Source: Patescibacteria group bacterium
Lineage (GTDB): Bacteria; Patescibacteriota; Minisyncoccia; Phycocordibacterales; JANLHH01
Direction of reading: 5' to 3'
NCBI GenBank assembly: GCA_038063375.1
Contig: JBBTVG010000026.1
Coordinates: 1-11,786, forward strand
DNA length: 11,786 nucleotides
Shown here one piece after another: positions 1-11,786 of this stretch (positions within the stretch are counted from its first letter, which is position 1; every line of letters begins with the position of its first letter). The position numbers and the translations under genes are program-made. Under the pieces are notes generated by a model that worked only from the letters and a program-made list of their open reading frames with translations, was not told where the DNA came from and ran no database searches.

Positions 1-38
1 AAGGTCTTTCGGTGCTCATGAAATCGCACCTCAACCTG

Positions 39-1196
39 CTACTTCTCTTCTTTTTTGTCCGCCTCCGCGTAGGAGAGCGTCATTTTTTGGTCTTTTGGTT
101 CAAAGAAGGTGATCTTGAATTTGTATGTCTTTCCCAGTTCAAGCGTTTCGCGGAGTTTCTGTTCCGTACTGAATTCAGATACATGCACCAATCCGGCGAC
201 TCCTTCTTCAATGCTTACCAGCGCTCCGTGCTTGTTGAATTTAATGACGACGCCGTCCACAATGTCACCCTTTTTGTATCTGTCTTTTGCTTCACCCCAC
301 GGATTTTCTTTGAGTGCTTTAATAGACAGAGAGATCTTGTCGTCCTTGATCTCAATAATTTTTGCTTTTACTTTTTCGCGGACTTTAAAGAGGGCTTTAG
401 GGTCCTCCACCAAACCCCAATCAATTTCCGAGATATGCACCAATCCTTCCAGTCCCTCTTCTACTTTGAGGAACACGCCGAAATCAACAATGCCGGTGAT
501 CTCTCCCGTTACTTCATCGCCCACATGGTATTTGCTGACGATTTTTGCCTTGTCGTTTTCCACCATACCTCTCTCGGAAAAGATCAATTTTCCCTCCTTT
601 GGTGATGCGTTGATGATCTGAACAGAGAGCTTTGTGCCGATAAACTTTTTCAGCTCACCCAGTATCTGGTCTTTGTTCCCGTCTTCAACTCGCGGATAAT
701 GCTCTTGGGAGAGTTGAGAAGCGGGAAGGAACCCTTGAATACCTTGCCATTCAAGAATGAGTCCTCCTTTGTTCGCGTCCTTAACGGGAAGCTCCAGAAG
801 AGTTTTCTTCTTTATCGCATCTTCCGCTTCACCCCAGGTGAGCGCTTGGCGCGCTTCTTTGAGAGAGAGCTCGGTGTAGCCATTTTCGTTTTCCGCTTCC
901 ACCACCTTGGCCGCAATAATGTCCCCAATGTTCGCACGTCTGATGACGTCGCGCGCATTCATGTACTCTCGGCCATAGATAATGCCGGTGCCAAACGGCG
1001 CGAGATCAACATAAACCGATCCGCGCCCAAAGCCGATGATCGCGCCTTCAACAAGGTCCCCTTCTTCCGCTGGCACGCGTTCTTCACTCAAAAGCATGTT
1101 TGCCATGCCAGTATCAATAGTGGCGAGTTCACTCGTTTCGTCCGCGTCTTTCTCGAGGATTTCCAGGTCGTTTTTTGTTACGTCAGTCGTTGTCAT
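39..1196 (-). CDS. rpsA: 30S ribosomal protein S1, short ~385 aa form with four S1 domains. The long ORF 39..1634 is an upstream over-extension; the true start is the ATG at 1196-1194 (MTTTDVTKNDLEILEK...).
   Basis: The translation shows repeated S1/OB-fold units (GDIVDGVVIKFNKHGALVSIEEGVAGLVHVSEF; GDEVTGEITGIVDFGVFLKVEEGLEGLVHISEI; GGLILEWQGIQGFLPASQL; GAIIGFGRGSVYVDLAPFGTGIIYGREY). The 146 aa upstream of this Met are low complexity and run through two terminator hairpins. Confidence 0.85.
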   Translation of the reverse strand: MTTTDVTKNDLEILEKDADETSELATIDTGMANMLLSEERVPAEEGDLVEGAIIGFGRGSVYVDLAPFGTGIIYGREYMNARDVIRRANIGDIIAAKVVEAENENGYTELSLKEARQALTWGEAEDAIKKKTLLELPVKDANKGGLILEWQGIQGFLPASQLSQEHYPRVEDGNKDQILGELKKFIGTKLSVQIINASPKEGKLIFSERGMVENDKAKIVSKYHVGDEVTGEITGIVDFGVFLKVEEGLEGLVHISEIDWGLVEDPKALFKVREKVKAKIIEIKDDKISLSIKALKENPWGEAKDRYKKGDIVDGVVIKFNKHGALVSIEEGVAGLVHVSEFSTEQKLRETLELGKTYKFKITFFEPKDQKMTLSYAEADKKEEK

Positions 1197-1210
1197 AATT
1201 TTAAAAGAAA

Positions 1211-1260
1211 AAACCGCTTCTAACCCCGCAATAGAACGGGGTGAAGCGGAGTTTTTTATT
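1211..1260. terminator. Bidirectional intrinsic-terminator-like hairpin lying 1-17 nt upstream of the rpsA ATG on the minus strand. It may act as an attenuator or translational operator rather than a full stop.
   Basis: Two-tier stem: CCGCTTC (1214-1220) pairs with GAAGCGG (1243-1249) and CCCCG (1224-1228) pairs with CGGGG (1237-1241), with an 8-nt loop. On the plus strand the hairpin is followed by a T6 run (1252-1257, AGTTTTTTATT); on the minus strand by TTTTTTCTTTT. Confidence 0.5.
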
Positions 1261-1342
1261 CTCCGCAAGGGGTCTGTATCGTACCTGCCGTTGTCCGGAT
1301 CGTTACAGGGTTGACCTTGCTTTCTCCGCTGATAATAGGCAC

Positions 1343-1370
1343 AGCATACAGTATTCATTAAAAAAGTCAA
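1343..1370 (-). promoter_or_regulatory. Putative sigma70-type promoter for rpsA: -35 TTGACT (1370..1365), a 16-nt spacer, -10 TATGCT (1348..1343), read on the minus strand.
   Basis: Hexamers and spacing were read directly. The site sits between the csrA terminator and the rpsA leader hairpins and would give a ~140-nt structured leader. Confidence 0.3.
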
Positions 1371-1405
1371 AAACAAAAGGGAGTTCAGATGAACCCCCCT
1401 TTTTG
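1360..1405. terminator. Intrinsic terminator for csrA on the minus strand; the hairpin is near-palindromic, so it is bidirectional.
   Basis: Hairpin GGGAGTTC-agat-GAACCCCC (1379-1399). The single imperfection is a G.U wobble on the minus-strand RNA. The minus-strand transcript is followed by UUUUGUUUUUGACUUUUUU; the plus strand is followed by T5 (1400-1405). Confidence 0.55.
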
Positions 1406-1458
1406 CCTTGCGGCTTTGTGCTTTTTTGTTGTGACGCGTTCGACTTGAGGCAAAGGCT

Positions 1459-1653
1459 TTATGCGAGCGCGCGGCCGTTTTGTCCCGCACGCTCCCTCTG
1501 GATGCGCGCATAGATTTCTTCACGGTGGACAGGGACGTCCTTGGGAGCGTTAACCCCGATGCGCACTTGGTTGCCTTTGACACCGAGCACCGTGACCGTA
1601 ACGTTATCACCGATGTTGAGAGTTTCCCCAACACGCCTCGTCAAGATAAGCAT
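1459..1653 (-). CDS. csrA: Carbon storage regulator CsrA/RsmA, 64 aa, a global post-transcriptional RNA-binding regulator. The true start is the ATG at 1653-1651 ([48 protein letters not shown]...).
   Basis: The sequence closely matches the canonical CsrA signature ([10 protein letters not shown]..., [11 protein letters not shown](V)NAPK..VHREEIY). An AAGAGG Shine-Dalgarno lies 11 nt upstream of the start on the minus strand. Confidence 0.85.
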
Positions 1654-1752
1654 TGAGTAGTACCTCTTGGTTTGTGTGAAAATACGAAAAGAACAATCGT
1701 GGAAATTCAAGTTTGTTTATTATGTCTAGCGAGGAAGGGGATGAAAACTGGA

Positions 1753-1771
1753 ATCCCGACGATGTCGGGAT
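1753..1771 (+). other. Perfect 8-bp/3-nt-loop palindromic hairpin ATCCCGAC-gat-GTCGGGAT embedded in a cluster of GGA motifs. See the finding on a possible CsrA-binding sRNA.
   Basis: The palindrome was read directly. Five GGA/GGGA motifs lie within 1733-1774 on the plus strand. Confidence 0.3.
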
Positions 1772-2093
1772 GGAAATTTTCATTTCATCCGAGCGACATT
1801 GTTTTCTTAGGTGCAAAGCAACTTAGAAAACAAGAAGTACTCCTGTGGTGCGACGACATAACAAAAGGTTTAATACCTCCCCAACTTGCTCTGGGATTAA
1901 TGCCTTTTATAGCAAATATCCGACATGTTGTCAACCGAGCACTACTTTTATTTTACTCTTGGAACAAATGAGGTTTTTGACGGATCATGTAATCATTGTT
2001 TCGGCAGATGCCTGACGGAGAAGTTAATAAAAGTGGTGCTCGGTCAATCCCACCGGAGAGATGAACATAAGCGCTAGGATTCTTCCGTAATTT

Positions 2094-2102
2094 TGTTATA
2101 AT
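2094..2102 (+). promoter_or_regulatory. Extended -10 promoter element TGtTATAAT directly upstream of the MBL-fold gene.
   Basis: TG at 2094-2095 and TATAAT at 2097-2102. The predicted transcription start is only a few nt before the ATG at 2113, so the mRNA would be near-leaderless. Confidence 0.4.
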
Positions 2103-2103
2103 A

Positions 2104-2748
2104 GTGCGCATCATGATAGTCACCTATTACGGCAAACAATTTTTCAAGGTTCAACTCGGCGATACCGTGCTCGCATTCAATCCTATCTCCAAGGATTCAA
2201 AATTGAAAGCGGCGCGCTTCGGCGCGGATGTGGTGCTTACCTCTCTTAATCACGCCGATTTCAACGGTGTGGAAAGTGTTACCTATGGCGAGAAAACGCC
2301 GTTTGTTATTTCCGGACCGGGCGAATATGAGATCAAAGGGATCTTCGTCAAAGGTTTTCTTGCTGAATCGTCATACCAAAAGGAGCACAAGATGAATACG
2401 ATATATCTCGTTTCGCTGGACGGCATGAATCTCTGTTTCCTGGGAGCGCTACAAGAGGGCAAGCTTGATGACAAGACGAAAGAAGCTCTTGACGATATTG
2501 ATATTTTGTTCGTACCGATTGGAGGCGAAGATGTATTGGCGCCCGAGCAGGCGCACAAACTCGCCACCCAGCTTGCGCCGCATGTGGTCATCCCGATGGA
2601 TTACGGCGAAGGCTCTGAGAAAAATGCGCTTGCGCAATTTCTGAAAGAAGTGGGTGTGGACAAGGCGGTACCGCTAGACAAGCTTACCCTCAAGAAAAAA
2701 GACTTGGAGGATAAAGAAGGAGAGGTCATCGTGCTGAAAGCACAGTAG
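2104..2748 (+). CDS. MBL-fold (metallo-beta-lactamase-like, UPF0173/YtkL-like) protein with a degenerate metal-binding motif. The start is either the GTG at 2104 or, more likely, the ATG at 2113 (MIVTYYGKQ...).
   Basis: The architecture resembles the UPF0173 metal-dependent hydrolase family: N-terminal (I/V)TYYG, xDP/NP, a motif-2 region and (L/V)PIGG...HV(I)PMxY near the C-terminus. The canonical HxHxDH is replaced by LTSLNHADFNG. Confidence 0.55.
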   Translation: MRIMIVTYYGKQFFKVQLGDTVLAFNPISKDSKLKAARFGADVVLTSLNHADFNGVESVTYGEKTPFVISGPGEYEIKGIFVKGFLAESSYQKEHKMNTIYLVSLDGMNLCFLGALQEGKLDDKTKEALDDIDILFVPIGGEDVLAPEQAHKLATQLAPHVVIPMDYGEGSEKNALAQFLKEVGVDKAVPLDKLTLKKKDLEDKEGEVIVLKAQ

Positions 2749-2818
2749 TTTCCTCGCTCCAATTTCTCATTAAAACCCGATATCGGAGTATTGGAAATTA
2801 TTGAGAAAGGAGAGATTT

Positions 2819-3100
2819 ATGAAAATACGTTCATTTTCCATGCTTCATTACATTGAAAAATTACAAACAAAGCCGGAATATATTCGCAAGAGGATCCTTG
2901 TCGCGATTGTGGCGGTCTTTATGAGCATTATCGGTTTTGTATGGGTTTCCACATTTTCATTGCGGTTTGGAGGAGATATTCCTCTGCAAGAAGATGAACA
3001 AGCCCCCTCGCCATTTGCGGTGATCAAAGAAAGCGGCAAGACGTTCTCTTTGGATTTCAACCGAGGAATTGAGCAGTTAAAAGAGCAATTTGGACAGTAG
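2819..3100 (+). CDS. Hypothetical small single-pass membrane protein, 93 aa, start at the ATG at 2819.
   Basis: A strong AAGGAG Shine-Dalgarno (2807-2812) lies 6 nt before the ATG. One hydrophobic helix is present (ILVAIVAVFMSIIGFVWVSTF). The TTG at 2801 is an unlikely upstream extension. Confidence 0.55.
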   Translation: MKIRSFSMLHYIEKLQTKPEYIRKRILVAIVAVFMSIIGFVWVSTFSLRFGGDIPLQEDEQAPSPFAVIKESGKTFSLDFNRGIEQLKEQFGQ

Positions 3101-3258
3101 ACCCGTTGCGCAATAATTTTTCGTAGCGAGATGATGAATTTTCGTGCGAAAACAGCGAAGCGCGAGGAGGTGAATACAGCGTATTCATTGACGAGTGATG
3201 AGTTGTTTGTAGCCGAAAATTCATCATTGCAGTAGAAAAGGTTATTGCGCAGCGGGTC
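3100..3258. repeat. 159-bp near-perfect nested inverted-repeat (hairpin) element, a MITE-like or structured-RNA candidate.
   Basis: Outer arms 3100-3121 pair with 3237-3258 (22 bp, including 3 G.U/T.G positions). Inner arms 3130-3144 pair with 3214-3228 (15 bp). A central palindrome GAATAC-agc-GTATTC sits at 3172-3186. The element is flanked by TA on both sides (3098-3099, 3259-3260). Confidence 0.6.
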
Positions 3259-3281
3259 TAATAGTCAGCGACGGCAATATA

Positions 3282-3290
3282 TGTTAAAAT
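3282..3290 (+). promoter_or_regulatory. Candidate extended -10 promoter (TGtTAAAAT) for gyrA.
   Basis: TG at 3282-3283 and TAAAAT at 3285-3290, 27 nt upstream of the gyrA ATG and downstream of the inverted-repeat element. Confidence 0.3.
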
Positions 3291-3316
3291 AGGTTCAAAT
3301 AGAGAGACTTGAGTAT

Positions 3317-5776
3317 ATGATGAAAAAGGATGACAACCCGGTAGACGGGCGGACAGATGGTCTTGTGCCAGTGGATATAAGCTCCGAAATGAAGGAGTCT
3401 TATTTGAATTACGCCATGTCGGTCATTACTTCCCGCGCGTTACCGGATGCGCGCGATGGATTAAAACCTGTGCAAAGGCGTATTCTTTTTGCCATGCACG
3501 GTATCGGCCTCACCTACGCCGCACGACCGAGGAAGTCAGCCGCAGTGGTCGGAGAAGTGCTTGGTAAGTACCACCCGCACGGCGACTCATCCGTGTACGA
3601 AGCGATGGTTAAAATGGCCCAAGAATTCTCATTCCGTTATCCGTTGGTGATCGGACAGGGAAACTTCGGCTCCATAGACGGCGATTCGGCCGCCGCGATG
3701 CGATATACCGAAGCAAAGATGTCCCGTCTCACCGCGGAGATGCTGGGTGATCTTGAAAAAGATACGGTACAATGGCGCCCTAATTACGATGGGACGAGAA
3801 TGGAGCCGGTATATCTTCCCGCGGCTGTTCCGCATCTCATTTTAAATGGCACCTTAGGTATCGCCGTCGGTATGGCAACCAATATTCCCCCGCACAATTT
3901 AAGGGAGGTTCTTGACGCTACCATGCATCTTGTAGACAATCCAAAAGCGACCACTGAAGACCTTCTCCAGTTTGTCACCGGCCCCGATTTTCCCACGGGA
4001 GGAATAGCGTTCGGCAAAGAAGATATTCATCACGCGTACGCTTCCGGCCGTGGGGGCGTTGCGGTGAGAGGTGATGCGGAGATCATTGAAAACAAGGCGG
4101 GCAATTTCCAGATCATCATTACGTCCATTCCGTTCCGCGTGAACAAGTCGGAAATGATCATCAAGATCGCCGACCTCGTGCGGGACAAACGTCTTGAAGG
4201 CATCAAGGCGCTTCGGGATGAGTCTACCAAAGATATTCGCGTGGCCATTGATCTGAAGAGCGGCGCGCAACCGCAGAAGATATTGAATTATCTCTACAAG
4301 CACACCGACCTTGAGTCCACATTCAATTTCAATATGGTGGCGCTTGTTGACGGCGTACCGCAGGTGCTTTCTCTTAAGGGAATACTGGAAGAATTCATCA
4401 AGCACCGCAAGGATGTGGTGACACGCCGCACGAAATATGAATTACGCAAGGCGGAAGAACGCGCCCACATTTTGGAAGGGCTCAAAAAAGCGCTTGATAA
4501 TATTGATAAGGTGATCAAAATCATCAAGCAATCAAAAGATACCGCCTCGGCGAATATGAACCTGATGAAAGAATTCAAGTTTAGCGTGGAACAAGCGACC
4601 GCTATTCTTGAGATGAAGTTGCAAAAACTCGCGGGATTGGAACGGAAGAATATTGAAGACGAACTCAAAGAGAAACTTGAACTTATCAAAAAGCTCAAAG
4701 CAATACTTGCCGACGCGAAGAGGGTCTTGCAGATCATCAAAGACGAGCTTGCGAGCATCAAAGAGCGTTACGGCGATGATCGAAAGACGAGGGTCATGAA
4801 ATCAAAAGCGCGCGTTTTGGCGCCTGAAGACTTGGTGGAAGAAAAAGAAGCTGTTTTGGTGCTCACCCGCGGAGGATACATCAAGCGCATTGACCCCGGA
4901 GAATTCAAGAAGCAAAAACGAGGTGGTGTGGGGGTCATTGATCTTGATACGAAAGAAGAGGATGTGGTAACCATATTCATTACCACCAGCACGCACAGCG
5001 ATCTCTTGTTCTTTAGCGATAAAGGCAAGGCGTATCAGATGAAGATGTACGACATACCCGAAGGAAGACGCGCCACCAAGGGGAAATCCATTATGAATTT
5101 CCTCTCTCTTGGTGCGGGAGAATCAGTCTCTTCAGTGCTTGCTATGCCGAAGACCATCAAAGAAATGCAGGATCTCTCATTGTTCATGGTGACCAAGCAC
5201 GGTGTCGCAAAGAAAGTATCTGCCGAGAGCTTTAAAGATGTGCGACAGAGCGGTCTTATCGCGATCAAGCTTTCCGACGGCGATGAACTTCTGGCGGCTC
5301 TTTTTGTGGATAAAAGCGACGAAGTGATGCTTGCGAGCTCGCTGGGACAATCCATCAGGTTCAAGGGGTCCGATATCCGCGAGATGGGACGTAACGCGGC
5401 GGGCGTGCGAGCGGTGAAATTGAAAAAGAACGATGAATTGATCGGCGCGGGTATTATGAAAAAAGGCGCCGAAGGTTCACAGTTTATGATCGTTTCCGCG
5501 AACGGGTTCGGTAAAAAGACGCCGGCAAAAGAATATAAAGTACAAAAGCGCGGCGGCTCGGGCATTAAGACAGCGAAGGTTACTCCCAAGACCGGGCATT
5601 TGATCGCCGCGAGGGTGATCACCGAAGAGGATACGGAAATAGTGGCTGTTTCCAAGAAGGGGCAGGTGATACGAACAGAGCTGAAAGACATCCCTTCTCT
5701 TGGGCGACAAACGCAAGGGGTGCGCATCATGAAATTGCGCGCCGGCGACAATCTGGCTTCAATCGTATGTTTGTAA
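3317..5776 (+). CDS. gyrA: DNA gyrase subunit A, 819 aa.
   Basis: N-terminal breakage-reunion domain with the active-site region and a QRDR-like [12 protein letters not shown]. The GyrA box QKRGGVG appears in the C-terminal beta-pinwheel region, arguing for gyrase rather than ParC. The ORF is long and uninterrupted. Confidence 0.95.
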
Positions 5777-5778
5777 AA

Positions 5779-5806
5779 GGAGAGCGCGCAGCTCTCTTTT
5801 TGTTTG
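5779..5806 (+). terminator. Rho-independent terminator after gyrA.
   Basis: GAGAGC-gcgca-GCTCTC hairpin (5780-5796) followed by TTTTTGTTTG. Confidence 0.6.
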
Positions 5807-5845
5807 TACACACAGGAGTGGTATGTATCCGCGCGCGAAGTAAGC

Positions 5846-5851
5846 TATAAT
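5846..5851 (+). promoter_or_regulatory. -10 hexamer TATAAT lying 6 nt upstream of the methyltransferase ATG, which implies a leaderless mRNA.
   Basis: TATAAT at 5846-5851 and ATG at 5858. There is no Shine-Dalgarno. The hexamer lies inside the TTG-initiated extension of the ORF, so that extension is unlikely to be real. Confidence 0.35.
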
Positions 5852-5857
5852 GGTGGT

Positions 5858-6388
5858 ATGGATTTTTCTGATCCGAAAAAAAACGTAGAACAACTCCGCT
5901 TGCGGGAAGGAATGTCTGTTGCCGATTTTGGCGCCGGGTCGGGCGCGTATTCCATTGCGGCCGCGCAGACAGTGGGGGATTCGGGGAAAGTATACGCCAT
6001 TGAAGTGCAGAAAGATCTGCTGCAAAAATTAAAAAACGAAGCTACCAATGGGGGCTTCCATAATATTGAAGCGCTGTGGGGCGATATTGAGGTGCTCCAT
6101 GGCACAAAGATACGGGATCACGCGGTAGATGCCGTCATTATCTCCAATGTGCTGTTCCAAGCGGAAGACAAACGGGGTGTTTTGAACGAAGCAAAGCGGA
6201 TTCTGCGTCCCGGGGGTAGTTTGCTTGTCATTGACTGGGTTGATTCATTTGGAGGCTTGGGCCCTCATCCCGACGAAGTGATGACGCAAGCTGCGGCAAA
6301 AAAACTTTGCACGGAGGCTTTATTTGCGTACGAAAAAGATATTGAGGCGGGAGGACACCATTACGGAATGATATTTAAAAAGAGTTAA
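5858..6388 (+). CDS. Class I SAM-dependent methyltransferase, ~176 aa (MDFSDPKKNVEQLRLREGMSVADFGAGSGAYS...). The TTG start at 5804 is an alternative.
   Basis: Rossmann motif I VADFGAGSGAYS; an acidic residue at the end of beta2 (VYAIEVQKD); motif RILRPGGSLLVID. Confidence 0.75.
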   Translation: MDFSDPKKNVEQLRLREGMSVADFGAGSGAYSIAAAQTVGDSGKVYAIEVQKDLLQKLKNEATNGGFHNIEALWGDIEVLHGTKIRDHAVDAVIISNVLFQAEDKRGVLNEAKRILRPGGSLLVIDWVDSFGGLGPHPDEVMTQAAAKKLCTEALFAYEKDIEAGGHHYGMIFKKS

Positions 6389-6404
6389 TACATTTTTTAC
6401 AGAC

Positions 6405-7712
6405 ATGTCCAATTTCCAAATTGCTCTCATCACCACCTTCGTCATATTTACCGTTGTTGCCGTTCTTATCTTTACCGGCGCCATTCCGGGCTTTAAGGCG
6501 CCCGAGGGAGGCTATGGCGGAGAAGTCGTGGTATGGGGCACGTTCCCGAAATTAAAACTAAGCAGTGCGATTGACGCGTTCAACCAACAGAACAAAGCCC
6601 TCTTTAGCCTCGCGTACGAAGAGAAGAACAAAGATTCCTTTGAGCGTGAGCTCCTTGAGGCGCTTGCTTCAGGCCGAGGTCCTGATATTTTCTTTTTGAC
6701 CCAAGACATGGTGCTCAAACACAAAGATAAAGTGTTGTTGGTCCCGTTTGAGACTCTTACCGAACGCGAGTTCAAAGATACGTTCACCGAAGAAGGAGAA
6801 TTATATCTGACGCTCGAAGGGGTGTTGGCGTTGCCGCTTTCCGTTGATCCGCTGGTGATGTATTGGAACCGTGATATTTTTTCTTCAGCTGCTATAGCGC
6901 GCCCGCCGGAATTTTGGGACGAGTTTCTTACCATTGCGCCGGCAGTGACCGAACGTGATGATGCGGGGAATGTGCTTACCAGCGCGGTCGCCCTCGGTGA
7001 ATTTGAGAATATCACGCACGCGAAAGATATTTTGTCCATGCTTATCCTGCAGGCAGGCAATAATATCGTAGAGGTGGCAGAGGACGGCAGGGTGAATGTA
7101 GTGCTGAGCAATACGCAGGAGAGCGGTTCGCAGAGAACGGAATCCGCTCTCAGGTTTTATACGGAATTTTCCAACTCAGTCAAACCGGCATACTCCTGGA
7201 ATCGTTCATTGCCACAGTCGCGGGATATGTTTGTCGCCGGTGACTTGGCTGTGTATTTTGGCTACGCGAGCGAGCTTCCCGATATTATCACCAAGAATCC
7301 CCACCTGAATTTTGACGTATCTCTCGTACCGCAGATTCGGGACAATAAGACCAAGGAAACCTTTGGGAACATGTATGCTTTGGCAATCGCTCGGAATACA
7401 GGGAAACCCCAAACGGCGTTTCAAGCACTCGTCTTAATGGCGGGAAGCGATTTCGCCAACACGGTTTCTAAAGCAATGAAACTCCCGCCCGTTCGGCGCG
7501 ACTTGTTGTCCATCAAACAAACAGATGCCTATAATTCGGTATTTTATGATTCAGCGCTCCGAGCAACCGCATGGCTAGACCCGAACCCGGAGGCATCTTA
7601 TAATGTATTTAAAGACATGGTGGAAGATGTCTCGTCAGGCAGATTTCGCATCAGCCAAGCGGTGTTGAACGCGAATACGGAGCTGAAACAATCAATAGAT
7701 TCGCGTGAATAA
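6405..7712 (+). CDS. Membrane-anchored extracellular solute-binding protein, ABC-transporter SBP family-1-like, 435 aa.
   Basis: An N-terminal hydrophobic signal-anchor (IALITTFVIFTVVAVLIFTGAI) is followed by a ~400-aa periplasmic-binding-protein-like domain. This is a by-eye resemblance to sugar/oligosaccharide SBPs. No Shine-Dalgarno is present, and the gene starts 16 nt after the methyltransferase stop. Confidence 0.55.
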   Translation: MSNFQIALITTFVIFTVVAVLIFTGAIPGFKAPEGGYGGEVVVWGTFPKLKLSSAIDAFNQQNKALFSLAYEEKNKDSFERELLEALASGRGPDIFFLTQDMVLKHKDKVLLVPFETLTEREFKDTFTEEGELYLTLEGVLALPLSVDPLVMYWNRDIFSSAAIARPPEFWDEFLTIAPAVTERDDAGNVLTSAVALGEFENITHAKDILSMLILQAGNNIVEVAEDGRVNVVLSNTQESGSQRTESALRFYTEFSNSVKPAYSWNRSLPQSRDMFVAGDLAVYFGYASELPDIITKNPHLNFDVSLVPQIRDNKTKETFGNMYALAIARNTGKPQTAFQALVLMAGSDFANTVSKAMKLPPVRRDLLSIKQTDAYNSVFYDSALRATAWLDPNPEASYNVFKDMVEDVSSGRFRISQAVLNANTELKQSIDSRE

Positions 7713-7738
7713 GAAGATCTTGTTTTCTTCGCTCGCTC

Positions 7739-7780
7739 GGTTATGAAAACATTACAAATCGGGAAAATGCTTTCATAACC
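7739..7780 (+). other. Imperfect hairpin (10-bp + 4-bp stem, 12-nt loop) between the SBP gene and the first pilin gene.
   Basis: GGTTATGAAA-a-CATT (7739-7753) pairs with AATG-c-TTTCATAACC (7766-7780). No U-tract follows, so it is not a canonical intrinsic terminator. Confidence 0.35.
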
Positions 7781-7804
7781 CTCACTTACTCGAAAATAAA
7801 AAAA

Positions 7805-8188
7805 ATGATCAAAATATTTAAAAAAACGGCAGTAAGAGTTTTCTATTTTCTCGTCATAGCGATGCCTGTGGTTGTTGTTGCGGCTCCGCCACTTGTGCCG
7901 TGCGGCAATAAAGGTCAACCCACGTGCGACTTTAATCAGCTCATCGGTCTGATAAAAAATCTTATGGACTTCGCGATCATCATCGCGCCGTTTCTTGCCG
8001 CTATCGCGTTTGCGTTCGCGGGCTTCTACTACTTCACGTCGGCGGGCGATACGGGGAAGGTGGAAACGGCGCACGACATATTCAGAAATACCGCCATCGG
8101 GCTTATTATCATACTCGCGGCGTGGTTTGTGGTGAAGGTGATATTGGTCGGACTTGGCGTGACAGGTGATTTTAATTTGCTCAATTAA
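7805..8188 (+). CDS. Small secreted two-TM protein, TrbC/VirB2-like type IV secretion pilin family; paralog 1 of 5.
   Basis: Sec signal peptide, then a mature ~95-aa domain with two hydrophobic helices separated by a short charged loop (SAGDTGKVETAHD). It is homologous to the four downstream ORFs. A Cys pair (PCGNKGQPTC) lies near the mature N-terminus. Confidence 0.5.
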   Translation: MIKIFKKTAVRVFYFLVIAMPVVVVAAPPLVPCGNKGQPTCDFNQLIGLIKNLMDFAIIIAPFLAAIAFAFAGFYYFTSAGDTGKVETAHDIFRNTAIGLIIILAAWFVVKVILVGLGVTGDFNLLN

Positions 8189-8204
8189 TTTAATAATAAA
8201 AGAC

Positions 8205-8585
8205 ATGAAAAATACCGCACGGAGAATTCTCACATATATCAAATGGAACCTCGTTTCGGCGCTTCTGCTAGCCCCTCTGCATTTTATATATGCGCAGACG
8301 GGCGGTGGGAGTGCAAAGGCAACATTGCAATCTCCCCTTGGTGGTGTTGCCAACCTCAATGACCTTATTGAGAAAATTCTCAAGGTGGTGGTTGATATCG
8401 GCACGCCTATCGCCGTTTTATTCATCATCTACGCGGGATTTTTGTTTGTGACGGCGCAGGGGAATGAAACGAAAGTAACAAAAGCAAAGAATGCGTTCAC
8501 CTGGGCGATCATCGGTACTGCCGTGCTCTTGGGCGCGTGGGTTCTTGCGGTTGCCATTGAAGGTACGATAGGAAACTTGAAATAG
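8205..8585 (+). CDS. TrbC/VirB2-like pilin family protein; paralog 2 of 5. The start is the ATG at 8205 (MKNTARRIL...).
   Basis: Signal peptide ending ...HFIYA|QT, then two TM helices with the loop AQGNETKVTKAKNA. It aligns with paralog 1 (IAxLFIIYAGFxFxTAxG...A...AIIGxxxLLxAW). Confidence 0.5.
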   Translation: MKNTARRILTYIKWNLVSALLLAPLHFIYAQTGGGSAKATLQSPLGGVANLNDLIEKILKVVVDIGTPIAVLFIIYAGFLFVTAQGNETKVTKAKNAFTWAIIGTAVLLGAWVLAVAIEGTIGNLK

Positions 8586-8615
8586 ATATCCAAGAAGCGT
8601 CTCTAATATTTAATT

Positions 8616-8993
8616 ATGAAAGCATATACAATCATTCTCGTCGTCTCTTTATTTGCCCCCCTAATTGCCTTTGCCCAGCCAAGAAATTTTGCGGATTTTG
8701 CGGGTGTTATCATCAATATCGGGAACAACCTAGCCCTCCTCTTTATAACCGCCGCGTTTGCCGCGTTTTTGTGGGGGGTGGCGCGAATGGTACTGCACGC
8801 CGACAGTGCCGATGAACGCGAGAAAGGAAAGAAAACCATGACATATGGTCTCATTTCGTTGTTTATTGTATCAGCGTTATGGGGCATTATGGCGCTGACA
8901 CGCAATACGTTCTTTTTTAGCGGCGGTTCTTCCAGCGGTGGCGGTAACAGGTGCAATTCAATCTTATGTCTGGACATAGGGATAAAACTGTAA
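8616..8993 (+). CDS. TrbC/VirB2-like pilin family protein; paralog 3 of 5, with a Gly/Ser-rich, Cys-containing C-terminal tail.
   Basis: Signal peptide ...LIAFA|QP. The core AAFAAFLWGVARMVLHADSADEREKGKKTMTYGLISLFIVSALWGIMAL is conserved with paralogs 4 and 5. The tail is GGSSSGGGNRCNSILC. Confidence 0.5.
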   Translation: MKAYTIILVVSLFAPLIAFAQPRNFADFAGVIINIGNNLALLFITAAFAAFLWGVARMVLHADSADEREKGKKTMTYGLISLFIVSALWGIMALTRNTFFFSGGSSSGGGNRCNSILCLDIGIKL

Positions 8994-9136
8994 AGCAGCT
9001 AGGAACATCCGCAGTGTGTATACGGGCATAATCCACAAGGGTTGTTTGTTATTTGGGCCGGAATTGGGTATGATTACGATAGGAGAATACACGTACAAAG
9101 GTCGCTTATTTTCTGCATTTGTTTATTAAAAGAATA

Positions 9137-9144
9137 TGTATAAT
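9137..9144 (+). promoter_or_regulatory. Extended -10 promoter TGTATAAT, an internal promoter ahead of pilin paralog 4.
   Basis: TGnTATAAT at 9137-9144, 20 nt upstream of the ATG at 9165, inside the only long (171-bp) gap in the array. Confidence 0.4.
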
Positions 9145-9164
9145 TTGGTTACACAGTATCAAGC

Positions 9165-9500
9165 ATGAAAAAATTTATTCCATTGATAGCCTTCCTCGTA
9201 TTGCCATCGGTAGCATTAGCACAGACTGTTCAAACGGTTATTGCAACGGTTAGCAACATTCTTAATCTTGTTATCCCCATTGTTATTACGCTTGCGGTCA
9301 TTTACTTTTTCTGGGGCCTGGCGAAGTATATTCTGAATGCTGACAACGAAGAGGCGAGAACAGAAGGAAGGAGCATCATGATCTACGGCATTATTGCCCT
9401 TTTTGTGATGGTTTCCGTGTGGGGATTGATCGGACTTGTCGGCAATACCTTTAACGTTGGACAGGGCGGTTCCGGAAGAGGATTCATTCCGACCCTCTAA
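9165..9500 (+). CDS. TrbC/VirB2-like pilin family protein; paralog 4 of 5.
   Basis: Signal peptide ...SVALA|QT. The core LAVIYFFWGLAKYILNADNEEARTEGRSIMIYGIIALFVMVSVWGLIGL is present. The tail is Gly-rich (GQGGSGRG). Confidence 0.5.
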   Translation: MKKFIPLIAFLVLPSVALAQTVQTVIATVSNILNLVIPIVITLAVIYFFWGLAKYILNADNEEARTEGRSIMIYGIIALFVMVSVWGLIGLVGNTFNVGQGGSGRGFIPTL

Positions 9501-9512
9501 CGCGTACCCCGT

Positions 9513-9782
9513 ATGGATATTGGCGCGCTGATTGCAAAAATAGAGCAGAATATCATTCAACCGCTGATTGGTGTTCTTTTTGCGCTCGCGTTTGCGATAT
9601 TTTTGTGGGGAGTAGCGCGTTTTATCTTTCAATCAGATGATGAGAGCGCGCGCGAGCAAGGCAAACAACATATTATCTGGGGGTTGGTGGGAATGTTCAT
9701 CATGGTGTCGGTCTTTGCCATCATTCATCTTATTGTGGCAACGTTTGGCATACCTCCACCACCGAATCTGCCGATATTCTAA
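9513..9782 (+). CDS. TrbC/VirB2-like pilin family protein; paralog 5 of 5. It lacks a cleavable signal peptide and starts 12 nt after the paralog 4 stop.
   Basis: The protein begins directly with the region that is the mature domain in the other paralogs (DIGALIAKIEQNIIQPLIGVLFALAFAIFLWGVARFIFQSDDESAREQGKQHIIWGLVGMFIMVSVFAI). An in-frame stop lies 12 nt upstream, so no N-terminal extension is possible. The tail is Pro-rich. Confidence 0.45.
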   Translation: MDIGALIAKIEQNIIQPLIGVLFALAFAIFLWGVARFIFQSDDESAREQGKQHIIWGLVGMFIMVSVFAIIHLIVATFGIPPPPNLPIF

Positions 9783-9791
9783 TTCTAGAAT

Positions 9792-9826
9792 AAAAAAACC
9801 GTCCCGATCATATCGAGACGGTTTTT
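9792..9826. terminator. Bidirectional rho-independent terminator ending the pilin array.
   Basis: A7 run, then hairpin AACCGTC-cCGAT-cat-ATCGa-GACGGTT (9797-9823), then T5. Confidence 0.7.
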
Positions 9827-9846
9827 GCGGGCATCTTTGAATATTC

Positions 9847-9883
9847 CAAAAAGAAAAGGCGAGAAGATAAGTATCTTCTCGCC
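9847..9883 (-). terminator. Rho-independent terminator of the minus-strand SPFH operon.
   Basis: Perfect 11-bp stem GGCGAGAAGAT-aagt-ATCTTCTCGCC (9858-9883). On the minus strand it is followed by UUUUCUUUUU. It lies directly downstream of the stop at 9892. Confidence 0.75.
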
Positions 9884-9891
9884 TTGATTGT

Positions 9892-10629
9892 CTACATACG
9901 ACACGCACGAGCTGTTGTGCATACGTAAACCGGCTGGTCTCCACCTAAAGAACGAAAGTGTATCGTTGCCCCCTGGAGCTCCCACATCTTCTTTGATGTT
10001 ATAGGAGTGTGGTTAAAGGGTGATTGTTTAAACGCCCACACAACCGCTCCGTTTCTCCTGAACACCGCTTCCAACCCTCTTTGTTCAGGAGCATTCCAGT
10101 AGATACTCGGTCCTACGTAGATCACTTCTGTTGAGTATCTTCCGGATGGTGCGATAACTTTTATCACACCACGTGGAGTACTCACCGCCGCTGATTGCTT
10201 ACGCTTATCATCGTCCTCACCCCAGTTTATTTGTGAGATGAAGCCGGCGATAAGGACGACTGCAATGAGCAAAGAAAGGACAACAACTTGCCGTTTATTA
10301 CCCTCTTTCTTAAAAACAAGATTAAGGAGCAATAAAACGATAACAGCGATTTGTGTCCCCCAAAAGAACAGCCCCTTGCTGATCCACCATGCCCATACGC
10401 CCGGTAACACCATCCATACCACGAGATTAAACAGCAACCACCCTCCCAAAACAAGAACAAGATTTGATTGTGGTAGGGCAGAGAGGGGCTGACCTTGTTC
10501 TTTCGTCCCCTTTTTCTCATATCCCTTTTTCGGTTGGTCGCCTTCTCCTTTCTCGCGTACCGCAAGTGCTACTTTGCCAATAATGATAAGCAAGAGTGCG
10601 AACAGGAAAATAATTATTTCAATTCTCAT
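9892..10629 (-). CDS. Hypothetical polytopic membrane protein, 245 aa, with ~4 TM helices and a ~110-aa C-terminal soluble domain. It is translationally coupled to the upstream SPFH gene and may be an NfeD-like partner.
   Basis: Its ATG (10629-10627) overlaps the SPFH TGA (10628-10626) as ATGA. A Shine-Dalgarno-like AAGGGGGTG lies upstream. It has an N-terminal TM, a K/E/G-rich linker, three further hydrophobic helices and a C-terminal domain with a G-V...G...E...W.A pattern only weakly reminiscent of the NfeD OB-fold. Confidence 0.45.
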   Translation of the reverse strand: MRIEIIIFLFALLLIIIGKVALAVREKGEGDQPKKGYEKKGTKEQGQPLSALPQSNLVLVLGGWLLFNLVVWMVLPGVWAWWISKGLFFWGTQIAVIVLLLLNLVFKKEGNKRQVVVLSLLIAVVLIAGFISQINWGEDDDKRKQSAAVSTPRGVIKVIAPSGRYSTEVIYVGPSIYWNAPEQRGLEAVFRRNGAVVWAFKQSPFNHTPITSKKMWELQGATIHFRSLGGDQPVYVCTTARACRM

Positions 10630-11744
10630 GAGACACCCCCTTTTTCTTCCGTGTCTTTCAGGACACTTCCGGCGGCCTTTGCGATACCGATTAACTCCTT
10701 GAACCCATCAGTACCGATAACAACTGTCTTTTGGCCGGGATTCTGAGTAACGGCCCGTGCCGTTTCAGCTCCCAAGACCGCGGGACCCTCCAAGTTGAGT
10801 TGAGCCATCATTTTTTTGAGTCCGGTCGTTCTTCCCTTGAGAGTTTCTCTCTCCTTTGCACCCTCGCCCCTGCCTTCAAGTTCAAGTTTTTTTCTCTGTG
10901 CTTCGGCTTCGATAACAGTCGCCTTTGCTTGGAGTGTTGCTTCGGGCACCCTTAGAATGGCTACGCTGAGCTCGTGACTAAAGATGATTGATTTTACTTC
11001 CGCGATAGCGATCTCAACGCCCCATGGTCTCGAACTTTTTGTGCCGGCGACTAGATCTCGCAACTCGCCCTTCAACATTTGCCCATACTTCTCAAGGTCC
11101 TTCAGCGCAGCTGCGGGAGTAACTTTGGAAAATTCCCGCATGAGCACTGTGATCATGATGTCTTCCATTTGTCGACGCGCTTCTTCTCTGCTGCCGATTG
11201 TGGTTAAAAACTGTATGTAATCCACAATGCGCCAGCGCACGATGGGAACGACTTCAGCGGTTATTCTCACGTCCAATGGATCGTCACTTGGTCTCTCAGG
11301 ATGCCCAAAAGGGATTCTGATTGGCGGGAACATTATCCCAACCAGTTCCGGCGGTACCACCTCTGGCTCTCCCCGCTTCACTCTGTAGATATGTTGCGGA
11401 TCCGCCGGGAGTTCATCTTCTATGGTCAAACGAGTTCCCTTACTGAGCTGACAAATACCCGGTGGAATAAATACTAAGCCGGATGTAAGGTTGTTAATGG
11501 GATTTCCAAAAAAGAGTCGAGCTCCTAGTTCGGTAGGCCCAACAATCCGAAACCCCGCCACAGTATAGAGTATCTGAAACAGAAAAGTGATTAAACCCCA
11601 ATTCAATTTCGTTTCGTCAAATTGCTGTGAGTGCTCGGAGAGCACAAAATACTCTATTGCAAACAATGACACATAGACTATCGTTATCGTGATCCAAAAT
11701 GTTGTGAAATTCGCAAATTCTTTAATCTTTGCCTTTAATTCCAT
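10626..11744 (-). CDS. SPFH/Band-7 domain protein (stomatin/flotillin/HflK-C family, YqiK-like), 372 aa.
   Basis: N-terminal TM (FWITITIVYVSLFAI), an SPFH core and a C-terminal Glu/Ala/Lys/Arg-rich coiled segment (VIEAEAQRKKLELEGRGEGAKERETLKGR) typical of the family. A GGAGGTG Shine-Dalgarno lies 6 nt upstream of the ATG at 11744-11742. Confidence 0.75.
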   Translation of the reverse strand: MELKAKIKEFANFTTFWITITIVYVSLFAIEYFVLSEHSQQFDETKLNWGLITFLFQILYTVAGFRIVGPTELGARLFFGNPINNLTSGLVFIPPGICQLSKGTRLTIEDELPADPQHIYRVKRGEPEVVPPELVGIMFPPIRIPFGHPERPSDDPLDVRITAEVVPIVRWRIVDYIQFLTTIGSREEARRQMEDIMITVLMREFSKVTPAAALKDLEKYGQMLKGELRDLVAGTKSSRPWGVEIAIAEVKSIIFSHELSVAILRVPEATLQAKATVIEAEAQRKKLELEGRGEGAKERETLKGRTTGLKKMMAQLNLEGPAVLGAETARAVTQNPGQKTVVIGTDGFKELIGIAKAAGSVLKDTEEKGGVS

Positions 11745-11786
11745 GGTACACCTCCAAAATTGTCAAAAGGGGAGAGCGTGATTGCT

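Follow-up and report, generated by a model that had tools for sequence, protein, structure and literature searches.

A conserved, folded RNA lies upstream of the gene for ribosomal protein S1 in Paceibacteria, and its helices are backed by covariation. We found it in the 11,786 nucleotides from a Patescibacteria group bacterium that were analysed here (contig JBBTVG010000026.1; 'the window' denotes this whole stretch), where a leader of ~140 nt runs from about position 1336 to 1197 on the minus strand. P1, the helix that closes the fold, is mutually exclusive with an intrinsic terminator in front of the S1 start codon, and the fold is linked exclusively to the S1 gene. Our preferred interpretation, held with slightly better than even confidence, is that 1336-1197 is the leader of the S1 mRNA and belongs to a conserved family of attenuators in Paceibacteria that probably sense free S1, the presumed effector.

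Patescibacteria are largely uncultivated and their gene regulation is almost uncharted, with regulators being read from sequence; the element described here would be a lineage-wide cis-regulatory RNA. Its target, S1, is a central translation factor for which autoregulatory RNAs have been verified in Gammaproteobacteria and, to date, in no other group. Since S1 is mostly seen as a non-specific RNA binder, a defined natural target would be informative. With about 80 nt of compact and well-covarying structure, the element is a candidate for such a target. Its ON-type layout poses a clear mechanistic question. The annotation of genomes would profit as well, since many pipelines for metagenome-assembled genomes (MAGs) extend the S1 reading frame through the leader.

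The S1 gene and its genomic context

The features of the region are collected in Table 1. In comparisons of the S1 protein with NCBIfam, the top models were those of 30S ribosomal protein S1, with scores under the equivalog cut-offs (222 versus 368 bits for NF005208). Thousands of homologues of this protein are present in Patescibacteria, part of which have been named S1 by JGI, and three to four domains are typical of bS1 proteins in the candidate phyla radiation (PMC9297842). Related contigs assign the window to Patescibacteria, class Paceibacteria/Parcubacteria; its nearest relative (locus L001) encodes an S1 protein that is 90% identical. Mechanically, the S1 reading frame can be extended through the leader (39-1634). 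We regard this N-terminal extension as a product of chance because L001 carries an in-frame TAA two codons before the ATG.

Table 1. Features of the S1 leader and its surroundings in the window
Feature	Positions	Strand	Remarks
S1 gene (four-domain bS1 homologue, 385 aa; the regulated gene)	39-1196	minus	Pfam S1 E = 3e-41
Spacer: U-tract UUUUUUCUUUU (1213-1203) and AAAAUU	1197-1213	minus	entire untranslated spacer; no Shine-Dalgarno sequence
Intrinsic terminator hairpin	1214-1249	minus	5' arm 1249-1236, loop 1235-1230, 3' arm 1229-1214; dG -23.8 kcal/mol
P1 3' strand CUCCGC	1246-1251	minus	last four bases CCGC (1249-1246) open the terminator 5' arm
Linker, variable in length and sequence	1252-1264	minus	about 1 to 14 nt across members
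Junction ACC, then P2 3' strand CCUUGC	1265-1273	minus	family consensus AGA(A/C)C, including the end of P3
P3 hairpin, variable in length (stem 1308-1301 / 1281-1274)	1274-1308	minus	single-sequence folding predicts it too
Internal loop UCAACC (family consensus (A/G)UAAC-C)	1309-1314	minus	UAAC near-invariant across alignments A5, A6 and A8
P2 5' strand GCAAGG	1315-1320	minus	pairs with 1270-1265; covaries
P1 5' strand GCGGAG (antiterminator strand)	1324-1329	minus	pairs with 1251-1246
Single-stranded 5' segment AUUAUCA (family consensus AUUAnnAG)	1330-1336	minus	at or near the RNA 5' end; alignments A3 and A6
Promoter-like site TTGACT-16-TATGCT	1343-1370	minus	one of only two sigma-70-like sites in a scan of 900-2200
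csrA intrinsic terminator	1375-1402	minus	sole terminator-like site from a generic scan of 900-2200
csrA (upstream neighbour)	1459-1653	minus	Pfam CsrA E = 3e-26; NCBIfam CsrA equivalog cut-off exceeded

An earlier note on this DNA had proposed the promoter-like site listed in Table 1 together with a leader of about 140 nt, and both are present as it described them. Transcription from this site is predicted to start at about 1336. The site is identical in L001 and near-identical in L081, and a strict sigma-70-like match was found in 29 of 87 members of the family, ending a median of 6 nt before the motif. The intrinsic terminator of csrA stands between csrA and this promoter, and for this reason obligate co-transcription of csrA and S1 is unlikely. 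A csrA gene precedes S1 also in L001, L082 and L083; the remaining 79 genome loci have no csrA at this position.

The same note had described the S1 start as lacking a Shine-Dalgarno sequence; indeed no purine-rich Shine-Dalgarno precedes the ATG. Within the window this is nothing exceptional: several other open reading frames have none, while csrA, orf245 and the SPFH gene do. In a published survey, the anti-Shine-Dalgarno motif was missing in about half of Parcubacteria (PMC9297842). The leader contains no AUG ahead of the S1 start, and attenuation by a leader peptide was rejected on this ground. A scan for tRNA and tmRNA genes found none.

A covarying three-helix domain

The 156-nt region from 1345 to 1190 folds more stably than shuffled sequences, with a z-score of -3.0. 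The conserved part of the fold, which was absent from the earlier note, consists of three helices, P1, P2 and P3. It spans 1336-1246 and is closed by pairing of the distal GCGGAG (1329-1324) with CUCCGC (1251-1246). Several single-stranded bases are near-invariant, namely AUUA close to the 5' end, UAAC-C ahead of P3 and AGA(A/C)C behind it. In the 5' segment, alignments A3 and A6 show little or no variation at A4, U5, U6, A7, A10 and G11. UAAC is replaced by UCAAC in the window and in L001. P1 itself occurs in variants such as GCGGAG/CUCCGC, GCGGAU/AUCCGC, ACAAGC/GCUUGU and GAAAAA/UUUUUC.

The window, L001 and the three loci L081-L083 share one plan. Its 5' half consists of AUUAUCAG, GCGGAG, a covarying helix, (U)AAC-C, a hairpin and AGA(C)C, and its 3' half of the return strand of the helix, a variable linker, CUCCGC, and a short hairpin with a U-tract followed by the ATG. 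In L001 the promoter is kept and the first ~75 nt of the leader are almost unchanged.

Covariation was evaluated on 65 distinct sequences for 19 modelled pairs. Of 1170 cells, 90% form standard pairs, as compared to 26-49% when the partners are slid by one to three columns. Double changes, in which both sides differ, occur in 17 of the 19 pairs. The covariation score of 0.437, against 0.155 in shuffles, was reached by none of 500 shuffles. Helix P1 is 97% paired across the 65 sequences and shows double changes in five of its six pairs; helix P3 has compensatory changes in all eight of its modelled pairs. The alignments behind these counts had been fitted to the model and are thereby biased toward the structure. 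This concern is reduced by the control with slid partners and by independent predictions: RNAalifold on a MAFFT alignment and minimum-free-energy folding of the nascent RNA of the window both return the same helices. A search for additional covariation of the kind expected from a pseudoknot singled out the modelled pairs alone, and a correlation between columns 18 and 107 tracks lineage.

The terminator and its overlap with P1

The earlier note had described a terminator-like hairpin followed by the U-tract UUUUUUCUUUU, AAAAUU and the ATG. This arrangement is present, with a predicted energy of -23.8 kcal/mol for the hairpin, a U-tract of the form U6CU4 and an ATG (1196-1194) directly after AAAAUU. 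From the end of the hairpin to the ATG there are 17 nt. The generic terminator scan had missed the hairpin because its pattern allows neither the two-nucleotide bulge nor the 14-bp stem. Relative to L001, the hairpin differs by compensatory changes. We also considered that the terminator might serve a gene on the plus strand, and rejected this: no credible plus-strand gene ends there, and the plus-strand reading frames over S1 are mechanical.

In 75 of 88 distinct members, a hairpin with a T-run starts within the P1 3' strand, and in most members four to six of the six bases of this strand lie inside the terminator stem. The 3' arm of the terminator repeats the P1 5' strand, for example in AUCCGC-loop-GCGGAU-UUUUU. 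Changes in the P1 3' strand are matched in the terminator arm, as in GUCCGC...GCGGAC of L103. Since the P1 3' strand is the start of the terminator 5' arm, P1 is an antiterminator. From the T-run to the first ATG the median distance is 16 nt across members, which leaves no room for a separate S1 promoter, so S1 must be made by read-through. The other 13 members are divergent and have no terminator; in these, the start codon adjoins the P1 3' strand or overlaps with it. Translation might be blocked in this group when P1 is closed, and the sign of regulation is not necessarily uniform across the family.

Distribution and linkage to S1

Sequence searches were of little use for finding relatives of the leader: BLASTN against 80 S1 loci returned L001 only, and a strict regular expression returned the four close relatives only. 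Covariance models were therefore needed. A model built from the window and four close relatives (R1) matched 16 further S1 loci among 83 related loci of Paceibacteria. The first rebuild (R2) matched 38 of the 83, plus two weak off-site matches at E > 2, and the second (R3) matched 44, which with the window makes 45 matches. All 45 share the strand of S1 and lie no more than about 260 nt upstream of it, in the position of a 5' untranslated region before a single, putative ribosomal-protein gene. The element of the window scored E-values of about 1e-7 to 1e-23 against the covariance models, bearing in mind that the E-values of these models are rough and that the collections searched are large, not exhaustive. 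About 39 of the 83 S1 loci are unmatched by R3, and at least 10 of these carry a second motif ('class B'). With filters off, R3 gave only weak matches to class B (E >= 1.8), so that homology of the two motif classes is unproven.

The linkage to S1 was also assessed without reference to the gene, by scanning metagenome contigs with a DNA pattern made from the motif alone. This yielded 51 sites, 44 of which have an S1 reading frame directly downstream on the same strand. The remainder are five sites too near a contig edge, one chance match that is rejected by the model (L093) and one orphan (L089). Thus S1 follows directly in 44 of the 46 sites with enough flanking sequence. The orphan carries the complete motif and terminator without S1. 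Its sequence parts from that of the near-identical L124 and L129 right at the S1 ATG, a break that suggests rearrangement or chimeric assembly.

The leader might instead be a separate small RNA, ~125-135 nt long, that has a promoter and a terminator to itself and acts in trans or as a protein sponge, S1 then being expressed by leaky read-through. The promoter-like site and the very strong terminator of the window would suit such an RNA, as would the orphan site with motif and terminator but no S1; in addition, csrA lies upstream here and the leader of the window holds three GGA triplets. We give this reading a very small chance. Of the 46 gene-blind sites, 44 keep the same place immediately before S1, the ATG lies a median of only 16 nt past the start of the T-run, and 13 members have no terminator at all. 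Adjacency to csrA is confined to four loci, a single GGA survives in L001, and the break of the orphan precisely at the S1 ATG points to rearrangement or chimeric assembly.

A more specific version, in which the RNA is a CsrA sponge resembling CsrB or RsmY, was rejected. Three GGA triplets in ~140 nt are roughly what is expected by chance, the GGA kept in L001 is the one in the P1 stem, and most members have no csrA neighbour.

Energetics and alternative structures

When the RNA of the window has been transcribed to 1238, it is predicted to fold as P1-P2-P3 with -26.1 kcal/mol. In the complete leader the terminator state is the most stable with -43.5 kcal/mol, followed by -40.1 kcal/mol for a state containing a proximal hairpin and -39.5 kcal/mol for the P1 state. 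Across the 75 members with a terminator, the terminator state is ahead by a median of 2.4 kcal/mol; it is the more stable state in 58 members and the less stable one in 11, with 6 ties. The element therefore has the components of an attenuator, that is, a covarying domain, an intrinsic terminator before the start codon and mutually exclusive pairing of P1 and terminator.

The proximal hairpin, GCGGAG(1266-1261)-AAUAAAAAA-CUCCGC(1251-1246), had been put forward in the earlier note as the structure that alternates with the terminator, and would then act as the antiterminator. It exists in the window, with -8.3 kcal/mol in isolation, it has CUCCGC in common with the terminator, and in the full leader its energy is as good as that of the P1 state (-40.1 and -39.5 kcal/mol). 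The idea of an attenuator-like geometry also holds in so far as the 5' arm of the terminator has an alternative pairing; the conserved partner, however, is the distal strand 1329-1324 and not the proximal 1266-1261. The proximal GCGGAG is made up of the linker and the GC at 1266-1265, and duplicates the P1 5' strand; of 88 distinct leaders, only that of the window has such a duplicate. L001 carries GCGAUC at this position in spite of its 90% identical S1. Comparison of upstream regions thus finds compensatory changes in P1-P2-P3 and in the terminator, whereas the proximal hairpin is confined to the window. Folding does return alternative structures, as had been anticipated, but because the proximal hairpin overlaps P2 by two bases, its state in the nascent RNA is less stable than the conserved fold by 4.9 kcal/mol (-21.2 versus -26.1 kcal/mol). 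A switch built on the proximal hairpin is scarcely probable, and we consider this hairpin to be at most a lineage-specific extra.

It is also conceivable that the element does not switch at all. It could act constitutively, for example as a stabiliser or insulator at the 5' end whose leaky terminator keeps read-through at a constant low level, or as a structured landing pad for translation of S1 without a Shine-Dalgarno sequence. The U-rich spacer with no Shine-Dalgarno and the position of the fold at the start codon in some relatives would fit such a role, and E. coli rpsA needs a folded leader for efficient initiation without a Shine-Dalgarno sequence (PMC10931766). The overlap of P1 and terminator, kept in 75 of 88 members with near-balanced energies, is hard to explain without alternation between the two, and a fixed attenuator needs no conserved three-helix domain with invariant loop bases. 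We therefore regard constitutive action as improbable.

A proposed mechanism and its presumed effector

In the attenuation mechanism that we prefer, transcription would start near 1336 and the nascent RNA would fold into the stacked P1-P2-P3 domain. As long as the domain is closed, RNA polymerase would read through into the S1 gene. With P1 opened or not formed at all, the terminator would arise instead and a transcript of ~125-135 nt would be released. The effector would be free S1 itself, in a form of autogenous control. Being an RNA unwinder that binds single strands, S1 could capture the A/U-rich 5' tail and the P1 5' strand as both emerge from the polymerase. When S1 is in excess of what the ribosomes need, this capture might tip the near-isoenergetic balance toward the terminator. 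The U-rich spacer with no Shine-Dalgarno probably also renders translation dependent on S1.

S1 seems the most likely effector because the motif is seen only before the S1 gene and because S1 of E. coli represses its own synthesis; the assignment thus draws on gene context and on analogy. For a motif restricted to one ribosomal-protein gene, that protein is conventionally assigned as the ligand (PMC7247131). In E. coli, S1 represses its own structured mRNA, which has no Shine-Dalgarno, via A/U-rich single strands (PMC10931766; PMC3616713), and single-strand binding and unwinding are known activities of S1 (PMC7038950; PMC3858243).

The layout of the element is of the ON type, since the conserved fold is the antiterminator, and simple repression through binding of S1 to the fold does not fit it. 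If S1 stabilised the fold, positive feedback would result; negative autoregulation needs S1 to destabilise P1. Such destabilisation is plausible as a model. The conserved bases of the internal loops look like a pocket for a specific ligand or protein, which counts against S1 as the effector; S1 has no known requirement for such a pocket. The NCBIfam scores of the protein, which stay under the S1 equivalog cut-offs, also weigh against the proposed mechanism.

These points lead to a different reading, in which the leader is an ON-type riboswitch or another sensor. A small molecule, an ion or a macromolecule other than S1, such as the S1-free 30S subunit, would stabilise P1 and thereby turn on S1 synthesis. 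P1 as antiterminator corresponds to the classic layout of an ON riboswitch. The terminator is the default in 58 of 75 members, with a margin of about 2.4 kcal/mol that a ligand could surmount. High conservation of the internal-loop bases is consistent with this reading, too, as is the use of the same core with two platforms, a terminator or abutment on the start codon. On the other hand, a metabolite riboswitch usually governs a number of gene families that are connected with its ligand, whereas this motif was found only upstream of S1 (44 of 46 informative gene-blind sites), a gene without an obvious metabolite partner, and it has no match to known aptamer families. On balance, we think that such a sensor is unlikely. 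Distinctly unlikely, in our estimation, is the particular form in which a specific sensor of S1 shortage (for example of S1-free 30S subunits) or of a small molecule drives antitermination and, in relatives, initiation independent of a Shine-Dalgarno sequence. Were this form to be true, the element would be the first riboswitch-like or IRES-like element specific to bacteria of the candidate phyla, and control of the ribosomal protein would be positive instead of repressive.

Comparison with known systems

No match to Rfam 15 was obtained for the whole window at gathering thresholds. Permissive searches (E <= 10 on 1100-1500 and E <= 1 on 10 related loci) gave only sub-threshold chance matches; among these, matches to Trp and Phe leaders were dismissed because they rest on the terminator and the T-run. 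We found no account of this leader in the literature, a search whose limits mean that it is no proof of novelty. An S1 leader outside Gammaproteobacteria and Cyanobacteria was not found in PMC7247131, PMC5737381, PMC11109978 or PMC11665869, and large motif surveys list no leader of S1 or from Parcubacteria. In the papers searched, S1 leaders are described only for Gammaproteobacteria, along with a separate candidate motif for Cyanobacteria (PMC3616713).

The operator of E. coli rpsA consists of three successive hairpins with GGA-containing loops and A/U-rich linkers, and it spans the region of the start codon (PMC3616713). Control there is translational and depends on competition between free and 30S-bound S1 (Boni et al., as reviewed in PMC3616713 and PMC10931766). 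The leader in the window resembles this operator in being structured and without a Shine-Dalgarno, in its A/U-rich single strands, in its restriction to one gene and in the presumed matching of S1 to ribosomes. Unlike the operator, it forms one nested P1-P2-P3 stack instead of three hairpins, its conserved bases are different, and control in Paceibacteria would be exerted by transcription attenuation instead of at translation. No similarity of sequence or structure to the E. coli operator was detected, and three successive hairpins are not found here. The likeness to E. coli rpsA to which the earlier note had pointed is therefore a functional analogy at most, between unrelated structures and with termination instead of translation initiation as the control point. 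With the putative cyanobacterial motif upstream of rpsA (PMC3616713), the element has in common that it is a lineage-specific candidate to which S1 is assigned by gene context only; that motif comes from another phylum, and the window and 10 related loci matched no Rfam family of any kind.

The element has the make-up of a terminator/antiterminator leader, and probably of a ribosomal-protein leader. In ON-type riboswitches such as adenine pbuE, ZTP and fluoride, the P1 3' strand is common to the 5' arm of the terminator. The leader described here resembles them in this sharing of P1 and terminator, in its near-isoenergetic states and in having the terminator as default. It differs from them in being linked to a single gene for an RNA-binding protein and not to a metabolic regulon, and it has no similarity to aptamers in Rfam. 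In the L20 and L10 leaders of Firmicutes, binding of the protein stabilises a structure that excludes the antiterminator and so favours the terminator. With these attenuation leaders the element shares its location in the 5' leader of a (here putative) ribosomal-protein gene, a terminator with a competing pairing, and restriction to one lineage (for the class, see PMC7247131); in contrast to them, its conserved structure is itself the antiterminator.

Leaders without a terminator

In divergent members of the window's class that lack a terminator, the 3′ strand of P1, the antiterminator helix, abuts or overlaps the S1 start codon. This placement suggests that the expression platform of these members would be translational, and the sign of control is possibly opposite to that of the proposed switch in the window, where closed P1 would allow read-through into S1.

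A second conserved motif, class B, was found upstream of S1 in Paceibacteria other than those that carry the window's class. UUAUUA stands at its 5′ end; after it come the first strand of a covarying helix of 9 bp, UUAUCCCC, a hairpin whose loop YNGGCAAMCAYU is conserved, GGACC and the return strand of the helix. About 10 nt (CUCAAAAAU) separate this return strand from the start codon, which is AUG or UUG. Class B carries no terminator. Both classes share an AUUA tail and a UA(A/U)CC...GRACC core; a search of class B with R3, the final covariance model of the window's class, gave no significant match.

Positions of the features in the window and in related loci
Feature	Locus	Position	Strand
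Divergent members without terminator	L013, L017, L018, L030, L034, L036, L050, L064, L078	motif end 0-10 nt before S1 ATG	
Class B	L014, L022, L026, L031, L032, L035, L037, L039, L053, L060	~90 nt upstream of S1 start	
Class B, further loci	L027, L044, L056		
Whole motif with terminator	L089	505-620	
Spacer variant	L082	2345-2500	
S1 frame without stop upstream of ATG	window	39-1634	minus
Terminator hairpin with plus-strand T-run	window	1205-1262	plus
csrA	window	1459-1653	minus
Correlated bases (A6 columns 18 and 107)	window	1324 and about 1272	minus
16S rRNA-like segments	window	1309-1314 and 1271-1276	minus

Variants and sequence context of the terminator-bearing leader

The S1 ORF is missing downstream of the L089 motif. 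The L089 sequence agrees with that of L124 and L129 up to the point at which their S1 gene opens with ATG, and diverges beyond it. Possible explanations for this copy are a rearrangement, a chimeric assembly or a motif that stands on its own. In L082, the leader terminator and the S1 ATG lie about 155 nt apart; the intervening sequence holds a second hairpin with the same arms (CUCCGC-ACAGU-GCGGAG), which may be a duplicated platform.

The window terminator looks bidirectional, judged from the T-run that also follows the hairpin on the plus strand (GAAGCGGAGTTTTTTATT). This arrangement accounts for the weak plus-strand match to the Rfam family Trp_leader, and no credible plus-strand gene ends at this site.

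On the minus strand, no stop codon interrupts the S1 frame in the 146 codons that precede the ATG, across the leader and into csrA, so that gene callers can over-extend S1; P0001, for example, is a partial call of 403 aa. An N-terminal extension of S1 through the leader was rejected: L001, the closest relative, has an in-frame TAA two codons upstream of its S1 ATG, and the open frame in the window is therefore attributed to chance.

Only in a small lineage of four loci (the window, L001, L082 and L083) does csrA lie directly upstream of the S1 leader. A GGA within the 5′ strand of P1 (AGCGGAG; AGCAGGAU in others) is similar to a CsrA site, and CsrA bound at this putative site would block the antiterminator.

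In the leader alignment A6, two positions vary together: the last nucleotide of the P1 5′ strand, which is U or G, and the A/C position of the AGA(A/C)C junction. The combination is U-A in 47 sequences and G-C in 7. This correlation could reflect a tertiary contact or only a lineage signal.

The 3′ region of E. coli 16S rRNA around helix 45 reads GGUAACC-GUAGG-GGAACC. The conserved leader segments UAACC ... G(A/G)AACC resemble it in linear sequence only. Since their secondary-structure context differs from that of the helix 45 region, the likeness is probably a coincidence.

Follow-up and report, generated by a model that had tools for sequence, protein, structure and literature searches.

Several kinds of small bacterial element resemble the hairpin that we describe here. 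The Correia elements (NEMIS) of Neisseria are non-coding, 100–160 bp long, carry ~25-bp terminal inverted repeats and insert at TA; they lie beside genes, are co-transcribed into a long hairpin and have no known cognate transposase (PMC2229807, PMC10969869). RUP of Streptococcus pneumoniae, which is mobilised by IS630-Spn1, is likewise small, with terminal inverted repeats and insertion at TA, and apart from this pair most bacterial MITEs are also without an identified partner (PMC2229807). ERIC/IRU, YPAL/RU-2 and the Rickettsia palindromic elements, of 100–170 bp, are imperfect palindromes whose whole length folds back on itself; they are scattered over intergenic spacers, and a given site may be filled in one strain and empty in another (PMC2229807). 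The IS200/IS605-derived elements and REP recall the present element in another way, by a mobility that depends on a hairpin, by the favouring of one strand and by a fixed short flank on the 5′ side. The features of our element match those that reviews list for bacterial MITEs (PMC10969869, PMC2229807), and its size (palindrome 159 bp, insertion 164 bp) fits prokaryotic MITEs, which are typically <500 bp and in bacteria mostly <200 bp. We read the 159-bp hairpin upstream of gyrA as a non-autonomous transposable element (MITE) whose family is absent from the libraries searched, and give this reading a probability of roughly 0.8.

The hairpin upstream of gyrA

The whole stretch of DNA analysed (the window) is 11,786 nt long, and its genes encode, in order, an S1-domain protein (−), CsrA (−), an MBL-fold hydrolase, a small membrane protein, GyrA, a methyltransferase, a solute-binding protein, five tandem T4SS-pilin paralogues and a Band_7 protein (−). 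The five T4SS_pilin (PF18895) paralogues occupy 7805–9782 (+), and the second and third of them have other lengths and gene calls in the close relative L008 (contigs are cited by L numbers), which suggests that this array turns over rapidly. The palindrome, GACCCGTTGCGCAATAA...TTATTGCGCAGCGGGTC, is imperfect and runs from 3100 to 3258, and its first base is the G of the upstream TAG stop codon (3098–3100), as an earlier note on this DNA had stated. TA dinucleotides bracket it at 3098–3099 on the left and 3259–3260 on the right. The minimum-energy fold of the 159-nt + strand is a single near-continuous hairpin of 64 pairs, 8 of them G-U, with an energy of −86.2 kcal/mol compared with −39.8 ± 3.9 in 200 dinucleotide shuffles (z = −11.9; 0/200 as good), and with DNA folding parameters the + strand gave −39.8 (z = −8.1). 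The reverse strand folds at −60.1 kcal/mol; this fold is weaker because all eight wobble pairs are G-U on the + strand and none is on the reverse. The nested inverted repeat that had been noticed by eye was recovered in the computed fold, with an outer stem of 22 bp, 3 of them G-U (3100–3121 with 3237–3258), an inner stem of 15 bp (3130–3144 with 3214–3228) and the terminal hairpin GGUGAAUAC-AGC-GUAUUCAUU at 3169–3189. The outer arms were missed by the repeat search and are visible in the fold and by direct reading of the sequence.

Comparison with the other copies described below delimits the parts of the element, all given for the + strand. The 5′ terminal inverted repeat GACCCGTTGCGCAATAATTTTTCGT (3100–3124) has the same arm in L018, L020 and L037, and the arm of L021 is a diverged version that differs by 2 substitutions within its first 17 nt and at further positions after them. 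The arms of the inner stem, taken from the minimum-energy fold, span 3130–3147 and 3212–3228. They enclose the centre (3162–3199; copy alignment and motif search), which consists of GCGAGGAGG, the hairpin TGAATAC-AGC-GTATTCA (3171–3187) and TTGACGAGTGAT. The 3′ terminal inverted repeat and the conserved subterminal block, ATTGCAGTAGAAAAGGTTATTGCGCAGCGGGTC (3226–3258; copy alignment), form the best-conserved part of the family alignment and were found in L019, L020, L021, L023 and L037. A 3-nt tail TAA (3259–3261; comparison of the flanks in the window, L020, L037 and L021) separates the palindrome from the right target copy. The element thus has two terminal inverted repeats of about 25 nt around a foldback interior, and we take it to be non-coding. 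Its only ORFs are of 34 aa and 56 aa; a look-up of identical copies of the first returned the gyrA locus only, and a homologue search with the second, which is on the reverse strand, returned the ruvB copy only. On neither strand does a reading of the sequence reveal a T-run after the hairpin, and a terminator scan reported no terminator at the element, in agreement with the earlier judgement that the missing U-tract is at odds with a canonical terminator.

Filled and empty sites beside gyrA

The gene that precedes the element (2819–3100, +; from the ORF list) encodes a small predicted membrane protein of 93 aa, matched no Pfam family, and has its TAG stop (3098–3100) at the insertion point. 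Its homologues, at 76–95% identity and with identical gene order, occur in MAGs labelled Patescibacteria or Candidatus Yonathbacteria and fall into four clusters. The gene that follows is gyrA (3317–5776, +; 819 aa; Pfam DNA_topoisoIV E = 4e-160, DNA_gyraseA_C). From the stop codon to gyrA there are 216 nt in the window and in its closest relatives L008 and L009 (small protein 95% identical), compared with 51–52 nt in L010 (81%), L011–13 (79%) and L014 (76%), the gene order being unchanged. The orthologous gyrA upstream regions, whose comparison had been proposed, therefore differ by presence and absence of the element. Alignment of filled with empty sites gave a clean insertion of 164 nt, made up of the 159-nt palindrome and 5 nt, with TA or TAG repeated: the empty sites of L010, L011 and L014 read GGACAG TAG TCAG, and the filled site reads GGACAG TA(GACCC...GGGTCTAA)TA GTCAG, i.e. 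GACCC...GGGTC TAA. As judged from these empty sites, the left copy of the duplicated target is TA at 3098–3099 (or TAG at 3098–3100), and the right copy is TA at 3262–3263 or TAG at 3262–3264 (filled/empty alignment and promoter scan). The earlier note had considered, as one possibility, a TA target-site duplication directly on both sides of the 159-bp element. There is indeed a TA on both sides, but the one at 3259–3260 is not the duplicate, which comes after the TAA tail at 3262–3263(4), and the inserted length has to be corrected to the palindrome plus 5 nt.

The right target copy also opens the −35 box of the predicted gyrA promoter, a site found by a sigma-70-like consensus scan at 3262–3290 (+), downstream of the element as had been proposed. 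It comprises a −35 TAGTCA (3262–3267), a 17-nt spacer and a TG-extended −10 TAAAAT (3285–3290), and its −35 and −10 hexamers are the same in 6/6 aligned sequences, whether the element is present or absent. With its function deduced from sequence, this site would drive gyrA. In the empty site a single TAG doubles as the stop of the small gene and the start of the predicted −35 TAGTCA, and after the duplication there is one copy for each. Since the duplication leaves the small gene with its stop codon and gyrA with its predicted −35 box, the insertion looks harmless, and it is presumably neutral for the small gene and for gyrA. The likely course of events is that, in an ancestor of the strain group, the element entered the TA within the TAG stop of the small gene upstream of gyrA, and that the short duplication of its target (TA or TAG) recreated the stop on the left and supplied the TAG of the predicted −35 on the right, so that neither gene would have been damaged.

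A second copy between ruvB and yebC and copies in other genomes

An exact-protein look-up placed the window locus in Hainich groundwater assemblies and in the MAG GCA_964355485.1, on contig CAYHDZ010000014.1 (L005). About 60 nt past the right end of the window, L005 carries a 931-bp insertion sequence (11949–12879) with a 275-aa rve/rve_3 transposase and ends of about 21 nt; in L007, an assembly of the same strain group, the site is unoccupied. A second copy of the hairpin element is present in the same MAG, on contig CAYHDZ010000015.1 (L037) at 11150–11365; it is 216 nt long, inverted, and lies between ruvB and yebC, beginning directly after the ruvB stop and ending 14 nt short of the yebC start in an apparent operon. 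This position, together with the lack of a T-run and of any match in the scan, led us to reject an intrinsic terminator. The ruvB locus is also on a 92.8-kb contig of the same sample with matching coverage (103x versus 104x; L035, L004). On L035 the dnaN-dnaA region (17000–21000) has 31–35% GC compared with about 47% elsewhere on the contig. The ruvB site is empty in a relative, L043, where it reads CTATTATAG/AAAA, precisely what is expected once the palindrome and 5 nt are taken out of the filled site. The ruvB insertion is independent of the gyrA one and likewise splits a TAG stop, between TA and G. That both insertions in GCA_964355485.1 split TAG stops, and that at gyrA the stop and the predicted −35 box are recreated by the duplication, illustrates the way in which such elements last in genomes with little spare room.

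We searched for an end pattern, GACCCGYYGCGCAATAAYYTT (21 nt, exact), in one genome per GTDB species, in the JGI metagenomes and in IMG/VR. Among the GTDB species genomes, at least three loci were found in the MAG CAYXAG01 (labelled Saccharibacteria, 53–59% GC), namely a complete copy (L020; 203 nt) that has a lemA-like gene on one side and metK on the other, and two copies truncated by contig ends (L018 and L019). The JGI metagenomes contain a diverged copy of 159–162 nt in two contigs of 38% GC (L021 and L026), and the Hainich contig L023 stops within the element, just past ruvB. IMG/VR gave 0 matches to the end pattern, BLAST of the element against plasmids and phages gave no match, and a profile search over 409 kb of collected contigs gave no additional copies. 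Matches to a single-arm pattern in L015, L016, L017, L022 and L024 were set aside as chance, their count, which includes three from the GTDB species genomes, being near a rough chance estimate; L015 and L022 have common flanking sequence, apparently that of one gene, and the matches in L015, L017 and L022 appear, when the DNA is read by eye, to be in coding sequence reading KIIAQRV. A text search of papers for the end sequence returned unrelated primers only. Dispersed copies, which the earlier note had named as the mark of a MITE, are thus present both within the MAG that carries the window locus (a second copy) and elsewhere (at least three loci in CAYXAG01). The occurrence of these ends in genomes of 38% to about 55% GC suggests that the family has spread horizontally. 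Moreover, short-read contigs break inside the element (L001–3, L007, L018, L019, L023, L038, L039 and L041), and the break points are where the gyrA and ruvB copies become identical, which is the usual signature of a repeat; the element accounts for the way in which contigs of these MAGs repeatedly end at the gyrA and ruvB loci.

Conserved ends, pairing and the MITE reading

The family has a conserved 5′ end, (TA)GACCCGCTGCGCAATAATTTTTCGT, and a conserved 3′ block of about 33–45 nt, ...ATTGCAGYAGAAAAGGTTATTGCGCAGCGGGTC(T); terminal repeats of 17–25 nt are kept, and the interiors differ between genomes. All four complete copies fold end to end, with z = −11.9, −14.2, −7.1 and −8.5. In an alignment of five sequences 86% of 313 cells were paired, compared with 36–49% when the partners were slid, and the value for outer-stem cells was 93.8%. 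Eleven pairs had changed on both sides, counted in a small sample of five sequences with the structure taken from one member. By this alignment, the long hairpin is a property of the family that is maintained by compensatory changes. In element orientation the flanks are TA/.../TAA TA in the window, TA/.../TCA TA in L020, TA/.../TTA TA in L037 and TA/.../TA in L021. The 5′ flank is TA at 5/5 of the 5′ junctions seen (window, L018, L020, L021 and L037), and the dinucleotide after the 3′ end is TA in the window and L021, TC in L020, TT in L037 and TG in L019. To account for the empty sites, 3 additional nt are needed ahead of the second TA; a duplicated TA with a 3-nt TNA tail fits 3/4 complete copies, and the alternative, a 3-nt duplication with ends AGACCC...GGGTCT, fits 2/4, while the ruvB site allows a duplication of up to TATA.

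These data support the MITE reading that had been put forward from the sequence of the window, in particular through the dispersed copies and the filled and empty sites at gyrA. Terminal inverted repeats are present (the 22-bp outer stem, with arms of ~25 nt conserved across genomes), a target duplication is seen at two independent sites, gyrA and ruvB (TA/TAG, up to TATA), and both dispersal and presence/absence between relatives, which are criteria for a MITE, were observed. The element inserted at TA in an AT-rich spot with a short duplication, has conserved ends and has spread within and between genomes. Some features count against a MITE. The copy number is low, with two copies seen in GCA_964355485.1, part of which was scanned; the element is not AT-rich (45% GC compared with 47% for the window); and pairing along the whole length, together with the preference of one strand for folding, exceeds what end binding by a transposase requires. 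The family is new, because it was not found in the libraries searched, but of a well-known kind, and we class it as a low-copy MITE.

The element would owe its mobility to a transposase acting in trans through binding to the conserved ends. The suggestion that the element derives from IS630/Tc1 stays unproven, because no autonomous partner was found: none of the end-pattern matches in GTDB genomes, JGI metagenomes and IMG/VR belonged to an autonomous element with matching ends, and no pair of terminal inverted repeats ~1 kb apart was seen in the genome or metagenome scans. As partners, the 931-bp rve insertion sequence was rejected since its ends, AACCAATAGCTTCACACCACC, are unrelated, and the HTH_38 gene of L011 since its 37-nt repeats are unrelated. 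Read-through from the upstream gene would produce a double-stranded RNA of 160 nt, which, by analogy with Correia elements, could be a substrate of RNase III (PMC10969869), and the element may have a side effect at the RNA level when it is transcribed. A MITE family is hereby added to a group of bacteria whose genomes are very small, for which a literature text search returned no paper whose title or abstract concerned MITEs in Patescibacteria or the Candidate Phyla Radiation.

A second element family and a 57-nt module

The window contains another insertion, of about 190 nt, at 1716–1905 (+) in the spacer that separates csrA from the MBL-fold gene; TTTAT flanks it on either side, and L010 has the site empty. 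It represents a second family, which lacks terminal inverted repeats and is made of conserved blocks and covarying stems in the order AGCGAGGA, P2, CCGAGCGAC, an optional P3 with the tail GAAGTACTCCTGTGGTGCGAC, a closing stem and AACAAAAGGTTTAATACC. Other copies are at L035 12862–13006 and L011 9815–9965 (−); 10 pairs covary among the three copies, and a comparison with Rfam gave no match. A short form of 88 nt (L011 16017–16118) lies between two T4SS-pilin genes and is absent in L012, which is of the same species from another sample; this polymorphism has a 9-bp duplication, TTTATTATT, and suggests that the second family is active now or was so recently. MAFFT misplaced a 57-nt gap in the short forms, and the alignment was read by eye instead. 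In L011, from a related species, the csrA to MBL-gene spacer contains, at 7941–9009, a gene for a 335-aa HTH_38/HTH_32 protein with imperfect 37-nt inverted repeats around it, probably another insertion sequence in the spacer where the window has the second family.

The ruvB copy of the hairpin element differs from the gyrA copy chiefly by 57 extra nt after GACGAGCGAC, a module that the centre of the gyrA copy does not have at this point. The module consists of a hairpin and the tail GAAGTACTCYTGTGGTGCG. The ruvB copy has it nested at about L037 11205–11265 (−), and further occurrences are at L004 1–69 and, within the 1716–1905 insertion, at 1798–1854 of the window. Two strains that are nearly identical to the window, L001 and L009, lack precisely this last piece, GCGAC being repeated at the junction. 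In L004 it comes after the tail of what is apparently another module, and it always follows G(A/T)GCGAC. The centre of the gyrA element (3162–3199) carries the two junction motifs of the second family, GCGAGGAGG, a hairpin and GACGAGYGAY. Because of these common motifs, the element might belong to an undescribed structure-dependent mobile system of Patescibacteria and not be a plain MITE with terminal inverted repeats and a DDE transposase; if so, the mobility machinery would recognise the conserved foldback and junction, as single-stranded DNA or as RNA. We regard this as improbable.

Other explanations of the hairpin

It is unlikely that a tyrosine HUH transposase mobilises the element in the form of single-stranded DNA, in the manner of the IS200/IS605-derived palindrome-associated elements or REP/RAYT, with the foldback as the structure recognised. 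Such a mechanism would suit an element that is kept paired by compensatory changes over its entire length and not at its ends alone, that has a constant TA on its 5′ flank (5/5 junctions) and a variable 3-nt tail on the 3′ side, and whose centre has motifs in common with a family that has a conserved structure and no terminal inverted repeats. It would also suit the strand preference, since the same element strand folds better in 4/4 complete copies (−82.5/−56.5, −85.2/−59.9, −126.6/−117.1 and −55.6/−50.8) whichever way the host genes are oriented, two copies having the same orientation as the flanking genes and two being inverted. The wobble pairs per strand, in element orientation, are 8/0, 9/3, 2/1 and 7/4. 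Most of them, however, come from a common ancestor, two being ancestral pairs of TT opposite GG in the element ends, and since the gyrA and ruvB copies diverged about 4 wobbles have arisen on one strand and about 2 on the other (alignment read by eye), so that the strand asymmetry is weak and not significant. GC skew tracks gene orientation, and a replication-strand mutation bias as the cause of the asymmetry is neither supported nor excluded by it. Against the HUH mechanism, the element has genuine terminal inverted repeats (~25 nt) and duplicates its target directly, features that IS200/IS605 elements do not have, and no Y1 or RAYT gene was seen in about 50 kb of this genome. For the same repeats and duplication, we rejected assignment of the element to the palindrome-associated elements of IS200/IS605 or to REP.

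A stabilising or insulating structure of the 3′ UTR had been offered as an alternative to a MITE. In a wider form of this idea, the element would be a cis-acting RNA of the host, located in the small gene's 3′ UTR or in the gyrA leader region and selected as a stabiliser, RNase III site or transcriptional insulator. The + strand is very stable as RNA, with 8 G-U pairs compared with 0 on the reverse, a stop codon and the next promoter border the element exactly, an A to G variant at 3251 in L009 still pairs via G-U, and the Correia elements of Neisseria are RNase III targets (PMC10969869). As the identity of the element, however, this is very unlikely: the orthologous spacer of three more distant relatives is without it, the sister copy is antisense to ruvB-yebC and 2/4 copies are inverted relative to their host genes, and the gyrA promoter lies downstream of the element and is older than the insertion. 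There is also no U-tract and no Rfam match, neither at the gathering score over the whole window nor, apart from noise (E > 3), at a relaxed threshold over 2900–3450. Among structures of known kinds, an integron attC site was rejected since it needs RYYYAAC ... GTTRRRY, while the ends here are GACCCG... and ...CGGGTC and the neighbours are core housekeeping genes, and a hammerhead in the centre or at the ends was rejected for motif mismatch. That several contigs end inside the element could point to a palindromic chimera made by the assembler, but the chance of this is negligible, as the identical 159 nt with both flanks occur in >10 independent assemblies from different samples, including two NCBI MAGs, and on L027, a contig of 144 kb that, to judge by its fragmented genes, seems to come from a long-read assembly.

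Comparison with known systems

The MITE reading can now be set against the systems named at the outset. The IS200/IS605-derived elements and REP have no terminal inverted repeats or target duplications and need a Y1 transposase, of which none was seen here. ERIC/IRU, YPAL/RU-2 and the Rickettsia elements belong to other phyla and have no known sequence in common with the present family; YPAL, moreover, has internal repeats and duplications of 3–26 bp, and the Rickettsia elements also occur within genes. RUP is the model for the proposed origin from IS630, and its ends match a resident IS630 element, whereas no such partner was found here; the insertion described here also differs from RUP in being a palindrome plus 5 nt, and in 2/4 copies TA does not abut both ends. 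The Correia elements and the gyrA element are not known to be related in sequence. A scan detected neither an IHF site nor an outward promoter in our element, which is unlike Correia. The Correia elements are present in hundreds of copies per genome compared with the two seen here, and they are paired at their ends, whereas in the element beside gyrA the whole interior is paired too.

What the first reader, a model, noticed from the sequence alone, without database searches (positions are those of the whole stretch)
7805..9782. Tandem array of five divergent paralogous small secreted two-TM proteins (T4SS VirB2/TrbC pilin-like)
Five consecutive same-strand ORFs of 89-127 aa share one architecture: a Sec signal peptide, a ~25-aa amphipathic segment, TM1, a short charged loop and TM2. 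Three of them share a conserved core, (F/Y)(L/F)WG(V/L)A(R/K)...(A/S)D(S/N/D)(A/E)(D/E)(E/A)R(E/T)(K/E/Q)G(K/R)..(M/I)(T/I)(Y/W)G(L/I)..(L/M)F(I/V)(V/M)(S)(A/V)(L/W/F). The nucleotide sequences are well diverged, so these are old paralogs rather than a recent duplication. This is the hallmark architecture of conjugative/T4SS VirB2-TrbC pilins. Arrays of such pilin-like genes are a feature of CPR/Patescibacteria, whose surface appendages for attaching to host cells are poorly characterised. No VirB4/VirB6/VirD4 gene is in this window, so the array appears uncoupled from a recognisable secretion ATPase here.
Basis: partly seen in the sequence, partly recalled or inferred. Interest (0 to 1): 0.7.

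Follow-up and report, generated by a model that had tools for sequence, protein, structure and literature searches.

The report
VirB2-like pilin gene array, CPR bacterium
Five neighbouring genes of an ultrasmall groundwater bacterium (Candidatus Yonathbacteria) encode small two-helix membrane proteins of the conjugative-pilin (VirB2-like) family; such arrays were already described in this bacterial group in 2023-2025, so this is a well-supported further example, not a new kind of system.

Summary
The array is real. Five + strand genes lie at 7805-9782: A 127 aa, B 126 aa, C 125 aa, D 111 aa, E 89 aa. All five score above the curated cut-off of Pfam PF18895 (T4SS_pilin). Orthologues of B also match TrbC/VirB2 (PF04956). 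AlphaFold models of D and E are helical hairpins. One detail of the finding is wrong: E has no signal peptide, and this holds for 77 of 78 orthologues.

The organism is a Candidatus Yonathbacteria (Paceibacteria, CPR) from Hainich groundwater. NCBI already names the D protein 'pilin'.

Tandem arrays of divergent VirB2-like pilins in Patescibacteria are published: Wang 2023 (essential array in Southlakia) and Quinonero-Coronel 2025 (441 arrays of 2-11 genes). This is therefore a new member of a known kind.

What I add:
- In 80 other species the array keeps an ordered grammar, (A)-B-(C/D)n-D-E.
- Genes cluster by position, not by genome.
- A promoter-like gap precedes D.
- A sugar-binding-protein-like gene lies directly upstream in 63 of 69 loci.
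- No VirB4 lies within 10 kb of the D gene in any locus examined.
- The array shows no amino-acid variation within the population.

This fits co-assembling, specialised subunits better than antigenic variation. Dependence on a VirB4 machine encoded elsewhere is inferred, not shown.

The parts
7805..8188 (+). Pilin A (127 aa), class A. It has a leader of about 26 aa, then a mature N-terminus with a two-cysteine loop (PCGNKGQPTCDFN), then the helical hairpin.
   Evidence: PF18895 36.4 bits, above the 26.6 cut-off. Clusters with the first gene of the arrays in L008 and L010, bootstrap 99.5. 43 of 45 class-A proteins have at least 2 Cys.
8205..8585 (+). Pilin B (126 aa from the ATG at 8205), class B, the most TrbC/VirB2-like member. 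It has a leader ending IYA|Q and a roughly 25-aa extracellular N-terminal segment.
   Evidence: PF18895 45.5 bits. TrbC PF04956 24.9 bits, below the 27.9 cut-off. Of 75 class-B sequences (74 orthologues plus the window's B), 73 match PF18895 and 60 match TrbC at E<=1e-3. Class-B clade bootstrap 100.
8616..8993 (+). Pilin C (125 aa), the fastest-evolving slot. It has a Gly/Ser-rich C-terminal tail with two cysteines.
   Evidence: PF18895 28.9 bits. 31-37% identical to the genes at the same position in relatives, against 52-58% for D.
8994..9164 (+). Intergenic gap before D with a promoter-like site: ATCCACA at 9031-9037, -35 TTGTTA at 9046-9051, -10 TATGAT at 9069-9074 and GGTCGC at 9100-9105.
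   Evidence: The gap before D has a median of 109.5 nt in 72 loci, against 5 nt for the other gaps inside the arrays. TCCAC occurs in 34 of 72 gaps (shuffle mean 3.1), about 9-10 nt upstream of a -35/-10 pair. GGTCG occurs in 24 of 72 (shuffle mean 2.7). Promoter scan hit; motif positions. Function is inferred.
9165..9500 (+). Pilin D (111 aa), the most conserved member and the candidate major subunit. It has a leader ending ALA|Q and a Gly-rich C-terminal tail with a conserved (V/I)P.
   Evidence: PF18895 44.1 bits. 52-58% identical to orthologues. AlphaFold with 61 sequences gives pLDDT 75.6 and helices 5-57 and 62-95. Relatives are found in 284 species genomes. NCBI names the 97%-identical protein 'pilin'.
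9513..9782 (+). Pilin E (89 aa), the leaderless terminal member of the array.
   Evidence: PF18895 34.5 bits. AlphaFold gives pLDDT 82.4 and helices 3-39 and 44-77. Class-E clade bootstrap 93.5. The last two genes are D then E in 75 of 81 arrays, and 77 of 78 E-types have only two hydrophobic segments.
9794..9826 (+). Intrinsic-terminator-like hairpin followed by TTTTT; it ends the array's transcript.
   Evidence: The fold of 9783-9900 has z = -6.3. A second hairpin at 9856-9885 serves the convergent gene on the - strand.
6405..7712 (+). Membrane-anchored, sugar-type solute-binding-protein-like gene (435 aa). It is the conserved upstream neighbour of the array. It is context here, and a functional link is unproven.
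   Evidence: SBP_bac_8 66.7 bits and SBP_bac_1 62.2 bits. Distantly MalE-like. Directly upstream of the array in 63 of 69 loci, with a median gap of 2 nt.
7739..7780 (+). Hairpin between the solute-binding-protein-like gene and pilin A (15-nt arms, 12-nt loop).
   Evidence: The fold has z = -2.6. It is specific to this lineage, because in most relatives the two genes abut. Its role is unknown.

Best explanation
The five genes encode VirB2/TrbC-superfamily pilins (Pfam T4SS_pilin) of a Candidatus Yonathbacteria, and belong to the published class of Patescibacteria 'VirB2 pilin arrays'.

Shown:
- Family membership and the helical-hairpin architecture.
- Conservation of the array, in a fixed order of paralogue classes, across at least 80 species.
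- A chromosomal location among housekeeping genes, with no secretion ATPase within 10 kb on either side of the D gene.

Inferred mechanism:
- A to D are exported by Sec and their leaders are cut by signal peptidase. This leaves hairpins in the membrane with both ends outside and the charged loop inside.
- E reaches the same topology without a leader.
- A monoderm-type type IV secretion machine (VirB4, TrsD, VirB3, VirB6), encoded elsewhere in the genome, extracts the subunits and polymerises them into a filament or conduit. This structure crosses the wall towards the host cell on which such bacteria are thought to depend.
- D, which is the most conserved member and has its own promoter-like site, is the major subunit.
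- A, B and C, with variable extracellular N- or C-terminal extensions, are minor or specialised subunits (tip, adaptor or initiator).
- E is a membrane-proximal or priming subunit.
- The paralogues work together. They are not interchangeable variants.
For: Family:
- PF18895 above cut-off for all five.
- Sub-threshold hits of all five to the Mycoplasma ICE 'pilin-like conjugal transfer protein' NF045849.
- 60 of 75 class-B sequences (74 orthologues plus the window's own B) match TrbC/VirB2, and one fused relative scores 35.3 bits, above the cut-off.
- The best PDB sequence hit of the D profile is the pKM101 pilin TraM, E = 0.044.
- The models are helical hairpins.
- NCBI names the protein 'pilin'.

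Link to type IV secretion:
- Wang 2023 showed an essential pilin series inside the T4SS cluster of Southlakia (PMC10633639).
- In Paceibacteria genomes, PF18895 genes sit next to VirB3/TrsD/VirB4, and distal pilin or PrgF runs co-exist with VirB4 elsewhere. One example is Campbellbacteria, with genes 174-176 against VirB4 at gene 619 (PMC12102498 Table S3).
- 6 of 7 Yonathbacteria genomes in that study have VirB4.
- Class-A-like pilins occur fused to SLT or lysozyme-like (VirB1-type) domains. A protein with an SLT_3 match just below cut-off (26.4 against 27 bits) abuts the array in 5 loci.

Co-assembling specialised subunits:
- Genes cluster by position, not by genome (bootstraps 99.5, 100 and 93.5).
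- The order (A)-B-(C/D)n-D-E holds in 81 arrays.
- B, D and E diverge no faster than their housekeeping neighbours.
- There are 0 non-synonymous and 1 synonymous differences in the array between strains of the population, against 30-31 differences in a neighbouring gene.
- A genuine three-domain pilin fusion exists whose internal domains are leaderless like E.

D as major subunit: a conserved gap of about 110 nt with a promoter-like site and enriched motifs lies only in front of D.
Against: - VirB4 was not found in the same genome, because the tools could not scan it.
- No VirB4-like gene lies within 10 kb on either side of the D gene in about 85 loci.
- Of six array-bearing draft genomes that are also in the published table, three are listed without VirB4.
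- No pilus has ever been seen in these organisms.
- The major and minor subunit roles rest on conservation and on a consensus promoter match only.
Confidence: 0.6

Rival explanations
1. A machine of its own. The array, together with the membrane-anchored sugar-binding-protein-like gene directly upstream, forms a surface or trans-envelope structure that does not need VirB4. An example would be an uptake conduit or an attachment fibre assembled by Sec/YidC alone.
For: - The array is never near VirB4 in about 85 loci.
- The binding-protein-like gene abuts the array in 63 of 69 loci, with a median gap of 2 nt.
- 3 of 6 array-bearing draft genomes are listed without VirB4 in the published table.
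- The array persists as a unit when the upstream synteny is lost (L011).
Against: - gyrA and a methyltransferase are conserved in the same gene string (57 loci), so adjacency may be inherited gene order, not function.
- The three genomes without VirB4 are drafts.
- Family members sit beside VirB4 in other Paceibacteria and are essential within a T4SS cluster in Southlakia.
- No VirB2-type pilin is known to polymerise without VirB4 (established knowledge).
Confidence: 0.2
2. A variation repertoire. The paralogues are alternative major pilins used one at a time to match different host strains or to evade recognition. This has been proposed for Patescibacteria arrays by analogy with Bartonella and Anaplasma virB2 copies (PMC12102498).
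For: Identity within the array is low, 15-40%. The extracellular N- and C-terminal segments differ between paralogues. The published hypothesis is quoted.
Against: - Each slot has orthologues in other species that are more similar (43-58%) than the paralogues are to each other.
- The order of the classes is fixed in 81 arrays.
- There is no amino-acid polymorphism within the population.
- There are no long DNA repeats that could drive recombination.
- Neighbouring domains can be fused into one protein.
Confidence: 0.1
3. Unrelated small membrane proteins, such as holins, bacteriocin-immunity proteins or membrane stabilisers, that only resemble pilins because any two-helix hairpin does.
For: Fold searches return only generic hairpins. 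The profiles of D and B find no significant PDB sequence match.
Against: - Five of five exceed the curated PF18895 cut-off.
- 60 of 75 class-B sequences match TrbC/VirB2.
- There are no PHROG holin hits.
- Fusions to VirB1-type lysozyme domains exist.
- The context is chromosomal housekeeping genes, not phage or bacteriocin genes.
Confidence: 0.04

Closest known systems
VirB2-like pilin arrays of Patescibacteria (Quinonero-Coronel et al. 2025, PMC12102498): 441 arrays of 2-11 genes in 383 assemblies
   Same: Detected with the same Pfam models (PF18895, PF04956). The genes are in tandem on the same strand. Identity within an array is low (published mean 25%, maximum 54%; here 15-40%). The phylum is the same.
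   Different: The published emphasis is on arrays near virB4, and on Microgenomatia and Saccharimonadia. This array is in Paceibacteria, far from any virB4, in a conserved gyrA-methyltransferase-binding-protein string. In that paper's Table S3, comparable distal runs in Campbellbacteria are filed as 'FATA_PrgF' and not as VirB2. I did not find the fixed order of classes, the leaderless last member or the internal promoter-like gap in the parts of the paper I read.
Pilin series of the Southlakia epibionticum ML1 T4SS cluster (SEML1_0006-0019; Wang et al. 2023, PMC10633639)
   Same: Several sequence-divergent, structurally similar VirB2-like pilins in a monoderm CPR bacterium. No relaxase or obvious DNA-transfer role.
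   Different: There the pilins lie inside the T4SS gene cluster and were shown by Tn-seq to be essential. Here there are no experimental data and no adjacent T4SS genes. The class is also different (Saccharimonadia against Paceibacteria).
TrbC/VirB2/TraM/TraA conjugative pilins of Gram-negative T4SS (Pfam PF04956; pili of RP4, Ti, pKM101 and F)
   Same: A leader peptide followed by a two-helix hairpin with a short charged loop. Class B reaches this Pfam model in 60 of 75 sequences (74 orthologues plus the window's B). The best PDB sequence hit of the D profile is pKM101 TraM (E = 0.044).
   Different: - The window's own B scores 24.9 bits, below the 27.9 cut-off.
- These systems usually have one pilin gene, inside the T4SS operon.
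- They work in a diderm envelope.
- No sign of a cyclisation or acetylation partner was seen here.
Mbov_0395 / MMCAP2_0565 pilin-like conjugal transfer protein of Mycoplasma ICEs (NCBIfam NF045849)
   Same: A small two-helix protein of a monoderm (MPF-FATA type) conjugation system. All five window proteins hit it at E from 7e-8 to 6e-4.
   Different: All hits are below the curated cut-off (19.5-32 bits against 40). That protein is a single gene in a mobile element.
Tandem virB2 paralogues of Bartonella and Anaplasma phagocytophilum
   Same: Several VirB2 copies in a row in an organism that depends on a host.
   Different: Those copies are thought to vary for immune evasion. Here each slot is conserved across species and invariant within the population.
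PrgF of Enterococcus pCF10 (MPF-FATA component of unknown function)
   Same: A 75-aa membrane protein encoded just upstream of the VirB6-, VirB3- and VirB4-like genes. The published CONJScan PrgF profile hits comparable Paceibacteria genes.
   Different: pCF10 PrgF itself shows no PF18895 match and no profile similarity to the D or E alignments here. The relationship could not be reproduced.

Membership tests
Pfam PF18895 T4SS_pilin | Profile score at or above the curated gathering cut-off (26.6 bits) over most of the 71-position model | tested here: met
   A 36.4, B 44.3 (45.5 from the ATG at 8205), C 28.9, D 44.1, E 34.5 bits. The matches cover profile positions 7-71, 2-70, 9-67, 5-71 and 5-68.
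Pfam PF18895 T4SS_pilin | Two hydrophobic helices joined by a short polar loop (helical hairpin) | tested here: met
   Hydropathy segments. AlphaFold D: helices 5-57 and 62-95, pLDDT 75.6. AlphaFold E: helices 3-39 and 44-77, pLDDT 82.4.
VirB2-type pilin precursor (general) | N-terminal cleavable leader peptide | tested here: inconclusive
   A to D have a basic N-region, a hydrophobic core and an AxA-like site (judged by eye, no SignalP available). E has none, as do 77 of 78 orthologues.
Pfam PF04956 TrbC/VirB2 | Profile score at or above 27.9 bits | tested here: not met
   The window's B scores 24.4-24.9 bits, and the other four do not hit. Among the 75 class-B sequences, 60 hit at E<=1e-3 (best 4.2e-10), and a fused relative scores 35.3 bits. 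I therefore call it VirB2-like, not a PF04956 member.
Patescibacteria VirB2 pilin array (as defined in PMC12102498) | At least two genes hitting PF18895/PF04956 (i-E<0.001, more than 50% profile coverage), in tandem or separated by one non-pilin gene, in a Patescibacteria genome | tested here: met
   Five adjacent hits with more than 80% profile coverage. D is 97% identical to a Candidatus Yonathbacteria protein.
Patescibacteria VirB2 pilin array (as defined in PMC12102498) | High divergence within the array (published mean 25%, maximum 54% identity) | tested here: met
   25-40% by pairwise alignment. 15-34% in the multiple alignment.
Functional type IV secretion pilus | VirB4-family ATPase (with VirB3/VirB6/TrsD) in the same genome | not testable with these tools
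   None is in the window, in the 20-kb stretch (10 kb on each side of the D gene) fetched from the 144-kb contig that carries the window (L001), or in the same span of 80 species. The rest of the genome could not be read. The published table lists VirB4 in 6 of 7 Yonathbacteria genomes, but in only 3 of 6 array-bearing drafts that I could match.
Functional type IV secretion pilus | Polymerisation of the subunits into an extracellular filament | not testable with these tools
   No multimer prediction or experiment was possible. Fold searches are non-discriminating.
Phage holins / small lysis proteins | Match to a holin family, in a phage or lysis-cassette context | tested here: not met
   PHROGs gave no hit for four proteins and one E = 0.096 hit to a family of unknown function. 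The neighbours are gyrA, a methyltransferase, a solute-binding-protein-like gene and an SPFH (Band_7) gene.

The most novel reading that the evidence does not exclude
The Paceibacteria array is not an accessory of the VirB4 machine. It would be a separate, ancient operon of four to seven fixed slots. The slots are a class-A pilin with a disulphide loop, a TrbC-like class B, one or more C/D copies, a separately promoted D and a leaderless E. Together with the membrane-anchored sugar-binding-protein-like gene that abuts it in 63 of 69 species, it would build a trans-envelope fibre for attachment to the host cell or for uptake from it. This fibre would be assembled without a dedicated ATPase, or by an unrecognised one.
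Probability: 0.12. Interest if true: 0.7.

Novelty: new member of a known kind. Interest (0 to 1): 0.3.

Why it matters
Patescibacteria make up a large share of uncultured bacterial diversity and appear to live attached to other microbes. The only genetic study so far found a type IV secretion cluster and its pilin series to be essential, and a 2025 review speculates that the resulting pilus is the conduit through which these cells obtain what they cannot make.

This window adds no new principle. The comparison made here does show that in Paceibacteria the pilins form a deeply conserved, ordered set. That set has a probable major subunit, specialised minor subunits and a leaderless terminal member, and it is encoded apart from the ATPase. 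This gives concrete candidates, and a testable co-assembly model against the variation model, for anyone who brings a Paceibacteria co-culture to proteomics or cryo-electron tomography.

Tried and rejected
2. Sequence profiles against the PDB. The D profile's best hit was pKM101 TraM at only E = 0.044. The class-B profiles gave no meaningful hit.
3. PrgF link. The published work files similar genes as PrgF. pCF10 PrgF itself showed no similarity here, so this remains inconclusive.
4. Hunting VirB4.
   - I read the contexts of 12 looked-up proteins and 80 species loci.
   - I tested every ORF of at least 450 aa that carries a Walker A motif and several others without one. They turned out to be PrkA, SMC, RecG, a class I tRNA synthetase, and PKD-domain or DUF11 proteins, and two gave no Pfam hit.
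   - No T4SS gene was found.
   - I could not read the rest of the genome.
5. An apparent strain variant lacking genes B and C (L006) is only a 100-N scaffold gap.
6. D and E lie in the same frame, separated by TAA plus 12 nt, which suggested read-through. The frames agree in only 2 of 5 loci, so this is chance.
7. A 671-aa 'pilin' next to where the binding-protein gene should be (L078) is not a binding-protein fusion. It is a pilin with a roughly 500-aa Gly/Ser/Thr-rich extension.
8. An RNA element in the gap before D. There was no Rfam hit and no unusual folding (z = 0.55).
9. Holin or phage origin. There were no PHROG matches.
Full report
**The observation**

The window carries five adjacent + strand genes. 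They are A (7805-8188, 127 aa), B (8205-8585, 126 aa), C (8616-8993, 125 aa), D (9165-9500, 111 aa) and E (9513-9782, 89 aa). Public gene calls on near-identical contigs agree with these coordinates, including the ATG at 8205 for B rather than the overlapping GTG at 8166.

Each protein has two long hydrophobic segments separated by a short charged loop. C/D/E are 35-40% identical to one another, and A and B are 25-28% identical to every other member. At the DNA level the only repeat between genes worth noting is 33 nt at 82%, so the copies are old.

One detail of the finding is wrong. E has no signal peptide. It starts at the amphipathic segment, and D's TAA stop lies 12 nt upstream in the same frame, so no longer reading is possible.

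**What the proteins are**

- All five exceed the curated cut-off of Pfam PF18895 (T4SS_pilin), with 36.4, 44.3, 28.9, 44.1 and 34.5 bits against 26.6.
- B also approaches TrbC/VirB2 (PF04956) at 24.4-24.9 bits against 27.9.
- All five give sub-threshold hits to the Mycoplasma ICE 'pilin-like conjugal transfer protein' family.
- Among 75 sequences of class B (74 orthologues from other species plus the window's own B), 73 match PF18895 and 60 match TrbC/VirB2 at E<=1e-3. A fused relative scores 35.3 bits on TrbC, above its cut-off.
- AlphaFold models are helical hairpins. D has pLDDT 75.6 with helices 5-57 and 62-95. E has pLDDT 82.4 with helices 3-39 and 44-77.
- The D profile's best PDB sequence hit is the pKM101 pilin TraM, at only E = 0.044.
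- No phage holin family matches.

**Whose genome it is**

The same locus is present on more than 20 contigs from Hainich groundwater metagenomes, including one of 144 kb. D is 97% identical to a protein that NCBI names 'MAG: pilin [Candidatus Yonathbacteria bacterium]'. Close relatives of B carry the same name.

The family is large. A profile of D finds 13,144 representatives at E<=1e-3 among 1.84 billion clusters at 50% identity.

**What is already known**

- Wang et al. 2023 reported an essential series of predicted pilins inside the T4SS cluster of Southlakia epibionticum (PMC10633639).
- Quinonero-Coronel et al. 2025 searched 3,035 Patescibacteria genomes with PF18895 and PF04956. They reported 441 arrays of 2-11 pilin genes in 383 assemblies, with mean identity 25% and maximum 54%. 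The pilin gene was near virB4 in 1,135 of 1,948 assemblies (PMC12102498).
- A 2025 review describes these arrays as a remarkable feature of a monoderm T4SS and speculates on a conduit function (PMC12857230).

**Context**

In the window the array follows an S1-domain ribosomal-protein-like gene, csrA, a metallo-beta-lactamase-fold gene, gyrA, a methyltransferase and a membrane-anchored solute-binding-protein-like gene. It is followed by a convergent membrane-protein gene and an SPFH (Band_7) gene. There is no T4SS gene.

The same gene string surrounds the array in distant relatives in which D is only 50-58% identical. In a Lloydbacteria genome the array persists without the upstream string.

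A scan of one genome per GTDB species found D relatives in 284 species, and I analysed the best 80 loci.
- In all of them D sits in a same-strand tandem array. The 64 complete arrays have 4 to 9 genes, mostly 4 to 6.
- The binding-protein-like gene is directly upstream in 63 of 69 loci that have enough sequence, with a median gap of 2 nt. gyrA is present in 57 loci.
- No recurrent large ATPase family other than GyrA, IF-2 and ClpB appears within 10 kb on either side of the D gene.
- None of the remaining large ORFs that I tested against Pfam (all those carrying a Walker A motif, plus several others) is VirB4-like.

**Structure of the array across species**

In a tree of 23 pilins from five genomes the genes cluster by position, not by genome. 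Class A has bootstrap 99.5, class B 100 and class E 93.5. A and B together form one deep branch (99), and C, D and E form the other (100).

Classifying all 418 pilin-domain ORFs gives the grammar (A)-B-(C/D)n-D-E. The last two genes are D then E in 75 of 81 arrays.
- Class E has a median length of 87 aa, and 77 of 78 members have only two hydrophobic segments. Leaderlessness is therefore a conserved trait.
- Class A carries a two-cysteine motif at the mature N-terminus (43 of 45 have at least 2 Cys), whereas 128 of 163 class-D proteins have no cysteine.
- B, D and E are 46-58% identical between species. This is like the neighbouring methyltransferase, beta-lactamase-fold and binding-protein genes (45-59%). 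C is the fast-evolving slot at 31-37%.

Within the Hainich population the 1.75 kb of pilin coding sequence has one synonymous and no non-synonymous difference between strains. The adjacent membrane-protein gene has 30-31 differences.

Many relatives are single proteins with two or three pilin domains: 65 of the best 150 by summed score. One of them is an uninterrupted standard-code ORF seen in two independent assemblies. Only its first domain has a leader.

Taken together, these results argue that the paralogues are distinct, co-operating subunits. They do not look like a repertoire for antigenic or host-range variation.

**Regulatory features**

The gap before D is long in nearly all species, with a median of 109.5 nt. 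The other gaps inside the arrays have a median of 5 nt, and the D-to-E gap 14 nt.

Two motifs are enriched in this gap.
- TCCAC(A) occurs in 34 of 72 gaps (shuffle mean 3.1), about 98 nt before the start codon. It lies 9-10 nt upstream of a -35/-10-like pair.
- GGTCG occurs in 24 of 72 gaps (shuffle mean 2.7), about 42 nt before the start codon.

In the window these are ATCCACA at 9031-9037, TTGTTA at 9046-9051, TATGAT at 9069-9074 and GGTCGC at 9100-9105. The leader RNA is not notably structured (z = 0.55). A strong terminator-like hairpin follows E (z = -6.3). I infer that D and E have their own promoter, which fits D being the abundant major subunit. This is not shown.

**Link to type IV secretion**

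This link is the weakest step. I could not read the rest of the genome.

Support from the published tables and from domain fusions:
- 6 of 7 Yonathbacteria genomes have VirB4.
- In Nomurabacteria, a PF18895 gene lies beside VirB3/TrsD/VirB4 while a distal pair lies elsewhere.
- In Campbellbacteria, three consecutive genes filed as 'FATA_PrgF' (174-176) lie far from VirB4 (gene 619).
- Class-A-like pilins occur fused to SLT or lysozyme-like domains, the VirB1 function.
- A protein with an SLT_3 match just below cut-off (26.4 against 27 bits) abuts the array in 5 loci.

Against:
- Three of six array-bearing draft genomes that I could match are listed without VirB4.
- The relationship to pCF10 PrgF could not be reproduced.

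**Verdict**

The locus is a new member of the known class of Patescibacteria VirB2-like pilin arrays.

The most likely mechanism is Sec export and leader cleavage of A to D, leaderless insertion of E, and assembly into a filament or conduit by a VirB4 machine encoded elsewhere. D would be the major subunit, and the other members would be specialised subunits. I put this at about 0.6. A VirB4-independent structure that works with the adjacent binding-protein-like gene is at about 0.2. A variation repertoire is at about 0.1.

Interest is modest (0.3). The conserved grammar, the leaderless terminal member and the remote, housekeeping location are useful refinements, not a new principle.

Noticed in passing
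window 9892-10629 (- strand): The 245-aa membrane-protein gene convergent with the array is a hot spot of strain differences within the Hainich population. It has 30-31 SNPs in 738 bp (21 synonymous, 9-10 non-synonymous). The five pilin genes have one synonymous change and the SPFH gene has none. The beta-lactamase-fold gene (2113-2748) is a second hot spot with 11-13 SNPs.
   Followed up: partly
window 6405-7712; loci L012-L091: An orphan, membrane-anchored, sugar-type solute-binding-protein-like gene has no permease or ATPase gene beside it. It abuts the pilin array in 63 of 69 species, with a median gap of 2 nt. The link may be functional, or it may only be inherited gene order.
   Followed up: partly
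window 9031-9105; upstream of the D gene in L012-L091: Conserved motifs TCCAC(A) and GGTCG lie in the promoter-like gap before the D-type pilin gene. Both are about tenfold above the shuffled expectation. I do not recognise either as a known binding site.
   Followed up: partly
L001 12766-13593 and L002 11950-12777 (just beyond the right end of the window): An rve-family integrase (IS element) lies between the SPFH gene and a collagen-repeat gene in some contigs of the population. It is absent in others (L003, L005), so it is an insertion polymorphism.
   Followed up: no
window 1459-1653 (- strand): A csrA gene (64 aa, PF02599) is present in a genome region with no flagellar genes. Its target in such reduced bacteria is unclear. 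The putative D leader contains one GGA.
   Followed up: no
window 9498-9515: D and E are in the same reading frame, separated only by TAA and four codons. The frames coincide in 2 of 5 loci compared, so I treat this as chance. Genuine multi-pilin fusion proteins do exist elsewhere.
   Followed up: yes
L099 125-1186 (also L100): A 353-aa uninterrupted ORF holds three pilin domains joined by Gly/Ser-rich linkers. Only the first domain has a leader. A D-like gene and an E-like gene follow it. 65 of the best 150 representatives have two or three pilin domains.
   Followed up: partly
P0123, P0125, P0138, P0144, P0145; L007 19558-20351 (= L092 10001-10834): Class-A-like pilin domains occur fused to SLT (PF01464) or SLT_3 (PF18896) lysozyme-like domains. 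In genomes whose array lacks class A, a lone class-A-like pilin with a roughly 130-aa C-terminal extension lies about 9 kb downstream, after clpB.
   Followed up: partly
L078 6736-8751; L060 2506-3552: The first pilin of one array has a roughly 500-aa Gly/Ser/Thr-rich N-terminal extension. A 348-aa protein in another array combines a full TrbC/VirB2 match with further pilin domains.
   Followed up: no
downstream of the arrays in the window, L008, L011 and others: SPFH (Band_7) genes recur on the opposite strand just downstream of the array in about 25 of 81 loci. They are only about 23% identical between lineages.
   Followed up: partly
window 7739-7780: A 15-bp-stem hairpin (z = -2.6) lies in the 92-nt gap between the binding-protein-like gene and pilin A. 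Most relatives have no gap there.
   Followed up: no
L001 (ERZ1286166 contig_2527) and L006: The 144-kb contig differs from the window mainly by 22 small gaps that split genes, which looks like uncorrected long-read error. L006 has a 100-N scaffold gap that hides genes B and C.
   Followed up: yes
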